From: Escherichia phage HY01
Sequence record: NC_027349.1
Direction: 5' to 3' (one strand)
Length of the DNA: 64,000 nt
Shown here: positions 1-64,000 of the stretch, in pieces
How the letters are laid out: every line of letters starts with the position of its first letter
How positions within the stretch are numbered: the stretch's first letter is position 1
Translations under genes and position numbers: made by a program
The notes under the pieces: generated by a model
Database searches by the model: none
Told to the model about the DNA's origin: nothing
Seen by the model: only the letters and a program-made list of their open reading frames with translations

Positions 1-11
1 AATTTTCCTTA

Positions 12-2189
12 TTAGGCCGCAAGGGCCTTCATAGTTTTAGCGATTTGGGAAACTTCATCATCACTTAAAGAGTTGCGATAACCGATGAAGTCGGAAACAA
101 TACGGAATTTCTTGGTAAACTCAACGACCATTTTATCACTGTTTTTTGAAGCATTATTTGACAATACATCAAAAAGATTAGTTACTGTCCAGATATCATG
201 ACCGATGGTACCTTTTCCACCGTTGAAATATATACCCTGCAATGAACTAACCATATTACCAAGGCGAGTATATTCTTCAGAAACTTCATCTACACTGAAG
301 TACTTCATCATAAAATCGAGTTCAGGATACTTGATAATTTTATCAATATATCGTTTAGCTGAACTTGAATAACCTACATACTTATCATAATCTACATCAT
401 CAAAAGCATCTACATATAAATCACGCAGAGTTTCAAAAATACATTGGCACTGACCGAGTTCTTTTACCTTTTTCTGTAAAAGCGGACGAATAACATAAAA
501 TTCATTAATGCCAATAAGATTAGCCATACGAATCAAAATATTCATAGATGGATGACAAAGCGATGTAGTACCATCCATAGAGAAAATATCAGAACGATGC
601 ATGTATGCTACATAACCAGTAATTTCATCTGCTTCTGATGTGAGCGTAAATAGTTCCTCTTTTTCCCAGCGCCCGTCTTTAATTTCAAACTTAAATGCAG
701 TAGCAGCTTTAGGACGAGGAGCTGTACTTTTTACTGCCTTTGGAATATAACTTTTAACTAAAGCTTCAATTTCTGACAAATAATGAATGTTAACTTCATC
801 ACTTTCAAACATCGCCATAATATCAGGGAGTAAATCAATCTGCGATTCTACTTCTGGATTAATAAACAGAAGACGCTCGTTGTGATGAATATTTAAAGTG
901 TTATTAAATTCACTATCATCTAACGCATGTGCTAATCCACGAACAATATTAACACGATTTTTAATATCATCAATAACGATATTAATTTTTGTTGTATTAA
1001 TACCAAACAGACGATAACTTGATGCGACGGCTGAAGTTTCATGACTTTGCTTAATGCGTTTCAGTCGAGGGTCAAGATTTACTTCATACACAACCCCTGC
1101 ATTGCATAACTTACTATCAGGTTCAAACATGCTCTGCATCTTTTTATATGACAGATTTTTAGTCGTGAATTTGACTGAATTACTAATCATATAATCTCGA
1201 GCAGAATACCCCATCTTCATCAATTCACGATATGTGTGACGAGGAGATGTAGATTCTTTAAATCGTTTTACATCTTCATTGAATGCCTTCTCACTAAGCT
1301 CTTTAACACGCTCAATAATATTTTTACGAGTACGATCATCTAGTGAAAGAGCCTCACGCGATGGAGCAATATCAAGTGAACCCATTGGAAACTTAATATA
1401 ATTCACTTCATTGCGGATGCTTAGCCAGTTACGGTCTCTAATAACACCATCAATAGGATAAACAATACCACCATAGATAGCATATAATCCACCACGATCT
1501 GGCCAGTATCTTTCTGGATTTACGCCGTAATAATCATCAAAATCCGGAAAATAATCAATTTCGCGGTCAAGACCATTAATGATAGCCAAATCTTTGAATG
1601 GTCGCATGATATAAGAAACTTCATAAGCAAAGTTTCTAAAGTCTTTTTCTTCAACTGGAACTACGATTTCAATACCAGTTTTATCATCTGGACCCATTTC
1701 TTTTACGAATGTAGGTTTAATTTGTGGACCATCGCCATCCATGTAAGCTACATAACCACGAATTTCGCCTTTATGATATGAAGTAATACTAAATGTATCA
1801 GTATAACTAAACGGAGATTTAGAACCTAAACCAAATCCACCAATGAAATCGTTAGATTCAGCCTTAGATGAACTAAAGTATGAATTATACAACCCAGGAG
1901 AATTATCATCACCCTGAATATCAAAATCGCTCATACCCGGACCAAAATCTCGACAAACAAATCGCGGATCTAATCGTCCTGGAACTTGAATGATAAATTT
2001 TTCAGGATTTCCATTGAGAGCATGGGCATCAATCATGTTGGTAATCAATTCACGAACCACTGCGCGAATCTTGTTTGTATACAAATCAGATGACAGAATT
2101 TTAAATACTTTAGGAGACGCTGTGATGCTAAATGCTTTTGATTTAGAACCATTACCAAGAATAGTTTCTTTTTCAGTGGTGATAATCAT
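12..2189 (-). CDS. rIIA: rIIA protein (rapid-lysis / exclusion locus, membrane-associated ATPase-like)
   Basis: 725-aa ORF; size, position at the window start and sequence match T4 rIIA as recalled. Confidence 0.93.
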
Positions 2190-2199
2190 AATTTCCTCA

Positions 2200-2403
2200 T
2201 TAATTCATATTGCGTTTAATAACTTCAGCAACTTCTAGTAATTCATCTTTAGTTGCAGTGTCGGATTGAATTTTATCTCTAATATCCTTAAAGCGGTTTT
2301 TAAACTCTTCGGCTTCTCCCATATCGAAAAAGCGTTGAATGATTCTATATTCTCGATGAACTGCTTTATCAAAAAGTTCTAAATTTACTCTGTATGATTT
2401 CAT
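2200..2403 (-). CDS. rIIA.1: small protein upstream of rIIA
   Basis: 67-aa ORF directly upstream of rIIA, fed by an early promoter at about 2429-2458. Confidence 0.6.
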
Positions 2404-2428
2404 TTCAATATCCTCATTTGCCCAATTA

Positions 2429-2458
2429 ATTATACCACATCCTTGTGGTAAAGTAAAC
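2429..2458 (-). promoter_or_regulatory. early promoter (-35 GTTTAC, -10 TATAAT) for rIIA.1-rIIA
   Basis: minus-strand sense GTTTAC-18 nt-TATAAT with upstream A/T tract. Confidence 0.6.
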
Positions 2459-2990
2459 TACTGGCTCATCCATTCTTTACGAAGGTCAGCGTTATCTCCC
2501 ATGAGCATTTCAAAAAGCTCTTTCCAATTCTCAGGAAGTTTAACAACATCATATACTGGGTTTTGAATCATCTCACGATATTCAGATTTTTCCAAAGAAC
2601 CAAGTCCTTTAATATAACGGATGCTATGTTTAGGTAGAGCATCTTTGGCACTCTCATATTCAGCGACTGTATAAAACCATTCTTGTTTTTTGCCGACCTG
2701 AGCGATGATTACAGGAGTTTTGACAAAACGAATTCGTCCTTGCTCAAACAATTCTGGCCAATTACTAAAAAATCCGAGCAGAGAAGGATAAATAGAACCT
2801 AATCCAATAATCTCTTAATTATGAGGTATTTCAATGGATAGCCCGAAGGCTATCCATCGTGATCTGCGTCTGTCATAATAGCGACATTCGCATAGTTCAT
2901 TGAAGAGGATTTAATAGAACGACGGACATTGTTCTGCGATTTATATTTTTTCATATCAATGCTAGAAGAATCAATTTTTACAAATTTCAT
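2458..2990 (-). CDS. 60: DNA topoisomerase II subunit gp60, decoded as join(2853..2990, 2458..2802) across a 50-nt untranslated gap
   Basis: N-terminal segment MKFVKIDSSSIDMKKYK...MTDADHDG ends at GGA-TAG; translation resumes LGSIYPSLLGFFSNWPELFEQGRIRF... after the landing GGA; 46 codons precede the gap as in T4. Confidence 0.9.
2803..2852 (-). other. 50-nt translational bypass element of gene 60 (take-off GGA, stop TAG, UUCG-loop hairpin, landing GGA)
   Basis: mRNA sense GGA UAG CCUUCGGGCUA...UUAUUGGA UUA; the stop codon sits in the stem of hairpin AUGGAUAGCCUUCGGGCUAUCCAU. Confidence 0.88.
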
Positions 2991-3789
2991 TATACACCTC
3001 GTAGAACTTTTCATCAGGAATCCAGCCGCGTTTAAATTCATTAAATGCTCGGCCGAATAATTTTGAATTCACAGTTATATTATTAACTGATTTCCATTTA
3101 GCAACTCCCGTTCGTTTATAATGATCGGGGTCATATTTCGTGACGTACCATTCATATAAATTTGGTATTAATTTTACAGCCTCTGGATTTGTCGCTGATT
3201 TATTATACCATGGTTTCGCTTTTTCAAGTTCAGCTGCTTTTGCAGTAGCAGCAACAGTATTTCCAATACCAACTAATTTTTCAGCTTTAATGCGTGGATC
3301 ATTAACATGAAGACGAAAAACTTCGCCTTTTTCATTTTTAAAGCATGTCATGCCTTTAATTCCAGGAAGCTTAACACCTTTATTAACACCGCACCATTCC
3401 TTTGGGTTAAATGATCCTTTAATTAATAAGGCGCATTTACCCGATTTAATACTTCTCATTAAAACTTTATCTTTCATAAAGTTTTTTGACCATTCAGATA
3501 CTGCTCTTTGATGGTAAATTCTAGCAATTTCATATAATTTACTAGAACGTAAATATTTTTCAGTGTTTAACATTCTATTCATCGCATATGCCATTTCACG
3601 ATTACGATGAATTTTATATAGTAGAAAATGTGCTAAAAAGTGTTCACGAAAAGTCAGTTTCACCAAATTTTCTTTATCATCAGAACCTCCCATTGATCTT
3701 GGAAGGATATGGTGAATTTCACCCTTAAATTTAGAAACGCGGGTTTTACCCCGCACTATTAAGTCATCATAGATTTTTTCGTAATTCAC
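2971..3789 (-). mobile_element. mobA: HNH-family homing endonuclease ORF between topoisomerase genes 39 and 60
   Basis: 272-aa ORF with HNH-like motif HHILPRSMGGSDDKENLVKLTFREHFLAHF; overlaps the 3' end of gene 39 and the 5' end of gene 60; true start uncertain. Confidence 0.7.
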
Positions 3790-5320
3790 CTACTGTTATC
3801 CATTTACCATTAATCTGTACTTCATCATTTTCATTTACAATAATTGTATCACCATTTAGTTCGAGAGTAAACCACTCACCGTCTTCTTTTTCTTCAAACG
3901 CTTTTTCACCAAGAACCAATCCAGTGATTGCGCAAATATCAAATAGTTCTTTGTTTTTAAGCATATCAGCATATGACATACCCCAACTGTTGAGAACTTT
4001 ACCACGCAATGGATAACCACCGTGAAGTTCTTTATCACGAACATCAATAAGATAGCCGATAGCAGAATCACCCTCAGTCAAGAAAAGAGTAGTATCAGCA
4101 TCTTTACCGCAAAGATTCGCTTTAATATGTTTATGAACCTTAGCTTTAGAAGCCTTTTTAGCTGCTTTAGTTTCTGCTGCTTTTTCTGCCGCCAATTTAC
4201 GAGCCAAGGCAGCTTCAATAATTGGCATTAAAATTGCTTCATTATTTAAAATAGCGCGTGAAATCTTTTTAGCATCAAGCTGAATATGACTACGAATTTC
4301 ACCAAATGGAGAAGTCAAACGCTCTTTAGTTTGAGAATCAAATCGCATGTTTTTCATATCACGAACAAACATAACGATAGTCAAACATTCTTTAACCCGT
4401 GCTTTAGTTACATCAATTTTGAATTTACGTTTGATTTGCGGAATAAGGTCTTCACAAATATCATCCATAACACAGTCAATATGATGGCCACCATTCTTAG
4501 TATGAATGTTATTGACGTATGTTAATTGACGAAAACCATCCGGTGAACGACCAACCGCAATAGAGCAATTTTCCTGTTCTTGAACGATAGCATGCTCATC
4601 ATATTGGCGTGCGTATTTCTTAAAATTACCCTGAACCTTTTTACCATTAAAGGTAAATTGAATATCAGGATAAACTACTGCAAGTGTCTGGAGACGATCT
4701 AGTGTAATGTCAAGATAAACTTGGGACAGCTCATTAGTTTCAAATGACATAAAATCAGGAATGAAAGTAACACGAGTTCCTTTCCATTTTCCAGGAATAG
4801 TTTCCCATGATTTATTTTCCATGCCATTTGAACAACGAACTACAATATTATTTTGACCGTCGCCAGTTTCACCGACAAACATCACAGAAAAAATGTTTGT
4901 CAAACTAGAACCAACACCATTCATACCGCCGGTGACGCGTTCTTTATCATCACCGAAGTTACCACCTGCTTTTGGAATAGTCCACGCAGCAACAGGACCA
5001 GGAATTTCTTCGCCGGTAGGTGTTTTAACCATCGCTTGTGGAATACCGCGACCGTTATCTTCAACTGTTACTTGATTGTTTTTGATAGTAACATTAATTT
5101 TATTTGCGAATTTAAACTTAGTACGAATACCTTCATCTACTGAGTTATCGATAATTTCATCAATAAGCTTAACAAGACCAGGTACATACTGAACACTTTC
5201 CCATTTACCAAACAGAAAGCGCTCATGCATTTCATTAGCAGAAGAACCAATGTACATGCCGCTACGCTTTTTGATATGTTCAATATCGCTCAGAATTTTA
5301 ATTTCATTCTTAATCATCAC
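3767..5320 (-). CDS. 39: DNA topoisomerase II large subunit (GyrB-like ATPase)
   Basis: 517-aa ORF with GHKL ATPase motifs (IDNSVDE, DNGRGIP, GLHGVG-like). Confidence 0.93.
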   Translation of the reverse strand: MMIKNEIKILSDIEHIKKRSGMYIGSSANEMHERFLFGKWESVQYVPGLVKLIDEIIDNSVDEGIRTKFKFANKINVTIKNNQVTVEDNGRGIPQAMVKTPTGEEIPGPVAAWTIPKAGGNFGDDKERVTGGMNGVGSSLTNIFSVMFVGETGDGQNNIVVRCSNGMENKSWETIPGKWKGTRVTFIPDFMSFETNELSQVYLDITLDRLQTLAVVYPDIQFTFNGKKVQGNFKKYARQYDEHAIVQEQENCSIAVGRSPDGFRQLTYVNNIHTKNGGHHIDCVMDDICEDLIPQIKRKFKIDVTKARVKECLTIVMFVRDMKNMRFDSQTKERLTSPFGEIRSHIQLDAKKISRAILNNEAILMPIIEAALARKLAAEKAAETKAAKKASKAKVHKHIKANLCGKDADTTLFLTEGDSAIGYLIDVRDKELHGGYPLRGKVLNSWGMSYADMLKNKELFDICAITGLVLGEKAFEEKEDGEWFTLELNGDTIIVNENDEVQINGKWITVGELRKNL

Positions 5321-5370
5321 TTATCCTCGTTTGGTTTCGGGAATATTATACTCCGGTAATCATAAAGCTA

Positions 5371-5386
5371 AAGGCCCGAAGGCCTT
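5371..5386 (-). terminator. UUCG-tetraloop GC hairpin after 39.1
   Basis: AAGGCC-UUCG-GGCCUU in mRNA sense, followed by U-rich sequence. Confidence 0.55.
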
Positions 5387-5647
5387 TTATTTAAAACGAA
5401 TAGTCGAATCCTTGAAGAATAGTCCAGAACATACGGTTCCTTCTACTTTCTGCCCAGTAGGTCCAATAGCACGAAATCCAGTATGCTGGAAATCATTTTC
5501 AGAGCAACCGAACCAATTATATCCAGTGATTTCAATATTAGTAAAACCACTTGAAGACAAAACTTTGGTTGCATTATCAGCATCAGTACATCCTGCTAAA
5601 GACACTGCTAATACTAATGCCGCGATAGAACGATTAACATATTTCAT
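5387..5647 (-). CDS. 39.1: small lipoprotein-like protein
   Basis: 86 aa with signal peptide and lipobox-like LAGC; UUCG hairpin terminator directly after its stop. Confidence 0.55.
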   Translation of the reverse strand: MKYVNRSIAALVLAVSLAGCTDADNATKVLSSSGFTNIEITGYNWFGCSENDFQHTGFRAIGPTGQKVEGTVCSGLFFKDSTIRFK

Positions 5648-5649
5648 AA

Positions 5650-5826
5650 TTACCCTTTAAGTAAGTCGTAAAATCCACCGTTCACATGCTTAGGAGCGGA
5701 AACTAACCGAATAGCAATCCGATGACAATCAGGACATACATCAGTATCTCTTTCAGAAATTTTCTTGATTTTTTCGTATTCTTTTGCACAGTCTTTGGAT
5801 TGACATTTATAATCATAAAGAGGCAT
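5650..5826 (-). CDS. 39.2: zinc-ribbon protein (FmdB-like CxxC...CxxC)
   Basis: 58-aa ORF MPLYDYKCQSKDCAKEYEKIKKISERDTDVCPDCHR... translated by hand (below the ORF-track cutoff); coordinates approximate. Confidence 0.5.
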   Translation of the reverse strand: MPLYDYKCQSKDCAKEYEKIKKISERDTDVCPDCHRIAIRLVSAPKHVNGGFYDLLKG

Positions 5827-5828
5827 AA

Positions 5829-6260
5829 TTATTCCTTAAAGTGAGCTTTCAACATCTGATACAAGGACCATGCTTGTTCATTATTTTCAATAGTAACTTT
5901 CATTACCGGGAATTCAGATGGTTCAGTTACTGGTGCAGGGTCTTCCTGCTCTTCAGCAGCCTGATATGGATTTTCCACTTCATTAAAGAACTCGGCTTCG
6001 TTGCTAGAAAGCCAGATAAAGTTTTCGTCAATGACTGTACCTCGTGATGAATATCCAACTATGCCAGTAGATGTCACAATTTTAGTAGGACGCCCGTAAT
6101 AGTCAACATCTAAAATTTTAAAAGGTTCCATACCTAAACGCCGCGCATAGATTCCGTTATCAGTATGGTCTTTAATAAAATTTTCTTGAGCTTGTTTATT
6201 TTTGAATTGATACCATTTATTAACTTCAAATTTAATAGCCATTAATAAATTTCCTTCCAA
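5829..6260 (-). CDS. goF: GoF-like protein (mRNA metabolism modulator), assigned by position
   Basis: 143-aa ORF in the T4 goF position between 39.2 and cef. Confidence 0.5.
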
Positions 6261-6457
6261 TAAGTTGTGCCATTTTCAGTAATTTCACGAAATACACCAT
6301 AAATTGGTTGTTTATCACCGACTTTCTCATACACATAAACAGAAGTCAAGTGAGTAAACTTGCTAGTATGTTCCTTTTGAACTACTACCAAATTTGGATC
6401 AAATAATACATCTTCAAATTCATCATTAGTGCAATTCTGAACAATTTTACGTTTCAT
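6242..6457 (-). CDS. cef: Cef-like protein (modifier of suppressor tRNAs), assigned by position
   Basis: 71-aa ORF; size and position match T4 cef. Confidence 0.5.
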
Positions 6458-6628
6458 TACAATTTCCTCATTAATTAAACATTGGAGCGATGCGTTTCAG
6501 AAGAGTATCAGCACCTTTGGCGAATTTCCATTTTATTCTCCAAGTTGTTTTCTGTATCAGTAGTTGATATTGATATAGTACCACAATCAACTACTGATGT
6601 ATATAGTTTTATGAAAAAATTTTAAACT

Positions 6629-7126
6629 TTATGCACAGCGAGCTTTGCTATAGTGTTTAATCCAACTTTCAGGAATGACTTTGTATGTTCCTAAAAATAC
6701 CGCGTTGTACAGCTTAACACCATCTTCTACCCACTGATCGGTAATGTATGCACACATAGCGCGAGTACGGCGTTTTTGAACAACCCCTTCCTCATCTTCA
6801 GTAAATTCGAATTCATAAGGAGCAACGAACTTAATAGCCTGACCGAGTTTCCACTTAAAGTCTACACCTACATGCGAAGTATCAATCGTTTCAATTCCTT
6901 TAGCAGGAACAGCTTTCAAAAATGCAGGTTCAAGAAATTTCGCGCGAACATAACCAAACTGAGGCTTAGACTTTCCATCTTTAGGAATGATACGCACTTT
7001 TACTTCAGAATCTTCATCTTTAACACCATGCTTAAGCTGAATGCTTACAATTTCGACCAATTTTCCTGCTGCTTTAGAACGGGATTTATCAGATACACGA
7101 GCAATTTCACCAATATTAATAATCAT
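6629..7126 (-). CDS. motB: MotB-like protein
   Basis: 165-aa ORF in the motB position; C-terminal motif ITDQWVEDGVKLYNAVF shared with the next ORF. Confidence 0.55.
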   Translation of the reverse strand: MIINIGEIARVSDKSRSKAAGKLVEIVSIQLKHGVKDEDSEVKVRIIPKDGKSKPQFGYVRAKFLEPAFLKAVPAKGIETIDTSHVGVDFKWKLGQAIKFVAPYEFEFTEDEEGVVQKRRTRAMCAYITDQWVEDGVKLYNAVFLGTYKVIPESWIKHYSKARCA

Positions 7127-7170
7127 AGTTATCTCTCACTTGTTAAAAAGATTTTATACTCCACAGGACC

Positions 7171-7200
7171 ATTATACTCTGGTCCCAAGAGTTTGTAAAC
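7171..7200 (-). promoter_or_regulatory. early promoter upstream of motB
   Basis: GTTTAC-18 nt-TATAAT on the minus strand; -10 flanked by GGACC/GGTCC inverted repeat. Confidence 0.55.
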
Positions 7201-7202
7201 TA

Positions 7203-7748
7203 TTAATTCAAAATAGCTACCACCGCACTACGAGGTACTACACTAAAATCTCCTGCATGGACAACGTTCAGAAGCTCAACACCATCTTCAATCCACTGGT
7301 CTGTTACCCAACCACAGATAGGATTATCAAAAGGACGACGGATAGACACAGCAGCACACAACAGGTCTGTAGGGTCTTGTTCTTCAACTTCTTGGAACAG
7401 GATGAACTCATCTTCATAAACCAGGTTTTTCTTTATTTTGTTATTATCTAACCGGCGACCGTGGATGACGTAAGATTTGTCAAACCACTCACTTTTGGCA
7501 AATTCTTCAACAATAAATTCGCCTTCGCCAAAAACATCAGTCAGAGTTTTATGACCAGAAATCAAGGCATTAGTTTTAATTTTAGGTTCAACCAGTTTGT
7601 AGGTTTTGCCGATTTCAATAGCGGTAGTCATAGTAGGTTCCTTAATTTCCAGTGGTTTAACAGGGCATACATAAGTGCTTACAACATCAAAATCAATCAG
7701 TTTAGCTACCGGATTTGGTATGTATTCAGGATTATAATTAAATTTCAT
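7203..7748 (-). CDS. MotB-family paralogue (shared C-terminal domain)
   Basis: 181 aa; C-terminus VTDQWIEDGVELLNVVHAG is paralogous to the 6629-7126 product. Confidence 0.5.
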   Translation of the reverse strand: MKFNYNPEYIPNPVAKLIDFDVVSTYVCPVKPLEIKEPTMTTAIEIGKTYKLVEPKIKTNALISGHKTLTDVFGEGEFIVEEFAKSEWFDKSYVIHGRRLDNNKIKKNLVYEDEFILFQEVEEQDPTDLLCAAVSIRRPFDNPICGWVTDQWIEDGVELLNVVHAGDFSVVPRSAVVAILN

Positions 7749-7750
7749 AA

Positions 7751-8290
7751 TTATCTCATTTCAATAAAATCTACGAGTTCAGCATGCGATTTGCGGAACA
7801 TTACTTGGTGCCCACCAATGATAACTTCATCTTCAGGAACTTCGTATACAGCGAGATAAAATCCTTTAGAAGATAATTCTTCCCGCTCTTCTCGTGTGAA
7901 CCATCTCATCATATCATATTCGCTAGCGAAAGCAAAATGATAAAGAGCTATAAACCATCCTGGAATATGATATTCTACTCCAACATAATCTTTCTTGAAC
8001 TTAGTATTAATTACTATATTAGCGTTTTTAACTAACAGTTTATCTTCATGTGGTACAGGAATTCTTTTATTATCATCACTATGATGCATAAAATTAGGTC
8101 TGTCATAACCTACGTGTAATAGCCACTCTTCGCTCCATGAATCTATTATACTCCTGTATGGCGTTATTTGAACACAAAGATTTCGACGTATTGTTATAGC
8201 ATCTTCATAATTAAGAATACTAAACGATGATTCAACACGATAAATTTTCATTTTATTATCCTCAGTAGCTATGATGTTATAATACCACAA
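7751..8290 (-). CDS. hypothetical protein
   Basis: 179-aa ORF with an early promoter upstream (about 8277-8308). Confidence 0.4.
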   Translation of the reverse strand: MWYYNIIATEDNKMKIYRVESSFSILNYEDAITIRRNLCVQITPYRSIIDSWSEEWLLHVGYDRPNFMHHSDDNKRIPVPHEDKLLVKNANIVINTKFKKDYVGVEYHIPGWFIALYHFAFASEYDMMRWFTREEREELSSKGFYLAVYEVPEDEVIIGGHQVMFRKSHAELVDFIEMR

Positions 8291-8314
8291 CTAACCGAGG
8301 AAGTAAACAGCTTT

Positions 8315-8998
8315 TTATCGTTTTGTTGGAAGAGACAGAGGATCGCACTCTTCCTCTGATGGAGCATCTTCAAGACCCATAGCATATCGCAAAGCATACT
8401 TCATCATCAGGATGTCTTTCGCACAGTCATGAATAGAATTATGCGCAACAAATCCATCTAAAGTTCCCTTTGGAAGGGGGCATGTGGTCATATCACGAAC
8501 AAGCAGAAGTGCTTCAATTCTGGTACGAATATCACGCTGATTCCAGAATTTACATGGTTCTAACTTAAATGTGTCAAGCTCATTCTCAGATACACCATTA
8601 AGGCGTTGAATATCACGAATGAGATCGACTAAAATTGGAAAATCAAACGACATTCCACGGCACCAGCCTTGAGATTTCCAAGGATCGATATTATGTGCAT
8701 TGATGTAATCATTAAATTTTGCAATACCATCGATAGTGCTTACATCTTCATCTGATGGTGCAATATTTTTTCTAGCTTCAGGTGATTGATTTTTCCACCA
8801 TTCGATAGTGCTTTTAGTAAAAAGACGATGTCCTTTTTGGCTTTTTAAATCAAATTTGATTTTAATGCCACGTGAAACTAATTCATCAAATGTTTCAACT
8901 ACTTCTGGATTAGGGTCAAAGGCAATAACAGCCAAATCAATAACAGCTGCCTTTTCACCACTTCCCATTGTTTCAAAATCTATAATAAAATCAAACAT
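8315..8998 (-). CDS. dexA: exonuclease A (DnaQ-like 3'-5' exonuclease)
   Basis: 227 aa with DEDD-type exonuclease motifs (FDFETMG ... HNSIHDC). Confidence 0.88.
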   Translation of the reverse strand: MFDFIIDFETMGSGEKAAVIDLAVIAFDPNPEVVETFDELVSRGIKIKFDLKSQKGHRLFTKSTIEWWKNQSPEARKNIAPSDEDVSTIDGIAKFNDYINAHNIDPWKSQGWCRGMSFDFPILVDLIRDIQRLNGVSENELDTFKLEPCKFWNQRDIRTRIEALLLVRDMTTCPLPKGTLDGFVAHNSIHDCAKDILMMKYALRYAMGLEDAPSEEECDPLSLPTKR

Positions 8999-9273
8999 TA
9001 AATTTTCCTTGCTAAATCGCGAATTTGACCTACAGTATAGTCTTGAATATAAACTTTATTAATGGGCTCATCAATAAATTTTGCCACAGATTCAATGTCT
9101 TTTTGTATCTCTTCAAGACTGTATACTATCTTTGAAGCTTTTTCGCGAATAGTAATATTTTCAGGACCTGGATTTTCTTCAATGACATCTTTAACATTTG
9201 TTATAAGAGATTTAAACTGCCACCAACTTAATTCAATCATTAATAACCGCCTTATAAAGATAGCTAATTTCAC
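8998..9273 (-). CDS. dexA.1: hypothetical protein
   Basis: 91-aa ORF upstream of dexA. Confidence 0.45.
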   Translation of the reverse strand: MKLAIFIRRLLMIELSWWQFKSLITNVKDVIEENPGPENITIREKASKIVYSLEEIQKDIESVAKFIDEPINKVYIQDYTVGQIRDLARKI

Positions 9274-9493
9274 CTAAAATATAATCACTGATTGTAACAG
9301 TTTTTACTTCACCACAAAAGAATTCTAACGCAATTAAATCTCGTTCAATTTCTTCTAATTGAAGCATCAACTTACTAGATTCAGTTTTCACATTTTTGCG
9401 ATTTTTGCTATAAGCTATTTCATAAATTTCGCTTACTTTATCTTGAAGAAGATAAAACTGATCTTTAGTTATTTCCACGAATAGCTTCCTCAA
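9233..9493 (-). CDS. dexA.2: hypothetical protein
   Basis: 86-aa ORF. Confidence 0.45.
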   Translation of the reverse strand: MRKLFVEITKDQFYLLQDKVSEIYEIAYSKNRKNVKTESSKLMLQLEEIERDLIALEFFCGEVKTVTISDYILGEISYLYKAVIND

Positions 9494-9499
9494 ATTTAA

Positions 9500-10819
9500 T
9501 CATACATAAAATACATCATAACGACCACGGGTAACACCAACATAAAGAAGTTGTTGGGCCAATTCAGCATCTGCATAATGAATACAAGGCGTATAAATGA
9601 AAGCACGGTCTACAGACATACCCTGAGCTTTATGGAATGTTGATGCAGGAAGTGCTTTCACTTTACTGAACTGTGATTTAGCATCCCAAAAATCACTCCA
9701 AGGTGATTTTCCGCCTTTATTCCAGTTCTTATAAGTTTCTGCCGTTTTACCTAAAAATAGGTTAAACTTATATAGCTCTTCATCAGATGAAATTATTTTA
9801 ATCTTTTCACGATAATATTCATCATCGCCGTAAGTTTCTACTGTTAAATCCCAATGACGAATTAGATATTCTCCAGAAACACCACGAGCTTTAACAAACG
9901 TCGATGTATATTCTGCTTCTATAATACGAACTAATTGTCCGTTATTAAAAATAATTTCTGACACAGGCTTTCCATCAATTTTATATGTTTTAATTAATGG
10001 TTCCTGCATTACAATAATTTCACCGACAATAAAATCTTTATCAGTTTCAAAAATCTTTTTACGAATAATGCTATTTAACTTGTCAACAGATTTATTCGTA
10101 AATGCCATTACGCGATTTTCAAACAAATCATCTAAAGATTTGACGATTGAAAAATAATTTACCATAAAATCGCGTAAAGCGGTATCACCAGTAAATCCAC
10201 GTACTCCATGCCCGTCAACAATTTTATCATAAATCCACTTACCGTTACGAACGTCAGTAGCTACATCAATAATAGGAGCATTACTGCGTTTAACTTCAGT
10301 GAGTTCACACTGATAAAAATCTTTGTGTGTAAAGAATGGACTGATATAAGCAGTGTTTTCTCCTGGGTCAACAGGTCTAATTTGCTTATTATCCCCTATT
10401 CCAATTATAGTACACCAAGGTGGAATAGTTGAAAGCAGAATTTTAAATAGCTTTCTATCATACATTGACACTTCATCGCAGATTAATACCCTGCATTTAG
10501 CTAAATCTGGTACTTCCTTCTGTTCAAAAAGAACATTTTCTTCATATGTTACCGGGTTAATTTTAAGAATGCTGTGAATAGTACTCGCTTCTTTCCCCGA
10601 CAGTTTTGAAAGAATCTTTTTAGCTGCATGTGTAGGAGCTGCTAAAATAATACCAGTTTCACCCGTAGATATTAAAGCTTCAATGATGAACTTAGTAAGA
10701 GTAGTCTTACCAGTACCAGCAGGTCCATTAATAGTTACATGATGTTTCTTTTCTTTAATAGCCCTCATAACGATGTTAAAGGCATTTTTCTGGCCTTCTG
10801 TCAAATCATCAAATGTCAT
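9500..10819 (-). CDS. dda: Dda DNA helicase (SF1B)
   Basis: 439 aa with Walker A GPAGTGKTT and Walker B; size matches T4 Dda. Confidence 0.93.
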   Translation of the reverse strand: MTFDDLTEGQKNAFNIVMRAIKEKKHHVTINGPAGTGKTTLTKFIIEALISTGETGIILAAPTHAAKKILSKLSGKEASTIHSILKINPVTYEENVLFEQKEVPDLAKCRVLICDEVSMYDRKLFKILLSTIPPWCTIIGIGDNKQIRPVDPGENTAYISPFFTHKDFYQCELTEVKRSNAPIIDVATDVRNGKWIYDKIVDGHGVRGFTGDTALRDFMVNYFSIVKSLDDLFENRVMAFTNKSVDKLNSIIRKKIFETDKDFIVGEIIVMQEPLIKTYKIDGKPVSEIIFNNGQLVRIIEAEYTSTFVKARGVSGEYLIRHWDLTVETYGDDEYYREKIKIISSDEELYKFNLFLGKTAETYKNWNKGGKSPWSDFWDAKSQFSKVKALPASTFHKAQGMSVDRAFIYTPCIHYADAELAQQLLYVGVTRGRYDVFYV

Positions 10820-11127
10820 CGTAAATTCCCTGCAATTGGTATACTAACAATACGCCCAGTATCTAAAATTCGCCGATATAATCTTTGTGTGTCTACATCA
10901 GGCTTAACATGTTTAACTTCTATTTTATTAAACCAAAACTTGCGTGGAGTCTCAACTAATCTAGGAATTCCCATACCTAAAGCTAGTCGATACTGCTCTT
11001 TAAGAGTAGTAAATACTTTATCAGCAATCTCCCTTTCAAAAAATACAGCAGGGCGATGTTCATCAAGAGGAACAGGCACCGCAAATCCATCTTTATCTCT
11101 ATACACTATCGCATATACATAAAACAT
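10816..11127 (-). CDS. dda.1: hypothetical protein
   Basis: 103-aa ORF. Confidence 0.45.
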   Translation of the reverse strand: MFYVYAIVYRDKDGFAVPVPLDEHRPAVFFEREIADKVFTTLKEQYRLALGMGIPRLVETPRKFWFNKIEVKHVKPDVDTQRLYRRILDTGRIVSIPIAGNLR

Positions 11128-11128
11128 A

Positions 11129-11875
11129 TTATCCTCGGATAAGTTTAAAAATTGAACAATTTAGCGGGTATCCTCTTTTCAGTTTAAGTTTATCAATAAA
11201 AGACAAGTTTTGATACCGCTCTACACCTTGAATAATTTTATCACACATATCATATTGCATTTCTGCTTCTGACAACTTTTTCACAGTTTTCCAATCCGAG
11301 CCTTTAAGAAGAACGTTCAATTTAACAACTTCAGCGCCTTCTGCTATACGAGAACCATCAATACGAGCTTTAAGCGCTATAATCGTTAGCTTAATGTCAG
11401 ATGTTTGTTTTGATTTAGAAAGCTGAGAAATGTGCTCAATTCGGTTTTCACGTTTTTTCTGTATAGCTTTAATTTGATTATAAGTCTTTTTGATTTTAGC
11501 CCATTTCTTTTCATCTAAATTTAGTTTATGAACTTTTTTCGCAGATGAACGACCAATTCGCAAAGCAAATAAATCACGCTTTTCAATCAACTCTTCTAAA
11601 GTATAATCAGAACGAAATGTATTATACTTTTTCTTTACTGCAATAACATTCCCTTTAATGTATCCAACGTTATTATCAAAACGTTCTAACGATAATTTCT
11701 CTCCTTCAATACGATTATCAAAAGGTTCTCCTGAGTAAGCGCAAACTTTCTGATCTAAAATGTTCTTAATGTAATTGAAGTCTAAGTTAAAATCTTTAGA
11801 ACGTCTTTTAGCTGATGCCTGAGTGTGCTCTAAACGACGTGTAATTTTACGAATTTGATTTTTAGACAGTTTCAT
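11129..11875 (-). CDS. srd: Srd-like protein, assigned by position
   Basis: 248-aa basic protein between dda.1 and modA. Confidence 0.45.
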   Translation of the reverse strand: MKLSKNQIRKITRRLEHTQASAKRRSKDFNLDFNYIKNILDQKVCAYSGEPFDNRIEGEKLSLERFDNNVGYIKGNVIAVKKKYNTFRSDYTLEELIEKRDLFALRIGRSSAKKVHKLNLDEKKWAKIKKTYNQIKAIQKKRENRIEHISQLSKSKQTSDIKLTIIALKARIDGSRIAEGAEVVKLNVLLKGSDWKTVKKLSEAEMQYDMCDKIIQGVERYQNLSFIDKLKLKRGYPLNCSIFKLIRG

Positions 11876-11997
11876 ATTTTTCTCACGGACGGTTAACTAC
11901 TTATATTATATACTATATCATTTTTACTTCAGCTTGTAAACAACTTTATGAAAAATGCTTTAAAACTTTCATGGTATAATGAATCTAAGTCCTTCCA

Positions 11998-12600
11998 TTA
12001 TAGATTAAATCCTTCAAAATCAAGAGTATAGATAGTGTATGTTGAATACTTTTTATATTCATATCTATCCGCAATTCTAAATACACTTCCAGCTGGTATC
12101 ATTACTTCTTGTTCATCTGAAACTAATTCCATATTACGATAGCGATGGCTATCTGGAAATTTAAAACTCGGACTATATTCTTTACAACGTAGAGCTTTTA
12201 TAGCATACTCCTGAAAATTAAATACCATAGGAGCTTTGAATTCAAAAATAACTTGCGTGTTGTATTCTAATCCAGAAGCAAAATGCAGTGCTATATTTTT
12301 ATCATATGAAGCTGATACTACTTTATCAAATGTAATAATATCAATTCCTTGATTTAATACCTGCTTAGTCTCAACTGGAACACCTCTCCAAAGAGGTTTA
12401 TCGTTTGGAACCAAACGAGATTTGATTATTTCATTTAACCAAGAGTGGTCGTCTGGCTTATTAGTAATACAATGAATTAAAAGTTCAATTTCGGATAAAT
12501 TAAATCCTTCGGAAAGTAATTCTTCACGAATAGAAGCACGCACCGATGCATCCATTGATTTGATTTTAAAATCTTTTAATTGCATTGCTGAATATTTCAT
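11998..12600 (-). CDS. modA: ADP-ribosyltransferase ModA
   Basis: 200 aa with R-S-E ART motifs (LWRG ... QEVMIPAGS). Confidence 0.8.
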   Translation of the reverse strand: MKYSAMQLKDFKIKSMDASVRASIREELLSEGFNLSEIELLIHCITNKPDDHSWLNEIIKSRLVPNDKPLWRGVPVETKQVLNQGIDIITFDKVVSASYDKNIALHFASGLEYNTQVIFEFKAPMVFNFQEYAIKALRCKEYSPSFKFPDSHRYRNMELVSDEQEVMIPAGSVFRIADRYEYKKYSTYTIYTLDFEGFNL

Positions 12601-12604
12601 TCAA

Positions 12605-13231
12605 CTACCTCAATATCATACACTTTAAATGTTCCAAATGAATCGTGTAATTTTTCTTTTGAAATGAAGTTATTTTATACTTTCCAATTGGAATCATCCA
12701 TTCTTGTTCACGCACAATCATCATTAAGTTATCAGTACGTTCTGAATCTAATCCATCAGTATCTTCATATGTATACTTAAACTCAGTATTAGGAGAAGAA
12801 AGTATAATATCGCTGATATGGTCAGAGTAATTAAAAGCTTTATCAGTTTTTAAGCGAAGTACTATTTCAGTGAAATATTCAGCATAAGAAAAAGAACACG
12901 CTGTATGCAAACTAGTAGTAAATGAATCTACTCTGTTCGTTGAAAACACTTCTCCAACTTGTAAATCTTTAATGAGTTCTTTTGTCGATTTTGATATACC
13001 ACGATATAGCTGATAAGGCGATTTAGTTAAATGCTTTTTAACGATTTTATTCAACTGCTGATGAAGAGCTTCATTCTTTTTGGCTTCCATACATTGCCAA
13101 AGAATTGACTGTTCAAAGTCCGTAAATTTTTCACAGACCTTTTTATACATATCATATTGAAAATCGACACTTTCAGCTTTTATAGATAACTGTTCAACAT
13201 CTGCGAGATTAATAATCATGATAGCCTCCAT
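12605..13231 (-). CDS. modB: ADP-ribosyltransferase ModB
   Basis: 208 aa with ART motifs (LYRGIS ... EQEWMIPIG); paralogue of modA. Confidence 0.8.
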   Translation of the reverse strand: MEAIMIINLADVEQLSIKAESVDFQYDMYKKVCEKFTDFEQSILWQCMEAKKNEALHQQLNKIVKKHLTKSPYQLYRGISKSTKELIKDLQVGEVFSTNRVDSFTTSLHTACSFSYAEYFTEIVLRLKTDKAFNYSDHISDIILSSPNTEFKYTYEDTDGLDSERTDNLMMIVREQEWMIPIGKYKITSFQKKNYTIHLEHLKCMILR

Positions 13232-13286
13232 ATACTTCAGAAGCTATCATATCATTGTTAGGAAGGAAAGTAAACAACTTTTTGAA

Positions 13287-13469
13287 TTATTTTGCCCAAG
13301 GAGCCCAGGGCGGAGGGTCAAGATGGTATGAAGCTAGTTCTTCTAGAAGAGCATCTGGGGCTTCAATTCCATAATTCTGTAATACTATACGGTACTCTTT
13401 CTTATAATCACTAGAATCATTCTGGATATTCGTAGAATGATTATCTTCTAACATCTCAAATAAATCCAT
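13287..13469 (-). CDS. hypothetical small protein
   Basis: 60-aa ORF. Confidence 0.4.
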   Translation of the reverse strand: MDLFEMLEDNHSTNIQNDSSDYKKEYRIVLQNYGIEAPDALLEELASYHLDPPPWAPWAK

Positions 13470-13477
13470 ATTAATTC

Positions 13478-13948
13478 CTAGCGATAAAAACCAAAATAAC
13501 GATTAGTTTCAATAATCTTTCTTTCTTCTTCGGACATTCTCCAGCGTAGTCCAACATCAAAATGAGCCCAGACCATCTTAACAAATGCATTTATATCTTT
13601 AATATCTTCAATAATGAATGTTTTACTTTTAGAAGGTTGACTCGCTAATTTAACTTTATCATCTTCAAACAGGTCAAAAAGACCATATTCATGAGCTCTT
13701 TTATAGCCTTTAATAGTTAAAGCTTCAGAAGAAGAAAACGGTGAATCAGTATTATGCAAAATATCTTCAGTATGCTTTATAATTAGAATAACATTTTCTG
13801 GATATTTTCTTTCTTTTATATCTTTAATTAAAATATCCGGATTTTCTGCTAAAGGAATAATTAATGAGCACTCTTTATCAAGTGTATTTACCGATTTACC
13901 TTCTTTAGACATAAATTCTATTGAATAATGTTTTGCTACTTCAATCAT
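13478..13948 (-). CDS. hypothetical protein
   Basis: 156-aa ORF. Confidence 0.4.
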
Positions 13949-14101
13949 GTGATTTCCTCTTGCCTACTAATGGGCCGTCAGGAATTTTGTTTTCCTGGAT
14001 ATATTTCTCATTTTCTTCCATCATTTTACTGCCAATTTTAAGAAGCAAATCCAATGCTTCATTTGCTTTAGCCTTGGCCTCTTCTAACGTCATATCTCTG
14101 T

Positions 14102-14305
14102 TCACGATTTATCCCCATAGATGTCTCTCATCAATTTAAGCGCTGAGCGTTCTAATTTCTTTTCTTTCTCGGCACTAATCATTGATTTCATCCATTCTTC
14201 TGATTCGTTCTGCATTTCTTTATTTGCCTGTTCAACCCAACCATCGTCAATATACATTGAGTTTGGTCTATTGAACCATTCAAACATTTTCTTCAGAACT
14301 TTCAT
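14102..14305 (-). CDS. hypothetical small protein
   Basis: 67-aa ORF. Confidence 0.35.
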
Positions 14306-14777
14306 TTGTTTTACCTAAAACAACAGTAGGAGCATCGTCAAATTTATGAATTTTGAGTAAATTTGGATTTAAATTATTCCATAAAGAGGTAATAAAATAT
14401 GATAGTGCATTTTCTTCTGTAATTATAAATTTATTTCCCTTATCTATTTTCCAGTCATATATTGAATCATATGAATATAATGGCAATGGTTTATTGTTAT
14501 AATATGATTCAGCAACATCAATATAGTTAGATTTAGTAAATGCTTGAATTGACATAAATGGAGAATTTCGTACAGTTTCAATAATTCCGATCTTTTTAAG
14601 TTTTATTTCAACATCTTCTGGAACTGGCATTGAAATAAAATCTTCTACTAGATACATGTTATTATCATATCTTTTATCAATCATTACTGCTACTGTAATT
14701 GGAATATCTTTAGCAAACGCCATGCTATCACTGCTAATATACATTTCAAACAAAATCGCTTCCATAATTTTCCTCAA
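14280..14777 (-). CDS. hypothetical protein
   Basis: 165-aa ORF. Confidence 0.4.
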
Positions 14778-15115
14778 TCACAAGATGTAGATGAACAACT
14801 AGAATCGCAAGAACTTCCACACGAATCTCCCGTCCATACATGAACAGGAACATTAGTATCATATGAATCAGAACTAGACTGTGTATTCTGCGTATTAGAT
14901 GATGTAGTAGGTGTTGACCAGCGCCAAGGATTTTTATAATATTCTTGGGCTTCTTCATAAGTCATAGTAACTGCTTCTACTGTTCCATCTCCCATATAAA
15001 CATATTCAACTACAGTTAAAGGAAGGTAGTCGTTTGAAATAGGAACTACACCTTCTCCAGGAGCTGTAGAGAAAAAATCCGTAAAGAAATTTTTAAACCA
15101 GTTAAAGATAAACAT
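14774..15115 (-). CDS. hypothetical protein with Cys/Ser-rich C-terminal tail
   Basis: 113 aa ending [18 protein letters not shown]. Confidence 0.4.
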
Positions 15116-15321
15116 TACAAAAAGCCTCTCTTGAATTCGACTTGCTTCTCGCCATAATCATATCGAATCTCTGCATTAAATTCGACAGAACCATCTGCGT
15201 ACATCATAAATGAATGCACAACAACTTCTGTAGACCATGGCTGCAGTTCATATTTCTTCATTACATGCCGTGAAATGATAATATCTAAATCTTCATTTGG
15301 TTTAATCCAACGATTTAACAT
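15115..15321 (-). CDS. hypothetical small protein
   Basis: 68-aa ORF just downstream of a promoter/terminator module. Confidence 0.4.
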   Translation of the reverse strand: MLNRWIKPNEDLDIIISRHVMKKYELQPWSTEVVVHSFMMYADGSVEFNAEIRYDYGEKQVEFKRGFL

Positions 15322-15392
15322 AGTGCTCTCCTCTATAAGATAATTCTATTATACCATACTCATTTTGGAAAGTAAACCGGTAAAATGAAAAA

Positions 15393-15410
15393 GGACTCCC
15401 GAGGGAGTCC
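15393..15410 (-). terminator. intrinsic terminator hairpin after soc
   Basis: 7-bp GC stem GGACUCC/GGAGUCC with U5 tract on the minus strand. Confidence 0.65.
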
Positions 15411-15418
15411 TTGAATTA

Positions 15419-15655
15419 TTAACCACCTATTTGTGTAGGCGTAAACATTGCAGCATTCTTAGTTTTCCAATCAGCTGCATCAGAAACTACAGTAGAATAT
15501 GCTGCCTTTTCTGACGGAAAGATCTGATAATGAGAATCTGCGATACGGTGCTCGTTAGAATAAATTTCAAACGGAACAGAAACTTCCATACCTTTAACTT
15601 CTTTGCCTTCACCCGCTGGATGAGTAAAGGTCTTGATGTTAACGAAACCACCCAT
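15419..15655 (-). CDS. soc: small outer capsid protein Soc
   Basis: 78 aa with Soc family motifs (YVNIKTF ... YQxFPSEKAAYSTV); late promoter TATAAATA about 30 nt upstream; diverged from T4 Soc. Confidence 0.85.
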   Translation of the reverse strand: MGGFVNIKTFTHPAGEGKEVKGMEVSVPFEIYSNEHRIADSHYQIFPSEKAAYSTVVSDAADWKTKNAAMFTPTQIGG

Positions 15656-15683
15656 AATAAACTCCTTTATTGTTTAATTACAA

Positions 15684-15695
15684 GTGTATTTATAT
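15684..15695 (-). promoter_or_regulatory. late promoter (TATAAATA) for soc
   Basis: TATAAATA on the minus strand about 30 nt upstream of the soc start; coordinates approximate. Confidence 0.55.
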
Positions 15696-15868
15696 CAGTC
15701 TTCAATGAAAACTTGTGCCAGGAATTCGTGTTCATCTTGAATTTGTTTATATAAAGCCATTACAGCATTTATATTAGAGCTATCTACTTTAAGCTGATAA
15801 GCATACCACTCGTATAAATTAATTAAAGCTTTTTGTCGTCTAATAAATTCTTCTTTGGATATTTTCAT
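15695..15868 (-). CDS. hypothetical small protein
   Basis: 57-aa ORF translated by hand; ATGA overlap with the next ORF; coordinates approximate. Confidence 0.3.
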   Translation of the reverse strand: MKISKEEFIRRQKALINLYEWYAYQLKVDSSNINAVMALYKQIQDEHEFLAQVFIED

Positions 15869-16074
15869 TTTGAATGCTCTATAATTAATTTTAAGGCTTC
15901 TTCACTGACAAAAATTTCATCAGGACCTTCTTCTACAACCCAATCAACCCAATCAACCACACGAAGCTGATTAGATAAGAGCTCACATACGAGCTCCTTG
16001 TCATAATTTTTAAATAGCTGGTCAATACGTTTCTTGCGGGCTTTCTTAAGCTGACGTTTATTTAAACGAGCCAT
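15865..16074 (-). CDS. hypothetical small protein
   Basis: 69-aa basic ORF. Confidence 0.4.
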   Translation of the reverse strand: MARLNKRQLKKARKKRIDQLFKNYDKELVCELLSNQLRVVDWVDWVVEEGPDEIFVSEEALKLIIEHSK

Positions 16075-16592
16075 TAATAACCTCGGTCTTGACGAGCGAA
16101 GTTTTCAGCATTTTTCAGATAATAAAGTTTAAAGATTTCTTCAGCAGTAAGGCCGAGACCTTGGAACATGTTCAGAACGAAATGAAGAATATCAATCATT
16201 TCGAATTTAATTTCCAACTGGTCTTGAGGAGACAAATCAGTAATTAGAGTTTCACGGCGTTCACCATGCTGCGACTTCCAAGGCTTCCATACAGCAGATG
16301 CATCTTTTTCACCATTGCTCATACCACCAAGAGAAGTCAGAAGTTCGCGGAATTCATCATCAATGTAATCTTTCTGATTACGCAGCCAATCAACAACTTC
16401 GCCTGCAGTAGCCAAATCATCAGGATGACGGTTATATTCAGGTTTATCTTTAGCTAAACGAACCTGCAAAGATTTCTGCATATCAAGCATAACTTGCAGT
16501 GGGTCTTTTTCGTCACCGAGAATATCCCAGTATTCATTTTGAGCTTTATCAGCGCCTTCGATCAGTTGCGAGCATTCATTAAAGTAAGCCAT
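16074..16592 (-). CDS. 56: dCTPase/dUTPase (MazG-like NTP pyrophosphatase)
   Basis: MAYFNECSQLIEGADKAQNEYWDILGDEKDPLQVMLDMQ... matches T4 gp56; true start is the internal Met (ORF track extends upstream to 16685). Confidence 0.88.
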   Translation of the reverse strand: MAYFNECSQLIEGADKAQNEYWDILGDEKDPLQVMLDMQKSLQVRLAKDKPEYNRHPDDLATAGEVVDWLRNQKDYIDDEFRELLTSLGGMSNGEKDASAVWKPWKSQHGERRETLITDLSPQDQLEIKFEMIDILHFVLNMFQGLGLTAEEIFKLYYLKNAENFARQDRGY

Positions 16593-16626
16593 TATTTTTC
16601 CTTTCAATTCATGGGTTAGTAGATTA

Positions 16627-16652
16627 ATTATACAATAAATATATAAAGCAAT
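16627..16652 (-). promoter_or_regulatory. MotA-dependent middle promoter for gene 56
   Basis: minus-strand MotA box ATTGCTTTA followed 11 nt later by TATAAT. Confidence 0.55.
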
Positions 16653-16663
16653 AAGGAGGACAT

Positions 16664-16864
16664 ATGGTACAAAAATTAATGGCACTTGTTAATGCCATAA
16701 AAGGTAATAAAAAACGTATAGCTTTTACTATTTCTGCTATGATAGGAATTTTACTCTGGAATTTTGTTTTATCACCAATTGCTATTGCTCATGGTGTTAA
16801 TATTCCAGTAATTACTCTTGATACATTCGTAGATTTAGCATTTGCTTTAGTTGGGTTAATTTAA
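16664..16864 (+). CDS. putative small membrane protein (two hydrophobic segments); only plus-strand candidate
   Basis: 66-aa ORF filling the 56-61 intergenic region, preceded by AAGGAGGA 5 nt before ATG; overlaps a minus-strand middle promoter, so it may be fortuitous. Confidence 0.3.
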   Translation: MVQKLMALVNAIKGNKKRIAFTISAMIGILLWNFVLSPIAIAHGVNIPVITLDTFVDLAFALVGLI

Positions 16865-17889
16865 ATCTTAGCATATTTAGATAGCCGCATTTTAGCCATC
16901 AACCCTTGGGCAATATTATTTTTCATATATTCCATAATTTGTTCAGGGGTTGCACCTTCCTTTCTAATCATATCATTAACATCTTTTGATTTCCAGGGAG
17001 ATTTATCCCAAAACATAACTCTTTCTCCTGCATCAACTAATTTAGTCATTCGTTTAATAGTGTCAGGGTGACGAGGTTCATTATCTAAAACCCATACACG
17101 TCTATCTTTAAATGGAACAATTTCTAAGTCTAATTGACCACCCGTAATAGCTATACCATTTTCAATAAAAAGAGAATCTATAGGTCCTTCTAGAACATAT
17201 ACATCACCATCTTTAACCCGTTCGACTCCATAGATTTTTGTTGCCTCAGGATAAGCTTTGATGGTGATATATTTTTGAGGAGCATCTTTCTTTAATGCAC
17301 GTCCTTGAAAAGACTCAGCTTTTCCATTAGCATTATAAATTGGAATAACAAGACGAGGCTCAGGTATTTCCTTTTTGTATGTTCCTGGTGCTATGCTATT
17401 AACTAATTTAGGCCATTCGGTTGTAAACCAAAGATATTTCCATTTATCCTTTGGAATACAGCGAGCTTTTACATATTTTATAATTGGATGGTCTTCCGCC
17501 AGTTTATCTAATCTAATGCATGACGGAAGAGATTTAATTATTTTCTTCTCAGGTTGTTTAGGAAGTTCTTTAGGTTTTTCTACTGGACGACTTTTACCTT
17601 TTTCTTTTCTTATTTCAAAGATATACTCACGATATAAATCAGGTTCAAACTCCTTTAAATATATTCCTATTGGTGCATGATAGTTACAGTTATAACAGTG
17701 AATATTTCCTTCATTATTATCACCATAATACCATCCACGGGCTTTATTTTGGTCGGTTTTTGAATCTCCACAAACCGGGCATCTAAACCGTAATTTAAAA
17801 GTTGAACTATTATTTACTTGTGTGAATTTAGGTAAATGAGCTAGCGCACGATATGCAAACTCATTATCAATCCAAGGTATTGATGACAT
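16861..17889 (-). CDS. 61: DNA primase
   Basis: 342 aa with N-terminal zinc ribbon CPVCGDS...CYNCNYH and a Toprim domain. Confidence 0.93.
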   Translation of the reverse strand: MSSIPWIDNEFAYRALAHLPKFTQVNNSSTFKLRFRCPVCGDSKTDQNKARGWYYGDNNEGNIHCYNCNYHAPIGIYLKEFEPDLYREYIFEIRKEKGKSRPVEKPKELPKQPEKKIIKSLPSCIRLDKLAEDHPIIKYVKARCIPKDKWKYLWFTTEWPKLVNSIAPGTYKKEIPEPRLVIPIYNANGKAESFQGRALKKDAPQKYITIKAYPEATKIYGVERVKDGDVYVLEGPIDSLFIENGIAITGGQLDLEIVPFKDRRVWVLDNEPRHPDTIKRMTKLVDAGERVMFWDKSPWKSKDVNDMIRKEGATPEQIMEYMKNNIAQGLMAKMRLSKYAKI

Positions 17890-17891
17890 TT

Positions 17892-18056
17892 TTACTCTTC
17901 TTTTTCTTTAGATTCCTCTTTTTTCTTTTTAGGAATCTGCTCAGGACCTTTATTTACTACAGCGCCTGACGTTGTTCCAGTGGAGATATTTTCAGGATTA
18001 CCACCTGAATCTCCAGCGACCATATCTTCTTTGATAAATTCTTTATATGTTTTCAT
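17892..18056 (-). CDS. 61.1: hypothetical small acidic/lysine-rich protein
   Basis: 54-aa ORF translated by hand directly upstream of gene 61; coordinates approximate. Confidence 0.3.
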   Translation of the reverse strand: MKTYKEFIKEDMVAGDSGGNPENISTGTTSGAVVNKGPEQIPKKKKEESKEKEE

Positions 18057-18057
18057 A

Positions 18058-18414
18058 TTAACCTCTATTCATAAAAGCATTAAAAATTTGGTCATCAATA
18101 GATGGAATAACAACCTTTTCGGCATCATTTAACAAATCATTAATTTCATCAGATAGCATAACACGTGTACCTTTATTTCCTGTAATTGTTACTGCACAAT
18201 TACGAACATTTTCTTTATCGAATTTTAGGTTAATATTTTCGTAGTGAAAATCCTTTAATGCCGAATATATTTTTAAAATGAAATTGTCTTTTACTACAAT
18301 AAACCCAACCTCGCTATTAAAACGTGGTTCATGGAAACTGTAATAAACCTTTTCATCTATAAAATCGTATGAAATTTTTTCCATTTTTAAATATGAAAAT
18401 TCAGAACTATACAT
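18058..18414 (-). CDS. hypothetical protein (61.2 position; AdfA-like by synteny only)
   Basis: 118-aa ORF between 61.1 and spackle. Confidence 0.4.
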   Translation of the reverse strand: MYSSEFSYLKMEKISYDFIDEKVYYSFHEPRFNSEVGFIVVKDNFILKIYSALKDFHYENINLKFDKENVRNCAVTITGNKGTRVMLSDEINDLLNDAEKVVIPSIDDQIFNAFMNRG

Positions 18415-18426
18415 ATTAGCCTCTAA

Positions 18427-18720
18427 TTACTCACCTACCACTTCAGCGATGATATTTTTATTATTAAAGTTTTTATCGCAATACAGAACATAATTATACT
18501 GCATTACACCACCAGACTTAAGTTGTTTTTGCACTTCAGCTTTCATTTCAGGACGATCACGCTCAACGATATTCATAATATCTGCTTCAATCTGAGTTTC
18601 AACCTCAGTCTGATCTGCAGTCATAGACCATTCGCACAAATCTTTATCATAACCTGCCATAGCAGGCTGAGCAGCACAAGAAGCTAAAGCAAAAATTGTA
18701 GCAAAAACAAATTTTTTCAT
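18427..18720 (-). CDS. sp: Spackle periplasmic protein
   Basis: 97 aa with signal peptide MKKFVFATIFALASCAAQPAMA; near-identical to T4 Spackle as recalled. Confidence 0.88.
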   Translation of the reverse strand: MKKFVFATIFALASCAAQPAMAGYDKDLCEWSMTADQTEVETQIEADIMNIVERDRPEMKAEVQKQLKSGGVMQYNYVLYCDKNFNNKNIIAEVVGE

Positions 18721-18780
18721 GATAATCTCCTCAGTAGTTTATGTTTATATAGTATCTCAATTTCCAACAAAAGTAAACAC

Positions 18781-19038
18781 TTATTTTAAAACTTCTGCAT
18801 AATCACATGTTACAAACTGTTTCTCTAACTTGACGATTTTACGAAAGTATCTTTTGCATTGGCGAATCTGTCGCTTCGTAGGGCGCGCAGCAAACTTAAT
18901 AAATTCCACTCGACCAAATGGAGGGCTTTCTTCTGCTGGAATATCTAACACCAATTCCCATGTATCCGCAATAAGTGCTTTGAATTGTGTATTTTTCCTG
19001 ATGTTATACGGAGTAGGTTTAAATAAAACCGTATGCAT
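18781..19038 (-). CDS. hypothetical basic protein (61.4 position; TifA-like by synteny only)
   Basis: 85 aa from the internal ATG (MHTVLFK...); the ORF-track start at 19083 is a TTG. Confidence 0.45.
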   Translation of the reverse strand: MHTVLFKPTPYNIRKNTQFKALIADTWELVLDIPAEESPPFGRVEFIKFAARPTKRQIRQCKRYFRKIVKLEKQFVTCDYAEVLK

Positions 19039-19039
19039 A

Positions 19040-19231
19040 TTACCCTCGCCAATCAGATTCAAAAACTTTTTTATCATTAACAAATGCTTTAACTAAAGCT
19101 TTATTAACTTCAGCAAGTTGTGAAGTGACCCATAGAATTTGATCTTTATCAGACACATCCATAGTAATTTCTTTGGTAAACATATTACCATTTTCAAACC
19201 AGCCAATAAAAACAATCTTTGCTAATTCCAT
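19040..19231 (-). CDS. dmd: Dmd-like antitoxin, assigned by position next to gene 41
   Basis: 63-aa ORF immediately downstream of gene 41 with an early promoter upstream. Confidence 0.55.
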   Translation of the reverse strand: MELAKIVFIGWFENGNMFTKEITMDVSDKDQILWVTSQLAEVNKALVKAFVNDKKVFESDWRG

Positions 19232-19289
19232 AACAATCTCCCCATTTAACCAACAAGACTACTATACCATAGTCTTGTCAGTTTGTAAA

Positions 19290-20717
19290 CTAAAATTTTA
19301 ATTCATTTGCTAAAGCATCTAACTGAGCTCGAGTGGATTCGTTTCTTTGATAGCGGTTCTGTTCAGCCTGAATCTGCTGTGAACCTGCTACTTCGTTCAC
19401 TTCAGTTGGAGTAGAATCTTGTTCAATTTCTACCCATTTCTGATTTCCTTTTTGAACACCCATCAAAAACTTATTCCATTTATTCTTATCACCATATCGT
19501 GATTTGATTTGCTTAATGAGTTGTTGTTCAGCCGCTGCTAACTCTTCAGTTTCAATGACCGCAAGCATAAAATCGGCTGTGGCTGGAAGACCGGCAGATT
19601 CTGCAATATCGCTCATGTTAACATCAGAAGAATCCCAAGCTTGTTTACCAACCTGTGCTGCAGTCCAAAGAACAGTTTCGGTTTCAACAGCTAGAGCACG
19701 CAATTCCTCTGCGATAGCTTTAACAGTTGTGTAACTATTTTCTGAATAAACTCTGATGCGGCAAGATTTACAAATACCCAGATAGTCGACAATAATGATT
19801 GTTGGAACAAAATTCTTCTTGAGCTTTAATTCATTTAAAAGGGATCGAAATGTATTAGCGTCTGCTCCACCAGTAGGATACTGTTTAACGATTAAACGAC
19901 CGAGAGTAGATTTCTCACGCCATTTTTCCATTTTTCCTTTATACTCAGCATAAGAAATATGCCCATCATCAATGTCATCAAGAGAAACATCAAGCATATT
20001 AGCGTCAATACGTTTAGCACAGACTTCTTCTGCCATTTCCATGGAAATGTAAAGAACATTATGACCGAGCTGTAAATAATCTGCTGCCAATGAACACAGA
20101 CCTAATGACTTACCAACGTTAACGCCAGCCATTAAAACGTTCAGTGTTCCAGTCTCAGCTCCGCCTTTAGTAATTTTATTTAGAATTTTGAGTTTAAATG
20201 GAACCTTACGAGCTTTATTCATATAAGATAGCCAACGTGCTTCATAGTCATCCATCCAATCATGACCAACGTAACTATCAAATGAAATTGATAATGCTTG
20301 GCGCATGATGTCAGGAATAGCACCAACATCCGGCATTTTCTTATTTCGTTTTTCTGGAGGAAGCTCAGCATTGGTTTGAATTTCAATTATTTTAGATGTG
20401 GCGTTAAACATCGCCCTTTGCTGAACATATTTTTCTGTTTCTTTTACTAACCAGCTGTGGTCTTCCGGAGAATCGGTTAGTTTTGAAATAAGTGTTTTTA
20501 CACCAGAATATTCTGTTTCAGTAAATGAACTATTTTCTAATGCAACATTTAACGCATTAATAGATGGAACGCTATGGTACTCATTAACATGAGATTTAAT
20601 TAATTTGAATGTATTTTTAGCTGGACCACTTTCAAAATATTCTGAATCCATATATGGCCAAACTTTTGAAAAATAAGCTTGATCAAATATGAGATGAGAA
20701 AGAATAATTTCTACCAC
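19290..20717 (-). CDS. 41: replicative DNA helicase (DnaB family)
   Basis: 475 aa with Walker A GVNVGKS and DnaB-like motifs. Confidence 0.93.
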   Translation of the reverse strand: MVEIILSHLIFDQAYFSKVWPYMDSEYFESGPAKNTFKLIKSHVNEYHSVPSINALNVALENSSFTETEYSGVKTLISKLTDSPEDHSWLVKETEKYVQQRAMFNATSKIIEIQTNAELPPEKRNKKMPDVGAIPDIMRQALSISFDSYVGHDWMDDYEARWLSYMNKARKVPFKLKILNKITKGGAETGTLNVLMAGVNVGKSLGLCSLAADYLQLGHNVLYISMEMAEEVCAKRIDANMLDVSLDDIDDGHISYAEYKGKMEKWREKSTLGRLIVKQYPTGGADANTFRSLLNELKLKKNFVPTIIIVDYLGICKSCRIRVYSENSYTTVKAIAEELRALAVETETVLWTAAQVGKQAWDSSDVNMSDIAESAGLPATADFMLAVIETEELAAAEQQLIKQIKSRYGDKNKWNKFLMGVQKGNQKWVEIEQDSTPTEVNEVAGSQQIQAEQNRYQRNESTRAQLDALANELKF

Positions 20718-20726
20718 ACTTACTCC

Positions 20727-21083
20727 TTAAAAGAATTTAAATTTTTTCTTTGACCTTTTATTAAATGCATCTTGTAGTTGCATTGTAATACATTTTTCTA
20801 CATGAGGAGCTAACTCAGCTTTTCTTTCTTGGTCAAGAACAGCAAAGTCCATTACGACTTTTCCATCAACCCAATCTAATTTTGTCACATACACAATGTG
20901 TGTAGAACCATCTTCTAGTTTAATGACAATCTCCTGGATAACATTTTCCATGGCAGATTTAATTATCTTAAGAGATTCATTAAAAAGACGTTCTTTTCTT
21001 TCTTCTTCCCCCTCCGAAGAGGGGGATTCGTCGATAATTTCTAAATCTAAATCATCTTTATTCATTAAATTCTTCCATATCAC
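20727..21083 (-). CDS. 40: gp40-like head assembly protein
   Basis: 118-aa ORF between uvsX and 41; contains an internal GC hairpin. Confidence 0.55.
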   Translation of the reverse strand: MIWKNLMNKDDLDLEIIDESPSSEGEEERKERLFNESLKIIKSAMENVIQEIVIKLEDGSTHIVYVTKLDWVDGKVVMDFAVLDQERKAELAPHVEKCITMQLQDAFNKRSKKKFKFF

Positions 21084-22239
21084 TTAACTGATCTAGGTCA
21101 GTTTCTAAATCAGCTGCTGATTTACTTTTACTTTCTGGAGATTTAAATTTTTCAACCTTTGAGTTAATCAATTCATCAACTTCAGCTTCAACAATTTCAT
21201 TACTATCAATAGCACCTAATTGATAAGCACGTTTAATAGCATCTCGGAATGGCTGATGCTTAAATAAAGGACCCCAGAATGTAGTGCAATTGGTATCTTT
21301 TGCACGCCAAGATTTTTCTTCGCGAATCATCTCGCCGGTTTCTTCATCAAGAAATTCACGAGCATACCAGCCATTTTTAGGTTTTACTACAAATCCTAAT
21401 TCAAGAGCCATGTCTAACAATCCAGAATAAGGATCGATACCACCGTCAAATTTAACATCAATAAAGAATTTACTTTTTTCTTTGACGGTACGAGATTTTT
21501 CTACATTTAGAACAAATTGATACCCCTGAAGATCAGAACCATCTTTAATCTGACGCTTACCGATAATGAATACAGTATCAGCCGAATACATTACGCCTGT
21601 ACCACCTGTCATCACGGTTTTACTAAACATTTCAATTGTTTCAATTGTATGGTTAACCGCAACACATGGAATGTTTTTAATACTAAAATAAGGAGTAACA
21701 ATACGGAATAATGACTTCAGTGATTTAGCACGAGTCATATCTGCCACAGATTTTTCATTCAAGGCATCTTCCGTTTCTTTCTTAGAAGCCATATTACCGA
21801 TTGAGTCGATGAATACAATAACTTTTTCACCGCGCTCAATAGCTTCAAGCTGATTCACCATATCAATTTTCAGTTGTTCAACTGACTGAATTGGCGTATG
21901 AATTACTCGTTCCGGGTCAACTCCCATGGATCGCAAATAAGCTGGAGTAATACCAAATTCGCTATCATAGAATAAACAAACCGCATCAGGATATTTGTTC
22001 AAATACGCCGCAACCATAGTCAAAGACATATTTGATTTAAAGTGTTTAGAAGGACCTGCAAAAATGGTTAAACCAGACTGCATACCACCATCAATCGCGC
22101 CAGAAATAGCGATATTAAGCATTGGGATTTTTGTACGAATTACATCCTTTTCATTAAAGAATTTAGATGTAGTCAGTTCAGCAGTCATTTTAGAAGTGGA
22201 AGCTTTAATCAAACGGGATTTTAAATCTGCAATAGACAT
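21058..22239 (-). CDS. uvsX: UvsX recombinase (RecA-like)
   Basis: 393 aa with Walker A GPSKHFKS; C-terminal half matches T4 UvsX as recalled, N-terminal part diverged. Confidence 0.93.
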   Translation of the reverse strand: MSIADLKSRLIKASTSKMTAELTTSKFFNEKDVIRTKIPMLNIAISGAIDGGMQSGLTIFAGPSKHFKSNMSLTMVAAYLNKYPDAVCLFYDSEFGITPAYLRSMGVDPERVIHTPIQSVEQLKIDMVNQLEAIERGEKVIVFIDSIGNMASKKETEDALNEKSVADMTRAKSLKSLFRIVTPYFSIKNIPCVAVNHTIETIEMFSKTVMTGGTGVMYSADTVFIIGKRQIKDGSDLQGYQFVLNVEKSRTVKEKSKFFIDVKFDGGIDPYSGLLDMALELGFVVKPKNGWYAREFLDEETGEMIREEKSWRAKDTNCTTFWGPLFKHQPFRDAIKRAYQLGAIDSNEIVEAEVDELINSKVEKFKSPESKSKSAADLETDLDQLSDMEEFNE

Positions 22240-22316
22240 TCATTTTTTCCATAGGCATCATTATATTTTCCTCACTGGTTAAAGATAGGGTAATTATAAC
22301 ACAATAAATTTAGGCA

Positions 22317-23165
22317 TTAATCAACTGCTATTGGATGAATAGCATTAAACTTATGAAACGCTTCTGATTTTTCTTTGCGCGAAACACACATGCGAAGAAC
22401 CTTTAATGGCTCGTCTTCTTCACCTAATGATTTTCGTTTTTCAATATTAGAAGTTTTCCAACGAGCTTGCTCTGGAAACTCTCTATTGATTTGCTCAAGC
22501 GCTCTATTATGTTTAGAATTACTACGAATTGAACTACATCCACCGGGGGCTTGTGCTTTTCCAGATACAACTAGATATTTGAACAAGGCCAAATGTGGAT
22601 AACCTTGATTAATTAAATTGAGAAATGCATACATATCTTCGCATAAATCAATTTTTCCATACCCAATTTGTTCTGTTGTAAGTTTTCCGAGGTCATACCA
22701 GGTATTCGTGAATCCATACGAATTTTCACGATAATTACCCCAAGATGAAGTAATTTTAAAAATAGGTAGACGAGCATGACCATGATAATACCCGCAATCC
22801 ATTGCATCTTCCACGTATTGAATCAATTCATAGAACTGTTCACGGGTTAATTGATTAATTTTATCTACGCAGCGACGATCATCTTTCTTTCGCATTGAAC
22901 TCATACGAATAGTAGTATCATCATCAATCATCCAAATTCGTTGACCTGCATACATATCAGTAATCGCTTTACGAGTTCCAGCAATTCCATTTACATCGTC
23001 GGGAATAGTTATAATTTTAGCTCTAGACCCATAAGCATCATAATAAGCTTTTTCTTCGTGTTCACGTACTACAATATGTGGTTCATAATCAGATGGAAAC
23101 ATATCAAGGGCAGAAACTGCCCCTACGCGTTGATAGCTTGGAATTACAAATTGAATCATTTCCAC
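22317..23165 (-). CDS. putative DNA-modifying glycosyltransferase occupying the T4 beta-gt locus (not T4 beta-gt)
   Basis: 282-aa ORF MEMIQFVIPSYQRVGAV... between uvsX and 42; does not match T4 beta-glucosyltransferase (351 aa) as recalled. Confidence 0.45.
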   Translation of the reverse strand: MEMIQFVIPSYQRVGAVSALDMFPSDYEPHIVVREHEEKAYYDAYGSRAKIITIPDDVNGIAGTRKAITDMYAGQRIWMIDDDTTIRMSSMRKKDDRRCVDKINQLTREQFYELIQYVEDAMDCGYYHGHARLPIFKITSSWGNYRENSYGFTNTWYDLGKLTTEQIGYGKIDLCEDMYAFLNLINQGYPHLALFKYLVVSGKAQAPGGCSSIRSNSKHNRALEQINREFPEQARWKTSNIEKRKSLGEEDEPLKVLRMCVSRKEKSEAFHKFNAIHPIAVD

Positions 23166-23896
23166 TCACCATTATAATCTTTTTTCGCAATATGAGTTTC
23201 GCCAGTTTTCCACCAATGGTCAACCAAATAAAAATGACGAGAATACACATGAAGACTTCCGACATTCCATATAATGGAACCTGCTTTATACTGACGAGTT
23301 GAATCACCTGCATTCAAATCAGATACTAATTTATCTAGTACGTATTTTTGCCATGCATAATCATTACGGAATCCGAAGACCACGTCATTTGAGCGCATGT
23401 TTACTACTGCATTGACTTTCTTATCACGAATCAGGTACTGTACTGTATTCGTACACATGAAATCTGACATACCATCTTTGTTGTAGTCAAACTGCATGGA
23501 TGGACGAGTATAAATCATGATACCACGTCGAGAATCAGGATTTTGACCAAGTTCAGCTAAACACATATCATACTGAGCATAGTTATCTTCTGACCAGATG
23601 GCCCAACCGTAATTCGAATTAATTTCGCCTTTAGAAGATGCTACCTGCTGCCAAATCTTTGGTGTTTCACCTGGAATATCTTTAACAAACAGACTTTGAG
23701 ACTTATACCATTCAAGTTCACGCTGAATGTATTCATCATTAAGAGCGCCAAAAATAAAAGGTTCATCTGCTACAAATGATGCACCAATAATTTCAATAGT
23801 TTTAACACCGGTTTTATCAATTACGAAATCTTTTTCCTTTAATGCAAGACCCAAATCAAGACGGATTTCTTCAACTGTCATATAATCGTTAATCAT
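23156..23896 (-). CDS. 42: dCMP hydroxymethylase
   Basis: 246 aa, thymidylate-synthase-like fold; size and position match T4 gp42. Confidence 0.92.
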   Translation of the reverse strand: MINDYMTVEEIRLDLGLALKEKDFVIDKTGVKTIEIIGASFVADEPFIFGALNDEYIQRELEWYKSQSLFVKDIPGETPKIWQQVASSKGEINSNYGWAIWSEDNYAQYDMCLAELGQNPDSRRGIMIYTRPSMQFDYNKDGMSDFMCTNTVQYLIRDKKVNAVVNMRSNDVVFGFRNDYAWQKYVLDKLVSDLNAGDSTRQYKAGSIIWNVGSLHVYSRHFYLVDHWWKTGETHIAKKDYNGEWK

Positions 23897-24049
23897 TTAA
23901 ACCTCAATTGATGCATTCATATTTAACTTGTAACAGTAATAAACTCCAACCTATAATAAGTGGCGGAATCATAAGAGGAACTGTTACGCTATAGTATATA
24001 CTTATTATAATCATCAAGATTAAAAGCAATACTGCTAAAATTTTGCTTT

Positions 24050-24301
24050 TCATTCCTTCTCTCTGATGATAATTACTTGATTTTGCTGTACAGATTTTTT
24101 AGTTTCACCCGCAATTGACCAAATAAATGTAATAAACCAACCAATGATTGACCAGTTAAACAGTAAAGATGTGAAAAAGATTCCTACTGTCGATTTTGAC
24201 CCACGCATCAAGGCGATGAACCATGGAAGCATGTATATAATAATAGCCAACACGCCTGAAACTAAAACCATAAAAATTGAACCTGCTACTAAAGTTTCCA
24301 T
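24050..24301 (-). CDS. imm: superinfection immunity membrane protein Imm
   Basis: 83 aa with two TM helices; size and position match T4 imm. Confidence 0.82.
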   Translation of the reverse strand: METLVAGSIFMVLVSGVLAIIIYMLPWFIALMRGSKSTVGIFFTSLLFNWSIIGWFITFIWSIAGETKKSVQQNQVIIIREKE

Positions 24302-24308
24302 GTTTTCC

Positions 24309-24689
24309 TCACTTAGTCAAATTTTTTACACATGAATTATAAGAATTTACTACATACTCCATCGGAGCATTTTTACCGGTACGCCATTGGTAATTATTAG
24401 CCCAATTAGCCCAAAGCTCAGCGCAGTAGTTTTCAATTTTTTCTTCGCGTGTAATTACATCTGAATTACGATATGCTTGAGCAGATTCATCTGGGCGAAT
24501 AGCTTCGTCAAAATTCGCCTGCATCTGTTCTACTGTCTGTTTTGGAGCTTCTTTATAACACTTAACATTAGGATTATAAAATTTGCTTGAACAGTTTACA
24601 ATTTTTCCTACATCAGATTGATTTACTACCGGTCCTTGAGCTACACAGCCAGTAAGACCTAATGCAATAACCAAAATAGCGATTTTCAT
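24309..24689 (-). CDS. imm.1: lipoprotein-like protein
   Basis: 126 aa with signal peptide and lipobox LTGC. Confidence 0.5.
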   Translation of the reverse strand: MKIAILVIALGLTGCVAQGPVVNQSDVGKIVNCSSKFYNPNVKCYKEAPKQTVEQMQANFDEAIRPDESAQAYRNSDVITREEKIENYCAELWANWANNYQWRTGKNAPMEYVVNSYNSCVKNLTK

Positions 24690-24699
24690 AACAATTTCC

Positions 24700-24957
24700 T
24701 CAAATACAAGTAGTAATTACTCCAGTAGTGCTTACACAGGTATTACCTAATTGAACACCCAACGTTCCATTAGTATTCATATGAAGATTATCATCAATTT
24801 TTGTTGATACTTTACCATTCATGTGAATAATAGTATTAGATTCAATCACATTCTGAGTGTCATTTTCAATATCAATAAATGGAACAGTTGCTAATGCAAC
24901 TAAACACGCTGCTAATGCAACTAAACACACTGCTAAACAACCATAAACAATTTTCAT
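24700..24957 (-). CDS. small secreted/lipoprotein-like protein with tandem-repeat signal region
   Basis: 85 aa from the internal ATG (MKIVYGCLAVCLVALAACLVALA...); encoded by a 21-nt tandem repeat. Confidence 0.4.
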   Translation of the reverse strand: MKIVYGCLAVCLVALAACLVALATVPFIDIENDTQNVIESNTIIHMNGKVSTKIDDNLHMNTNGTLGVQLGNTCVSTTGVITTCI

Positions 24958-24980
24958 TTCATTCTCCAAATCCGCATCAG

Positions 24981-25011
24981 TTGATAGTTGTATAGTACCA
25001 CGGAAGAACAG
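24981..25011 (-). promoter_or_regulatory. early promoter with conserved -10/leader module
   Basis: GTTTAC-18 nt-TACTATA followed by CAACTATCAAC leader shared by several promoters. Confidence 0.5.
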
Positions 25012-25109
25012 GGATGTAAACAGTTTTGCGAAAAAATTTTTAATGAATTCCAGAGGTCCAGAATCATCTATTTTTCCTAAGTATAGATTTATATTACTTG
25101 TATGAAAAA

Positions 25110-25125
25110 GGGACCCGGAGGTCCC
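25110..25125 (-). terminator. intrinsic terminator hairpin after gene 43
   Basis: GGGACC-loop-GGUCCC followed by U5. Confidence 0.65.
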
Positions 25126-25138
25126 TAGATTTATTCTA

Positions 25139-27835
25139 TCAGCCAAACAGGAAGTCTAACGAAGCTTTTTCCTCATAGTCCATACCTGCCGATTCACACA
25201 TGCCTGCAAGCGGTTTAACAAACGATTTTTGGAACAAAGTTGAGTAGTCAATCCAAGACAGTACATCAGAACGAATTTCTTTTGGAAGTTCCGTACCCGA
25301 CGGCCAAGCAATGCACTTGTCACCAAATGGATTTCCCTCACGTAATGGAAGAACCATTACCTTATTTCCATCCAAAATTGGAGCTACACCTAAACCACTA
25401 ACAGCTCGACGATAAGTTAGCACCCCACGAATGTGGAACGGGCATTTAAATCCTGGCCAACCTTTATCGTCATATTTCGCTATATCGTTCGCGGTTTTTA
25501 CTTCAGCAATAACTTTATAGTCAAGTTGACGATATTCTTTCTCAAAGTTCTTGTAGTATTCTTGTACAGACTCTTCGCCTTCCTGAAGAATACGACGAAT
25601 ACTTTCTTCGAGAGCTTCTTGTACTGCTTTTGGTGTTGAACTCTGCTGAGTTTCCATACCCATGATTTTTAGATGTGGTTCAGCAAATCGCTTATCTTCC
25701 ATATCATAAACGTTCAGAGCATAACGCTTTTTCGCTTTCCAAAATCCACCAACACCCTTTGAACCAAGTGGAGGGCAAGAAATAGCTTCACGGTCCATAT
25801 GCATCAGATGCTCGCGGTTATTCATATAATCACATAACTCACGATATGCAACATCAATCATAGGTTCCATCTTTTTCTTACCGAACTGATTCATGAATTC
25901 AACTAAATCATTTTGTTCTTTAAAGCGGTCAAGACCTACTTTTTCAATAACTTTATCTACACAAACATATACCGAATCAGTATCACCTGCTGCGATGAAA
26001 TCTTCGCCATCAGTTCCACATACTTTATTCAGATATTCATTAATTTTACGAGCAATCCACTGAATACCAACTTGACCGAAAATTGTGATAGCAGTAGCAT
26101 TTCGCAAATCATAGTAGCGGAAATGAATATTACCAAGAGCACCATAAAGACTGTTAATAAGAATTTTACGGTTCAGCTGATTTGTGTTAGCAAGTGTAGC
26201 TGCTTTTTCACATTCTTCGATCAGACTATTAAGAACAGATTCAGTGTAATTCGATAATTCGTTTAAGAAATCATCACTGAACTTAACATATCGTTCAACT
26301 TCTGGTTTAGTTGAGCAAGACCCTGCACCTTTCATAATAATCTTTTTAATAGCTTCGGCATTCATTTCTTCAGCGAACATTTTCTTTTTCCAATCTTTAC
26401 GCTGGAAAAATACTTTAGCGATTTCCTTTGGAATGATACCTTCTTGGTGCTTATCATACATCCATCCATTCGGAGAGCAAGAATATTCATCACTTGGCTT
26501 AGGAGCTGTTCCTGCGATATATTCATGAATTGGATGAACTTTAAACTGTCCACGAATAGTCTCAGGACTAATGTTAACCTGACGAATAATACTTGGATAC
26601 AGAGACGTCAAGTCAAAACTCATAATGTATCGACGAGCAATCGCTTTAGGTTCAAACACAAATGCACCTGGAAAACTTTGTTTAACGTGCGAACCTTGTT
26701 GAGGAATAACCTTGTGTTCACCTTTCAACGAGTTAAAAATAATAGCATCCCAAGTTTTAATAGGACTCATTACACCAGAAAAAGGCATTTTAGCATAATA
26801 AGACATACTTAAAACTAGATCGATAAACCCACGAATTTTATCAATTGCTTGAACTGATTCTACGTCAATGATGTTATAACTAATGTATCGTTGATGATTA
26901 GTCTCACGAAGTTTATTAATAGGACCATCATACGGTAATTTACCTTTTTTGGTTTCATGTTGAGCAACCGATTCCAAAGAGAACGATGGCAAATTAGTAA
27001 ATGCGAATTTCTTGTACAAATCTAAATAATCAAGAATAGATACGCCATCAATAGAATAAATTTCTTTGCTACCGTACATATTTTGAATTAGTTTAGATTT
27101 TACTCGACCGATTGGAGAGAAGCGTTTCATACTGCGTTCACCGAGAACCATTTTAACGCGATTCATGATATACGGAACGTCAAATCCCTCAATATTCCAA
27201 CCGGTAAAAATAGCAGGTCGTTTCTGTTCCCAGAGATTAATATATTCCATGAGCATATCACGCTCATTATCAAATGGCATATAAATTACTCGGTCAAGAA
27301 TTTCTTGAGGAACTTCATCACCACCTTCACAGTCAAGCTTAGCAGCTAACTTTGCATCCCATTTTGATACTGAACCGTACATTGAATTCAACAAATCAAA
27401 GACGTAAAAACGGTCGTCAATTGAATCATAATGAGTGATAGCATCAATTTCATATTCTGCTTTCATTGGGTCAGGAAATTTATCGCCAGTAACCTCAATG
27501 TCGCAGTTAGCTACACGAACAAATTTTCGGTCATAAACAATTTCTGAACCATATGTATCACTGATATAAGCGAGTTTAAAATCGTTCATACCGAGAGCTT
27601 CGAGACCGATGTCTTCCATTCGTTTCATCCAATCTCGTGCATCTTTCATTGATGGAAATTTTTGAGGAGCACAGTTTTTACCATAAATGTCTTTGTATTT
27701 TGACTCTTCCTTACAATGCCTAAACATAGTCGGAAGATATTCTACTTCACGAGTACGTTCCTTTCCGTTTTCATCAATGTAACGCTCAACAATGTTATTT
27801 CCGACTGTTTCGATAGAGATATAAAATTCTTTCAT
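25139..27835 (-). CDS. 43: DNA polymerase (family B)
   Basis: 898 aa with exonuclease and polymerase motifs (DIE, YGDTDS); matches T4 gp43 length. Confidence 0.96.
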   Translation of the reverse strand: MKEFYISIETVGNNIVERYIDENGKERTREVEYLPTMFRHCKEESKYKDIYGKNCAPQKFPSMKDARDWMKRMEDIGLEALGMNDFKLAYISDTYGSEIVYDRKFVRVANCDIEVTGDKFPDPMKAEYEIDAITHYDSIDDRFYVFDLLNSMYGSVSKWDAKLAAKLDCEGGDEVPQEILDRVIYMPFDNERDMLMEYINLWEQKRPAIFTGWNIEGFDVPYIMNRVKMVLGERSMKRFSPIGRVKSKLIQNMYGSKEIYSIDGVSILDYLDLYKKFAFTNLPSFSLESVAQHETKKGKLPYDGPINKLRETNHQRYISYNIIDVESVQAIDKIRGFIDLVLSMSYYAKMPFSGVMSPIKTWDAIIFNSLKGEHKVIPQQGSHVKQSFPGAFVFEPKAIARRYIMSFDLTSLYPSIIRQVNISPETIRGQFKVHPIHEYIAGTAPKPSDEYSCSPNGWMYDKHQEGIIPKEIAKVFFQRKDWKKKMFAEEMNAEAIKKIIMKGAGSCSTKPEVERYVKFSDDFLNELSNYTESVLNSLIEECEKAATLANTNQLNRKILINSLYGALGNIHFRYYDLRNATAITIFGQVGIQWIARKINEYLNKVCGTDGEDFIAAGDTDSVYVCVDKVIEKVGLDRFKEQNDLVEFMNQFGKKKMEPMIDVAYRELCDYMNNREHLMHMDREAISCPPLGSKGVGGFWKAKKRYALNVYDMEDKRFAEPHLKIMGMETQQSSTPKAVQEALEESIRRILQEGEESVQEYYKNFEKEYRQLDYKVIAEVKTANDIAKYDDKGWPGFKCPFHIRGVLTYRRAVSGLGVAPILDGNKVMVLPLREGNPFGDKCIAWPSGTELPKEIRSDVLSWIDYSTLFQKSFVKPLAGMCESAGMDYEEKASLDFLFG

Positions 27836-27913
27836 AGATATTCCTTAGTTTATAGCCCGAGTTATTAGGCTCTTGATATATTATACTCCAAATAAGGGGC
27901 CGAAGCCCCTTGC

Positions 27914-28135
27914 TTAAATTAATACCATTTGTCGGTGAAAAATTGTCAATCCATCTGCATTAATTGACTTAACCACTGCGGTAAAGTGTTTTTGTTCTGG
28001 GTGAACTAATTTTTGAAATTCTACCTGAAATTTTAATTGGAGGTTTTCTGGTAAATCAAAAAGCGTTTCTGTTGCAGAAAGATTATATTTTTCTTTAAGA
28101 GACGCCATGTATTCTTGCGGAGTTATAGCAGTCAT
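27914..28135 (-). CDS. hypothetical small protein between regA and 43
   Basis: about 73 aa from the internal ATG; followed by a UUCG hairpin. Confidence 0.35.
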   Translation of the reverse strand: MTAITPQEYMASLKEKYNLSATETLFDLPENLQLKFQVEFQKLVHPEQKHFTAVVKSINADGLTIFHRQMVLI

Positions 28136-28136
28136 A

Positions 28137-28505
28137 TTAATTACCAATCGTATATTTAGGAACGAGTTTCCACTCATGTTTTTGTTTAAAAGAAATAACT
28201 CGGAAGTTATTGGTTAAATCTTTCATAAAAGTTCTTTGACCGGGAGCAATTTCAATCAGTCCCCAATCTTCTAACAGCCATGCAATCGAATCACGACGAA
28301 TTTCATCTTCTTCTGTCATTTCAACTTGGCGACCATCCATACGAAGCATTTCTTTAAAATGGACGATATAGTATAGTCCTTTTTTCTGAAGAATGTGGCA
28401 GGACTGATACAGAACTTTATCTTTATTATTAGCAATTCCCATACGAGTCAAGGTTTCTTTTACTTTCAGAAAATCTTCAGGTTTTTTAAGAGTAATTTCA
28501 ATCAT
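28137..28505 (-). CDS. regA: translational repressor RegA
   Basis: 122 aa; size and position match T4 regA. Confidence 0.88.
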   Translation of the reverse strand: MIEITLKKPEDFLKVKETLTRMGIANNKDKVLYQSCHILQKKGLYYIVHFKEMLRMDGRQVEMTEEDEIRRDSIAWLLEDWGLIEIAPGQRTFMKDLTNNFRVISFKQKHEWKLVPKYTIGN

Positions 28506-28506
28506 T

Positions 28507-29070
28507 TTACCATTCCAATGCTAGTTTTTTGAGTTGTTTCTGTTCTTTTACGTTCTTAGTCACTTCTTTCAAAAAATCATCCGTGACTAAACCTTTTAGT
28601 TCTTTTAATACTAAAGGAAGTTTTCCATTTTTAGTAAGAATTGATTTATAGTTAATTGCATCATTTGTATTAACTTGATACCGCTTAGCAAGTAACTTAA
28701 TAATCAATACTTCAGTAGAATCTTCAACCAGTTTTGCCCATTTACCATATCTTTTACCACGAGGAACAGCAGCCATTAGATAATTAAAATGGGCTTCATC
28801 ACTTAAACCTGATCCAATTAAATTCATAGCATATATAGCTGGCATGCACTCCGGAAATTGTGATAATGCATTCTCAACCATGTATTTTGAATAATCTTTT
28901 TGAGCAATAGAGCATTTAGTTTTATTATTGATCGCTCCAATTATTTCAAAAAATTCATTTTCAGCTTTTTCCTTAAAAGAATCAGCAGCAGATTGGACAG
29001 CTGTCCAATCTTTTGAATACCAAGCAACTTGATGCTCGTTTAATTGAATATCATCTTCAAATAAGCTCAT
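28507..29070 (-). CDS. 62: clamp loader small subunit
   Basis: 187 aa upstream partner of gp44. Confidence 0.88.
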
Positions 29071-29071
29071 A

Positions 29072-30031
29072 TCACTTCCACTGCATTTCGCATGCTAATT
29101 GAATGAAAAGATATGCTAAATGTAATTCCGTATTAGCCGCAATTCCATGATACTGATTATTTTCACCAACAATTTCATACATACGAATAATACTTTGCGG
29201 AGTTACACGTGAATAAATTTCTTCGGCAAGTTTACCTACGAACCACGAATAATCAGCTGCATATTTTGGTGCTAAAGCTCTGAGTTGTTTAACATCTTTA
29301 TTTTTGAGAGATTCAAGAACATCATCAATAGCACCACGATCGTTAGTAACCAGTGATAAAATACCAGCATCCAAAACACCTTTAGATGAATAACTATCGA
29401 GCTCGCCAATAGTTTTACGAAAATCAGGAAAATTCTTTTTAACCAAAGCTGCTACAACTTTCATATCAGCTATAGCAATTCCTTCACGCTTGCAGATTTC
29501 AGTCAATCGACGAATCATCTGCTTCATCATTTCAATTTTATCTTCATCGGTCGGTTGACCGAATGTAATAACTCGGCAGCGTGACTGAAGCGGTTTAATA
29601 ATACCATCAATATTGTTAGCAGTAATAATAATACTACAGTTTGAACTATAAGCTTCCATAAAGGAACGAAGATGTCGCTGAGACTCTGCTAACCCTGAAC
29701 GGTCAAATTCATCAATAACAATTACTTTTTGACGACCATCAAATGAAGCTGCACTAGCAAAATTAGTCAAAGGACCACGAACGAAATCAATTTTACAATC
29801 TGACCCATTCACAAACATCATATCAGCATTTACGTCATGACACAATGCTTTTGCTACAGTTGTTTTACCTGTTCCTGGAGAAGGAGAATGAAGAATAATA
29901 TGCGGAATCTTACCTTTACTTGTAATAGATTTAAAGGTTTCTTTATCAAAGGCGGGAAGAATACATTCATCGATAGTAGATGGACGATATTTCTGTTCAA
30001 GAATGTGTTCTTTTTCATTTACAGTAATCAT
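29072..30031 (-). CDS. 44: clamp loader AAA+ ATPase subunit
   Basis: Walker [11 protein letters not shown] and SRC motif; start taken at MITVNEKEH (track extends to 30046). Confidence 0.9.
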
Positions 30032-30065
30032 AATTTCCTCATTCAAGTTTTAGTGTAAATTATAA

Positions 30066-30079
30066 AGGGCCGAAGCCCT
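30066..30079 (-). terminator. UUCG hairpin after gene 45
   Basis: GGGC-UUCG-GCCC between genes 45 and 44. Confidence 0.5.
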
Positions 30080-30082
30080 CTA

Positions 30083-30769
30083 TTAAAAATCGTGGGTAGA
30101 ATCAGCTTCAAGAGCTACTACATAATTCGCATGTTCACCTTCAAATTTAGCAGCACCTTGTTTACCTTTTGCCCAGAGCAGAAGTTTATAATTTCCTGGT
30201 TGCATTTTCATATTTGCCATATTGATAATGAAATTAAATGTATTTTCACCATCATAATCACCAAGAGTCAAAGAATATTTAACACGAGTCAAAGCAGAAT
30301 CTTCTACTTTATTAAAACCGTTAATTACGATTTTACCTTCTTTTACTGTGATAGCAATTGTATCAATCTGCAGACCGCGAGATACACGCAATAGCTGTTG
30401 AAGGTCTTCAGCTTTAATTTCAGTAACAACAGATGCTACTGGGAATGGAATTGGTTTATTAGGAGCAACTACTGTACTCGGATCGGCTGCTGGCCAAAAA
30501 ATTGTTGAACGGGCATCAGCAATTTTAATATTACCATCTTCTGACTGGGAAATTTCTGCATCATCATTAACTAGGGACAGAATACCGAGAAAACCGTTCA
30601 AATCGTAAATTGCTACATCAAAATCAATAGTGTCAGAAATATTTGCTTCCGCATAAGTTGTACCATTAACCGCGCGAGTCATAATAAATTGACCGGATTT
30701 AAGCATAATACCAGAGTTAATAGTAGCGAAATTTTTAAGCAGAGCAGTAGTATCTTTAGACAGTTTCAT
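30083..30769 (-). CDS. 45: sliding clamp
   Basis: 228 aa; size and position match T4 gp45. Confidence 0.9.
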   Translation of the reverse strand: MKLSKDTTALLKNFATINSGIMLKSGQFIMTRAVNGTTYAEANISDTIDFDVAIYDLNGFLGILSLVNDDAEISQSEDGNIKIADARSTIFWPAADPSTVVAPNKPIPFPVASVVTEIKAEDLQQLLRVSRGLQIDTIAITVKEGKIVINGFNKVEDSALTRVKYSLTLGDYDGENTFNFIINMANMKMQPGNYKLLLWAKGKQGAAKFEGEHANYVVALEADSTHDF

Positions 30770-30824
30770 GTAATTTCCTTCAATTCAAATGAGATTTAAT
30801 TTTATAACTAATTTAATAAAGCAA

Positions 30825-31214
30825 TTAACGATTAAAATCAGCAGCAATTGTTTCCGCAACAATTTGAGCAGCAACAATTAGACGTTCATCTGCATTACCG
30901 CAATAATCATCTTCAAGGCGTTCACCACATGAAGTCATAATAAATTTAGCACCAGCATTTAGAGATTCTGTCGTATGTTTGCGCATCAGTTCAATCCATT
31001 TATCACTCACTTCACGATCGATAGCTTCATAATATGCATGACGAGCAGGTGCAGATTTAATTTTGTTCTGAATAACTTCCATTGCGTTATCAGAAAGAGA
31101 CAAAACCCATGCTCGACGAATTTTATTTTGGTTTTGCGGATTTGATTCAGAACGCACGTGTTTTGGCTGGATATCTTTTACATCAACAGTATAATTCACA
31201 GTAATTTTAGTCAT
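30825..31214 (-). CDS. rpbA: RNA polymerase-binding protein RpbA
   Basis: 129 aa in the rpbA position between 45 and 46. Confidence 0.75.
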
Positions 31215-31223
31215 AATACACCT

Positions 31224-31412
31224 TTAGTCATAATAATCAGTAACAGTCCAAGCTTCATTTCTGTTGGACATTATTTTCGTATATTCTGCTTTAAATGCAT
31301 TCTTAAGCATAGATTCAGTAACTATATGCTCTTCATTAGAAAAATTATTTCTCAGAATATATCGTTTTATTTCAGGAATAGTTAATAGATGCTGTCCAGT
31401 TGAATATTCCAT
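31224..31412 (-). CDS. 45.2: hypothetical small protein
   Basis: 62-aa ORF. Confidence 0.5.
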   Translation of the reverse strand: MEYSTGQHLLTIPEIKRYILRNNFSNEEHIVTESMLKNAFKAEYTKIMSNRNEAWTVTDYYD

Positions 31413-31467
31413 GTTTTTCCTCCATAGAGATTATACTCTAATAAATTAAAGCATAATCTCTTATAAA

Positions 31468-33150
31468 TTAAACCATTACAGTAAATCGACCAACTTTCTT
31501 CATTTGAAGATGCTGACCATATTCTTGTGGGTCATGGTCTTTATGCGAAATTATAAAAACATTAGTGTTTTTCATTGAATTTATAATATTAGCTACACCT
31601 TTAATACCTTCGGCATCAAATGACCCATCAAACACTTCATCAAGAATTAATGTACTAATACTAACACCAGATACGATAGAAGCAATATCACGCCAAGTAA
31701 ATAAAAGAGCAATATCAATGCGTGCTTTTTCGCCTTCACTAAATGAAGCATAACTAAAATCTTCACGACCACGGGATTTAATTGTCTCATTAAATTCTTC
31801 ATCTAATGTAAACACATAATCCGCTTCCATTATTTTAAGATAATGGTTAATTTGCTTATTAAATAATGGAATGTACTTTTTAATAATAGCACCTTTAATA
31901 CCAGAATCTTTGAGCATATCAGTCAAAATTCCTCTGTGGTATTTTTCCATTACTAAATTAGTTTTTGTCTTAACAATTTTATCAAGTTCTTCTTGAAGCA
32001 GTGCTATTTCATCAGCATGGTCAATAAACTCGGATGATGCTTTTTCTATAGCCGCTTTAACTTTTTTAGCTTTATCTACCGTCGTGATTAGAGATTGCTT
32101 TTTATTGCGAATATCATTTGCCAACGTCTGCTGGGTTTTAATATTATCTCGGTATTCATCAACAAGAACTTTTAAATTATCACGGTGTGTTGAAAGCTGT
32201 TCAAACGAATGCGTGCATTCAGAAACTTTATCTTTAATTTTAGAAACAACTTTATCACCGGAACTTAACTGTGACAAACAAGTTGGGCATAATCCACCTT
32301 CGTGATACATATTAATGACTTTATTATACGAGTCAATTTTTGATTTAATTAAAAATGCTTCTTGACCGATTTTATTAAATGCATCAGTCGGGTCTTCATC
32401 CAAAACAATATTAACTAATCTTTCATTAGCTTCTTCTATTTCCGATTTTAGCGTTCTAGCTTCCTTTGCCAAATCGTCATACATATTCTGCAGACGAGTA
32501 AGGTTGTCACCAGACAATTTTTTCTGGCGTTCAACATTATCGTTATATATTTTAATTTGTTGGATAATACTATCTTTTTTAACATCAAGCACTTGGTTTT
32601 GTGAATTTAATTCACGTATTAGTGCTTTATTAAGCTTATCCATTTCAGCTAATGTTCCTACCTCGAGCAGGTCTTCGACGAGTTTTCTTCTTGCAGGAGT
32701 GGATAGGCCCATAAAAGGGGTATATCCAGCCGTGCCGAGTACGACGATCTGTTTGAAACTGGCGTATGACATTCCGATAAGCTGTTCAAATTCTGCTTGG
32801 AAATCTTTACTGCTGGCAGATTCATTAAGACGTGTACCGTTAACGGTGATTTCGAAAACATTTGGTTTTTGTCCTCTTTTGATATAGTACTTTTTCTCAT
32901 CATATTCCATCCACAGTTCAACTAAAAGCTCTTTCTTATTTGTACTGTTTATTAATTGACCTTTCTTTACATCACGAAATGGCTTGCCAAAAAGCCCAAA
33001 TGTGATGGCTTCTAACATAGTAGACTTACCACCGCCATTTCGTCCAGTAATAAGAGTTTTTTGAACCTTATCTAATTGAATGTCAATAGGATTTCCACCT
33101 ACTGACATTATATTTTGATACCTAACTCGGTTTAGTTTAAAATTCTTCAC
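31468..33150 (-). CDS. 46: recombination endonuclease ATPase subunit (Rad50/SbcC-like)
   Basis: 560 aa with Walker A GRNGGGKST, coiled coil with CPTC zinc hook, signature and Walker B motifs. Confidence 0.93.
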   Translation of the reverse strand: MKNFKLNRVRYQNIMSVGGNPIDIQLDKVQKTLITGRNGGGKSTMLEAITFGLFGKPFRDVKKGQLINSTNKKELLVELWMEYDEKKYYIKRGQKPNVFEITVNGTRLNESASSKDFQAEFEQLIGMSYASFKQIVVLGTAGYTPFMGLSTPARRKLVEDLLEVGTLAEMDKLNKALIRELNSQNQVLDVKKDSIIQQIKIYNDNVERQKKLSGDNLTRLQNMYDDLAKEARTLKSEIEEANERLVNIVLDEDPTDAFNKIGQEAFLIKSKIDSYNKVINMYHEGGLCPTCLSQLSSGDKVVSKIKDKVSECTHSFEQLSTHRDNLKVLVDEYRDNIKTQQTLANDIRNKKQSLITTVDKAKKVKAAIEKASSEFIDHADEIALLQEELDKIVKTKTNLVMEKYHRGILTDMLKDSGIKGAIIKKYIPLFNKQINHYLKIMEADYVFTLDEEFNETIKSRGREDFSYASFSEGEKARIDIALLFTWRDIASIVSGVSISTLILDEVFDGSFDAEGIKGVANIINSMKNTNVFIISHKDHDPQEYGQHLQMKKVGRFTVMV

Positions 33151-33410
33151 AAAAGATTCCTTTTAATGTATCTTTTAGACCATTCTATCATATCATCATA
33201 ATCTAAAAAGTATTCATCAAATTCAGCCATACAAACCACACCTTGTGCTGCTTTTGATGTGATATAAATTATTCCAACATGTCTAGAATCTTCTTCGGTG
33301 TAATCAATATTTGCTATGAATTCATCATTAATGTCAAATGTCGAAAACTTCACAGTATGCATCCTTAATACAAGATACAGCCATATCTTGTAATGATTTA
33401 GGTGTGTCAT
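33147..33410 (-). CDS. 46.1: hypothetical small protein
   Basis: 87-aa ORF (start possibly internal). Confidence 0.4.
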   Translation of the reverse strand: MTHLNHYKIWLYLVLRMHTVKFSTFDINDEFIANIDYTEEDSRHVGIIYITSKAAQGVVCMAEFDEYFLDYDDMIEWSKRYIKRNLL

Positions 33411-33597
33411 TATCTAAAATGTTGAAGTTAAAAGATACAGCCCAGTCAGTGCAGACTGTAACCTTTTTAATACAATTATCTTCAACCTCTAGTGGTTCAA
33501 ACCAGTATTCAATAATTTCTTTATGACCAATATCATCTTTTACTTCACATTCAAAATGCTGACTCATCATAACATTTTTAAATTCATCAAAAGTCAT
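33334..33597 (-). CDS. 46.2: hypothetical small protein
   Basis: 87-aa ORF. Confidence 0.4.
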   Translation of the reverse strand: MTFDEFKNVMMSQHFECEVKDDIGHKEIIEYWFEPLEVEDNCIKKVTVCTDWAVSFNFNILDNDTPKSLQDMAVSCIKDAYCEVFDI

Positions 33598-34613
33598 TGT
33601 GTTGCCTCTACATATAACTGATTTGCATATTGAATAAGTGCTTCACGGTCAGAATCAGTGATGTCTGGAATTGCATTAATGTATTCTTCCATCAACGTCT
33701 GAAGAGATTGAACTTCAACTTCTTCGCTATCATCTGACTCGACAGAGTTATCAATCTTTGACACAACTCGTAATGAATGCACAACTTTTTCTAGTTCAGA
33801 TTCGAACTTCGTTAGATTTTTGTCTACCTCAGTTACTATAACACGTACTGACAGATTTGTAAAATCTTTATAGTCAATTTTTCCCTTAAATGGATATTGA
33901 ATTCGACGATGCCAGGTAGTGTTGTTTGGAATAAATTCCATTCGTTCTGTTTCTGTATCAAACATCCAGAACCCGCGAGGGTCATTCTCGTCACCTGCAG
34001 TTAGTGTCCATGGTGTCCCAATATATTTGACGTTAGCAGCCTCAGAGATAGTATGGAAGTGACCAGACCACACTTCTTTATAAGTCTTAAGGAAATCAGG
34101 TTCAAGACCGTGAGATTTCATTCCTTTATAAAAATAAAATCCATTCAGTTCCCAGTGACCAACACAAAAGGAAGCAGATGAAGTTTTAATATGTTCAAGA
34201 ATTTCACCGGTATTTTCTTCACACATCCAAGGAATTAAATCAATCAAACATCCGTCAAAATCTACTGTAGTAGGCTTATCATATACTTTAACATTAGGAT
34301 ATTTAGCCAAAAGCTCAGTAGAAGCATTTGGAGTTAAAGTATTTTTAAAGTGCATATCATGGTTTCCTACAATAGTATGTAGGGTAATACCAGCATCATC
34401 AAGCATTTGAACTATTTCACGGGCAAACTCCATAGTTTTATGCGTAATTGCTTTTCGCACATCAAAAATATCACCATATTGAATCCATGTAGTAATTCCG
34501 TTTTTCTTAGAATATTCTATCGCTTGCTTAATTCCATCCAACTGAATGGATTGAATCCACTCATCATCAGCTTTAACGCCTAAATGCCAATCACCTAAAT
34601 TTAAAATTTTCAT
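33594..34613 (-). CDS. 47: recombination nuclease subunit (Mre11/SbcD-like phosphoesterase)
   Basis: 339 aa with calcineurin-like phosphoesterase motifs (GDWH, GNHD). Confidence 0.93.
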   Translation of the reverse strand: MKILNLGDWHLGVKADDEWIQSIQLDGIKQAIEYSKKNGITTWIQYGDIFDVRKAITHKTMEFAREIVQMLDDAGITLHTIVGNHDMHFKNTLTPNASTELLAKYPNVKVYDKPTTVDFDGCLIDLIPWMCEENTGEILEHIKTSSASFCVGHWELNGFYFYKGMKSHGLEPDFLKTYKEVWSGHFHTISEAANVKYIGTPWTLTAGDENDPRGFWMFDTETERMEFIPNNTTWHRRIQYPFKGKIDYKDFTNLSVRVIVTEVDKNLTKFESELEKVVHSLRVVSKIDNSVESDDSEEVEVQSLQTLMEEYINAIPDITDSDREALIQYANQLYVEATQ

Positions 34614-34749
34614 ATATCAAGAACCGTCATTGAAATGCAAAATAAAATTATTGAAATAAATCCATCTGGAGTACTAAAGAACCCAATCCAACACGCTCTG
34701 GTGAACAAATAAAACGCTAGAAAAAGTATCACATATCCAAGAAATATCA
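34610..34749 (-). CDS. hypothetical small hydrophobic membrane protein
   Basis: 46-aa ORF translated by hand; TGA/ATG overlap with gene 47 start; coordinates approximate. Confidence 0.3.
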
Positions 34750-34789
34750 TTATATCAAACTCCGTATAAAGCTAAAGGGCCGAAGCCCT

Positions 34790-35992
34790 TTATTTTGTAA
34801 TAATGTCAAACTGCTCTTTAAAGCAGAAGCTTGAATCTTGGTGCTGATACAAAAATTCATAAGCTTTTTCACGTTCACGGTCATAAAGAGCTCGGTCAGA
34901 TGACAGTTCTTTAATACGTTCAAATGTTGATTCCATGTCATTTTCATCAAACCAAACGATACCGCTATCATGTGAAATTAATGGAGTATTATCAACACGA
35001 AATTTTAAATTTTCGCCAGTAGATTTCCAAAATACTGGAATTGTTCCGCATGCACCAAGCTCGAGATGAGTGTATTCTAAAGAACGTTGTAGATATTTTT
35101 TATCTAATTTACTCAGCTGATAACCAAATCCGGATTTACTCATGCGTTCAAGCATTTCGCTATTTACATAACGATCGAGAATTTGCGTTGGCAAATTAGG
35201 AGCAATTTTAATTTGGTCTACTTGATGAAGACGATAATACTCGTATGGAATTCCTTTTTCTTTAATAGGAATGAATGCTGGAGAACGTTCCAGACCTTCC
35301 ATAATAGTACTTAGTCCTGCAGGTTTAAGATGTTTTTCGTGAAAATCAAACATCTGATAAAAGCCTTTCCATGTAGTAGTACGACCAATCCAACGGTTGA
35401 TATTCATGTTAATTTCAGAAACATCTTTCCAGTAAGTTGATCGAACCTTCGCAATATCCATAGGAGGCTGAAAGTTATATACAGTCGGTGCTTCTTCAAT
35501 ATCATCAAACAAAGAAACAGTTTCCGGATACCATTCTTTCATTAAAACTTTATTAAAATCACCATTATCAGAATGACTAAAAATAACATCAGCTCGACGA
35601 ACAGTTTCTTCTAATCCCAAATTTCGGCGCAAAGAAAGAGAAGAATGGTCATGTTGATAAACTACAACACGAACTGAAGGTTTAATGTTATCAATAATTT
35701 TTTTATAGTTATTAATAGTGTCTTCTTCGACTGAAGTAGCAGGAACTGAATTGATAATTAGAATATCACAATCATTTACCAGCTTAAGTGTTTTATCGTA
35801 TTCTTTTGCCAATAAAACCGGAATTGAAAATGATTTATAATCATGCGCGCAATTACGGGTAAATGATTTATCTTTAGCATAAACCAAAGTTACTTCATGA
35901 CCATTTTTAATAAACCAATCACGTTGCTCAAGAGAAAATTTAGTTACACCGCAACCTTCAAGACCTCGAGCCATAAAAATGCATACTTTCAT
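34790..35992 (-). CDS. a-gt: DNA alpha-glucosyltransferase
   Basis: 400 aa; near-identical to T4 alpha-gt as recalled (MxxCIFMARGLEGCGVTKFSLEQRDWF...). Confidence 0.9.
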   Translation of the reverse strand: MKVCIFMARGLEGCGVTKFSLEQRDWFIKNGHEVTLVYAKDKSFTRNCAHDYKSFSIPVLLAKEYDKTLKLVNDCDILIINSVPATSVEEDTINNYKKIIDNIKPSVRVVVYQHDHSSLSLRRNLGLEETVRRADVIFSHSDNGDFNKVLMKEWYPETVSLFDDIEEAPTVYNFQPPMDIAKVRSTYWKDVSEINMNINRWIGRTTTWKGFYQMFDFHEKHLKPAGLSTIMEGLERSPAFIPIKEKGIPYEYYRLHQVDQIKIAPNLPTQILDRYVNSEMLERMSKSGFGYQLSKLDKKYLQRSLEYTHLELGACGTIPVFWKSTGENLKFRVDNTPLISHDSGIVWFDENDMESTFERIKELSSDRALYDREREKAYEFLYQHQDSSFCFKEQFDIITK

Positions 35993-36016
35993 TTAATATC
36001 CTCATTGTTTTGGTTT

Positions 36017-36042
36017 ATTTTACCAAAAATTTATAAAGCAAT
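36017..36042 (-). promoter_or_regulatory. MotA-box middle promoter upstream of alpha-gt
   Basis: minus-strand ATTGCTTTA then TAAAAT about 11 nt downstream. Confidence 0.45.
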
Positions 36043-36058
36043 ATAGGAGCCGAAGCTC

Positions 36059-36232
36059 CTATCCGCACAATACGCCATACAAAGGCTCGTTAGAGCTTCT
36101 AAATTTTATACGCTTATGTGTTATAGTTCCTTCTGCTTTAGCTTTATCATGGGACTCTTTAAAGCGTCTCATCATTTCTACTTTAGAGGAACGAATTTTA
36201 TTATAATCTATTTCAGAAGTCTGGGTGTTCAT
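36059..36232 (-). CDS. hypothetical small protein
   Basis: 57-aa ORF translated by hand; coordinates approximate. Confidence 0.3.
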   Translation of the reverse strand: MNTQTSEIDYNKIRSSKVEMMRRFKESHDKAKAEGTITHKRIKFRSSNEPLYGVLCG

Positions 36233-36235
36233 CTT

Positions 36236-36442
36236 TCACAGTTGCCACCATTTTTTGACTTGATAGGAATCAACCCACACTTTCATATTAGGGTCTGCTC
36301 TTACAATAGGAGGATTAACTTCTTTAATTGAACTATCATGGTATTCTTTTTCAGAAATTTTCACACAAAGATGACCGTTCAAAGATTCAGTAAATCCTGC
36401 ATTAATTTTAAGACGCTTGAATTTTACGTGTGTAAGCATCAA
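36236..36442 (-). CDS. hypothetical small protein
   Basis: 68-aa ORF. Confidence 0.4.
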   Translation of the reverse strand: MMLTHVKFKRLKINAGFTESLNGHLCVKISEKEYHDSSIKEVNPPIVRADPNMKVWVDSYQVKKWWQL

Positions 36443-36725
36443 TCATATCCTCAATCTGTGATCTAGTAGTCTTCCAAAGAATACTAATGAGTTCATCGTT
36501 ATATGGCTGTTTTAGAATATCCCGACTTTTCTTGATAGCATATTCGTATTGAGCAAAATTATTGTTTTCAGCTGCAATCTGAGCGTGTTTATAAAGACGG
36601 TTCAGTTCGCGTTTATTTTTAGACAATAACTTATTTGCTTTTCTTTCTGCTTCAAGACGGTTCTTTTCTTCAATAGAAGAAATAAGCTTTTCCACTTCAT
36701 CATTAATTTCGGGTTTATCAGTCAT
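36408..36725 (-). CDS. hypothetical protein
   Basis: 105-aa ORF. Confidence 0.4.
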   Translation of the reverse strand: MTDKPEINDEVEKLISSIEEKNRLEAERKANKLLSKNKRELNRLYKHAQIAAENNNFAQYEYAIKKSRDILKQPYNDELISILWKTTRSQIEDMIDAYTRKIQAS

Positions 36726-36726
36726 A

Positions 36727-36945
36727 TTATTTCTCTAATATAAAATAAAAATCATCATCTGTTAAATGATACCGATAGTTTAATTCTACACCATTAGATT
36801 TAAAAGCGGTATCATACGGATTTTCTGGATCAATATCAATGTCAAGAGCTAAAACTTCCCTGAGATACATTTTAAGTAAATAGGGAATAGCTTCAACTTC
36901 AGGTATTTCTTCCAAGAATCCGGAGAGGTTAATCGTTAGCCTCAT
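36727..36945 (-). CDS. hypothetical small protein
   Basis: 72-aa ORF. Confidence 0.4.
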
Positions 36946-37486
36946 ATAAAAAATCCAAACTAGGAGAATCGTCTACAACACTTTTCTTTTCAGCCCCCGG
37001 TGTTCTATAGGTTGATTCTTCGTAATGCGTCATTTTATCGTAGATGTCTTGAATAAAAGTTTCATCTACTAACGCAACCATATCGTCGTCACGACTGTCA
37101 TAGACATTGTGAACGAAGTAACTATATTTCTTTGCAACTTCCTTACGTTCTTTTTTAATACGTTGGACGAATGCATTAAAACAAGCTTGAGTTATATATG
37201 CATGTGGGTTTTTATATTTCGTTTCATCAAAATTATGAAGTCCCTTAATAGAAGCTTCTATACCATCTGCAATCATTTCTTGTTTCCAAGACTGGGTGTA
37301 TCCTGAAAAGTTGAAACGTTTAGATAAGCCTTCTGCAATAAGCATAATGGCTAATCCGATAGTATCATTCTGACGAACTACTTTATTTGGGTCTTTATTA
37401 TTTGCTAATTCTGTTTTCCAATCAATAATAGCTTGTAAAAGCTCTTTATTGTTTACGTAATTATATTTAGGCTTAGTTTCTGACAT
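36929..37486 (-). CDS. 55: late-transcription sigma factor
   Basis: [23 protein letters not shown]... matches T4 gp55; start at third codon of the track ORF. Confidence 0.9.
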
Positions 37487-37566
37487 TTTCACCTCTTAGC
37501 TCAATTCATAGATCTATTATATCATAATATTTGAAGATCTATCTTAAAGCATAGAGGATGAATCAG

Positions 37567-37836
37567 CTATCTAAGTAAACAGTATGCTTGGAATACTTTC
37601 TCCATCATCTTTTTAAATTCATGAATATCTATATAATGACTAGTTAAATCAGCATGATATAAAAAGTCTAAAAACTTTTCATGTGTGCTAACATATTCGC
37701 TTTCATTTAATTCAGAAACATGGCTTTCCCAATATCCAACACCAGTCTTATTTGGGAAAAATGAAATTTTCATGTATTGGTCAACATAGAAAATGCCATA
37801 ATTTTCAATAGTAATAGAAATATTAATAAATTTCAT
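37567..37836 (-). CDS. 55.1: hypothetical protein
   Basis: 89-aa ORF. Confidence 0.4.
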   Translation of the reverse strand: MKFINISITIENYGIFYVDQYMKISFFPNKTGVGYWESHVSELNESEYVSTHEKFLDFLYHADLTSHYIDIHEFKKMMEKVFQAYCLLR

Positions 37837-38048
37837 ACATTCATCAACTTAGCCGCTTCAAGAGCTGCATCTAGTGAATCAAATTGATCGACATATTCAA
37901 TCAGTTTGCCGTAATTAGCATATAACCACCATTGGCTAAATTCATACTCAAGGATAAATCCATTTCCTTCAATTTGAGTTAAACCACTGCCGTTTGTATT
38001 TACTTCATATCCGGCAAGACGTAAATCGTTAATAAGAGCTTCGTTCAT
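37833..38048 (-). CDS. 55.2: hypothetical protein
   Basis: 71-aa ORF. Confidence 0.4.
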   Translation of the reverse strand: MNEALINDLRLAGYEVNTNGSGLTQIEGNGFILEYEFSQWWLYANYGKLIEYVDQFDSLDAALEAAKLMNV

Positions 38049-38050
38049 AA

Positions 38051-38377
38051 TTATGCCTTAGTAATTTTCAGGTCAGCAAATTTTTTCTTGCGTTGATTTT
38101 TCATACGACGAATAGTTTTATCGGAAATTTCATGTTTTTGATAAGCTTTAGATTCTACGCCAAAAGCTTTAACATCAAATTCTGACAAGATATATTGAAC
38201 TAACAATTCACGGACAGTATTGCGTCCAATTTTCTGATCATTCTGTTTCATCGTCTGATGAAGCTCTTTTTCCCATTTATCCAAAATTTGAGGAGTTACA
38301 ATATCGCCTTTTTCTAGCAGAGAAACTACTTTGTCATATGCGTAAGAATTGATGGCGTTTTTAATTTGAATAGTCAT
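38051..38377 (-). CDS. hypothetical protein
   Basis: 108-aa ORF. Confidence 0.4.
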   Translation of the reverse strand: MTIQIKNAINSYAYDKVVSLLEKGDIVTPQILDKWEKELHQTMKQNDQKIGRNTVRELLVQYILSEFDVKAFGVESKAYQKHEISDKTIRRMKNQRKKKFADLKITKA

Positions 38378-38429
38378 ACATTATCCTCAATTACGTTAAA
38401 ATTTTATTATCCAAAAAGGGCCGAAGCCC

Positions 38430-38630
38430 TTAGCTAAACTGTTTGGCGCCCTTCCAGCCTTCATACATCATTGCGGCTGATATTAATATTGCTCCTGCGC
38501 ATTTTGAATATTTGTGATTCCAAAACCAGTTCAGAAAAACTTCGTCATCAATACCTTGGGCTATCATATTTTCAAAGAACTGACGACGAGCTTCGGCAAT
38601 TCGTTGCGATAATTTAGATTCAGGATTCAT
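38430..38630 (-). CDS. hypothetical protein
   Basis: 66-aa ORF. Confidence 0.4.
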   Translation of the reverse strand: MNPESKLSQRIAEARRQFFENMIAQGIDDEVFLNWFWNHKYSKCAGAILISAAMMYEGWKGAKQFS

Positions 38631-38762
38631 TTAAATTTTCCAGTTACCATTTTCATTAATGAATTTAATCCAGTCATTTACTGACCACTTGGTCGTATCG
38701 CCTTTTGGAGCAACATTTAAAGTGTATAATCCTTGTTTAAAAAGCATTCGTTTGATATTCAT
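38631..38762 (-). CDS. hypothetical small protein
   Basis: about 43 aa from the internal ATG of track ORF 38631..38846. Confidence 0.3.
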   Translation of the reverse strand: MNIKRMLFKQGLYTLNVAPKGDTTKWSVNDWIKFINENGNWKI

Positions 38763-38769
38763 ATTTTCC

Positions 38770-39084
38770 TCAGCTATAACGATAGCACTCGTTTGATTTA
38801 CGCTTAGCAACTCGTTGAGAAGTATTGTAATCAAAATCATCGTCAATGTAAACTGATTTTTTCAACTTTCTTACTTCACCACGTAATTGACGATTTAACT
38901 CATCTTTAACTTCTGAATCAATGCCTTTCATTCTACGCCATTTATCAGAGCGAAAAATGTTTTCAACCATATCTTTATGACTTACACCATCAGGAGCTTT
39001 ACGCTTTCCGAAATAGTCATAATCACGAACTTTCAAGTCTTTACGACGATACGTTTTACCCATGGAGTTTAATTTCCTTAGCAA
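38770..39084 (-). CDS. hypothetical basic protein
   Basis: 104-aa ORF. Confidence 0.4.
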   Translation of the reverse strand: MLRKLNSMGKTYRRKDLKVRDYDYFGKRKAPDGVSHKDMVENIFRSDKWRRMKGIDSEVKDELNRQLRGEVRKLKKSVYIDDDFDYNTSQRVAKRKSNECYRYS

Positions 39085-39238
39085 CTAAACTAAATACAGC
39101 ACGGTCACAAATCATCTGTTTATGTAACTTGAGTATAAGATAATAAACTTCAAAACCGTTTACATAAGTAACACGAACAACATTACCATTAATAAAATAA
39201 TATTGTCCCTTTTTAATTTCTTTATCAACCACAACCAT
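39056..39238 (-). CDS. hypothetical small protein
   Basis: 60-aa ORF. Confidence 0.35.
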   Translation of the reverse strand: MVVVDKEIKKGQYYFINGNVVRVTYVNGFEVYYLILKLHKQMICDRAVFSLVAKEIKLHG

Positions 39239-39396
39239 ATCAATTCCTCAAAGGCAATTCATATGTTAATAATACCACAGTTTGAACTTGTTGTAAACAA
39301 CTTTGTGAAAATTATTTTAGGGAATGATAAGAAGGGAACGATAGCTTAGAATGGTAATATACAGAATGTGAGAAAGAAAGGCCCAAAGGGCCCGTC

Positions 39397-39705
39397 TTAG
39401 TCTTCTATGATATCTCTATCATATCCAAGTGAAATGAGAGTTTCTTTGAAGTGTTTAATGTTCTTTTGTCTAGAATCATTAATGAAAATGACTGGATAAC
39501 GAATGTTAAGAGATGTGAATCCAGCACGTTTAGCAAGAGATACAATCAGTGGACGATCATACTCAATCTTACCATTATTTGTAAGAACTTTATAGAAAGT
39601 AAAAGGAGCATTGAGCTCCTTTAGAAGTTTTGTAACTGATTGACATCCAGGACAACGACCTACTTCATCTGGAATTCCATAGACTTCAATCTTGTTTTGT
39701 TTCAC
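39397..39705 (-). CDS. nrdH: glutaredoxin-like redoxin (NrdH-like)
   Basis: 102 aa with CPGC redox motif in a thioredoxin-fold context. Confidence 0.65.
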   Translation of the reverse strand: MKQNKIEVYGIPDEVGRCPGCQSVTKLLKELNAPFTFYKVLTNNGKIEYDRPLIVSLAKRAGFTSLNIRYPVIFINDSRQKNIKHFKETLISLGYDRDIIED

Positions 39706-39707
39706 AA

Positions 39708-39944
39708 CTATTCCTTACTAAGAGCAGCATTCAGCTTGTTAGTAATTTTATCCAGACGCTCATTGAACTCGCTAGAAGATAAGCCTTTTTCTGGAGAAAT
39801 TAAGCTAATCACGAAAAATATAGCAATAAAAGGAATAAGAAAAATAGCACCAACTGCCATAAACAAAAAGAACGTTACAGTTGTAAGAAAATCAGCTAAA
39901 CCTTTACGAAATTTATACATATTTACCCTTAATTGATTAACCAA
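39708..39944 (-). CDS. small membrane protein
   Basis: 78 aa with one long hydrophobic segment. Confidence 0.4.
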   Translation of the reverse strand: MVNQLRVNMYKFRKGLADFLTTVTFFLFMAVGAIFLIPFIAIFFVISLISPEKGLSSSEFNERLDKITNKLNAALSKE

Positions 39945-40034
39945 GCATTGATAAGTACTAAACTATACTGCGAATAAAATTCTGGACCAAAATGAAAAAT
40001 CATATCATTTATAGTATCAATAATATAATTCAGT

Positions 40035-40505
40035 TTAATCATGTTTCCACACCCCATCGGTATTTGACCAAAGTCGCTGATTATCTGAACCTCGCCACAG
40101 CTTTTTGGTCGGAAGATTTTTCTCATACTTCCCATCAATAATAACATCAACATATTTAAGCATTTCTAGTTGTTTAATATCTTCAAACTTATATCCTGTC
40201 CACAACCAAATGCTTTTATTCGGATAAAGATTTTTTACCGTTTGAACAATGCAATGAACATCATCTCGGTTATCAGGATAAAGAGGGTCTCCTCCAGTTA
40301 TAGTTAATCCTTCTATATAATCATTATTCAAACATTCAATTAATTGTTCTAGTGTTTCACCAGTAAATGGAACGCCATTTCTAGCATTCCATGTTGATTT
40401 ATTATAACACCCTTCACATTTATGCAAACACCCCGTAACGAAAAGAACGACCCTGCATCCAGGGCCATTCACAAAATCACAGGGATAAAATCTATCGTAA
40501 TTCAT
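40035..40505 (-). CDS. nrdG: anaerobic ribonucleotide reductase activating protein (radical SAM)
   Basis: 156 aa with CxxxCxxC-type cluster (GCLHKCEGC). Confidence 0.88.
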   Translation of the reverse strand: MNYDRFYPCDFVNGPGCRVVLFVTGCLHKCEGCYNKSTWNARNGVPFTGETLEQLIECLNNDYIEGLTITGGDPLYPDNRDDVHCIVQTVKNLYPNKSIWLWTGYKFEDIKQLEMLKYVDVIIDGKYEKNLPTKKLWRGSDNQRLWSNTDGVWKHD

Positions 40506-42319
40506 TGGTGTTTAACCCTATGCATGATTTCTTTATTTTTGCCAAGATTAAATCCGCGTTCGTTCGGATTTCCCAAATAGCCACATGTTCTTCTTATTGT
40601 GTTCATCTTTTTAGGATCAGTTTCTCCACAAATAGAACAAACAAATCCGTTTTCAGTAGGAGTCATTTCATGGGTACTTCCACACGTAAAACATTTATCT
40701 ACTGGCATATTAACACCAAAATAATCTAAATGTTGTGCAGCATAATCCCATACAGCCTCAAGGCCTTTTAAGTTATTTTTCATATCAGGAAGTTCAACAT
40801 AAGAAATGTGACCACCTGTCGCAATGAAATGATACGGTGCTTCGCGAGAAATCTTTTCAAATGGAGTAATATTTTCTTCTACTGAAACGTGGAAACTGTT
40901 AGTGTACCAGCCTTTATCAGTAACATCTTTTACACTTCCATATTTTTCGGTATCAAGTTTACAGAAGCGATAGCACAGGTTTTCAGCAGGAGTAGAATAC
41001 AAACTAAAAGCAAATCCGGTTCTTTCTGTCCATTGTTTAAGATGAGTATTCATTTTAGTTAAAATTTCTTGCCCAATATCACGACCGACAAGAATATTCA
41101 ATTCGTGAATACCAATGTATCCTAGGGACACTGAACTTCTACCGTTTTTAAATAACTCAATTATATCGTCATCAGGTTTAAGACGAACCCCGAATGCACC
41201 TTCTTGGTAAAGAATAGGAGCAACAGTAGCTTTAACTCCTTTTAAGGAACTAATTCTACACATCAATGCTTCAAAACATAAATCCATTCGCTCATTGAAC
41301 AATTCGGCAAATTTCTGTTCATTGAACTGTGTTCCAATATAAGAATCTAGCGCAATGCGAGGAAGATTCAGTGTTACAACACCAAGATTATTACGTCCAT
41401 CAAGAATTTCATTACCAGTCGAATCTTTCCATACACTCAAGAAACTACGACAACCCATTGGAGAAACAGGAATAGATGAACCGGTGATAGCTTTATTGTT
41501 CTTAGCCGAAATGATGTCAGGATACATTCTTTTACTTGCACACTCTAGAGCAAGCTGCTTAATATCATAGTTCGGATCGTCTTTATAAAGATTAACACCT
41601 TCTTCAACGAACATAACAAGTTTAGGGAAAATAGGAGTTATCCCGTCACGACCAAGGCCTTTAATACGATTTTTCAGAATTGCTTTCTGAATCATTCGTT
41701 CAGTCCAGTCAGTTCCCGTACCAAATGTAATTGTTACAAAAGGCGTTTGTCCGTTTGAACTAAAGAGAGTATTTACTTCATATTCATAAGCTTGGAATGC
41801 ATCGTATACGTCTTTTTCTGTTTTAGATTGGGCATAATTCAACGCATCAGCGATTTGCCATTTTTCTGCATCCTCAATATGTTTTGCATAGGTGCGTTTA
41901 ACATAAGGAGAAAGTACTTTATCTACATTCGCAAAAGTCGTTCCACCGTATTGATGGGAAGCAACCTGTGCAGTAATTTGTGCCATAATTGCAGTAGCAA
42001 CGCCGATTGATTTAGGAGTTTCAATCTGTGCATTACCGAGCTTAAATCCGTTCTCAAGCATTCCTTTTAAATCTACTAAACAGCAATTAGTAAATGGAAG
42101 AGCAGGGGAATAATCAATATCATGGAAATGAATAATTCCGCTTTCATGCGCTTTCATAATAAAAGACGGGACCATATTTTTGGCAATGTGTTTAGACACA
42201 ATACCAGCCATAAGGTCCCGTTGAGTTGGAAAAACACGAGAATCTTTATTAGCATTCTCGTTTAAAAGGTCTTTATTAGTTTTATGAATCAATCCTTCAA
42301 TTTCTTTTTCAATTGTCAT
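40502..42319 (-). CDS. nrdD: anaerobic ribonucleoside-triphosphate reductase (glycyl radical enzyme), uninterrupted
   Basis: 605-aa contiguous ORF with C-terminal glycyl-radical motif RTCGYLG and Zn ribbon CFTCGS...CSICG. Confidence 0.93.
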   Translation of the reverse strand: MTIEKEIEGLIHKTNKDLLNENANKDSRVFPTQRDLMAGIVSKHIAKNMVPSFIMKAHESGIIHFHDIDYSPALPFTNCCLVDLKGMLENGFKLGNAQIETPKSIGVATAIMAQITAQVASHQYGGTTFANVDKVLSPYVKRTYAKHIEDAEKWQIADALNYAQSKTEKDVYDAFQAYEYEVNTLFSSNGQTPFVTITFGTGTDWTERMIQKAILKNRIKGLGRDGITPIFPKLVMFVEEGVNLYKDDPNYDIKQLALECASKRMYPDIISAKNNKAITGSSIPVSPMGCRSFLSVWKDSTGNEILDGRNNLGVVTLNLPRIALDSYIGTQFNEQKFAELFNERMDLCFEALMCRISSLKGVKATVAPILYQEGAFGVRLKPDDDIIELFKNGRSSVSLGYIGIHELNILVGRDIGQEILTKMNTHLKQWTERTGFAFSLYSTPAENLCYRFCKLDTEKYGSVKDVTDKGWYTNSFHVSVEENITPFEKISREAPYHFIATGGHISYVELPDMKNNLKGLEAVWDYAAQHLDYFGVNMPVDKCFTCGSTHEMTPTENGFVCSICGETDPKKMNTIRRTCGYLGNPNERGFNLGKNKEIMHRVKHQ

Positions 42320-42789
42320 TTTAAACTCTTTCTAAGCTGCTTCTTAAATGAAGCTATTAATTGTGTTTTAGTGTCAGATTCATTATATTCAAATCCTCTT
42401 TGAAGCATCTCAGCCATCATTTCCTCTTTTCCTAAACGAGAAAATTCCTTTGATTTATCTCCAACGAAGTTAGGGTGAATATTATTTTGGGTGTAATCGG
42501 ATTTTAAATAAGTAAGTAAATTTTCTAACCATTCAAGATAATCAACACCTTGTCCCTTTAAGCCAGAACGATTAAATTTATGCTTCATTTGACCTTCTGC
42601 AGCATTACAGAGATTACACAGCAACCCACGTACCTTTCCTGCTTTTGGTCCATTTAATTCATGGTCATGGTCAAGGTGATTAGCTTGAACATCAGGATTT
42701 AGTTCTCGTTGGCAAATTAAGCATTTACCGTTTTGTGCATTATAAAATTTTTGTTTTTCTTCTTTGTACAATTTGCCAGTCAATAACAT
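42316..42789 (-). CDS. 49: endonuclease VII (Holliday junction resolvase)
   Basis: 157 aa; essentially matches T4 endo VII as recalled (MLLTGKLYKEEKQKFY...CLICQRE...). Confidence 0.9.
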   Translation of the reverse strand: MLLTGKLYKEEKQKFYNAQNGKCLICQRELNPDVQANHLDHDHELNGPKAGKVRGLLCNLCNAAEGQMKHKFNRSGLKGQGVDYLEWLENLLTYLKSDYTQNNIHPNFVGDKSKEFSRLGKEEMMAEMLQRGFEYNESDTKTQLIASFKKQLRKSLK

Positions 42790-43007
42790 AATAAAACCCT
42801 TACCTTGAATAGATAAGGGTATTTATTATTTTCAAGTATTGTAAAACATTCGATGCAATCGCTTATATTGTCGAATCATCTTTTTAGTAGGACGAGAATA
42901 AGTTCCTATACAAGTGGTCATATTAGGGTCAGTAGGACTTCCTTTAATAAAAAGTTTCCAAACCTTACCACCATTTAACTTTTCAGTATAAACCAATTCA
43001 GTTTTCA

Positions 43008-43472
43008 TTAAAATGCTCGGTCAGAAAAAGAAATTTGAGTTTCAAGCCATTCAATATATTCTGCCGCAGCTTGCATCAAATTTCCTTCATAGCCATCGTT
43101 GTTTTCTTGCGCAGCTAATTTAGCTAATGCATATGAAATGCGTTCACCTTGAAAAGCGGCTTTAGGTTTATGAATAGCTTGATCAACTCGTTCTACAACT
43201 TCTTCAATTTCGCCATTTTCTACTGATTCAGTATTCCATAAGCACCAATACGTAATTGGCTTATCGTAGATGTTAATAATCTTTCCATCAGAAAGTTCAA
43301 TTTCAATAATTCCAGTATCAGGTTCTATATCATCTTCGCATTCTTTTGCGAGTTCACGAACTTTAAAGACAGTACCTGCACTAAGTTCTGGCCAATAATT
43401 ACATAGCCCTTTATCAGCACGATTAATTCTAAACCACTTATCTACTGTAATCATGTCCCATCTCCATATCAA
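43008..43472 (-). CDS. hypothetical protein (possibly pin, Lon protease inhibitor, by position)
   Basis: 154-aa ORF upstream of gene 49. Confidence 0.35.
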   Translation of the reverse strand: MIWRWDMITVDKWFRINRADKGLCNYWPELSAGTVFKVRELAKECEDDIEPDTGIIEIELSDGKIINIYDKPITYWCLWNTESVENGEIEEVVERVDQAIHKPKAAFQGERISYALAKLAAQENNDGYEGNLMQAAAEYIEWLETQISFSDRAF

Positions 43473-43577
43473 TTAAGTCATTTATCGTAGGTTCATTATA
43501 TACTGTTTCTTCATCAGTGTAAACCGGTTCTTCCGGCTCTGGCTCTACTGTTTCCCATCTAGCCGCCCACCAGGGTT

Positions 43578-43898
43578 TTATAGCGTAATCCATTCTCGTA
43601 TTGTCTGAATTACTACACGTTCACGGGGCTCGACTAGTTCAACAGTCGGAACTGCATAATACCAGTCAGAATGGTAAGAACCTGAGCGAGTTTCATTTAC
43701 AGACACATGAACGTTATGTTTTGGACTAAAATAAACGCACTGCCGATATTGGCATTTGCCGTCTTGTACCCAATCTTCTATTTCGATAGGTTTAAGATAA
43801 TCCGAAAAATCGAAATCATAATTTTCTGAAAATGCATCATGGTCTTCGATGATTTCACTCAGAACTGCATCAACATCTAATTTATTTTCAGTATTCAT
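43578..43898 (-). CDS. hypothetical protein
   Basis: 106-aa ORF. Confidence 0.4.
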   Translation of the reverse strand: MNTENKLDVDAVLSEIIEDHDAFSENYDFDFSDYLKPIEIEDWVQDGKCQYRQCVYFSPKHNVHVSVNETRSGSYHSDWYYAVPTVELVEPRERVVIQTIREWITL

Positions 43899-43908
43899 TT
43901 GTCACCAC

Positions 43909-44118
43909 TTAATTTCGCAATTTATTAAGTTCTTCATAATCAATCCAGGATTCTAATCCTGATGGCAAATCAGATTCAATTTCCCAAAGAAGTTCTTCAA
44001 TTTTCTGAAGACGATCTAGTTCTTCAGCAGAAATAGTAACCATTGACGGAGTTCTTGATGCACTAATATCATAAATCATATTTACCCCAGTTTGACCATA
44101 CAATCGCCATATTTCCAT
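43909..44118 (-). CDS. hypothetical small protein
   Basis: 69-aa ORF. Confidence 0.35.
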   Translation of the reverse strand: MEIWRLYGQTGVNMIYDISASRTPSMVTISAEELDRLQKIEELLWEIESDLPSGLESWIDYEELNKLRN

Positions 44119-44297
44119 TTAGAAATAGACTTTTCACCGTTAGAATAATAAACTTCGAGTTTAGCGCGGCCATTTTTAATTTGAATAACCTTTGCTGTCA
44201 TCAAAGTTCCATACCCATAGTAAACTGCAACCCCATCACCTACATATACCGCGCTTCCGCGGTAGTCATGGATATAATCAGTTCCTTCGAGCATCAT
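44082..44297 (-). CDS. hypothetical small protein
   Basis: 71-aa ORF. Confidence 0.35.
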   Translation of the reverse strand: MMLEGTDYIHDYRGSAVYVGDGVAVYYGYGTLMTAKVIQIKNGRAKLEVYYSNGEKSISKWKYGDCMVKLG

Positions 44298-44557
44298 TTA
44301 AAGTATTCCCGCAATTGGTCAAATCCACCAATATGACTTCCATCAGGAGCAAATACTTGTGGCATCGTCAAACCAATTTGAGTATCACGACCTAGTTTCG
44401 TCAGAAGCTCAGCGATTTTCTCATCATCAAAAACACCTTTTTCCGGCATAATGTTGATAAATTCAAACGGCTGTTTCTTCACAGTCAAAAGACGTTTTGC
44501 ATTATCGCAATACACACATTTATGAATGTTGCTATCATAACCATATACTTTAAACAT
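44294..44557 (-). CDS. nrdC: thioredoxin/glutaredoxin
   Basis: 87 aa with CVYC active site; matches T4 NrdC. Confidence 0.85.
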   Translation of the reverse strand: MFKVYGYDSNIHKCVYCDNAKRLLTVKKQPFEFINIMPEKGVFDDEKIAELLTKLGRDTQIGLTMPQVFAPDGSHIGGFDQLREYFK

Positions 44558-44558
44558 A

Positions 44559-44816
44559 TTATTCCTTAATTCCTAGTACTTGTTTAAAAGTCTCGTCGTA
44601 ATCAAGACTTTGACCTGTTTGTTCTTTATGTTTGTATATAATATCACTTACTTCTGATAGCATATTTTTATATGAACGAGTTAAAGCAGATTTAAGCACG
44701 CTGTATCTATCAGGAAATTTACCATGTTCATTATAATACGCTATTGCTAATTCACGGACTGCCTTTTCAGCAATCTCCATATATTCTTTACGCTTTTTCA
44801 TTTTCTTCTCGGTCAA
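44559..44816 (-). CDS. nrdC.1: hypothetical protein
   Basis: 85-aa ORF. Confidence 0.4.
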
Positions 44817-45105
44817 ATCGGTGTTTGCAATGACGACATTTATAACGAAGAATACTAGTCTGCCAATGAACTAATTGTACCTGTTCAGTACCGCATTCAG
44901 GACAACTAGGAACGTTTTTAGAAGCCCTTTCACGACGTTCAACCATAACCATAATGGCATCCCAAGCTGGAGGTTTAAAGTCTAAATCATCGCAACCATG
45001 AATCTTTCCACGCATTTCTAAATCGTCTTCTTCACCAGCCATAATAATTTTAATTAGACTGGAATTACTTGAAGCTGCAATATCTTCTAATAGACGCTTT
45101 TTCAT
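44788..45105 (-). CDS. nrdC.2: zinc-ribbon protein
   Basis: 105 aa with CPECG...CRHCKHRF (C2C2 zinc ribbon). Confidence 0.45.
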
Positions 45106-46031
45106 TTCAATACCTCAATAGCATTACGTAAACCATTTGCTTTTGCATTAAGAGCTTTTAACAATTTAGTGTGTTCGGCAATCTGAGCTTCAACTTCAAC
45201 TAGTCGAGATTTGAGGTATTCACGTTCTTCGCTCAAGTTATCAACCTTTTCTACTTTAGGTTCTTTTACAACTGGCTTATATGTATTAGGGTTCTTCAGT
45301 TTAATTAGAATGCGTGAACTGTATAACATTGAACCATTATCTTCGGTTTCGTCATACATTTCTACTACGTCCATGATTTTTAACATCATGCGGAGTTTAT
45401 AAGATAACGAACGAATAGTTTTGTTGTGCTTATTAATTTCTCTAGAGTTCATGGTGCCGAGATTACGTGAGTAATAATAAGGAACCTGGATATTAATTAA
45501 TACTGATGAACCACCTGGCTTATGTGTTACTTCATCAGCAATAACCCAATCCTTAACATGAACTGTATTTGTACGGTCATCGCCCGCGGTAAATAGTTTG
45601 CGAGCATGCTTAAAAAGCATATTCACTTGGTCATTGAATTGACAAGTAAATTTATCAGCAAATTTAGTTTCAGGAATGGTAGATAACCAATCAGCCAAAT
45701 GGGTCTTTTTAACATCGTTAACAATAGTAAATTCAACCAAATCAGTTATAGATGTCTCAGATTTAATAAAGCTCGGCTTCATAAAGTTTTTAATGTTATC
45801 GCGAGCTACAGTAGAAGATAACATACGAGAACGTTTAAACCATTGAAGCAAATTGCCTAATGAATGAGAATAGGCGTTCTGAGTATCTTTACAGATATGA
45901 TTTTCCTGCCCAACATATTGAAGGAAATCACGAAGAATATTATTGATTACTGCTCTGTGCCCGATTTGATAATTACGGTGTTTAGTAATAAGACTGTCAA
46001 AATAATCAATATAATGTTTACGAGTTTTCAT
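45102..46031 (-). CDS. member 1 of a tandem paralogous family with C-terminal coiled coil
   Basis: 309 aa; C-terminal heptad-rich tail; shares W..F..F+.Q.L..A.+L-type motif with the next three ORFs. Confidence 0.45.
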   Translation of the reverse strand: MKTRKHYIDYFDSLITKHRNYQIGHRAVINNILRDFLQYVGQENHICKDTQNAYSHSLGNLLQWFKRSRMLSSTVARDNIKNFMKPSFIKSETSITDLVEFTIVNDVKKTHLADWLSTIPETKFADKFTCQFNDQVNMLFKHARKLFTAGDDRTNTVHVKDWVIADEVTHKPGGSSVLINIQVPYYYSRNLGTMNSREINKHNKTIRSLSYKLRMMLKIMDVVEMYDETEDNGSMLYSSRILIKLKNPNTYKPVVKEPKVEKVDNLSEEREYLKSRLVEVEAQIAEHTKLLKALNAKANGLRNAIEVLK

Positions 46032-46083
46032 GTTCTTCTCACTTGGTTAATGATTTATACTCCGAGCCATCCTTGGCTTTAAA

Positions 46084-47136
46084 TTACTTAATTAACTGTA
46101 AAGCTTGTTCAAGACGATCCAGGCGATTAACAGATTCTTCCCAAATCCTTTTAGCCTGCTCATATTCTTTCTGCGCTTTATTAGAAATTTCTAGAGCTTC
46201 TTTATAAGCTTTTTCTAATGCAATAACTTCTGGACGAATTTCTACCGATTCAGGTGAATCATCAAGATTATCCATTAGTTCCTCAAGGGTAGTTTCTTCT
46301 TTAGGGGTATTCACAATTTCCTCACATTTTTGTTGGTAAATTTCTTTATCAGTAAGTGAGTACGCACATTTCACTTCACGAAGACTAACTACAATTTTAT
46401 ATCCTTCCCAACCGCACATATTCTTAAAAGGATAAGTATGAATATTTTCTACTGTTTCCATACAAAGTAATGCGGTTTCTAATTGACGAGTTATAGTGCT
46501 AGCAATTGAGAAAAATTTATTAATATTCTTTTGGTTAGTTTCTGGTGTAAAAAATCCATAATTCACAAAAATAGATACTTTATTTTTATCAAGTTCATAT
46601 TCTTTTATGATAATCATATCAGAAGCCAAAGGATGAATTTGACGATAATCGCCATAACATAATTTAGAAGCTGATTTTAGAATCTGTCCTTTGAAAAGTC
46701 TGAAATTACTAATCCAACGACGAGTAAAAATATTCTCAGGGTCTTCTTTATTATTAAGATGATAAGAATTAACATCACCGAACCAATTATATCCTACTAC
46801 ATCTTTAGTTCGTTTAATTTCTTTCCCAAATTTACCAAGAATATCCCGATTAACCAAATATGAAAGAAGACGAGACTCTTTAAAGGTTTTCTTGATAACA
46901 TCTTTATCTACACGGCTAGAAATTTTACGAATTTCATGAATAAATTTAGTAGAAGAAACAATACTTGCATCAACACTATTGAGCCATTGATTGATAATAG
47001 AAAGAACGATATTTTGGCCAAACATCGGTATAGCTTTATCATCAATAACGCTATTAAATGATTTGATATATTCGTCACGAGTCATATTAATCTCCTCAGT
47101 AGAAAGTAAGAACATTATACCACATCCTTGTGGCAA
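46084..47136 (-). CDS. member 2 of the tandem paralogous family
   Basis: 350-aa ORF (start possibly at internal MTRDEY); motif RRWISNFRLFKGQILKSASKL; coiled-coil tail. Confidence 0.45.
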   Translation of the reverse strand: MPQGCGIMFLLSTEEINMTRDEYIKSFNSVIDDKAIPMFGQNIVLSIINQWLNSVDASIVSSTKFIHEIRKISSRVDKDVIKKTFKESRLLSYLVNRDILGKFGKEIKRTKDVVGYNWFGDVNSYHLNNKEDPENIFTRRWISNFRLFKGQILKSASKLCYGDYRQIHPLASDMIIIKEYELDKNKVSIFVNYGFFTPETNQKNINKFFSIASTITRQLETALLCMETVENIHTYPFKNMCGWEGYKIVVSLREVKCAYSLTDKEIYQQKCEEIVNTPKEETTLEELMDNLDDSPESVEIRPEVIALEKAYKEALEISNKAQKEYEQAKRIWEESVNRLDRLEQALQLIK

Positions 47137-47142
47137 AGTAAA

Positions 47143-48159
47143 CTAGTTTAGTGCATTTAGTGCATTGTTCAGTTTAGAACGTTGCTTCGTAAGATTTTTG
47201 ACTTTTTCTTGAGCTTTTTCTAGCATCTTTTCAGCTTCTAACACTTCATTAGTTGCTTTAACTAGTTCATCATCTACTGCTTTAAGAGAATTCTCAATCG
47301 CATCTGCATGCCATTTTTCAACAGGTTTAAGACTCGGATTTTCAACAGGAAGAAAATTCACTTTATTGAATTTCCATGCATCCTTATTACCTGAACTATA
47401 CATCCAAAATTTAGGATCGTTTGATGAGTAATTGGATAAATTTAAATTTAAGTTATCTTGCACTTCTTGCTTTTTCTCTTGCGTGACTTCATCCTTTCTC
47501 AAAAAATCGTATTTAAATGAAACGATCATATCAAGTTCATATGTTGTTGTGTCTAATAAACGAGGTAAAATCTTAGACTGAACAGCGGCAACAACATCCA
47601 TATACTTAAATGCTTCTGTCAACTGCGATTTAAGGCATTCGCAAATTGAAAGAGAATTTTTTGTATTAGGTTTAAAGCTAATTCGTGCAGTTCTGTTATT
47701 TTCTTTTAATGGTCTTACTTCCATCTGAAGAGTATAACCATCAAATTTCAAGTTCTTTAAGTTAATATCAGAACCTTTTAATCGACTCGCAGTTGATAAA
47801 ATTTGCTTTAATTGTCTACGGAACAGAGCAATAAATCTCCATTCAATACGATAATGATTTGGATTGAAAAATCCAGATGATAAATCGACCTTACTTTGAC
47901 CAACGCCTTGAACAAATAAAGGATTTTTATAATCAATAGTTTTACAGAAATCGGTGAGTTGCTCACGAGCAGTCATTTGTGTAATATATCCCGCTTTACT
48001 AAAATTACGCACCCATTCACTGCTATTCGTATACTTAAAGTGATGAATAACACGATTAACTTTATCAGGGTCTAAATTATTTTCACACAAAAATGTCATA
48101 ACATCACAAGTATAACTGGCATTACGAACCATATCTTCAATTTGAGAACGAGTTTTCAT
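47143..48159 (-). CDS. member 3 of the tandem paralogous family
   Basis: 338 aa; motif RIEWRFIALFRRQLKQILSTASRLKG; coiled-coil tail. Confidence 0.45.
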   Translation of the reverse strand: MKTRSQIEDMVRNASYTCDVMTFLCENNLDPDKVNRVIHHFKYTNSSEWVRNFSKAGYITQMTAREQLTDFCKTIDYKNPLFVQGVGQSKVDLSSGFFNPNHYRIEWRFIALFRRQLKQILSTASRLKGSDINLKNLKFDGYTLQMEVRPLKENNRTARISFKPNTKNSLSICECLKSQLTEAFKYMDVVAAVQSKILPRLLDTTTYELDMIVSFKYDFLRKDEVTQEKKQEVQDNLNLNLSNYSSNDPKFWMYSSGNKDAWKFNKVNFLPVENPSLKPVEKWHADAIENSLKAVDDELVKATNEVLEAEKMLEKAQEKVKNLTKQRSKLNNALNALN

Positions 48160-48167
48160 AGTGTTCC

Positions 48168-49094
48168 TTAAGATTTAAGTAAATCAACAATTTTAATTAA
48201 TTTTTCACGCTCAGATTTAGCTTTATTACTCAATCCAGATAGTCTGAAAATTTCATCGTCATACTGTTGAATAGAAATATTCAGCTCTTCAATTTGCTTA
48301 TTAAAATAATCAATTTGTTCAGAATGTTTTTCATTACTACGAACTGGTACAGGTTTTGTAGGCAATTTAGTTGAACTGGATTCATCCGGGCGATAAATTA
48401 AAATACAACTTGAACCAATCGGGCATTTAGCACCAGACGTATATTCTAATGTTCCAGCTTCTTTTAAAACTTCAAAAGCTAAACAGAGATGATGCCCCAT
48501 ATTAGCATAATCTGTAGAGTGAGCTCTGATGTAATAATCATCTCCACGAATACTAAATTTAAAGCATTTAAGGTCTTCTGTATTATTGGTCTTAAAAATC
48601 ATTTGTTTATCTAGACCTTTAGCTAATCGAGCGCCTAATGCTAATAATCGTCTTTGATTTTCCCACAAATCCGCTATCATTTGATCGAATGATAATTTTG
48701 GCATCAGTCGACCATAAAGGTCATATCCTTTATTATAATTACGAAGGATTTCACTCGCGTTAATACGAGACAATGCTCCAATTTTATTAAGGGCTTTCAT
48801 AATGCGATTAGATAAACTCATTCCAGATCCGCTTGTTCGCTGCAAATGTTTTTCTAATCCAAATCCAATATCAACTTTAAACTTATCTAAAATTTCGGCA
48901 TGAACATCTTTATCAATAACATTCAAATCCAAAGTTGGGTTAAATCTATGAAAAAATTTATCTGGCTCTCCACGACGAAGTACAGTCCATTCATTCATCA
49001 TTTTTTTATTAACTAAAGATTTAATTACTGCATTGACATTATTAATTACTACTGACATATTTTCCTCACTCAATTTCAATTTTACTAAATACAC
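48168..49094 (-). CDS. member 4 of the tandem paralogous family
   Basis: 308 aa; motif LWENQRRLLALGARLAKGL; coiled-coil tail. Confidence 0.45.
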   Translation of the reverse strand: MYLVKLKLSEENMSVVINNVNAVIKSLVNKKMMNEWTVLRRGEPDKFFHRFNPTLDLNVIDKDVHAEILDKFKVDIGFGLEKHLQRTSGSGMSLSNRIMKALNKIGALSRINASEILRNYNKGYDLYGRLMPKLSFDQMIADLWENQRRLLALGARLAKGLDKQMIFKTNNTEDLKCFKFSIRGDDYYIRAHSTDYANMGHHLCLAFEVLKEAGTLEYTSGAKCPIGSSCILIYRPDESSSTKLPTKPVPVRSNEKHSEQIDYFNKQIEELNISIQQYDDEIFRLSGLSNKAKSEREKLIKIVDLLKS

Positions 49095-49473
49095 AGAATA
49101 TGATTGAACAGACTACATAAGCACCGCACACAGATTGAACTAATACCATCCCAAAGAACCAAACAATATTATCAAACAATGTCTGTTTTACGTCGAAAGG
49201 ACGTAAACTTACAGTAATATTATCACCTTTTTCTATTGAAGAATACATCTCTGGGGAAATATATTCACTAAATCTATAACCGTCTTTGAGTTCATATACG
49301 GCAATAAACGATAAACTAGACCCTTTTCCTTGTGTTCCTGTAATAGTATTAACTACAGTAACATCATAATCTTTATAATGCATATAATCATTAATTGCGT
49401 AATAACCATATGCAACTACTACACATAAACAACATATCAATAAATTCAATCTTTTAATTATCAACTGTTTCAT
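49066..49473 (-). CDS. membrane protein with N- and C-terminal TM segments
   Basis: 135-aa ORF. Confidence 0.4.
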   Translation of the reverse strand: MKQLIIKRLNLLICCLCVVVAYGYYAINDYMHYKDYDVTVVNTITGTQGKGSSLSFIAVYELKDGYRFSEYISPEMYSSIEKGDNITVSLRPFDVKQTLFDNIVWFFGMVLVQSVCGAYVVCSIIFCVFSKIEIE

Positions 49474-49528
49474 AATAATCTCAATTAAAAGGGCTTAGAA
49501 CCATTATACCATCCTTGGTATAAAGCGG

Positions 49529-50056
49529 TTATGCGAGTACCGTCTTTAACCGTTCTTCAAACTTCCGAAGAGTATTTTGGCGTTCAGCTCTTTGCTTTTT
49601 GTAAGTTTCAATACGCTCTGAAATGAGAGTGTATCGTTCATTTACTGATTCTTTCATAAAATCAGGAATTTCACGAGAAGCTTTAATCTCATCAAATTTA
49701 TCAATAACAGCTTGCTCTTCAGCAATTAAGTTATCATACATTAAAATATCTTTCTTGATGAACTCAATATCTTCTTGAGTTACACGAGATAATTTAGATG
49801 CTTTATCCTTTTTGTACTGTTCGTTAGTATCACGAGACCAATGTAATGTACGATTTTTATTCGTATTCTTGTAAATTTCTACAATACCAATCTCATCGAT
49901 AATAACGATCCAATTCCAACGGGATTTATAAATTTGTCCTCCATCAACTGTGATTTCACCTCCGATTGAGATGTCATTAAAGAACTTGCTTTGTGCTTCA
50001 GATTTAAATTTACCATCGTTGTAATTTACCAAGTTGAAAATATCTTTAGCATTCAT
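49529..50056 (-). CDS. hypothetical protein
   Basis: 175-aa ORF with an early promoter upstream. Confidence 0.4.
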   Translation of the reverse strand: MNAKDIFNLVNYNDGKFKSEAQSKFFNDISIGGEITVDGGQIYKSRWNWIVIIDEIGIVEIYKNTNKNRTLHWSRDTNEQYKKDKASKLSRVTQEDIEFIKKDILMYDNLIAEEQAVIDKFDEIKASREIPDFMKESVNERYTLISERIETYKKQRAERQNTLRKFEERLKTVLA

Positions 50057-50084
50057 TTTGTGTTCCTCCGTAGTTGATAGTTGT

Positions 50085-50114
50085 ATAGTACCACAGAGGA
50101 ACAGTCTTGTAAAC
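50085..50114 (-). promoter_or_regulatory. early promoter with conserved -10/leader module
   Basis: GTTTAC-18 nt-TACTATA-CAACTATCAACTAC. Confidence 0.5.
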
Positions 50115-50116
50115 CA

Positions 50117-50431
50117 CTAAAAGAAACTTCTTTCACAATTTTTTCCACTGAACCATGCGCTTACCGCTTTCTTAGTCTCAGGAGCAGTGTTATCCATAAA
50201 CCATTCAAAGGCAGCCTTTTTATGATTCTGGAGGGCTTCTCGGGCTTTAATCTGCTCACGGTCTATTAACACTAACATATGAGCCTTTCTTGTCACCATG
50301 GGCTTCTTATGATTTTTTGAATACTCCCAGTCATTTGTCCATCGCATTGTCGTTGCGAATTGAAATACTGCTTCTTTAATCTTAGTTTCGTAAATTTCAC
50401 GAGCCTTTGAGTATAACATCACTACCTCCAT
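50117..50431 (-). CDS. hypothetical protein
   Basis: 104-aa ORF. Confidence 0.4.
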   Translation of the reverse strand: MEVVMLYSKAREIYETKIKEAVFQFATTMRWTNDWEYSKNHKKPMVTRKAHMLVLIDREQIKAREALQNHKKAAFEWFMDNTAPETKKAVSAWFSGKNCERSFF

Positions 50432-50520
50432 TCACCAGTTTAATTCTAGTCATCTTTTTAATGGCAGTCCATATAATCTATTTCTGAACTGCCTTTTTGT
50501 CATAGAAGTCCTCTTATGAA

Positions 50521-51501
50521 TTATTTCAGAAGAGTAACCTCAGCAATTTCTTCCCAACCGTTTTTGTCGGTCATAATAAAGTCAGCAAGATAAAGAGCAG
50601 TACGCAGTGAAACATTGCGTAAACGATTAACATTAACTTTCATCCATGATAATGCTTTATAAGTTTCTTCATCAGAAAGACCGCGCTTTTGCATCATGTC
50701 AGTTGAAAGAATAACATCTTCAACCCTGACCATAATTTCTTCATTAGTATGAACACCCAAATCCAAATAAACTGAGCGGGACACTAATGCTTGTAAGTGT
50801 GGAGCAAGTTTAGTACCACGGTCTAATTCGCGGTCAATGTCAACGTTTGTGATAAAAACAATCGTTCCTTTAAATTCAAACTCACGCTCAATGCCTTTTT
50901 CTTCTAAGTAAGAAGATGCAGTGCTCCAGCAGACTTTACGGGTTTCTCCGGTGTCCAGAGCGGCTTTTAGAAGATTAAGAATGTCCATATCAGAGAAAAC
51001 ATCCACATCATCAATCAAAAGGACAGAATTCTCTTCACGATTATTCCAAAGCTGTTCATAAAGACCAATACCAGAGATTTTACCATTAATGCTTTTATAT
51101 TCAATGTATCCAATATCATTTGCTTTATTTAAAGCTTTATCTAAAGAATACGTTTTACCAATACCTGCTGCGCCAGAGATAATTAATGAACGAATATTTC
51201 CATTAATAATACCGTTCGTCATCATTCCCATAACATTAAATCTTTTATTAATGCGGGTTTTCATATCTTCATATGATTCTTTAACTTCTTCAACTTTTAC
51301 ACCATCATATGAAATATCTGATTTGTAAACCCAAACACCGCGACGTTTACCGTCAATTTCAACAAAAACTTTACCATCTCCTTGTGCATCTACCGGAGCA
51401 TTATCTGGGAACCATTCGCCTAAGAGCTCAAAAGTTCCAGAGATTTCTTTACCAAAGTAGATACCCTTATTGATAGTTACAGTTTTCATTTTATTCTCCA
51501 A
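50521..51501 (-). CDS. P-loop (AAA-like) ATPase of unknown function
   Basis: 326 aa with Walker A ISGAAGIGKTY, Walker B VLLIDDVD and sensor-like FITN. Confidence 0.55.
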   Translation of the reverse strand: MENKMKTVTINKGIYFGKEISGTFELLGEWFPDNAPVDAQGDGKVFVEIDGKRRGVWVYKSDISYDGVKVEEVKESYEDMKTRINKRFNVMGMMTNGIINGNIRSLIISGAAGIGKTYSLDKALNKANDIGYIEYKSINGKISGIGLYEQLWNNREENSVLLIDDVDVFSDMDILNLLKAALDTGETRKVCWSTASSYLEEKGIEREFEFKGTIVFITNVDIDRELDRGTKLAPHLQALVSRSVYLDLGVHTNEEIMVRVEDVILSTDMMQKRGLSDEETYKALSWMKVNVNRLRNVSLRTALYLADFIMTDKNGWEEIAEVTLLK

Positions 51502-51525
51502 ATCTGTATCAGTAGTTGATAGTTG

Positions 51526-51556
51526 TATAGTACCATAAAGCTTTATGCTTGTAAAC
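51526..51556 (-). promoter_or_regulatory. early promoter with conserved -10/leader module
   Basis: GTTTAC-18 nt-TACTATA-CAACTATCAACTACTGATACAG. Confidence 0.5.
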
Positions 51557-51615
51557 TGTTTTGTGAAAAAATTTTTGAAATAAAAAGGGGCCTTTAGGGC
51601 CCCCTTTGTGTTGAT

Positions 51616-52101
51616 TTATTCCATTTCTACTATATGCATGTTCTTTTTGCTATCAAAATATATGTTTTTAACTATTAACTCAGAATTAATTGGCAGTAAA
51701 AACTCTCTTTCATAATCTACCATACAAAGATTATCATAAAGCTTGTTAAGCTTATCATCGTCAGTTTGGCCAGATTCTTCAATTGCGATTAAATTTTCTA
51801 AAATGTCAATCATGGCAGTCGAATAGTCGAAAACGTTTGCATTTTTTAACACTACTAAAACATTAGTCATATAGCGTTCTGCCGCAAACGTTTCAGCTAT
51901 ATGAGACTCACTGCTAAAGGAAGTTATTCTTTTAAATTTGATTCTCCTATTAACTTCAAACTTATAAGATAGCACTTCCTCTATTGTAAGTCCTCTAAAA
52001 AGTATGTCTTTAATCTCAAGTTTGTCTTTAATGTAATCATTAACACGCTTATGATTAAAATCACTAATTTTGTTGCCAAGGCATTGCATTAAAATATGCA
52101 T
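51616..52101 (-). CDS. hypothetical protein
   Basis: 161-aa ORF followed by a GC hairpin terminator. Confidence 0.4.
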   Translation of the reverse strand: MHILMQCLGNKISDFNHKRVNDYIKDKLEIKDILFRGLTIEEVLSYKFEVNRRIKFKRITSFSSESHIAETFAAERYMTNVLVVLKNANVFDYSTAMIDILENLIAIEESGQTDDDKLNKLYDNLCMVDYEREFLLPINSELIVKNIYFDSKKNMHIVEME

Positions 52102-52207
52102 TGTATTCTCCTCAATTTTTAAAGAGCAATTAATTAACTACACATATATTATAATATGCTTTGTGATAGAAGTAAACAACTTTGTGACGTCATTTTAAAC
52201 AAAAAAG

Positions 52208-52225
52208 GGGAGCCCGAAGGCTCCC
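52208..52225 (-). terminator. intrinsic terminator after the nucleotidyltransferase cassette
   Basis: GGGAGCC-UUCG-GGCUCCC followed by U6 on the minus strand. Confidence 0.65.
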
Positions 52226-52228
52226 TTA

Positions 52229-53242
52229 TCATTTATAATAACTTCGGTGGTTTTCAAGATAAACCCTCTCAAGGAAGTCATCCCAGAAACTCATGTCTAC
52301 TTTTTGCTGCATACCGTTCTTAGAAGCTTCAATGGATGCTGCTTCTACTTGATCGACCACATCTTCCAAAAACTCTTGAACAGTTTTAAATGGGTGTTTA
52401 CCCAGCTTCACGTCGAGAATAAATGGAGCGTCTTGAAGTGGATAAACCAAGTCACCAGTTTTGTAAATTTCCAATAGTTGGAGTCCACCACGACAAGCAT
52501 GACTTAGAGCTTTCCAGTCAATGCCCTCATTCGCTTCAGCCTTACGAGCACGTTCGCCATATTCAGCATCAAGTTTATTCAAAGACTGCTTAAGCTCAAT
52601 AAGAGAAAGTGTTGTCTGATATTTACGACCCAACACGGTATAGAACGTTTGCGGGCCTGTTTTCTCATGGTTATGGAATACCCATTCACAGAACTCGTTT
52701 TCAGGGAGTCTGTGTTTGATATCTTCTACCTTAGTACGACGAAGTCTATCAGGAATTCCTTCTTGATAGTCGACCCACTGGTCAGGGATTTGATTAACTA
52801 CTTTCAATACATCACGTAATGCGGCCAAACGAGAACCCTTGACACCGTATTTAGAAGCTTGCTTGCGGACATATCCTAAATAGGATTTCATGTTAGTTGT
52901 ATAAAACCGTGAACGATTGTCTTGGATAAATTTCCATACATCAGGCAAATCAGATTTAACCACTAGTTCAGGCGGAGTGTGAAGCATATCCAATGCTACA
53001 GTTTCACCATCTGCTGCTAATTTAAAGAAATACTTAAGACTGTACAGTTCATGGTCAATATCATCTTTGGTGTTTTTAGATGATGTGTTGTTAGTGTTTT
53101 TACTCATATGCTCTTTAACATTTCCGATAAGAATATCGCGAGCAGGAGGAACAAAGATTTCTTTAAAATCTACATCAGATTCTGGAGTAGAAGTTCCATA
53201 AAGATGACTACCAAAATAGCTTTTCATTACTGTTTTCATCAT
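52229..53242 (-). CDS. Pol-beta-superfamily nucleotidyltransferase-like protein
   Basis: 337 aa; N-terminal G-S-x10-D-x-D motif (GSHLYGTSTPESDVDF) with a downstream acidic residue cluster and helical C-terminal region. Confidence 0.5.
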   Translation of the reverse strand: MMKTVMKSYFGSHLYGTSTPESDVDFKEIFVPPARDILIGNVKEHMSKNTNNTSSKNTKDDIDHELYSLKYFFKLAADGETVALDMLHTPPELVVKSDLPDVWKFIQDNRSRFYTTNMKSYLGYVRKQASKYGVKGSRLAALRDVLKVVNQIPDQWVDYQEGIPDRLRRTKVEDIKHRLPENEFCEWVFHNHEKTGPQTFYTVLGRKYQTTLSLIELKQSLNKLDAEYGERARKAEANEGIDWKALSHACRGGLQLLEIYKTGDLVYPLQDAPFILDVKLGKHPFKTVQEFLEDVVDQVEAASIEASKNGMQQKVDMSFWDDFLERVYLENHRSYYK

Positions 53243-53700
53243 TCAGCCTTATATTCAATAACAGGACATACTTTAGCTTTACGCGCTTTTAAAAATTCGA
53301 CGATAATAGATTTCTTGGGTTGAATAGGAGGTAAACCTTTATACGCCCTATCAATATTTTCTACATGTAAAGCATAATCCTTTTTCCATTTATAATCTTT
53401 ATATTTTTCATGCAATTGTGCAGGAATAACAAATGAACCGATAATAAGTAAAACAAGCAAAATGGCAAGTATAAATGCTGCTGGAATAAGAGTCCATAAA
53501 CTACCAAAAATAAGCCATTTCTGTATGATTTCTGCACAGATGATAGTTAGACCTGCGAGTATAGTACATCCGAAAAAAGAAACGAAAAATGTAGGAATAA
53601 CAATAGACCAAAAATACGCGCATAGTGTCTTAGGTCGTTTCCATTCATCATTAAACATTTTGAATAATTTATAGTGCCAAGAGCTTTCATTAATAATCAT
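53239..53700 (-). CDS. integral membrane protein (2-3 TM helices) with basic cytoplasmic tail
   Basis: 153 aa; ATGA overlap with the downstream nucleotidyltransferase gene. Confidence 0.45.
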   Translation of the reverse strand: MIINESSWHYKLFKMFNDEWKRPKTLCAYFWSIVIPTFFVSFFGCTILAGLTIICAEIIQKWLIFGSLWTLIPAAFILAILLVLLIIGSFVIPAQLHEKYKDYKWKKDYALHVENIDRAYKGLPPIQPKKSIIVEFLKARKAKVCPVIEYKAE

Positions 53701-53702
53701 AA

Positions 53703-54224
53703 TTATCCTTTCATTGAAGGTGTAACAGTTGTTAAATACTTAATCATAGCTTCAGCTTCTGATTTTGATAATGAAATTTCTCCATTGTTTTGACGAATAG
53801 AAATAAAATCCGGATGACGGTCACCACCAGCTTTCAAAACACACATATAAGTATCAGTTTCATCTTCAATATTTGAAATGATTGAAGCAGTTCCACATGA
53901 ATGTGGTTTTTGATAAATCAATACGGCTTTTCTTCCACCGTTTGACTGTTCATAAACTTTTAACACATCAAACAAATCAATTCTTTTATCAATAGCTAAG
54001 ATGTTGTTTTCATCTTCAATGTTAAATCCTTCGGATACTTCATAAAGTGTCACCCATAAATCACCGATGTCAATAACAACATTTACTTTTCCATGACTTT
54101 CAAGAGCATTACAAATTTTCTTGATTTCGTCATAACTCATTTTAATAATATCATCTCCTTGAATAAGGAAGATGTCATTTTTAAATTCAACACGAATTAA
54201 ACCACTTCCACTTGAAATAAACAT
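53703..54224 (-). CDS. hypothetical protein, paralogue of the 54231-54788 product
   Basis: 173 aa; C-terminus SKSEAEAMIKYLTTVTPSMKG resembles TKDEAIALKTYLDSVIPTMISK. Confidence 0.4.
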   Translation of the reverse strand: MFISSGSGLIRVEFKNDIFLIQGDDIIKMSYDEIKKICNALESHGKVNVVIDIGDLWVTLYEVSEGFNIEDENNILAIDKRIDLFDVLKVYEQSNGGRKAVLIYQKPHSCGTASIISNIEDETDTYMCVLKAGGDRHPDFISIRQNNGEISLSKSEAEAMIKYLTTVTPSMKG

Positions 54225-54230
54225 ATTTCC

Positions 54231-54788
54231 TCACTTTGAAATCATAGTTGGAATGACAGAATCAAGATAAGTCTTTAGCGCAATAGCTTCGTCTTTGGTA
54301 AATGTGACAATATGTGATCGAAAATCGTCAATTTGGCGAATAGTTAAGACATCTCCCTCTTCATAACATTTTGATACATTTAAAAGAGTTTCATCATTCT
54401 GATTGTAAGAGTTAGTAATAATAGCATTGCAATTTTTGAGCCATTTTAAACTATGTTTTCTTTCATTAGAATAATAAAAATATTTAATCTTAGCTATAAA
54501 ACTATCCCAATGGATAACTGATAAACACATTGACTCACTTTTAATATTAAATCCTGGGCATGAAGAATAAAAATGAATTTTGTGCTCATCATTGATGCTT
54601 ACTATTTTATCAGTATAAGGATATTCAATTTGGGTTAAATGAATAATTTCGCTAGGCGTAAAATATAGCATATCGTCTTCTTGCGTCAAACGATACATGT
54701 TATTTACTTTTTCTATAGCCAATTCACCAAAAAGCGGACTAACTTCTAATACTAATCGTTTCATATTGATTCTCTTCGACTCACTCAC
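54231..54788 (-). CDS. hypothetical protein, paralogue of the 53703-54224 product
   Basis: 185-aa first gene of the cassette, downstream of an early promoter (about 54905-54950). Confidence 0.4.
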   Translation of the reverse strand: MSESKRINMKRLVLEVSPLFGELAIEKVNNMYRLTQEDDMLYFTPSEIIHLTQIEYPYTDKIVSINDEHKIHFYSSCPGFNIKSESMCLSVIHWDSFIAKIKYFYYSNERKHSLKWLKNCNAIITNSYNQNDETLLNVSKCYEEGDVLTIRQIDDFRSHIVTFTKDEAIALKTYLDSVIPTMISK

Positions 54789-55118
54789 AATTACATACTC
54801 CTTTGAATAATATCAATAATGTTGTTCACTAGATTATAAGTAAACATTGGGTAATTATATTGAATCATCACATACACAACAAACAAAACTTTCATTCTCT
54901 TCTCCTTGGCAGTTGGCAAGATTACTATACCATAACCTTGCCAACTTGTAAACCATTAAATGACGTTTTCAATAAAATTCTGAAGCTTTGTGTGAGCATC
55001 AACCATGATTTTCATTTCTTCCTTTGCGAAAGCTGTACCTCTTTCTCGAGAAGAATACTCATAGTCAGAAACTGCATTAGCATATTCTTCAATTAGCTTC
55101 ATTAAAAACATCTGCTTT

Positions 55119-55313
55119 TCAGTTTTCATTATTCCACCTAATCATTTCAAGATATTGAACTAACTTAGCTTTGGATTTATCCAAATCCTTTTTAGCTGCT
55201 TCTATACCATCGTACGAATATCCTTCACAATGTTCAACTGCCAATTGGTATGAATCTATTTCAATATCACGTGCTAATTTAATGATTTTTTCAAACTGTT
55301 CACGTGTCAGCAT
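55119..55313 (-). CDS. hypothetical small protein
   Basis: 64-aa ORF. Confidence 0.35.
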   Translation of the reverse strand: MLTREQFEKIIKLARDIEIDSYQLAVEHCEGYSYDGIEAAKKDLDKSKAKLVQYLEMIRWNNEN

Positions 55314-55315
55314 AC

Positions 55316-55534
55316 TTAAACTCTCGTATTGTGATCGATAATTTCATCAAGAAACATATCTAAAGCTTCTAAAGCATTATCAACTTTAGCTTCAAATTCT
55401 TCAATACCTGATAAGGCAAAGTTAATGCGTTCCTCATCTGCTTTGCGAATTAAAGCTACCAATTCTTTAATTTTATCTGCTTGTTCGATATTAATCATTA
55501 TTCCACCACATATGAAAGAGAGAATATTGCACAC
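55316..55534 (-). CDS. hypothetical small protein
   Basis: 72-aa ORF. Confidence 0.35.
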
Positions 55535-55731
55535 GCCATGTGAGTTGCAGCTTCATCACACATATCATAACGTTTCTTAAGAAGTTCTTCAAGTTCTTCA
55601 CTGGTAACTTCATCCATGTCGACGAAAAAATCACCATTAATGATGACGTAGATATTTCCTTCTTGATTAAGTGCTTCAATTTTCATGATGTTCTCCTCTT
55701 TATCCGATGGTTGTATAGTATCACAGCTCAA
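55498..55731 (-). CDS. hypothetical small acidic protein
   Basis: 77-aa ORF. Confidence 0.35.
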
Positions 55732-55760
55732 ATGGAAAGTAAACCGGTAAAATGAAAAAA

Positions 55761-55776
55761 GTCTCCCGAAGGAGAC
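55761..55776 (-). terminator. intrinsic terminator after rI.-1
   Basis: GUCUCC-UUCG-GGAGAC followed by U6. Confidence 0.65.
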
Positions 55777-55781
55777 TAATG

Positions 55782-56168
55782 TTATTCGAGGGAAAGAAGA
55801 TACTTACTCTGGTAAAACATTCCAGTAATATCATCTATCGTGCTTTGAATGGCTGGAGGCATTTCTTTGTAAATGCTGTTAGATTGGTCTAGTATACGAT
55901 CAATCATTTTAATTGTGTCGGTAGGAAGTTTACTAGCATCTGGAATTGAAGGTGTGTATTTTCTACCAGAATACCCCAAATACTGCTCACCAAATTTATC
56001 AATCAAATCTGGCAACTCAGAGAAAATAAAATCGTATGCCTTGTGTCTAGCATAACTTTTAGTTTCAAAATGCGCAGAATGAAAATAAGCTTGTGCAGCC
56101 ATTAATAAACCTAAGTATTCATCTGCCTTTGAAGGTTTTCCACTTTGTGAAAAGTCGCTGAATTTCAT
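55782..56168 (-). CDS. rI.-1: hypothetical protein upstream of rI
   Basis: 128-aa ORF overlapping the rI start. Confidence 0.5.
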
Positions 56169-56458
56169 TCAGTCTCCAATTTAATGTTCATAATTCTAGC
56201 GTATGATTGTGCCATCTCCGCGCCTCGTTCTATACATTCAAAATCGGAAGAGCACGGGTCATTTTTATAGGTCGTTCGCATAAAACTATAGAACTGTTCA
56301 GATGATTCTACGCTTTTATTTTCAAAAAGCATATAAACATGTCTAATACCAGATTCCATAAATTTATCAAAATGAGGATCGACATTCGCTTCAATCGGTG
56401 GAGATAAAGCAAACGCTAATCCTAGCATGGCAAATAGTGCCGTTGCTTTTAAGGCCAT
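56165..56458 (-). CDS. rI: lysis inhibition regulator (antiholin) RI
   Basis: 97 aa MALKATALFAMLGLAFALSPPIEANVDPHFDKFMESGIRHVYMLFENKS...; near-identical to T4 RI as recalled. Confidence 0.9.
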   Translation of the reverse strand: MALKATALFAMLGLAFALSPPIEANVDPHFDKFMESGIRHVYMLFENKSVESSEQFYSFMRTTYKNDPCSSDFECIERGAEMAQSYARIMNIKLETE

Positions 56459-56470
56459 AAAGGCCTCCTA

Positions 56471-56683
56471 TCATTTTTGTCCTGTATTTACTTTATGCCG
56501 ATGCACGGCCTTAACTTTATCAAGGTATTTTTCAAAATTTCGCAATCTAGTATAGTCTGCCGGAGATTGGTTGAGTGATACTTCTCGACGCAAAGCTGAA
56601 ATGATATTTCCAACTTCCCTACGAATTTCATCTAATTGAAGAACAGTAAGATTGCGAAGTTGCTTTTCAGTTAATTGTAGCAT
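56471..56683 (-). CDS. rI.1: hypothetical small protein
   Basis: 70-aa ORF. Confidence 0.45.
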
Positions 56684-56725
56684 ATATACCCCTTTAGTTA
56701 GATAAACCTATTTATAACTTTTGCA

Positions 56726-57307
56726 CTAACCGAGCTTTTTAGTTAATTCATTCCAATGTTTTCTGCACAAAGAAACATAAATTTCATCACCAATACAGAT
56801 TTGATTACCTTCTTTAACTGGTGTTCCATCTTCCATTAATCGAGCCGTCATAATCGCTTTTTTACCGCAATGACAAACTGCCTTTAGTTCAATAAGTTTA
56901 TCTGCAATCGCCAAAAGTTCTTTAGAACCTTCAAATAATTTTCCAGCGAAATCAGTCCTTAGACCATAAGCCATAACAGGAACATTGTATGTATCGACAA
57001 TTCGGCTTAATTGATGCACCTGTTCAGTTTTTAAAAACTGAGCTTCATCTACAAATACGCAATGAATATCTTTTTGTGCTTCAGCCCATTTATAGAACTC
57101 AAAAATATCCATATCATCCGTAATAATATTCGCTTCCTGCTTAATTCCAATGCGAGAAACGACTTCACAGACAGAATCGCGAGTATCAATAGCAGGCTTA
57201 AGAACTAATACACCCATTCCGCGTTCTTTATAATTATGCGCAGCAGTCAAAAGAGAAGCAGATTTTCCAGCATTCATTGCTGCATAAGTAAAAATTAAAC
57301 TCGCCAT
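56726..57307 (-). CDS. tk: thymidine kinase
   Basis: 193 aa with P-loop AAMNAGKS and a zinc-binding Cys cluster. Confidence 0.9.
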   Translation of the reverse strand: MASLIFTYAAMNAGKSASLLTAAHNYKERGMGVLVLKPAIDTRDSVCEVVSRIGIKQEANIITDDMDIFEFYKWAEAQKDIHCVFVDEAQFLKTEQVHQLSRIVDTYNVPVMAYGLRTDFAGKLFEGSKELLAIADKLIELKAVCHCGKKAIMTARLMEDGTPVKEGNQICIGDEIYVSLCRKHWNELTKKLG

Positions 57308-57316
57308 ATCACCTTC

Positions 57317-57502
57317 TTAAAGCGTATTCACATAAGCTATTAATTCGTTTTCTTTCTTATCAAACCGGTCAGCAAATTCTTCTTGTTGTTCGGGAGATAG
57401 CGGGCCGTATTCATCATAAAAGGTGTTTGCTTCTGCATTCTCATCTAGAAGTTCATGGATAAGCTCAAACAATTTATCTTTTTGTTCTTTACTCAGACTC
57501 AT
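57317..57502 (-). CDS. tk.1: hypothetical small acidic protein
   Basis: 61-aa ORF. Confidence 0.4.
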   Translation of the reverse strand: MSLSKEQKDKLFELIHELLDENAEANTFYDEYGPLSPEQQEEFADRFDKKENELIAYVNTL

Positions 57503-57668
57503 ATATTAATTTCCAGGAGTTTTAAAATAATTCGCTTTTGCTTAAATATTTCCGTAGTTAAATGGTCAGTATCTTTTTGACCGATTCCAACGGCAAAACC
57601 TTTATTAACAGCGAGTTCAATTAAATTATCAAGCTCACGTAACACTTCATATTGTAACTCAAAATTAT

Positions 57669-57896
57669 TCATTTTGGTTTACCTTCTTTAACGAAATCAG
57701 GATAAGGATAAAATCCTGAATAAAATCCTTCACCTTTATGATTGATGCATCCTTTATTAGAACAATAGCACCAATAGTCGAAATCACAGGCCATTTCATC
57801 ATTACATAAAGCAAAAACAACAGGCCATTTACACTTTTCACAATGGGCATTTTTAAGAATACTAGTTTGGCTCATAACCATGTAACCTTTAAGCAA
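57669..57896 (-). CDS. small Cys-rich protein (possible metal-binding)
   Basis: 75 aa with 8 Cys (CEKCKWP...CNDEMACDFDYWCYCSNKGC). Confidence 0.4.
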   Translation of the reverse strand: MLKGYMVMSQTSILKNAHCEKCKWPVVFALCNDEMACDFDYWCYCSNKGCINHKGEGFYSGFYPYPDFVKEGKPK

Positions 57897-58084
57897 TATT
57901 CTTCTACATGTTGTTTACGACCTTTCCTATCAATGAAGGTATATTCAACGAATGTTCCAATATAGTCTTTATCTACATCATGAGGACTATTAATTGGGCA
58001 TTTAGTACGGCAAATGCGTTTCCATTGACGAATAATTTCCACTTTGTTTTTAGGATCAAACGGATGCGGGCAATGTACTTTCAT
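57872..58084 (-). CDS. small Cys/His-rich protein
   Basis: 70-aa ORF. Confidence 0.35.
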   Translation of the reverse strand: MKVHCPHPFDPKNKVEIIRQWKRICRTKCPINSPHDVDKDYIGTFVEYTFIDRKGRKQHVEEYCLKVTWL

Positions 58085-58535
58085 AATCCACCACTATTAA
58101 ATCAATATCAGGAGTAAACATGTCGATTAATTTAGAAACCTTATCCCAATCACCGCCAGCAATACCACAACCTATGCGTGGAATGTAAATTACTGGTTTA
58201 AACAGAAGGGTCTCTGCCTGTAGATTTAATTCTATCATGCAGTTTACTAAAGCACCATAATCAAGATTAGGACCCGGTTCGTATTGCGTATACAGGTTAT
58301 AGCATATACCAAATCCCGTAGGACTATGTTTAAAAACAATAGACATATCGCCTAATTTATCGCGAGAACCGTACTCGGTAGTAGTTTTATCTATTTCTAA
58401 AATTTTAGGATAGGCCCTCGCTAATTGACCCGCTACACCTGAACCCATAGTATGAAAGCAGTTGCACCCGTGCGCAATAATATTACCTTGAAGAAATAGG
58501 GCGACAATATCGCCCTTGATATATTTTACAATCAT
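58056..58535 (-). CDS. macro-domain protein (ADP-ribose binding / ADP-ribosylhydrolase-like)
   Basis: 159 aa with macro-like motifs GDIVALFLQGNIIAHGCNCFHTMGSGVAG and IPRIGCGIAGGDW. Confidence 0.55.
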   Translation of the reverse strand: MIVKYIKGDIVALFLQGNIIAHGCNCFHTMGSGVAGQLARAYPKILEIDKTTTEYGSRDKLGDMSIVFKHSPTGFGICYNLYTQYEPGPNLDYGALVNCMIELNLQAETLLFKPVIYIPRIGCGIAGGDWDKVSKLIDMFTPDIDLIVVDYESTLPASV

Positions 58536-58873
58536 CTAGTACTCAATCCTCGATTATAAGAATCTACCAAACGGTCAACCATTGAATGACAAGCGGCTTT
58601 ATCTTTCTCCTCCGCAACTGAACATTCTAAGGTATTCCACTTTTTAGCATATCGTTTTAATAAAGTATCGTTCTTGTATCTACTTGATTTATCTCTTTCT
58701 CCGTCTTTATATGCATATATTAATTTCTGCGCAAATTCAGCTTGACATGCTTTATTTTTCCCACAATAATCCGCGGCAGTACGGTTTACATACTCTCTAA
58801 TTTCAGTGTATGATGTATTTGCTAACGCAGAAAATGAAATTAATCCTACACATAAAACCAAAATTTTAGTCAT
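58532..58873 (-). CDS. secreted Cys-containing protein
   Basis: 113 aa with N-terminal signal peptide MTKILVLCVGLISFSALA. Confidence 0.45.
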   Translation of the reverse strand: MTKILVLCVGLISFSALANTSYTEIREYVNRTAADYCGKNKACQAEFAQKLIYAYKDGERDKSSRYKNDTLLKRYAKKWNTLECSVAEEKDKAACHSMVDRLVDSYNRGLSTR

Positions 58874-59411
58874 TTACTATTTCCAACAGTTTATTATTTT
58901 TAAGGTAGTTAGCCTTTTCTAGGACTTCAGAAGCATATTTAGAACCTGCTTTAACATTCCATCCCGAATTATAAGAGGATATTGCCTTTCTTATATCGCC
59001 CTTATGTATATTTAACCAATAAGAAAGTTCAATGTACGCCCAGGAAGCTGAATTGGACCGTTTATTCAACATTCTTTTTATTTCAGCATCGGTCATATTA
59101 TAACCAAGTTCCTTAACTCTTGCTCGCATGGTCGGCAAATAATTTTGGAACATTCCATAGGCATGATGCTTTGGTTTAGATTTTAAATTAACTCCGGCAG
59201 AGCTTTCTTGCCATAAAATAGCAGCCATTATATGACCTAATCCACTCTTGTGGATATTTTTGTGTGTTTTATATTTTCCATCCTTAGAAAATTGTTCCCC
59301 GAATTGATATGCGTAACGCATGTTATCGAGTTGGACATTACTGAAAGTATGCTCGGAGCTATGTGCCATCATTGAAATGGCCAATAGACCAGCGAGTAGT
59401 GCTTTTCTCAT
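58866..59411 (-). CDS. secreted lytic transglycosylase-like protein (SLT domain)
   Basis: 181 aa with signal peptide and SLT motifs (LWQESS, AYGMFQ, SYNSG). Confidence 0.6.
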   Translation of the reverse strand: MRKALLAGLLAISMMAHSSEHTFSNVQLDNMRYAYQFGEQFSKDGKYKTHKNIHKSGLGHIMAAILWQESSAGVNLKSKPKHHAYGMFQNYLPTMRARVKELGYNMTDAEIKRMLNKRSNSASWAYIELSYWLNIHKGDIRKAISSYNSGWNVKAGSKYASEVLEKANYLKNNKLLEIVND

Positions 59412-59418
59412 GCTTACC

Positions 59419-59880
59419 TCATTGAGTTTTAATTACTGCTTTAGAAGCCTTTCCTGGTAAACGACGACTGTTAATAATTGCCATCCTGCACTGAAGCGAC
59501 GGGTCTTTGAACTTCGCATTAGGTTTACAAACTGTAAATCCAAGCCAAAGATTTCCATCTGTGATTTCTAAACGCCCAGGACGATATTCAACCCCATCAA
59601 TAAAATCCTCGTCAATGTCAGGACGCGGAGGCATACTCAGGAATTCATTAACTTCTAAAACATGGTCTTTTATTTTGTGGAATAATTCAAAAACATATGT
59701 CTCATCAATCTCCCGTTGAATTGCACGATCAAGAAGATGTTGAGAATATTTTAGATGAAACGATGAGACCCCTGCTGCTTTTGATGCCTCACGAATCTCA
59801 TTGTTAATTTGACGAAACTCCGACTCAAAGTGACGACGGAGCTTATTTCGACGGATAAAAACTTCTGTGTTGATAGTCAT
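59419..59880 (-). CDS. regB: RegB endoribonuclease
   Basis: 153 aa; matches T4 RegB as recalled. Confidence 0.88.
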   Translation of the reverse strand: MTINTEVFIRRNKLRRHFESEFRQINNEIREASKAAGVSSFHLKYSQHLLDRAIQREIDETYVFELFHKIKDHVLEVNEFLSMPPRPDIDEDFIDGVEYRPGRLEITDGNLWLGFTVCKPNAKFKDPSLQCRMAIINSRRLPGKASKAVIKTQ

Positions 59881-59939
59881 GTTATTCTCCTCTTAACTGA
59901 TAGAAAAATTATACCACAGTCAAGAGGAAAAGTAAACAG

Positions 59940-60260
59940 TTATTCTTTAAATCTAATCAATTTATTCATAGACTTTGAAACTTCTGCACGAACCTCATGT
60001 AGGTTTTTGAGCTGTTCAAGACGCTGCTCATAGTAAGCAATTTCATCTTCTTCGAGACAGTCCTGTGAATCTTCTTTAAGATAACGTGCATAGTCCTGGA
60101 AAGCTTTACGGACTACTTCCTGGAAGTCATCAAGACTTTGAATTTTCTTAGGAGCAACAGATACACGACGAGGGGCAGTATAATACTCATAACCAAACCC
60201 TACGCTTAATTGAGCCATTAATATTTTTCCTCTGGTTGGAACACAGCACGACAAGCCCAC
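59940..60260 (-). CDS. vs.3: hypothetical protein
   Basis: 106-aa ORF. Confidence 0.4.
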
Positions 60261-60484
60261 ATACTGGCTTCTTTGAGTTTCGTTTTAGCAATAGTTAACT
60301 GATCGAGGCTTTCAGCATAATTCTTTGCGAATTCACAGTCTTCACAATTATCCAGTGCTTCCCAGAATTCATCATATAAAGCATCAAAGATAAGTCCTAA
60401 ACGAACTTCAGCGTCTTTGATAGCATTCACTTTACCGATTTTCTCTTCAGTGTGCGGCTTATAACCTTTAATGTCTTCAATCAT
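60218..60484 (-). CDS. hypothetical acidic protein (vs.4 position; Acb2-like by synteny only)
   Basis: 88-aa ORF two genes upstream of regB. Confidence 0.4.
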
Positions 60485-60698
60485 ATTCTACTTCCTCACC
60501 TGTTCCCAAATCATATTCAACTAAACGAATAGGCTCATGAATGCCATATCCTTGAACAGAAATTTCTGTCGTAGGATAAATTCCATTAATATCACCCATG
60601 TTCCACGCTTCATTAAATTGCTGTTCGCCTGAATTACTAAACCACTCGGCGAAAGCATTTAGCACATCTTTAGAACCTTCAATAATTATCTTTGCCAT
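60477..60698 (-). CDS. hypothetical small acidic protein
   Basis: 73-aa ORF. Confidence 0.4.
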   Translation of the reverse strand: MAKIIIEGSKDVLNAFAEWFSNSGEQQFNEAWNMGDINGIYPTTEISVQGYGIHEPIRLVEYDLGTGEEVEYD

Positions 60699-61060
60699 TA
60701 CAAACTCTCAGTAAAGGTACGAGCGATAACGTCGCGCTGCTGTTCCGGAGTCAGAGAGTTAAAGCGAACTGCATATCCGGATACACGGATGGTCAGCTGC
60801 GGATATTTTTCCGGATGCTTAACTGCATCTTCCAGAGTTTCACGACGCAGAACGTTTACGTTCAGGTGTTGACCACCCTCAATTTTAACTGTAGGCTGTG
60901 TTTCAATTTCAATTTCACGGGCATGCAAACCATAGAAAATTTCTGGGTCTACAAAAGAGTCCTCTTTAAAAGTTTTAGAGACAATAATTCGTGCTTGAAT
61001 ACCGTCTTCAAAATAAATAGTACCTTTATGCGTGCCTTCAAGAATTTGATATGCTTTCAT
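60698..61060 (-). CDS. autonomous glycyl-radical cofactor (GrcA/YfiD-like)
   Basis: 120 aa; C-terminal about 60 residues [61 protein letters not shown] match E. coli GrcA as recalled. Confidence 0.8.
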
Positions 61061-61070
61061 ATAACCCCTC

Positions 61071-61451
61071 TCAATTAGAAAATAAATTTATCCAAGATTG
61101 CTCTTTAATTAAAAATGGCTCAGAATCATATGCCATTAAACTTTGGGTAATTAGTCCTTTAAAAGGCCCATCAATAAATTCCATGGTAAAATATGGAATT
61201 TTATTCATTAATCTTGCATTAGGAGCAGTGCATAAAACTCTGCATCCTTTGAATACACCTTTTTGTAATTTGTATTGCTTAGGATAAAATTCACTCAAGA
61301 CGTTGTTATTTGCCAAAATTTCAAAATGATTCACCAATTTATTTTTAATAGTTTTTGGCGAAAAATAAAGATATTCGAAAAGTTGCGTGTCTGTCATCAT
61401 TGCATTCCGATTATGAAAAACTGTGGACGAGTAATACCACCAATGCAACAT
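61071..61451 (-). CDS. hypothetical protein
   Basis: 126-aa ORF (start probably internal). Confidence 0.35.
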
Positions 61452-61984
61452 TTACTATTGCAACAGTGGTGCACAGTTTCAATATGAATATCGTAAATTT
61501 TATCCATATCAGGAGATTTAACAGGCTCATCAATTATATACAAAATCCGCGAAAGCGATAAACCTCTGAACTTGCTTCCTTTATTACCGATAAAACTACG
61601 GACAGAATCGGTAAATAAGCGGAATCGAATATCATCGCCAGAATAACGAGAAAATTCTTTTTTAATGTGGCCCGCAGAAATTTTAGCGTAAGCTGAAGTA
61701 TTAGAAAGAACAATAACTGTTCCACCATCATACAGCCAATTAGCAGCAAAGTTAGTCACAGCAGTTGATTTACCGGATTGTCTGCCACCATCTAATCGAA
61801 GTGTGCAATACTGCTTGAGTAAGTCTTCAAATGGTGGGATATAATCGTTTTTACAAATTTCTTCTACTCTAGCATCAGAATGGTGTGTAAAAGCATTCAT
61901 CAGGGATAGATAAGGACCAGTTAAAAATGTTCTCATTTTATTCTCTCTAAATTTGGGCCATTCCATGGCGCATGAATTGTCCAT
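61397..61984 (-). CDS. P-loop NTPase-like protein
   Basis: 195-aa ORF with Walker A GGRQSGKST and a Cys cluster HHCCNSKCC; start may be the internal Met near 61936. Confidence 0.45.
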   Translation of the reverse strand: MDNSCAMEWPKFRENKMRTFLTGPYLSLMNAFTHHSDARVEEICKNDYIPPFEDLLKQYCTLRLDGGRQSGKSTAVTNFAANWLYDGGTVIVLSNTSAYAKISAGHIKKEFSRYSGDDIRFRLFTDSVRSFIGNKGSKFRGLSLSRILYIIDEPVKSPDMDKIYDIHIETVHHCCNSKCCIGGITRPQFFIIGMQ

Positions 61985-62089
61985 TTCTGTATTTACCCAT
62001 TACCGCACTTGGGCTCGACCTTATTACAGGTTGGCGGGAATCCCTCACAGAATCATGAGGTCCAGGTTGTTCCCATATTTCTTATTTGC

Positions 62090-62563
62090 TTATTTGAATG
62101 ATTTAACGTACTGAATAGAACCTTTACTATTTACAAAGGCAATTTTACCATTTTTATTGTACATAGTAGCAGTACGCTGATAACCATAAGTTTGTTTACC
62201 AGATTGATAACCAACTAATGCGAAATTATCTTCGCCCATTTTATTCTGTTTAGCGCGGATGCGTTCATGACCGTGTGCCATAAGAACCTTAGCATCACCA
62301 GTTGAAATTGATCTACGAGTTTTTTCATCTTCAACTGTATTAACAAAGTCGTCAAATGAATCAAATTTAGCATGGGATTTATTATACAGTTTTCCATCTA
62401 CTGCATAATTATATCCCTGTACATCCATCTCAACTTCTGTACCATCATCCAATACAGCAGTGATTTTTTGACCTTTTTTAAATTTCAAAAGATCAGTAAA
62501 AGATTCAGCAATAATTTGAGAATTAATAGCTGCTTCAGTGATAAATTCTTGATATGTTTTCAT
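62090..62563 (-). CDS. capsid-targeted internal protein (IP family), distinct from T4 IPII/IPIII
   Basis: 157 aa beginning MKTYQEFITEA (capsid targeting sequence consensus); between denV and e. Confidence 0.65.
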   Translation of the reverse strand: MKTYQEFITEAAINSQIIAESFTDLLKFKKGQKITAVLDDGTEVEMDVQGYNYAVDGKLYNKSHAKFDSFDDFVNTVEDEKTRRSISTGDAKVLMAHGHERIRAKQNKMGEDNFALVGYQSGKQTYGYQRTATMYNKNGKIAFVNSKGSIQYVKSFK

Positions 62564-62572
62564 ATGTTTCCT

Positions 62573-62989
62573 TTAAATGTAAATATTTTTGCCGTAATAC
62601 TTGTACCAGTGTGGCTTCATTAAAATTTTTTTATCGAGTCGTTGTTGACTCAATTTAATAGCTGATTTGCATGGATTATAATCATTTTTCCATTCTGCTG
62701 GAATATCGCTGATGTCAGGAACTTCAGTATCTTTTATACTAAACCCACGTTTTAAGCATTCCATTATAATGTCTGATTGACGCTTTCGCAAAAATTCTAA
62801 CTTGTCGTAAAAGAACGTAACATGACCAGAACCTAAAATAAACTCGGAAGATATTTTAAAATCTTTAACCCGCTTACCATTTGCCACGTGTTTACGAACT
62901 ATACCAAAAACGCGTGGCAATTCACGGTATTCTGCGATTAAATGTTGATCAGCAAGTTCAGATACTAAAGTCAAATTAATACGAGTCAT
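62573..62989 (-). CDS. denV: endonuclease V (pyrimidine dimer DNA glycosylase)
   Basis: 138 aa [17 protein letters not shown]...; matches T4 endo V family. Confidence 0.9.
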
Positions 62990-63048
62990 TTTATCCCTCC
63001 AAGTAACTGTGAATATACTATCACAATTCTAGGAGAAAGTAAACCACT

Positions 63049-63579
<531 letters not shown>

Positions 63580-63580
<1 letters not shown>

Positions 63581-63990
63581 TAAAAGAGGCTGTTCATTAT
63601 TCGGTAAAGTGAAGGACCCATCACATATTGCCACTGGGTACGAGGAATAAGAGCAAAAGCGTCCATCTCTGGAATCATAATGCCATCTTTATTTTCAAAA
63701 TAAGACTCACAATGGCAATTTCTAAACATCTCATGCTCTACTGGAATCGTATAATAAAATAACTGTAAGTCTTTATTACTAGAATATTTAAATACACCTA
63801 GGTCTTCTAGAAGGTCTGGATTATAATTGCTAAAACCAGTCTCTTCTAAACATTCTCTTCGTGCTGCATCTAGTGCGTTTAAATCAGAATTTTCTACGCG
63901 GCCCTTTGGGATATCCCAGCGATGTGCCATCATTCCAGGCTTACGAGAACCAGTAACCCGACCCATAAATAAATCTTTATCTTCTGTCAT
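63580..63990 (-). CDS. nudE: Nudix hydrolase
   Basis: 136 aa with Nudix box GRVENSDLNALDAARRECLEETGF. Confidence 0.85.
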
Positions 63991-64000
63991 AAAGATAATA

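Follow-up and report, generated by a model that had tools for sequence, protein, structure and literature searches.

A T2/T6-type ggt gene very probably occupies the beta-glucosyltransferase locus of Escherichia phage HY01

Identity of the gene

The gene between uvsX and gene 42 in the 64-kb window (the whole stretch of DNA analysed) is very probably ggt, also called ba-gt, an ortholog of the beta-glucosyl-HMC-alpha-glucosyltransferase gene of phages T2 and T6, and the predicted product of its enzyme is gentiobiosyl-5-hydroxymethylcytosine (gentiobiosyl-hmC). There is evidence for this assignment from close relatives and from family profiles. The coding sequence (22317..23159, minus strand, 280 codons plus the stop) specifies a protein that is identical to T2 ggt (AYD82639.1 in MH751506) at 275 of 280 residues, the five substitutions being R11H, S23T, K92R, I101V and P251S. 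The T6 enzyme, known as ba-gt, g-gt or TAGT (YP_010067197.1), has the same family, length and locus, and is identical at 273-274 of the 280 residues (6-7 differences). The protein matches PHROG 842, 'beta-glucosyl-HMC-alpha-glucosyltransferase', over residues 2-277 at 3.5e-89. It also belongs to Pfam family PF20691 (TET-associated glycosyltransferase, TAGT): residues 5-209 align with profile positions 2-205 of 205 and score 38.7 bits, above the curated gathering cut-off of 27.5 bits, in a match that is distant (E = 1.3e-9). These results bear out the guess in the earlier note that the gene encodes a gentiobiosyl transferase of the T2/T6 type. The T2 and T6 genes were reportedly first cloned in a paper of 1993.

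The gene has been seen before. Its DNA is 100% identical to that of Escherichia phage PEC04 (KR233165, Tequatrovirus hy01), and the surrounding 24.5 kb (12000-36500) is likewise 100% identical to PEC04 and collinear with it. The PEC04 coding sequence, PEC04_0087, is already annotated as "putative beta-glucosyl-HMC-alpha-glucosyl-transferase", and publications already cover the gene itself, the family and fold class to which it belongs, its broad distribution and the synteny with T4 beta-gt. A tblastn search found homologs in 689 phage records. In 471 of these the identity is at least 90%, mostly in Tequatrovirus phages of Escherichia, Shigella, Salmonella and Yersinia, and about 200 homologs at 60-80% identity occur in phages of Klebsiella, Enterobacter and Citrobacter. 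Homologs at 47-65% identity are found in Klebsiella, Enterobacter and Serratia phages, and a database search returned 12 homologs, the lowest at 29% identity. Within the 64-kb window, no second copy of ggt was found. The earlier note was right that a different protein, namely a T2/T6-type ggt, sits at the beta-gt locus, but with homologs in so many phage records the arrangement is not an unusual one. Most relatives of T4 have the gene at this position, and the combination of alpha-GT with TAGT has been described as the common state, with T4 as the exception (PMC13216743; PMC13390438).

The databases also contain, as a hypothetical protein from Escherichia coli (ACQ7CD_05985), a partial copy of 156 aa that is 99% identical to the window protein. 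This copy most likely stems from phage sequence within a bacterial assembly and not from a gene of the bacterium.

Start codon and coupling to gene 42

The six-frame list of open reading frames gives a minus-strand ORF of 282 aa at 22317..23165 with a GTG start, flanked by uvsX (21058..22239) and gene 42 (23156..23896). Reading the sequence directly, the third codon of this ORF is an ATG at 23159-23157, and it overlaps the stop codon of gene 42, TGA at 23158-23156, as A-ATG-A (overlap 23156..23159, minus strand). The start of ggt is likely to be this ATG rather than the GTG, because both T2 and the identical PEC04 record are annotated from the ATG. The ORF that the earlier note placed between uvsX and gene 42 is real and is at that locus, but its product, given there as 282 aa, is most likely two residues shorter, at 280 aa. 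Gene 42 and ggt overlap by the same 4 bases in the annotations of PEC04, T2 and T6 (AP018814), and T2 ggt matches the window gene in its 280 aa, in the ATGA overlap and in its position upstream of uvsX. The overlap suggests that ggt is co-transcribed with gene 42 and that its translation may be coupled to that of gene 42. Nothing is claimed about expression signals for ggt beyond the overlap: between 22100 and 24200, promoter-like sites (11 vs 10.1 expected) and terminator-like sites (1 vs 1.0 expected) are at chance level.

The base composition of ggt is that of the neighboring genes. Codon differences from T2 comprise 40 synonymous and 5 non-synonymous changes, a pattern that marks ggt as a genuine gene subject to purifying selection.

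Predicted fold and conserved residues

The window protein was modeled on an 11-sequence alignment; a single-sequence AlphaFold model (pLDDT 41) was set aside. The model is a single-domain GT-A (nucleotide-diphospho-sugar transferase) structure with an acidic DXD-type motif, features that the window protein has in common with PF20691 TAGT proteins and cellular GT2-like GT-A enzymes. The entries in the fold comparison include the catalytic domains of chondroitin, cellulose and hyaluronan synthases, together with TarP, TarS and SpsA, and the top 60 fold matches contain no GT-B enzyme. Two loops, 131-148 and 202-210, have low confidence, which leaves the acceptor site poorly defined in the model. 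The GT-A class agrees with a published, AlphaFold3-based statement on T6 TAGT, which was classed as a GT-A enzyme that groups beside GT2, with alpha-GT and beta-GT both assigned to GT-B (PMC13216743). A PDB sequence search with the window protein gave no meaningful relative (best E = 0.76) and no beta-gt chain at E up to 10, and no solved structure can be detected by sequence.

The 11-sequence alignment, drawn from the 12 homologs of the database search and with identities down to 31%, has 32 invariant columns, among them I6-P7-S8-Y9, R11, D79-D80-D81, D175, G206-G207, S209 and R212. The three consecutive aspartates are encoded by GAT-GAT-GAT (22917..22925, minus strand) and lie at the end of model strand 74-78, a placement typical of GT-A enzymes. 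D79-D80-D81 would be expected to hold a divalent metal and the diphosphate of UDP-glucose; the catalytic base could be one of the invariant acidic residues, for example D175. Formation of a beta linkage by a GT-A enzyme from the donor UDP-alpha-glucose means inversion of configuration. The ggt enzyme is predicted to be an inverting transferase that is metal-dependent and acts via D79-D80-D81.

Two database records of T6 carry lesions in ggt that the window gene does not have. In MH550421 (4138-4980, minus strand), codon 10 is a TAG stop in place of CAA, and the annotated coding sequence begins at an internal Met and specifies 261 aa. In AP018814 / NC_054907 (2135-2974, minus strand), one GAT of the GAT-GAT-GAT run is lost, leaving DD and a protein of 279 aa; this DD version is YP_010067197.1, the TAGT query protein in PMC13216743. 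Such lesions are odd for a phage with 72% gentiobiosylation, and may be due to an error in sequencing, to slippage within the GAT run or to drift in laboratory stocks.

Modification pathway and host defense

What would the ggt product act upon? Gene 42 (23156..23896, minus strand) encodes dCMP hydroxymethylase, the source of the hm-dCMP whose base is later glucosylated; the protein is 96% identical to T4 gp42 and matches PHROG 160. A homolog of gene 56 (16074..16592, minus strand; PHROG 173 at 1.5e-46), syntenic with T4 gene 56, encodes a dCTPase/dUTPase that prevents unmodified dCTP from entering the phage DNA. The DNA alpha-glucosyltransferase that makes the ggt acceptor, alpha-glucosyl-hmC, is encoded by alpha-gt (34790..35992, minus strand; PHROG 2888 at 3.8e-222). 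This gene had been described in the earlier note as T4-like, which is correct in that its product is 91% identical to that of T4, although it is closer still to T2 (99%). With gene 42, the gene 56 homolog and alpha-gt all in the window, everything needed for alpha-glucosyl-hmC is present. The window ggt thus partners the dCMP hydroxymethylase pathway, unlike the TET-associated enzymes of PF20691, which partner a TET/JBP dioxygenase.

In the predicted pathway, gp56 and gp42 would replace dCTP with hm-dCTP, yielding DNA with 5-hydroxymethylcytosine, and alpha-gt would then place an alpha-linked glucose on most hmC residues. With UDP-glucose as donor, the ggt enzyme would attach another glucose in beta linkage at the 6-OH of the first, producing gentiobiosyl-hmC; this beta-1,6 transfer onto alpha-glucosyl-hmC is predicted from the family and the literature, with indirect support from deletion mutants of T6 (PMC11078745) and from HPLC/MS on close relatives (PMC13390438). 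For the gentiobiosyl chemistry, PMC13216743 cites Lehman and Pratt 1960, Kornberg et al. 1961, and Kuno and Lehman 1962.

With the annotation settled, the phage DNA is predicted to contain bare hmC, alpha-glucosyl-hmC and gentiobiosyl-hmC, and not the alpha/beta monoglucosyl pattern of T4. The practical use of the assignment lies in predicting sensitivity to host defenses. When ba-gt/g-gt is deleted from T6, alpha-glucosyl-hmC is all that remains, the sensitivity of the phage to Brig1 rises, and its DNA becomes a substrate of BapA (PMC11078745; bioRxiv 10.64898/2026.02.25.707755). The T6 work shows that gentiobiosyl-hmC resists BapA and the alpha-glucosyl-hmC-specific glycosylase Brig1, while type IV enzymes of the GmrSD/BrxU type still cut it.

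Alternative interpretations

The T4 gene with which ggt might be confused is beta-gt (NP_049658.1; PDB 1JG7), which occupies the same genomic slot next to gene 42. Both enzymes take glucose from UDP-glucose and attach it in beta linkage to hmC DNA of phages (PMC13216743), but the acceptor is bare hmC for T4 beta-gt and alpha-glucosyl-hmC for ggt. Position in the slot between gene 42 and uvsX is all that speaks for a truncated or strongly diverged T4-type beta-gt, and this reading is rejected as vanishingly improbable on both sequence and fold. BLASTP found no similarity between T4 beta-gt (351 aa) and the window protein (best E = 3.3), which upholds the remark in the earlier note that the ORF does not resemble T4 beta-gt, and tblastn did not find T4 beta-gt anywhere in the 64-kb window (best E = 1.5). 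T4 beta-gt has a GT-B fold with two Rossmann domains (PF09198), and the model of the window protein, a predicted GT-A enzyme, does not. Because the fold classes differ, the exchange of beta-gt for ggt at this locus is a non-homologous swap rather than divergence, with ggt, putatively coupled directly to gene 42, in the place of an unrelated GT-B enzyme. An arabinosyltransferase of the RB69 type is also a poor fit, given that RB69 ORF003c (Aat) is predicted to be GT-B (PMC6024577) and that the window protein, modeled as GT-A, is nearly identical to T2 ggt.

Accepting that the gene is a T2/T6-type ggt leaves the specificity and the output of this allele to be considered. TAGT homologs accompany alpha-GT or beta-GT, or occur alone (PMC13216743), and specificity within the family probably varies; the more distant homologs (47-65%) in phages of Klebsiella, Enterobacter and Serratia are in keeping with this. 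A member with another sugar donor, or with bare hmC or beta-glucosyl-hmC as acceptor, would give another modification. Such a change is very improbable for an allele that is 98% identical to T2 ggt and occurs with a T2-type alpha-gt (99%). The five substitutions of this ggt allele relative to T2 are conservative or in variable columns, and close relatives of the phage carry gentiobiosyl-hmC by HPLC/MS (PMC13390438). Those relatives are ten Tequatrovirus phages of the Durham Collection that have alpha-GT and TAGT and do not have beta-GT. All ten contain alpha-gentiobiosyl-hmC, none contains beta-glucosyl-hmC, and gentiobiosyl-hmC makes up at least 40% of their modified cytosines, either ~40% or ~67% (PMC13390438). 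The protein of one Durham phage, vB_Eco_Some, is 98.2% identical to the window protein. The amount of gentiobiosyl-hmC is a separate matter. It accounts for ~5% of hmC in T2 and 72% in T6 (PMC11078745), and because the T2 enzyme is 98% identical to the window protein yet yields so little, the extent of modification cannot be predicted from the presence of ggt. It is possible, though unlikely, that the window ggt is intact and almost silent as in T2, which would leave DNA that is essentially alpha-monoglucosylated with ~25% bare hmC. The residues that separate T2 from T6 send mixed signals here: the window protein has the T2 residues Y40, D55 and R106 (N40, G55 and H106 in T6) and the T6 residues R11 and P251. 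Strong purifying selection on the gene argues against near-silence, as does the level of at least 40% in all ten Durham phages. In that collection, Tequatrovirus phages without a Dam-like gene have about two-thirds gentiobiosyl-hmC and those with one ~40% (PMC13390438). A homolog of the T4 Dam DNA adenine methyltransferase was not found by tblastn in the whole window, including 16593-16860 (best E = 0.58), which would place this phage outside the lower-gentiobiosyl group; this is a weak correlation and does not amount to a mechanism. The interval 16593-16860, which separates the gene 56 homolog from primase gene 61, is the T4-syntenic place for Dam. A pattern new relative to both T2 and T6, produced by this allele itself or by its combination with this alpha-gt and no Dam, is very improbable; examples would be another sugar, another acceptor or near-complete gentiobiosylation. 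If gentiobiosylation were near-complete, the few residues that differ could be used to map what determines it.

Other features of the region

In T4, beta-gt and uvsX are separated by segA, a homing endonuclease gene, whereas the window has a 77-bp spacer between ggt and uvsX (22240..22316, minus strand), evident from the ORF list and the sequence. Neither the ORF list nor the PEC04 annotation shows counterparts of segA, mobB and segF, which are also homing endonuclease genes of T4, at the syntenic sites (22240-22316, ~35993-36235 and ~15700-16073, respectively). In T4, mobB adjoins alpha-gt and segF adjoins gene 56; the corresponding sites in the window hold short spacers or small ORFs only.

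A hairpin at 23105-23125 (minus strand), with a 9-bp stem, TAGGGGCAG-TTT-CTGCCCTTG, lies inside the 5' end of ggt, ~35 nt past the start codon. It was flagged as terminator-like, at chance frequency, and is kept in T2 and T6 except for one base.

A small hypothetical ORF at 24700-25146 (minus strand) lies between imm.1 and the DNA polymerase gene 43, and PEC04 annotates only 24700-24957 of it. T4 does not have this ORF, and the T2 counterpart (RB51ORF048) is 252 nt. The protein encoded by the window ORF, in which a hydrophobic stretch is duplicated (ACLVALA-ACLVALA), has the look of a small membrane protein.

Follow-up and report, generated by a model that had tools for sequence, protein, structure and literature searches.

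The nrdC.3-nrdC.6 array of Escherichia phage HY01 encodes four remote paralogues and is a candidate early counter-defence family

We analyzed a stretch of 64,000 nucleotides from Escherichia phage HY01 (NC_027349.1; hereafter the window), in which four consecutive ORFs lie on the minus strand at 45102-46031, 46084-47136, 47143-48159 and 48168-49094. The region matches Escherichia phage PEC04, a Tequatrovirus of the T4-like group, at 100% identity and is present in 655 T4-like records; following the gene order of the T4 annotation, the ORFs are nrdC.3, nrdC.4, nrdC.5 and nrdC.6. A preliminary description made from the sequence alone had given their products lengths of 309, 350, 338 and 308 aa. 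The first and third of these are right, whereas the other two are over-extended, to a TTG at 47136 that falls within a putative promoter (the 350-aa reading of nrdC.4) and to an upstream GTG (the 308-aa reading of nrdC.6). We prefer 333 aa for nrdC.4 (ATG 47085) and 296 aa for nrdC.6 (ATG 49058), since Shine-Dalgarno sequences are present, GAGGAG in the case of nrdC.4, and the annotated starts of PEC04 and T4 agree. With these corrections, the features of the array are the following:

45102..46031, minus strand: nrdC.3 homologue (paralogue A), 309 aa; full-length phrog_1435 match, E=3.6e-116, and synteny with T4 nrdC.3
45105..45245, minus strand: nrdC.3 C-terminal heptad helix, aa 263-309, ending ...LRNAIEVLK; found by heptad scan, conserved between two alleles
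45573-45638, minus strand: motif 2 equivalent in nrdC.3, from profile-profile alignments
45783-45830, minus strand: motif 1 equivalent in nrdC.3
46084..47085, minus strand: nrdC.4 (paralogue B), 333 aa; phrog_1435 match, E=5e-167, from residue 18 of the long ORF
46087..46233, minus strand: nrdC.4 C-terminal heptad helix, aa 285-333, ending ...LEQALQLIK; AlphaFold2 helix 285-332 and heptad scan
46642..46704, minus strand: motif 2 (central) of nrdC.4, FRLFKGQILKSASKLCYGDYR; from profile-profile alignments, in the long helix 119-140 of the model
46828..46875, minus strand: motif 1 (upstream) of nrdC.4, SRLLSYLVNRDILGKF; from profile-profile alignments
47114..47142, minus strand: putative promoter, T4-early-like (GTTTAC, 17 nt, TGgTATAAT), directly upstream of nrdC.4
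47143..48159, minus strand: nrdC.5 (paralogue C), 338 aa; Pfam DUF7235 (PF23882), E=2e-122, orthologue of the T4 anti-Dsr1 gene
47146..47325, minus strand: nrdC.5 C-terminal heptad helix, aa 279-338, ending ...LNNALNALN; modelled helix 279-337, pLDDT 71-94, and heptad scan
47767-47823, minus strand: motif 2 equivalent in nrdC.5, from profile-profile alignments
47947-47994, minus strand: motif 1 equivalent in nrdC.5
48168..49058, minus strand: nrdC.6 (paralogue D), 296 aa, from the annotated start; phrog_2257 match, E=2.6e-151, from residue 13 of the longer reading
48171..48329, minus strand: nrdC.6 C-terminal heptad helix, aa 244-296, ending ...LIKIVDLLKS; heptad scan, DDEIFRL...LLK invariant in the family
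48603-48668, minus strand: motif 2 equivalent in nrdC.6, from profile-profile alignments
48735-48782, minus strand: motif 1 equivalent in nrdC.6

The putative promoter scored 10/12 matches with an extended -10 in the promoter scan. The products of nrdC.3 and nrdC.4 are both full-length members of phrog_1435 and that of nrdC.6 is a full-length member of phrog_2257, while PF26897 is found in nrdC.4 homologues and PF26899 in 105 homologues of nrdC.6.

All four proteins are built alike: the N-terminal region is helical and variable, the α/β core bears the motifs, and a flexible linker leads to an amphipathic C-terminal heptad helix. The globular part with a heptad-rich tail that had been described for each of them is thus present, the tail being of 45-60 aa and set off by the linker. 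The best heptad window of each whole sequence is formed by its last ~50 residues, where hydrophobic occupancy of the a/d positions is 0.9-1.0 in all four proteins and 1.0 in the nrdC.5 tail. Shuffled sequences reached the heptad score in 0/200 cases for nrdC.5, 6/200 for nrdC.6, 19/200 for nrdC.4 and 53/200 for nrdC.3. Conservation of the tails equals or exceeds that of the remainder of each protein: that of nrdC.4 is nearly invariant across orthologues at 40% identity, and distant nrdC.5 orthologues carry a tail deletion of exactly 7 residues, which is one heptad. The terminal pattern L..[AS][LIVM]..[LIM][KNL] is found in nrdC.3, nrdC.4 and nrdC.5 and in no other of the 97 ORFs in the window that have at least 80 aa. 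In the T4 reference the nrdC.6 tail is frameshifted which, if real, implies that the phage can do without this tail in the laboratory. The AlphaFold2 model of nrdC.4 has a pLDDT of 82, and that of nrdC.5 is poor, with a pLDDT of 50.

The paralogy comparison was made with enriched profiles of the globular parts alone, from which the tails had been removed (hhalign). The tail-less profiles of nrdC.3 and nrdC.4 matched with 98.5% probability (E=3.5e-15), a pair already related in plain BLASTP (E=1e-7), and those of nrdC.4 and nrdC.5 matched with 92% probability over 215 columns (E=5e-7); in an earlier run the latter pair had a score of 37.8, compared with 14.5±2.5 for shuffles (maximum 22.2, 0/150). 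Significant similarity therefore extends outside the coiled coil. The central motif noticed at the outset is common to the family and anchors the nrdC.4–nrdC.5 and nrdC.5–nrdC.6 alignments, as do an upstream SRxL..V.RD.L..F and a downstream I.FKPN or I.FKTN. Pairwise identity between the families is 25% or less. In a Foldseek search, the only matches of the nrdC.4 model at E<=1e-3 were Straboviridae proteins of 280-374 aa, one of them nrdC.3-like, and some of its targets (CBH8 and Cronus) were matched by the nrdC.5 model too, despite the poor quality of the latter. From the profiles and Foldseek together, we conclude that the products of the array are very old and far-diverged paralogues belonging to a single family, of which nrdC.6 is the least certain member, in agreement with the proposed expansion of a gene family in the nrdC accessory region. 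The family appears to be limited to T4-like phages (Straboviridae).

The place of nrdC.6 in this family is a remote link, suggested by predicted structure and a weak profile signal. Were nrdC.6 unrelated, the four-member family would be false, and the likeness would be due to the composition of the coiled coils, comparable length and the eye of the reader. Several results point that way: with the first profiles nrdC.6 reached only z<=1.4 against the other three, the comparison of globular-part profiles placed nrdC.3–nrdC.6 at chance level, the nrdC.4–nrdC.6 score was reached by 2/100 shuffles, an HMMER search of 1.84 billion proteins with the nrdC.4 plus nrdC.3 profile reached neither nrdC.5 nor nrdC.6, and Pfam and PHROGs list the families separately. 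Nevertheless, the tail-less nrdC.5–nrdC.6 alignment, although weak, runs along three collinear motifs with a score of 28.4, above every column shuffle (13.8±2.7, maximum 23.3, 0/100). The nrdC.4 model also matched the BFVD model of JS10 nrdC.6 (E=7.9e-5, probability 1.0) in a list without generic coiled-coil proteins; each profile, when compared with 21 local gene families, has its best non-self matches in other members of the quartet; and nrdC.6 and nrdC.5 remain neighbours across genera. We consider an unrelated nrdC.6 improbable.

The order nrdC.6-nrdC.5-(nrdC.4 and/or nrdC.3) is kept in Tequatrovirus, Mosigvirus, Gaprivervirus and further T-even-like phages. In Acinetobacter phage Acj61, nrdC is adjoined by tandem genes of a similar kind whose products have coiled-coil tails. 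Family members occur in 536-740 phage records across the Straboviridae. The locus shows allele replacement and mosaicism: nrdC.3 exists as two alleles with a mutual identity of just 61%, and the HY01 gene shares 60% identity with the T4 allele and 79% with the Mosigvirus moha_91 allele. Whole-gene dN/dS is 0.07-0.28, with 0.07 for nrdC.5 against its T4 counterpart, compared with about 0-0.02 in core genes. These values indicate purifying selection and the absence of gene-wide positive selection. The genes had been called diversifying, which is apt between genera and for the nrdC.3 alleles, but not in the sense of gene-wide positive selection. Judged from sequence comparison, nrdC.3-nrdC.6 are maintained yet fast-evolving genes.

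A functional anchor is provided by nrdC.5. Its product is 96.4% identical to T4 NrdC.5, lies likewise between nrdC.6 and nrdC.4, and matches DUF7235 over residues 1-338 with 408.9 bits (curated cut-off 30). T4 nrdC.5, termed an early gene and located in a region that is dispensable in T4, enables a T4 deletion mutant to plate again on cells that carry the SIR2 defence gene dsr1 (Srikant 2022, PMC9391042). Dsr1, called "poorly characterized" in the literature, is an NAD+-depleting abortive-infection protein with a SIR2 domain, whose sensor is reportedly triggered by the phage major capsid protein (PMC13581612). The guess of a host-takeover or anti-defence role thus holds for nrdC.5 through its T4 orthologue; for nrdC.3, nrdC.4 and nrdC.6, on which we found no publication, we infer an anti-defence role, and as paralogues of an anti-Dsr1 gene they are good counter-defence candidates.

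Given that T4 nrdC.5 neutralises Dsr1, the array is best interpreted as a counter-defence family that is expressed early and is probably made up of stoichiometric inhibitors with oligomerising tails and diverged targets, to which we assign a probability of roughly 0.55. Under this model, the array would be transcribed early, and each paralogue would act as a non-enzymatic, stoichiometric protein inhibitor produced ahead of the late virion proteins. The inhibitor would bind a defence protein of the host, which for nrdC.5 would be Dsr1, and block its activation, the conserved tail would oligomerise it, and the diverged globular parts would give each paralogue a different target. The mode of action is probably direct protein inhibition, although binding of nrdC.5 to Dsr1 is an assumption, as its mechanism is unpublished in the searchable literature. 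Searches of Pfam, NCBIfam and PADLOC returned no enzymatic signature, and the PDB holds no sequence relative. A functional analogue is DSAD1 of SPbeta-like phages, which reportedly silences by direct binding DSR2, a SIR2 NADase with a sensor that recognizes a virion protein; in searches with the nrdC.4/nrdC.3, nrdC.5 and nrdC.6 profiles, no relevant PDB chain was matched at E<=10, the solved DSAD1 chains included. Within the window, ~1.2 kb downstream, sits gp49.2, which inhibits the OLD defence (PMC13096335). Like the genes of the dmd-tifA-adfA "anti-TA island", it belongs to the clustered small early dispensable genes that each counter one defence; those genes are mutually unrelated in sequence, unlike nrdC.3-nrdC.6, which come from a single ancestor.

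The most serious competitor, which we regard as possible at perhaps half the weight of the counter-defence family, is that nrdC.5 alone is a counter-defence gene, and that nrdC.3, nrdC.4 and nrdC.6 serve early host takeover by using the same scaffold to bind housekeeping proteins. At the low identity between families any target is possible, the three genes are absent from the literature, and roles are mixed among neighbouring early genes, for example pin, which encodes a Lon protease inhibitor. Yet the sole tested member is anti-defence, the locus is surrounded by other counter-defence genes, it is dispensable on laboratory hosts, as is typical of counter-defence genes, and it shows the allele replacement and mosaicism described above.

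It is also conceivable, though unlikely, that the α/β core is a co-opted tail-terminator or completion domain, and that the proteins are early decoys that occupy virion-protein sensors, such as a tail-terminator-sensing Avs, without activating them. A tail-terminator-type domain joined to a coiled-coil helix could, on this equally doubtful account, have been expanded into decoys that jam different shape-recognising sensors (Dsr1/Avs7-type and other Avs-type), and the tails might allow mixed oligomers. The fold comparison gave Z values below 8 for what is a simple α/β sandwich, with nitroreductase-like proteins among the matches, capsid proteins were absent from the top fold matches, and the nrdC.5 model is of low confidence. 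Moreover, what triggers Dsr1, the one target known so far, is the major capsid protein and not a tail protein. At the sequence level, no tail terminator or completion family was matched in Pfam, PHROG or NCBIfam even at E<=1, nor do lambda gpU, T5 p142, SPP1 gp17-like proteins, the GTA terminator or DUF3168 show similarity to the nrdC proteins, which are 2-3 times longer than tail terminators and have the extra N-terminal helical region and coiled-coil tail. Unlike genes for tail terminators, the nrdC genes have an early-type promoter and lie in a dispensable region outside the tail gene cluster, which disfavours late expression and a ring at the tail end. Finally, that the proteins are enzymes which beat Dsr1 metabolically and without binding, for example by rebuilding or protecting NAD+, is very improbable: DSR1 is known to be defeated by NAD+-reconstitution pathways, but no enzyme family was matched in Pfam or NCBIfam, the fold matches are structural proteins, and no catalytic-type invariant residue is common to the four families, in which just K/R/G/D positions on helix surfaces recur.

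Returning to the counter-defence family, the genes themselves and the function of nrdC.5 were already known, and the relationship of nrdC.5 to the three genes beside it appears to be undescribed: published work treats T4 nrdC.5 as a lone uncharacterised early gene, and here it joins three remote paralogues in a tandem array and a Straboviridae-wide family. Receptors of the Dsr1 and Avs types, which sense conserved virion proteins, are widespread, yet only a few inhibitors of them are known from phages, T4 nrdC.5 being the sole anti-Dsr1 gene reported. The paralogy of nrdC.5 provides three concrete counter-defence candidates in the best-studied phage, while the scaffold of core and coiled-coil tail offers a frame for structure-function work and a system for studying how an inhibitor fold is retargeted between immune proteins. 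For annotation, our results suggest uniting three Pfam families of the DUF type that are now separate, along with two or three PHROGs. The label "tail sheath stabilizer and completion protein" found in T6 is a propagated mis-annotation.

The array spans 3,993 bases (45102–49094) that match Escherichia phage PEC04, a Tequatrovirus, at 100% identity; at 80% identity or above, matches occur in 655 records of T4-like phages. Its four ORFs, all on the minus strand, correspond in the T4 reference annotation to nrdC.3, nrdC.4, nrdC.5, and nrdC.6; nrdC.2 flanks them on one side and nrdC.7, a small membrane protein, on the other. The four tandem ORFs of the preliminary description were thereby recovered, but two of its lengths (350 and 308 aa) proved to be over-readings to an upstream TTG and GTG; profiles of the families, the annotated starts in PEC04 and T4, and Shine-Dalgarno sequences place ATG starts for nrdC.4 at 47085 (333 aa) and for nrdC.6 at 49058 (296 aa).

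Features in and around the array (window coordinates)
40502–42319, minus strand: nrdD, one uninterrupted 605-aa ORF (split in the T4 reference by a group I intron with I-TevII)
about 43008–43454: pin
43578–43898, minus strand: gp49.2, a 106-aa ORF about 1.2 kb downstream of the array
46053–46059, minus strand: TATAAAT, resembling the T4 late-promoter core, some 20 nt before the start of nrdC.3
46062–46076: short GC-rich hairpin preceding the TATAAAT
directly upstream of nrdC.4: predicted T4 early-type promoter, read from the sequence (GTTTAC, 17 nt, TGgTATAAT)
48168–49058, minus strand: nrdC.6
49529–50056, minus strand: nrdC.8, 175 aa

Given the TATAAAT element, nrdC.3 might also be transcribed late.

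A gene-family expansion had been proposed for this array, and the paralogy of its genes was shown by sequence profiles, neighborhood ranking, and structure search, with nrdC.6 as a probable, remote fourth member. Plain BLASTP suffices to relate nrdC.3 to nrdC.4 (E = 1e-7), and both belong to phrog_1435. For nrdC.4 and nrdC.5, the profile-profile score with the C-terminal tails removed was 37.8, where column shuffles gave 14.5 ± 2.5 (maximum 22.2, 0/150), so their similarity extends beyond the coiled coil, and tail-less profiles enriched with secure divergent members matched over 215 columns at 92% probability (E = 5e-7). nrdC.6, the outlier of the quartet, gave no signal against the other three with the first profiles and a weak one to nrdC.5 with the enriched tail-less profiles (28.4 versus a shuffle maximum of 23.3, 0/100), in an alignment anchored by three collinear motifs, among them the central motif singled out in the preliminary description. 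Profiles enriched with two Yersinia phage proteins produced stronger nrdC.6 links, nrdC.3–nrdC.6 reaching 78%, but we did not rely on them because the family assignment of the two sequences is weak and the signal fell on their removal. In a comparison with 21 families of orthologs drawn from these genomic neighborhoods, each quartet profile always had quartet members as its best non-self matches. A combined nrdC.4 and nrdC.3 profile, run with HMMER over 1.84 billion proteins, returned nine hits, all nrdC.4- or nrdC.3-like and none nrdC.5 or nrdC.6; Pfam and PHROGs keep the families apart because HMMER alone cannot bridge them. Recent duplication or gene conversion was rejected, as the genes share no repeat at the DNA level, and the duplications are therefore ancient. 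The genes themselves and the function of nrdC.5 are already known, and the superfamily link of nrdC.3–nrdC.6 appears to be undescribed so far.

Searched against BFVD, the nrdC.4 model (pLDDT 82) had hits at E ≤ 1e-3 to 16 proteins, every one from Straboviridae; apart from two short fragments of nrdC.4 they measure 228–374 aa, and they include an nrdC.3-like protein and nrdC.6 of phage JS10 (E = 7.9e-5). The accessions of two hits, E5EYP0 and E5EYP1, are consecutive, a hint of a further tandem pair. The AlphaFold2 model of nrdC.5, built on an alignment of orthologs at least 78% identical, was poor (pLDDT 50), yet it still has BFVD targets in common with the nrdC.4 model. Sequence searches with the four proteins found no relevant match among PDB chains or in NCBIfam and PADLOC; SMC, BrxC, and designed helical repeats came up as helix or coiled-coil noise.

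The architecture of a globular part plus a heptad C-terminal tail is real by heptad scan, AlphaFold2, and conservation alike. The best 35-residue heptad window is the tail in all four proteins (hydrophobic a/d occupancy 0.9–1.0), a single long terminal helix is predicted for nrdC.4 (285–332) and nrdC.5 (279–337), and within each family the tails rank among the best conserved segments, distant nrdC.5 orthologs carrying an exact one-heptad deletion; a role for the tail we infer. The ending L..A[LI]..L[KN] occurs in three of the four proteins and, among the 97 ORFs of 80 aa or more in the window, in no other. The neighboring nrdC.8 has a strongly heptad-patterned terminal helix (1/200 shuffles) ending in ...FEERLKTVLA, but we rejected it as a fifth member: its sole similarity to the four paralogs is a 43-column tail match (score 18.6), and none was detectable outside the tail. 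T4 reference nrdC.6 (8067–8894 of the T4 locus L001) has 275 aa, and its last ~16 residues (IFLFNNMMMKFSDYLD) are a +1-frame reading of the conserved NISIQQYDDEIFRLSG, so that it is without the coiled-coil tail kept in PEC04 and more than 100 relatives; as read from the sequence, the frame change could be genuine, or it could go back to an early sequencing error.

The order nrdC.6-nrdC.5-nrdC.4 is kept in relatives down to 25–50% identity. Tequatrovirus has both nrdC.3 and nrdC.4, and Mosigvirus has nrdC.6, nrdC.5, and an nrdC.3-type gene at the place of nrdC.4. In Acinetobacter phage Acj61 a pair of neighboring genes (L016 13745–15765; Acj61p121 and p120) encodes proteins of 304 and 330 aa with coiled-coil tails; the pair lies between nrdC.10 and nrdC, one further gene separating it from nrdC, and the 330-aa protein equals the Acj61 BFVD hit in length. 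Yersinia phage fHe-Yen9-01 has nrdC.5-like and nrdC.6-like members, and its genes of this build include gp111 and gp94 (L017 8943–9884 and 15929–16807). These distant Straboviridae genes share the build at 290–330 aa, their tails ending L..AL..[LM] or L..SL..LK, and for two of them both the phage and the protein length agree with a BFVD hit of the nrdC.4 model. Relatives in further T-even-like genera, Gaprivervirus among them, have a 71-aa hydrophobic ORF between nrdC.6 and nrdC.5 (L008 8829–9044, L014 8942–9157); the same relatives are without nrdC.7, which in Tequatrovirus lies upstream of nrdC.6.

The suggestion that such families act in host takeover or anti-defense gains support from nrdC.5, for which the function has been shown with the T4 protein. 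A T4 clone with accessory-genome deletions lost plating on ECOR17 and plated again when dsr1 was disrupted in that host, and on MG1655 carrying dsr1, whose product is a SIR2-domain, NAD+-depleting defense protein, plating was rescued by expressing T4 nrdC.5 (Srikant et al., eLife 2022, PMC9391042). The PEC04 protein is 96.4% identical to that of T4. Nearby gp49.2 has recently been reported as an inhibitor of the OLD defense (PMC13096335); counting pin and nrdC.5 as well, counter-defense genes are plentiful in this stretch. From the function of nrdC.5, the proximity of gp49.2, and the lack of any match by sequence between the four proteins and enzyme families, defense families, or solved structures, we infer that the array is an early-expressed counter-defense family of direct protein inhibitors; each member would inhibit a defense protein directly, and nrdC.3, nrdC.4, and nrdC.6 would share this function. 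The literature searched gave no account of the nrdC.5 mechanism, nor of nrdC.3, nrdC.4, or nrdC.6. Alternatively, a terminator-type core could serve as a decoy that mimics virion proteins. The α/β core of the predicted models resembles tail terminators in fold, a likeness that appears to be undescribed so far and does not amount to membership; it is without sequence support, and the nrdC genes, unlike terminators, sit in an early, dispensable context. We regard such mimicry in its broad form as improbable. A terminator decoy acting on Dsr1 itself is not supported, because the EcDsr1 sensor, common to Avs7, is reported to be triggered by the phage major capsid protein (Nature 2026, PMC13581612). 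The T6 RefSeq label of nrdC.5, "tail sheath stabilizer and completion protein," was dismissed as evidence for the resemblance because it is a transitive mis-annotation, copied from a record that also mislabels a neighboring gene.

The family had also been described as diversifying, and gene-wide positive selection was not seen; the values indicate that the quartet is under relaxed but purifying selection.

Whole-gene dN/dS against T4 and three other relatives
nrdC.3: 0.09–0.28
nrdC.4: 0.21–0.24
nrdC.5: 0.07–0.15
nrdC.6: 0.07–0.16
nrdD, gene 49, nrdC: about 0–0.02

Within Tequatrovirus nrdC.3 has two deeply diverged alleles (60–61% amino acid identity, dS saturated; compared at window 45102–46031, L020 9191–10141 from a relative, and L001 4934–5860). 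The PEC04 allele is a mosaic whose N-terminal ~60 residues are T4-like and whose remainder is nearest to Mosigvirus moha_91, with 79% identity to that gene overall, and this suggests that nrdC.3 was exchanged between genera. Among the homologous proteins, P0114 (Shigella phage Sf25) is a version of nrdC.6 in which about 82 internal residues are duplicated in tandem, and P0113, encoded on a ~167-kb contig, joins nrdC.5 residues 146–270 to nrdC.3 residues ~129–309 in one fusion protein, with nrdC.4 deleted.

Follow-up and report, generated by a model that had tools for sequence, protein, structure and literature searches.

The window, that is, the whole 64,000-nucleotide stretch of DNA that was analysed, matches Escherichia phage PEC04 with 100% identity. 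Within it, four co-directional open reading frames (ORFs) on the minus strand, which encode proteins of 185, 173, 153 and 337 residues, are flanked by a promoter of early type on one side and a strong terminator on the other. All four ORFs and both signals had been proposed in a preliminary description of the stretch and were confirmed at the positions given in Table 1. That description had, however, missed a fifth ORF, the short mobD.2, so that the order of the unit reads promoter, mobD.2, mobD.1, mobD.1 paralogue, small membrane-protein gene, nrdC.11 and terminator. This is one early transcription unit of a Tequatrovirus, an ordinary early-gene block of a T4-like coliphage that had already been sequenced. 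Phage T4 carries the identical promoter sequence at the same place, upstream of mobD.2, and the terminator falls within a block that aligns with T4.

Table 1. Features of the early transcription unit, with positions counted along the window.
Feature	Position	Strand	Evidence or remarks
Early-type sigma-70 promoter: GTTTACA, 17-nt spacer, TGgTATAGT (TG-extended TATAGT)	54924..54953	-	Consensus scan, sequence read, regex match
mobD.2 ortholog, 34 aa, first gene of the unit	54791..54895	-	AAGGAG upstream; T4 mobD.2 annotated at the same position
mobD.1 ortholog with a GTG start, 185 aa; N- and C-terminal domains of y05I-like type (PF24449 + PF24448)	54231..54788	-	
MobD.1 paralogue, 173 aa, PF24449 + PF24448	53703..54224	-	Without counterpart in the T4 locus
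Membrane protein, 153 aa, two hydrophobic segments	53239..53700	-	Hydropathy profile; absent from T4
nrdC.11 ortholog, 337 aa, or 336 aa if counted from the second ATG; Pol-beta nucleotidyltransferase, very likely of the RlaP family (PF10127)	52229..53242	-	
Intrinsic terminator: GGGAGCC-TTCG-GGCTCCC, 7-bp stem (G-C in 6 pairs) and T6 tail, closing the unit	52208..52225	-	
Segment differing from T4: genes of the 173-aa and 153-aa proteins	53244..54205	.	Breakpoints located by a blastn comparison of the window with T4

The membrane-protein gene and nrdC.11 overlap by ATGA, the junction reading ...GGCTGAATGATGAAA. This overlap had been taken to imply coupled expression of the two genes; it is real, but such start/stop overlaps are by no means peculiar to these two genes and are common whichever gene adjoins nrdC.11. 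Of 77 related loci, 38 show an overlap of 1 or 4 nt between nrdC.11 and the gene preceding it, and in 26 of these the preceding gene is one other than the membrane gene. Overlaps of the same type were found for 20 of the 106 co-directional neighbouring ORF pairs in this window.

The 185-residue protein is the ortholog of T4 MobD.1 (87% identity), and the GTG start of its gene is supported by conservation of the "SE" N-terminus in comparison with T4. The gene is unannotated in the PEC04 record. The 173-residue protein is 25% identical to T4 MobD.1 and 27% identical to the 185-residue protein over 176 residues, so the two are paralogues, as had been proposed, although the relationship extends over their full length and is not restricted to related C-termini. 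Against Pfam, the 185-residue protein scored 133 bits for PF24449 (E 6.6e-39) and 73.5 bits for PF24448 (E 1.8e-20), and the 173-residue protein 114.9 bits (E 2.9e-33) and 83.4 bits (E 1.5e-23), respectively, with cut-offs of 24.9 and 27 bits. The y05I family bears the Pfam label "putative transcription factor", and a PDB search with the MobD.1 profile returned nothing meaningful. The 173-residue paralogue was represented by only 13 clusters in a collection of 5.8 billion proteins, and its AlphaFold model, computed from an alignment of 11 sequences, had a mean pLDDT of 51.5, too poor for a fold search.

The 153-residue protein had been described as an integral membrane protein, in agreement with two long hydrophobic segments with basic ends (residues about 29–58 and 64–95); its N and C ends are probably cytoplasmic. 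A four-genus alignment revealed the conserved motifs MIINxxSWH...PxxLCxYFW and KARKxKVCPxI. The protein matches phrog_944, labelled "membrane protein", and Pfam, NCBIfam and PADLOC gave no family at threshold. A search of the PDB with the profile of the membrane family retrieved only chance-level transmembrane segments (E about 7). A comparison with T4 NrdC.7, a predicted membrane protein, yielded no similarity. The family occurs in 829 phage records, about 420 of them at an identity of at least 80%. Among the 120 clusters listed out of 190, all were unnamed or named from T4-like phages, and none was a relative from outside T4-like phages. A few of these 120 clusters carry the names of bacteria, and where clusters came from long contigs, these contigs were of phage size.

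The locus had been equated with the mobD site of T4, and blastn confirmed that T4 mobD, which encodes an HNH homing endonuclease (T4 positions 56450–57257), replaces the segment that here carries the genes of the 173- and 153-residue proteins. Of the four genes, T4 thus possesses mobD.1 and nrdC.11 and lacks the other two, which settles a point that the preliminary description had left undecided. Orthologs of mobD at an identity of at least 95% were found in only 47 phage records, compared with the roughly 420 that have the membrane gene at 80% or above. As here, T4 nrdC.11 lies upstream of nrdC.10, whereas the gene upstream of nrdC.11 is mobD in T4 and the membrane-protein gene in the present unit. 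In T2, the genes for MobD.1, the paralogue and the membrane protein are frameshifted, and NrdC.11 is intact.

Over the 77 related loci, which include those of Acinetobacter-type phages, the membrane gene was located within one to eight genes upstream of nrdC.11 in 44 and immediately upstream in only 13. Abutment through ATGA was a feature of Tequatrovirus and Dhakavirus; in other genera, one to three unrelated genes separate the two. The NrdC.11 family was found in 1516 phage records, and half of the phage records carrying NrdC.11 are devoid of the membrane family. In several genera, Acinetobacter phages among them, a gene with a y05I_C domain and the membrane gene are found no more than a few genes upstream of NrdC.11, and since this neighbourhood has been kept, some functional link with NrdC.11 is possible. 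An obligate four-gene unit, as originally envisaged, is nevertheless unsupported because two of the genes are missing from T4, three are frameshifted in T2 and the neighbours of the nucleotidyltransferase differ in other genera. The neighbouring genes are probably accessory ones in a variable region and not obligate partners of NrdC.11. The T4 segment from nrdC.11 to mobD.3 can be deleted in the laboratory, which is consistent with an accessory role.

NrdC.11 is the sole gene product of the unit whose biochemistry can be deduced, as a predicted template-independent nucleotidyltransferase; the prediction that nrdC.11 codes for a nucleotidyltransferase dates back to 2006. The 337-residue protein is the ortholog of T4 NrdC.11 (NP_049709), with 96% identity over 336 residues. 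It matched the PF10127 profile with 44.1 bits (E 2.7e-11, residues 7–136; Pfam gathering cut-off, 23 bits), and this match was limited to the N-terminal nucleotidyltransferase (NTase) half, covering profile positions 23–143 of 249. The match to NTP_transf_2 in Pfam remained below threshold (14 bits versus a cut-off of 21). A family alignment was assembled from 68 diverse relatives of NrdC.11 with identities of 34–54%, each of which matched PF10127 and no other family. NrdC.11 is thus very likely a nucleotidyltransferase of the RlaP family.

The minimal nucleotidyltransferase signature reported earlier, GS-x10-DxD plus an acidic cluster, was borne out as G11-S12-x10-D23-V-D25 and, downstream, the acidic residues of D60 D61 x D63 x E65. 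Residues G11, S12, D23, D25 and D63 are invariant across the 68-member alignment, as are the basic residues R231, K244, H248 and R251 of the helical domain. The Pol-beta catalytic set, consisting of G-S, DxD and a third conserved Asp, is therefore present. In the AF2 model of NrdC.11 (pLDDT 93.9), the NTase domain is N-terminal and a helical bundle is C-terminal, with a predicted layout of NTase domain (~1–113), long helix (119–150), beta-rich insert (155–209) and helical bundle (214–336), the latter including a long terminal helix at 317–336; D63 sits on strand 62–68. The closest solved structure to this model was Hailong HalB, and the nearest folds further included 3c18, kanamycin nucleotidyltransferase, ANT(3'')(9) and LinB. 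The assignment as a nucleotidyltransferase is accordingly sustained by both the PF10127 match and the nucleotidyltransferases among the fold matches. A sequence search of the PDB with the 337-residue protein and the 68-member profile found nothing meaningful, PfRlaP being either missing there or undetectable. PADLOC returned zero matches for any protein of the locus. The identification of NrdC.11 as MenT/AbiEii was discarded, as PADLOC gave none and PF10127 was the only Pfam family above threshold.

Two bacterial RlaPs from Pseudomonas, PfRlaP and PaRlaP, add one to two NMPs to the 3'-OH of RNA, with a preference for Mn2+, and use neither DNA nor protein, E. coli proteins included, as substrates (PMC12776372, a 2025 preprint). 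They favour a mimic of cleaved tRNA, with the broken anticodon-loop end preferred over the acceptor end, and RlaP partly restored aminoacylation of a tRNA missing one anticodon-loop nucleotide (PMC12776372). They also label many E. coli RNAs, among them rRNA-sized species and full-length tRNAs, with little NTP specificity (PMC12776372). The same study names T4 NrdC.11 as a member of the RlaP family within similarity cluster 5, whereas the tested enzymes belong to cluster 1a (PMC12776372). The crystal structure of PfRlaP comprises an N-terminal NTase and a C-terminal helical domain, the last helix of which packs back on the NTase (PMC12776372). NrdC.11 has in common with PfRlaP and PaRlaP the PF10127 family, the GS/DxD/third-Asp set and, as predicted by its model, the NTase plus C-terminal helical domain; it differs in the beta-rich insert of its model, of which there is no mention for PfRlaP.

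The family owes its name to an RNA-ligase gene neighbourhood, and ligase operons hold only "some" PF10127 members (PMC12776372), so that such a neighbourhood is not required of every RlaP. For phage RlaPs, the same action on RNA ends has been predicted, and in jumbo phages these enzymes are found alongside RNA ligases (PMC7824862). In contrast to the RlaPs of RtcB/ligase operons, nrdC.11 lies outside such an operon, and no RNA ligase or kinase gene adjoins it in the present one. The PEC04 genome does encode RNA ligase 1 and polynucleotide kinase/phosphatase ~85 kb from nrdC.11, i.e. both enzymes of the T4 tRNA repair pathway (Pnkp and Rnl1) that counters the anticodon nuclease PrrC. The neighbours of distant viral NrdC.11 homologs were surveyed by clustering the ORFs of at least 150 residues from 33 loci into 137 families; in a Pfam scan of these, the 25 families that recurred most often included no RNA ligase, RtcB or kinase. 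The survey also gave single Thg1 matches and three Band_7 matches, too sparse to interpret.

The most likely function of NrdC.11 is RNA or tRNA 3'-end repair in conjunction with Pnkp and Rnl1, a connection that we infer. That the enzyme acts on the 3' ends of RNA, as judged from its tested relatives, is quite probable; the narrower role of repairing nuclease-damaged tRNA is plausible, if a little short of an even chance. The substrate would probably be tRNA that a host anticodon nuclease has cut and that is also minus a nucleotide, as after RloC-type cleavage. NrdC.11 would re-add the nucleotide at the broken RNA 3' end, after which the phage's Pnkp and RNA ligase 1, whose genes lie elsewhere in the genome, could heal and reseal the tRNA. 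Replacement of the excised nucleotide is the missing repair step that RlaP has been proposed to supply (PMC12776372, PMC7824862). On this reading NrdC.11 would serve in counter-defence, and the alternative offered in the preliminary description, that of a phage enzyme countering defence through its action on tRNA, comes close to this best-supported reading.

Action on RNA 3' ends might instead take the form of restoring the CCA end of tRNAs or of tailing host or phage transcripts and thereby altering their stability, which we consider unlikely overall. The host CCA-adding enzyme is needed for the maturation of some T4 tRNAs, and this dependence makes a phage CCA-adding role for NrdC.11 unlikely. 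Expression of nrdC.11 from an early promoter, when host RNA is taken over, and its lack of a local link to ligase genes would suit such activities, as would the broad labelling of E. coli RNAs by the tested RlaPs; the latter, however, prefer the broken anticodon loop over the acceptor end and halt after one or two nucleotides, unlike a tailing enzyme (PMC12776372). Nucleotidylation of a protein or small molecule, e.g. to neutralise a host toxin, is highly improbable. NrdC.11 shares with ANT(4') kanamycin nucleotidyltransferase and MNT-HEPN the succession of an NTase domain and a HEPN-like bundle, and MNT antitoxins AMPylate HEPN toxins. Moreover, the fold matches include kanamycin nucleotidyltransferase, ANT(3'')(9), LinB, DrrA and GlnE, and NCBIfam gave a very weak, sub-threshold match to MntA (13.3 bits versus a cut-off of 60). 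Yet these fold matches are weaker than those to HalB and 3c18 and follow from a common NTase-plus-helical-bundle plan, every family member falls into PF10127, and the tested RlaPs did not label E. coli proteins (PMC12776372).

The preliminary description had likened the pairing of a nucleotidyltransferase with a membrane protein to CBASS-type signalling modules. NrdC.11 would then make a nucleotide or oligonucleotide signal for the membrane protein, in a CBASS- or Hailong-like manner, or else, as a counter-defence, oligonucleotides by which a host Hailong-type channel is held shut. The ATGA overlap in Tequatrovirus and Dhakavirus and the recurrence of the membrane gene upstream of nrdC.11 in 44 of the 77 loci speak for such an arrangement, which we nonetheless hold to be highly improbable. 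PADLOC recognised no protein of the locus, and the resemblance to CBASS is confined to the broad Pol-beta superfamily fold, CD-NTase, cGAS and OAS being absent from the top fold matches of NrdC.11. The 153-residue protein, for its part, has no nucleotide-sensing or known effector domain of the kind found in CBASS effectors. HalB, the nearest solved fold, makes DNA oligomers that hold the HalA channel closed and does not repair RNA, a point against the repair reading; the NrdC.11 family is PF10127 throughout, the tested members of which modify RNA and not DNA. Neither the NrdC.11 nor the membrane-family profile has a detectable sequence relation to any PDB chain, HalB and HalA included, and the 153-residue protein possesses two hydrophobic segments only. 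Furthermore, T4 and T2 retain NrdC.11 without a working membrane gene, unrelated genes intervene in other genera, and half of the NrdC.11 phage records lack the membrane family. We therefore state with high confidence that the locus is not a CBASS-like signalling module. The conserved order of y05I_C protein, membrane protein and, beyond a few variable genes, NrdC.11 could still reflect a phage oligonucleotide-gated membrane switch akin in principle to Hailong, or decoy oligonucleotides for host Hailong-type channels. On either view, the membrane partner would be missing from T4 and T2 because these laboratory lineages have lost it; we regard such a partnership as highly improbable.

As an overall reading, an early Tequatrovirus unit in which an RlaP-type NrdC.11 repairs the 3' ends of RNA or tRNA and the neighbouring genes are accessory is moderately probable. 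The sequence itself does not differ from that of a phage genome already deposited, and the placement of NrdC.11 in the RlaP RNA-repair family is already known from the literature. T4-like phages thus carry, in NrdC.11, a candidate third RNA-repair enzyme. If NrdC.11 restores the nucleotides removed by RloC-type anticodon nucleases, this would explain how the phage answers a nuclease thought to defeat repair by Pnkp and Rnl1.

All four ORFs claimed in the preliminary description were found on the minus strand, bracketed by a promoter and a terminator (table). The unit has a further member beyond these four, mobD.2, and the 153-aa membrane gene overlaps nrdC.11 at ATGATG, as read from the sequence.

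Coordinates of the transcription unit, its neighbours and related domains (window positions unless a comparison locus is named)
Feature	Position	Strand	Remark
Early-type promoter	54953-54924	minus	GTTTACA-17-TGgTATAGT
mobD.2, 34-aa ORF	54895-54791	minus	between promoter and 185-aa gene; good ribosome-binding site
MobD.1 ortholog, 185 aa	54788-54231	minus	ORF present
MobD.1 paralogue, 173 aa	54224-53703	minus	ORF present
Membrane protein, 153 aa	53700-53239	minus	ORF present
NrdC.11 ortholog, 337 aa	53242-52229	minus	ORF present
Strong terminator	52225-52208	minus	7-bp stem, 6 G-C pairs, then T6
Early-type promoter	52177-52148	minus	own promoter of the 161-aa gene
161-aa gene	51616-52101	minus	between nrdC.11 terminator and nrdC.10
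NrdC.10 ortholog, 326 aa	50521-51501	minus	Walker-A ATPase domain
ModB ORF	12605-13231		
Stand-alone y05I_C, IMG/VR locus L026	4099-4320		
Stand-alone y05I_C, IMG/VR locus L035	4078-4323		

The sequence of the region is already in GenBank, and its central gene, nrdC.11, has already appeared under that name in published work. Positions 51000-56500 match Escherichia phage PEC04 (Tequatrovirus) at 100% identity and many further T-even phages at 94-98%. The earlier assignment of the locus to the T4 mobD region was borne out by blastn against T4, which gave clean breakpoints: the T4 HNH homing-endonuclease gene mobD replaces positions 53244-54205, comprising the 173-aa and 153-aa genes. Of the four genes, T4 was found to carry mobD.1 and nrdC.11, their products being orthologous to the 185-aa and 337-aa proteins (87% and 96% identity, respectively). 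The 173-aa protein is a distant MobD.1 paralogue over its full length (25-27% identity), with domains PF24449 and PF24448 present in both; its structure model was poor, and the Pfam label of its family is "putative transcription factor". Only 47 phage records contain a true mobD ortholog, whereas the membrane gene occurs in 829 (approximately 420 at ≥80% identity), so the window arrangement is the common one and T4 the exception. The PEC04 GenBank record lacks an annotation for the 185-aa mobD.1 ortholog, whose GTG start is the probable reason.

Downstream of the unit, the 161-aa gene is likewise absent from T4. Its product matched phrog_832, "RNA polymerase ADP-ribosylase" (2e-23), shares 29% identity with the ModB ORF and displays R, S-x-S and E-x-E-like motifs; the gene appears to encode a third Mod-type ADP-ribosyltransferase paralogue. 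For the NrdC.10 ortholog, matches to AAA_14, AAA_22 and nSTAND3 were all sub-threshold, and those to clamp-loader families in PHROG were weak. At distant viral loci with NrdC.11 homologs (L046-L090), the larger neighbours included three Band_7/SPFH proteins and one Thg1, the tRNA-His guanylyltransferase that is also a tRNA-end repair enzyme. Such small numbers do not support calling an association.

The evidence argues against the four genes forming one machine. T4 lacks both the paralogue and the membrane gene, and its nrdC.11-mobD.3 segment is deletable. In phage T2 (NC_054931, positions 3736-5277 of locus L002), the MobD.1, paralogue and membrane-protein genes are each frameshifted and NrdC.11 is intact; sequencing error is unlikely because eight T2 records have equal alignment scores over this stretch. 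The membrane gene directly precedes NrdC.11 in Dhakavirus, is separated from it by one to three unrelated genes in Jiaodavirus, Karamvirus and Gelderlandvirus, and has no counterpart annotated as a membrane protein upstream of NrdC.11 in Slopekvirus; in a set of 77 IMG/VR loci, its family is immediately upstream in only 13. In 38 of these 77 loci, the NrdC.11 gene shares 1 or 4 nt with the gene preceding it, regardless of that gene's identity, and overlaps of like kind were found in 20 of the 106 co-directional neighbouring ORF pairs of the window. The CBASS-like reading, raised earlier as one possibility, was not supported: no protein of the region matched a PADLOC defence model, and no CD-NTase, cGAS or OAS structure was among the top fold matches of the NrdC.11 model.

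The MobD.1-family gene and the membrane-protein gene are a conserved pair. Beyond Tequatrovirus, Dhakavirus and Mosigvirus, members of the MobD.1 family are stand-alone C-terminal domains (y05I_C) of 65-87 aa. A gene with this domain, either stand-alone or within full-length MobD.1, lies directly upstream of the membrane gene in 31 of the 47 loci containing the latter, and the pair sits at most a few genes ahead of NrdC.11 in 44/77 loci, including Acinetobacter-type phages. Common descent of the gene order could account for this proximity, and so could a loose functional link. The membrane family (190 clusters) is known only from T4-like phages among the 120 clusters listed, which are unnamed or carry names from such phages, a few being filed under bacterial names; it matched no Pfam family at threshold; the 153-aa protein has two hydrophobic segments and conserved end motifs with invariant H9, C27 and C145, which are probably cytoplasmic.

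The 337-aa protein had been called a nucleotidyltransferase, correctly so: NrdC.11 carries a G11-S12-x10-D23-x-D25 motif and an acidic stretch with D63, and it matched PF10127 (RlaP, "RNA repair pathway DNA polymerase beta family") with 44.1 bits against a cut-off of 23. A nucleotidyltransferase domain in NrdC.11 was already noted in 2006. The catalytic residues (GS, DxD and D63) are invariant among 68 aligned relatives (34-54% identity), all 68 of which match PF10127 as their sole Pfam family. The family is large (3439 representatives at 50% clustering), with homologs in 1516 phage records, from Escherichia to Acinetobacter, Aeromonas, Vibrio and jumbo phages. Annotation errors are widespread in public records of the gene and its homologs. 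The orthologs are often entered as "thioredoxin", a label apparently carried over from the nrdC part of the gene name, and in one case as "putative HNH homing endonuclease". For T4 mobD.4, the product name given is [quoted passage not shown], the result of a clash of gene names. The AlphaFold model, computed from the 68-sequence alignment, was confident (pLDDT 93.9) and predicted a nucleotidyltransferase domain, a long helix, a five-stranded β-rich insert (residues 155-209) and a helical bundle. The published crystal-structure description of Pseudomonas PfRlaP mentions no such insert, which may be specific to the NrdC.11 subfamily.

Two Pseudomonas RlaPs, PfRlaP and PaRlaP, were characterised in a December 2025 preprint (PMC12776372), according to which they extend the 3'-OH ends of RNA by one or two NMPs, preferably with Mn2+, and leave DNA and protein unmodified. 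On a cleaved-tRNA mimic, their preferred site is the broken anticodon-loop end, and they partly restore aminoacylation of a tRNA missing one loop nucleotide. The same work explicitly assigns T4 NrdC.11 to the RlaP family, although in a different similarity cluster from PfRlaP and PaRlaP, and suggests a role for RlaPs against nucleases such as RloC, which cut and then remove a nucleotide; an earlier comparative study (PMC7824862) made the same prediction for phage RlaPs. PEC04 encodes RNA ligase 1 (Rnl1) and polynucleotide kinase/phosphatase (Pnkp) approximately 85 kb from nrdC.11, and the repair partner enzymes therefore exist in the genome. By its family membership, NrdC.11 would most likely repair the 3' ends of RNA, probably tRNA, ahead of the phage Pnkp and Rnl1.

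What the first reader, a model, noticed from the sequence alone, without database searches (positions are those of the whole stretch)
58056..58535. Macro-domain protein in a genome that also encodes ADP-ribosyltransferases
The 159-aa product has the two glycine-rich macro-domain motifs. Macro domains bind or hydrolyse ADP-ribose adducts, and the same genome encodes ModA and ModB (11998-13231). A phage macro domain could tune the phage's own ADP-ribosylation programme or reverse host ADP-ribosylation defences (DarT-type DNA modification or protein ARTs).
Basis: partly seen in the sequence, partly recalled or inferred. Interest (0 to 1): 0.6.

Follow-up and report, generated by a model that had tools for sequence, protein, structure and literature searches.

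The report
Phage T4 Tk.4/AdfM macrodomain ortholog
This gene is the T4-type phage gene tk.4, a small macrodomain enzyme whose phage T4 version was recently shown to protect the phage from the bacterial DarTG2 defence, which blocks phage DNA by tagging it with ADP-ribose; the finding is real but already known.

Summary

The A1pp/macro domain of tk.4 was noted in 2006. A November 2025 preprint (HIDEN-SEQ) found tk.4 as the single T4 gene needed on DarTG2 hosts, confirmed this with a clean knockout, and named it adfM. A PhiKZ macrodomain, also named AdfM, removes thymidine-linked ADP-ribose from DNA in vitro. The suggested link to ModA/ModB has no support.

Two details are added here. This allele is only 58% identical to T4 Tk.4, because the C-terminal two-thirds is a diverged cassette in 94-100% identical flanks. 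The whole Tk.4 family also has an invariant Gln where DarG and TARG1 have the catalytic Lys, as in SCO6735. The protein has no DarG toxin-binding domain.

Novelty: already known. Interest: low.

The parts
58056..58535 (-). tk.4 / adfM orthologue: a stand-alone 159-aa macrodomain protein of the ALC1/TARG1/DarG class
58428..58445 (-). First glycine-rich loop, G31-S-G-V-A-G36 (phosphate/ribose-binding loop 1 of the macro fold)
   Evidence: Coordinates. G33 and A35 are invariant in 93 homologues. It aligns with MGAGIA of TARG1 and MGAGLA of PhiKZ AdfM.
58461..58463 (-). Asn25, the predicted active-site asparagine
   Evidence: Invariant in 93 of 93 homologues. It aligns with N23 of PhiKZ gp104/AdfM in both hhalign and MAFFT. 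An N23A mutation reduces de-ADP-ribosylation by PhiKZ AdfM, and DarG N22 is an active-site residue (PMC13309987).
58284..58286 (-). Gln84, at the position of the catalytic Lys of TARG1 (K84) and DarG (K80); Gln-type as in SCO6735 (Q85) and Bt_1257
   Evidence: Invariant in 93 of 93 homologues. It aligns with TARG1 K84 and with the Gln of Bt_1257 NMIGQHG in the profile-HMM and MAFFT alignments. SCO6735 Q85 is the structural equivalent of those lysines, and Q85A abolishes T-ADPr-DNA hydrolysis (PMC9411070).
58152..58175 (-). Second glycine-rich loop, I121-G-C-G-I-A-G-G128; Ala126 occupies the position of TARG1 Asp125
   Evidence: Coordinates and alignment. G122 and G124 are invariant. A126 occurs in 85 of 93 homologues and Gly in 8, T4-type alleles among them (T4 reads GAGIGKG).
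58532..58535 (-). ATGA overlap of the vs stop codon and the tk.4 start codon (probable translational coupling within the leftward regB-vs.1-vs-tk.4-tk.3 gene string)
   Evidence: Read directly from the sequence. T4 has the same arrangement. No promoter-like site lies within vs or vs.1 immediately upstream of tk.4; the nearest on the minus strand are at 58921-58893 (in vs.1), 59254-59227 (in vs.1) and 59936-59908 (upstream of regB). Site counts were below the shuffle expectation.
58051..58397 (-). Diverged allele cassette (codons ~47-159): 43-67% nucleotide identity to T4, inside flanks that are 94-100% identical
   Evidence: Sliding 90-nt identity between the window and T4. Protein identities: Tk.4 57%, against Tk.3 89%, Vs 96%, Vs.1 99% and RegB 99%.

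Best explanation
The gene is the orthologue of phage T4 tk.4, recently renamed adfM (anti-DarT factor, macrodomain).

Proposed mechanism:
1. The gene is expressed as part of the leftward regB-vs.1-vs-tk.4 gene string. In T4 this is a pre-replicative region.
2. When the host carries a DarTG2 toxin-antitoxin defence, infection releases DarT2. DarT2 uses NAD+ to attach ADP-ribose to thymidine in single-stranded phage DNA at TNTC-type motifs, which blocks replication.
3. The 17-kDa macrodomain holds the ADP-ribose between its two glycine-rich loops (G31-G36 and G122-G128).
4. It hydrolyses the ribose-thymine bond. This releases ADP-ribose and restores normal DNA, so the phage escapes the defence.

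The protein acts as an orphan, antitoxin-like enzyme. It has only the macrodomain, lacks DarG's C-terminal DarT-binding domain, and is not next to a toxin gene. The chemistry is probably SCO6735-like (Gln84, water-mediated) and not Lys-dependent as in DarG and TARG1.

Shown here: the ORF, the fold, the macrodomain class, synteny and homology with T4 tk.4, and conservation of the active-site residues.

Shown by others for homologues: the anti-DarTG2 phenotype of T4 tk.4; thymidine-ADPr-DNA hydrolysis by PhiKZ AdfM, SCO6735, DarG and TARG1.

Inferred: that this 58%-identical allele has the same activity, the expression time, and the catalytic role of Gln84.
For: Orthology:
- The position between vs and tk.3 is the same as in T4.
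- Full-length identity to T4 Tk.4 is 58%, with E = 1e-70.
- Every column that is invariant across 93 homologues (H22, G23, N25, C26, G33, A35, D49, N80, Y82, Q84, P119, G122, G124, W130) is also kept in T4 Tk.4.
- In the second loop this allele (GCGIAGG) matches the family consensus better than T4's does (GAGIGKG).

Function of the orthologue:
- tk.4 was the single significant hit on a DarTG2 host, and a clean knockout sensitised T4 (bioRxiv 10.1101/2025.11.20.689424).

Macrodomain class:
- The best NCBIfam and PADLOC hits are the macrodomain part of DarG, for both this allele and T4's.
- The family profile hits only this class in the PDB at E < 1e-3.

Chemistry:
- SCO6735, DarG and TARG1 all reverse DarT thymidine-ADPr. 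SCO6735 does so with Gln85 in place of the lysine, and Q85A is inactive (PMC9411070).
- PhiKZ AdfM removes T-ADPr from an oligonucleotide, and its N23A mutant is impaired (PMC13309987). N23 aligns with N25 here.
Against: - This allele itself has not been tested. It is only 58% identical to the tested T4 protein, and only about 34% identical over the last 35 aligned residues.
- The T4 evidence is genetic and comes from a preprint. Enzymatic removal of ADP-ribose by T4 AdfM was described there only as 'likely'.
- DarG's catalytic lysine is absent (Gln84). TARG1's Asp125 is Ala126.
- The long 'mobile loop' described for the SCO6735/Bt_1257 subclass is 6 residues shorter here.
- The protein is acidic (pI 5.0), whereas SCO6735 is described as having a highly electropositive DNA-binding surface.
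- By sequence alone, Poa1p (an ADP-ribose-1''-phosphate phosphatase) is about as close as DarG.
Confidence: 0.75

Rival explanations
1. Small-molecule ADP-ribose metabolite processing. The protein would be a Poa1p-like ADP-ribose-1''-phosphate phosphatase (the 'phosphatase' of current annotations). Alternatively it would degrade soluble ADPr-derived immune signals or toxins, such as Thoeris cyclic ADPR isomers or ADPr-1''P from RES/MbcT-type toxins.
For: - PHROG 335 and RefSeq name the gene 'phosphatase'.
- Iyer et al. [quoted passage not shown]
Against: - The 'phosphatase' name is inherited from the old A1pp domain name, not from any assay.
- The genetic screen in T4 gave a DarTG2-specific phenotype.
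- Appr-1''-p arises from Tpt1-type tRNA splicing. From my own knowledge, not checked here, T4 RNA repair (Pnkp/Rnl1) does not use that route.
- Many macrodomains show weak Appr1p phosphatase activity in vitro without it being their biological role (my own knowledge).
Confidence: 0.07
2. Tuning of the phage's own ADP-ribosylation programme. The macrodomain would erase ADP-ribose, or RNA chains linked through ADP-ribose, that Alt, ModA or ModB place on host proteins.
For: - The same genome encodes ModA and ModB and a third ModA/B-like paralogue at 51616..52101.
- SCO6735 and TARG1 also hydrolyse some protein-linked ADP-ribose.
Against: - ModB modifies arginine, and that modification is reversed by ARH1. 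TARG1 and MacroD-type macrodomains act on acidic residues (PMC8883491).
- tk.4 is about 45 kb from modA/modB and is not co-located with any ART gene.
- Homologues occur in 2,788 phage records across many genera. Whether those phages carry ModA/B genes was not checked.
- T4 tk.4 insertions were depleted specifically on DarTG2 hosts.
Confidence: 0.03
3. Non-catalytic neutralisation. The protein would protect mainly by binding DarT2 (interaction-inhibition), or by binding and shielding ADP-ribosylated DNA, with little or no hydrolysis.
For: - The catalytic Lys of DarG and TARG1 is missing.
- Catalytically dead SCO6735, DarG and TARG1 still inhibit DarT in vitro, SCO6735 most strongly.
- The strong allele divergence in a conserved genomic context would fit co-evolution with a protein partner.
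Against: - The Gln at this position is itself essential for hydrolysis in SCO6735, and it is invariant in 93 of 93 family members, as are N25 and the loop glycines. That pattern points to conserved catalysis.
- DarG's dedicated toxin-binding C-terminal domain is absent, since the protein ends at residue 159.
- PhiKZ AdfM acts enzymatically.
Confidence: 0.07
4. A hydrolase aimed at a different host ADP-ribosylation, with DarT2 reversal a side activity or absent in this allele. Candidate targets are RNA ADP-ribosylation (CmdTAC-like systems), another DNA base, or Glu/Asp-linked protein ADP-ribose.
For: - This allele differs from the tested T4 allele in 42% of residues, mostly in the C-terminal two-thirds that carries the second substrate loop.
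- TARG1-class enzymes are broad in substrate.
- The authors of the AdfN paper expect further ADP-ribosylating defences to be countered by such factors.
Against: - All family-invariant active-site positions are shared by the two alleles.
- There is no positive evidence for another substrate.
- Thymidine-ADPr reversal is described as a unifying function of this macrodomain class (section heading).
Confidence: 0.08

Closest known systems
Phage T4 Tk.4 = AdfM (anti-DarT factor, macrodomain; NP_049723)
   Same: Same genomic slot between vs and tk.3. Same length class (159 vs 155 aa). 58% identical over the full length. Identical N-terminus. All family-invariant residues are shared.
   Different: The C-terminal two-thirds is a diverged cassette (43-67% nucleotide identity). 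The second loop reads GCGIAGG here and GAGIGKG in T4. This protein is 4 residues longer at the C-terminus and overlaps tk.3 by 29 nt, against 4 nt in T4. This allele has not been tested.
PhiKZ gp104 AdfM (chimallivirus nuclear macrodomain)
   Same: A stand-alone phage macrodomain with the same proposed job, removal of DarT2 thymidine-ADPr from DNA. hhalign probability is 96% with E = 3.9e-9. N23 aligns with N25.
   Different: Only 22% identical. PhiKZ AdfM has Lys (K78) at the catalytic position, where this protein has Gln84. In PhiKZ the protein is imported into the phage nucleus and expressed late. T4-like phages have no nucleus.
DarG antitoxin of DarTG2 (T. aquaticus, M. tuberculosis, Thermosipho)
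   Different: Only the N-terminal ~145 positions of the 329-338-position DarG profiles are matched. There is no C-terminal DarT-binding domain and no adjacent darT. Catalytic Lys80 is replaced by Gln. NCBIfam scores 27.7 bits against a cut-off of 250.
SCO6735 (Streptomyces coelicolor) and Bt_1257 (Bacteroides) orphan macrodomains
   Different: They are cellular and housekeeping or protective in role. Their 'mobile loop' is 6 residues longer. About 26-29% identity. SCO6735 has an electropositive surface, whereas this protein has pI 5.0.
Human TARG1 (OARD1/C6orf130)
   Same: Top Foldseek hit (E = 4.7e-10, TM 0.72-0.83). Same class, and it also reverses DarT thymidine-ADPr.
   Different: The TARG1 catalytic dyad K84/D125 corresponds to Q84/A126 here. 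About 20% identity.
Yeast Poa1p (ADP-ribose-1''-phosphate phosphatase)
   Different: It is a eukaryotic tRNA-splicing by-product enzyme with a small-molecule substrate. No such pathway was identified in this phage.
AdfN (T4 gp30.3, NADAR) against DarTG1
   Same: Same logic: a phage carries an orphan, antitoxin-like glycohydrolase that cleans ADP-ribose off its own DNA.
   Different: Unrelated fold (NADAR). It acts on guanine-ADPr made by DarT1, not on thymidine-ADPr made by DarT2. The gene lies outside this window.

Membership tests
Macro domain superfamily (Pfam PF01661) | A sequence match above the curated threshold, covering the whole domain | tested here: met
   32 bits against a cut-off of 22; profile positions 2-117 of 118.
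Macro domain superfamily (Pfam PF01661) | An alpha/beta/alpha fold with two glycine-rich loops lining the ADP-ribose cleft | tested here: met
Macro domain superfamily (Pfam PF01661) | Binding of ADP-ribose | not testable with these tools
   This needs ITC, a thermal shift assay or a co-crystal structure.
T4 Tk.4 / AdfM family | Full-length homology to T4 Tk.4 | tested here: met
   58% identity over 155 aa, E = 1e-70, no gaps.
T4 Tk.4 / AdfM family | Conserved genomic position (regB-vs.1-vs-tk.4-tk.3-...-tk) | tested here: met
   The neighbours are 89-99% identical to those of T4.
T4 Tk.4 / AdfM family | Protection of the phage against DarTG2 | not testable with these tools
   Shown only for the T4 allele.
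ALC1/TARG1/DarG-like class of macrodomains | Closer in structure and sequence to TARG1, DarG and SCO6735 than to MacroD-type or PARG-type macrodomains | tested here: met
DarG antitoxin (NCBIfam NF048014, PADLOC DarG) | Catalytic lysine (Lys80 in T. aquaticus DarG) | tested here: not met
   Gln84 occupies this position and is invariant in 93 of 93 homologues. The equivalence follows PMC9411070.
DarG antitoxin (NCBIfam NF048014, PADLOC DarG) | C-terminal DarT-binding domain (full length about 330-370 aa) | tested here: not met
   The protein is 159 aa. Only positions 2-142 of 338 and 3-144 of 329 in the two profiles are matched. The score is 27.7 bits against a cut-off of 250.
DarG antitoxin (NCBIfam NF048014, PADLOC DarG) | Encoded next to its toxin gene darT | tested here: not met
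   The neighbours are vs and tk.3 (DUF7202).
SCO6735 / Bt_1257 subclass | Gln in place of the catalytic Lys | tested here: met
   Q84 aligns with the Gln of Bt_1257 NMIGQHG. SCO6735 Q85 is described.
SCO6735 / Bt_1257 subclass | Extended 'mobile loop' after the Gln | tested here: not met
   Bt_1257 carries a 6-residue insertion relative to the Tk.4 family profile. The loop is named as characteristic of the subclass.
MacroD-type (YmdB, MacroD1/2, Af1521; 'O-acetyl-ADP-ribose deacetylase / RNase III regulator' annotations) | A match to the MacroD/YmdB models, and structural proximity to them | tested here: not met
Poa1p-type ADP-ribose-1''-phosphate phosphatase | Phosphatase activity on Appr-1''-p | not testable with these tools
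   Only similarity was measured. The annotation 'phosphatase' derives from the old domain name.

The most novel reading that the evidence does not exclude
Two tk.4 allele families circulate in Tequatrovirus genomes: this one, and the T4/T2/RB32 type at about 58% identity. They may not be functionally equivalent. The swapped C-terminal cassette could retune the enzyme towards different DarT2 variants through direct toxin binding, or towards another ADP-ribose adduct on RNA or a different base.

Separately, the T4-type AdfM family, with its invariant Gln, may descend from orphan SCO6735/Bt_1257-like bacterial 'genome-protector' macrodomains and not from the DarG antitoxin. If so, phages acquired anti-DarT2 activity at least twice by different chemistry: Gln-type in T4-like phages and Lys-type in PhiKZ-like phages.
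Probability: 0.15. Interest if true: 0.4.

Novelty: already known. Interest (0 to 1): 0.15.

Why it matters
DarTG systems are a widespread bacterial anti-phage defence. Knowing which phage genes defeat them helps to predict host range, for example when choosing phages for therapy against E. coli O157:H7, the recorded host of the matching phage PEC04.

For this gene the main point has already been made for T4. What this window adds is modest:
- A very common second allele of adfM exists. It is closer to the family consensus than T4's allele and has never been tested.
- The T4-type family uses a glutamine where DarG has its catalytic lysine.
- Public annotations of the gene ('phosphatase', 'RNase III inhibitor', 'hypothetical protein') are outdated and could be replaced.

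Tried and rejected
- Single-sequence AlphaFold2 gave an unusable model (pLDDT 34.5). It was repeated with a 93-sequence alignment.
- The promoter/terminator scan of 57200-60600 found fewer promoter-like sites than shuffled sequence (9 against 12.4 +/- 2.7). It gives no evidence for a dedicated tk.4 promoter.
- The one 'terminator-like' hairpin lies inside the coding region. The surrounding RNA does not fold significantly better than shuffles (z = -1.33).
- The pairwise phmmer alignment to Bt_1257 mis-registered the catalytic Gln by 6 residues. The profile alignment corrected this.
- hhalign against PhiKZ gp104 places K78 two residues from Q84, and MAFFT places it one residue away, both in a low-confidence stretch. 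That equivalence is therefore inferred through TARG1 and SCO6735, not shown directly.
- The closest named bacterial homologue (Pelagimonas, 40% identity) has no DarT-like or other toxin neighbour. A recent origin from a TA operon is not supported, though only one locus was examined.
- The annotations 'O-acetyl-ADP-ribose deacetylase / regulator of RNase III' (YmdB-type) were rejected on score and structure.
- The literature search for 'AdfM' alone was swamped by journal abbreviations and added nothing.
- A search for 'tk.4' also returned a 2026 preprint that calls T2 tk.4 a 'putative thymidine kinase'. That is a mislabel taken from the gene name, not evidence.

Full report
**1. Observation**

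Its start codon overlaps the stop codon of the upstream gene in an ATGA (58532-58535, read).

The product matches Pfam Macro (PF01661) over essentially the whole domain, at 32 bits against a curated cut-off of 22. Both glycine-rich loops are present: G31-S-G-V-A-G36 (nt 58428-58445) and I121-G-C-G-I-A-G-G128 (nt 58152-58175).

The genomic statement is also right. ORF 11998..12600 is 97.5% identical to T4 ModA. ORF 12605..13231 is 94.7% identical to T4 ModB over residues 1-189.

**2. Where the window comes from and which gene this is**

The 3-kb stretch around the gene (57000-60000) and the modA/modB stretch (11900-13300) are both 100% identical to Escherichia phage PEC04 (KR233165, host E. coli O157:H7). 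The 3-kb stretch is also 95-99% identical to 416 other phage records, listed mostly as Escherichia, Shigella, Enterobacteria and Yersinia phages.

In the T4 reference the gene order is regB, vs.1, vs, tk.4, tk.3, tk.2, tk.1, tk, all leftward. The window has the same order, and the 159-aa ORF sits in the tk.4 slot. The neighbours were identified by Pfam: RegB, an SLT domain for Vs.1, and DUF7202 for Tk.3.

**3. What is already known about tk.4**

- In 2006, Nolan et al. reported that tk.4 orthologues match the A1pp (Appr-1''-p processing = macro) domain (PMC1524935). RefSeq T4 carries 'phosphatase; contains A1pp phosphatase motif', and PHROG 335 says 'phosphatase'.
- Iyer et al. 2022 showed that macro domains are the most widespread ADPr-processing domains in viruses and occur in 41% of myoviruses (PMC9503650).
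- The HIDEN-SEQ preprint (bioRxiv 10.1101/2025.11.20.689424, Nov 2025) infected a DarTG2-expressing host with a T4 transposon library. [quoted passage not shown]
- Independently, a chimallivirus macrodomain (PhiKZ gp104), also named AdfM, was shown to remove thymidine-linked ADP-ribose from an oligonucleotide. It rescues cells from DarT2 and protects PhiKZ and PhiPA3 from DarTG2. Its N23A mutant is impaired (PMC13309987).
- The parallel case for DarTG1 is AdfN, the NADAR protein gp30.3 of T4 (PMC11825919).

**4. Which kind of macrodomain it is**

A profile built from the family hits only the ALC1/TARG1/DarG-like class among solved structures at E < 1e-3:

| Structure | Profile E-value |
|---|---|
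| Bt_1257 | 7e-19 |
| TARG1 | 3e-16 |
| SCO6735 | 1.4e-15 |
| Poa1p | 1.6e-14 |
| M. tuberculosis DarG | 1.3e-11 |
| T. aquaticus DarG | 6e-10 |
| Thermosipho DarG | 8e-7 |

The best NCBIfam and PADLOC models are both DarG, for this protein and for T4 Tk.4. Only the macrodomain part of those models is matched, and the scores are far below the family cut-off (27.7 against 250 bits). The protein is therefore not a DarG. It lacks the C-terminal DarT-binding domain, it has no adjacent toxin gene, and, as described next, it lacks the catalytic lysine.

**5. Active site**

In the profile-HMM alignment and in an independent MAFFT L-INS-i alignment, Gln84 falls on TARG1 Lys84 and on the Gln of Bt_1257 (NMIGQHG). 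Ala126 falls on TARG1 Asp125.

Hlousek-Kasun et al. showed by structural superposition that SCO6735 Gln85 occupies the position of TARG1 Lys84 and DarG Lys80. They also showed that Q85A abolishes hydrolysis of thymidine-ADPr DNA, and that SCO6735, DarG and TARG1 all reverse DarT modification. Bt_1257 is 54% identical to SCO6735 (PMC9411070).

Gln84 is invariant in all 93 aligned family members, as is Asn25. Asn25 aligns with PhiKZ AdfM N23 in both hhalign and MAFFT. The register of PhiKZ K78 relative to Gln84 is off by one or two residues in those alignments, so that equivalence is indirect.

The Tk.4 family is therefore a Gln-type member of the class, like SCO6735. It lacks the 6-residue longer 'mobile loop' of SCO6735 and Bt_1257, and it is acidic (pI 5.0).

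**6. The allele**

The protein is only 58% identical to T4 Tk.4, while the neighbouring proteins are much closer:

| Protein | Identity to T4 |
|---|---|
| Tk.3 | 89% |
| Vs | 96% |
| Vs.1 | 99% |
| RegB | 99% |
| Tk | 99% |

Nucleotide identity to T4 is 94-100% in the flanks and 81-94% in the first ~45 codons. It drops to 43-67% from 58051 to 58397.

Among phage records, 311 carry this allele at >= 90% identity. T4, T2 and RB32 carry the ~58% type. Intermediates at 73-82% occur in phage vb_EcoM-VR5 and in metagenome-derived sequences.

All family-invariant residues are shared by both alleles. In the second loop this allele is the consensus form: A126 occurs in 85 of 93 sequences, and T4's Gly in 8 of 93. 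That makes conserved function the most economical assumption, but this allele has not been tested.

The one bacterial homologue whose genomic context was examined (Pelagimonas, 40% identity) is an orphan gene with no toxin next to it.

**7. Mechanism and rivals**

Best explanation (confidence about 0.75): this is an orphan antitoxin-like glycohydrolase. It removes the ADP-ribose that host DarT2 puts on thymidines of single-stranded phage DNA, using a Gln/water mechanism.

Rivals:
- (a) A Poa1p-like ADPr-1''-phosphate phosphatase, or a degrader of soluble ADPr signals. This rests on similarity and an inherited name, plus the general argument of Iyer et al..
- (b) An eraser of the phage's own Alt/ModA/ModB marks. 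This is chemically unlikely, because ModB marks arginine and the mark is reversed by ARH1, while TARG1-type macrodomains act on acidic residues. It is also not suggested by the T4 screen.
- (c) Stoichiometric inhibition of DarT2. This is possible as a contribution, since dead SCO6735 inhibits DarT. The invariant catalytic-site residues argue for catalysis.
- (d) A different ADP-ribosylated target for this allele. There is no positive evidence.

**8. Verdict**

Novelty is 'already known', both as a domain annotation (2006) and as a function (2025-2026). Interest is low. The residual open points are the untested common second allele and the Gln-type chemistry of the T4-type family.

Noticed in passing
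window 51616..52101 (-): A third ModA/ModB-like ADP-ribosyltransferase paralogue (161 aa) lies between the nrdC.10-like and nrdC.11-like genes. It is 29.6% identical to T4 ModB over 142 aa and matches PHROG 832 'RNA polymerase ADP-ribosylase' with E = 2e-23. R (FRG), S-x-S (SFS) and E-x-E (ERE) motifs are visible by eye. No close copy (>=90% identical) turned up in T4: only 42 phage records carry one, including PEC04, SV76 and Citrobacter phage CF1, and all other matches are below 60%. Its target is unknown.
   Followed up: partly
window ~12653-12666, within modB (12605..13231, -): modB has a 1-nt deletion relative to T4 (TTCTATTTC becomes TTCATTTC). This shifts the frame for the last ~20 residues and ends the ORF 5 nt before the modA ATG, instead of overlapping it. 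The 98.8%-identical phage 132 keeps the T4-like 4-nt overlap. The change is therefore specific to this genome (PEC04) and may be a sequencing error or a real C-terminal variant.
   Followed up: partly
window 57308..57896 (-): The tk.1/tk.2 segment is replaced relative to T4 (30% and 15% protein identity). An extra 75-aa Cys-rich ORF (57669..57896, PHROG 2306, unknown function) is present. This is a second mosaic patch immediately downstream of tk.4 and tk.3.
   Followed up: partly
window 18061..18405 (-): The homologue of T4 gp61.2 (the AdfA anti-DarT1 factor family) is very divergent. tblastn finds only 33% identity over the C-terminal 113 residues. A second anti-DarT locus in this genome therefore also differs strongly from T4.
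   Followed up: no
window 58498..58516 (inside tk.4, codons 7-13): A perfect 8-bp GC-rich hairpin (AGGGCGATATTGTCGCCCT on the mRNA strand) lies 17-35 nt after the tk.4 start codon. It is conserved base for base in T4 tk.4, within the only part of the gene that stays ~94% identical at the nucleotide level. The local fold is not significantly more stable than shuffles (z = -1.33), so its meaning is unclear.
   Followed up: partly
window 58056..58084: tk.4 overlaps the start of tk.3 by 29 nt here, against a 4-nt ATGA overlap in T4. The cause is the 4-residue longer and diverged C-terminus of this allele.
   Followed up: no
annotation of tk.4 in public records and papers: The same gene is variously labelled 'phosphatase', 'RNase III inhibitor', 'O-acetyl-ADP-ribose deacetylase', 'macro domain protein' or 'hypothetical protein'. 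One 2026 preprint calls it a 'putative thymidine kinase'. None of these labels reflects the AdfM assignment.
   Followed up: yes
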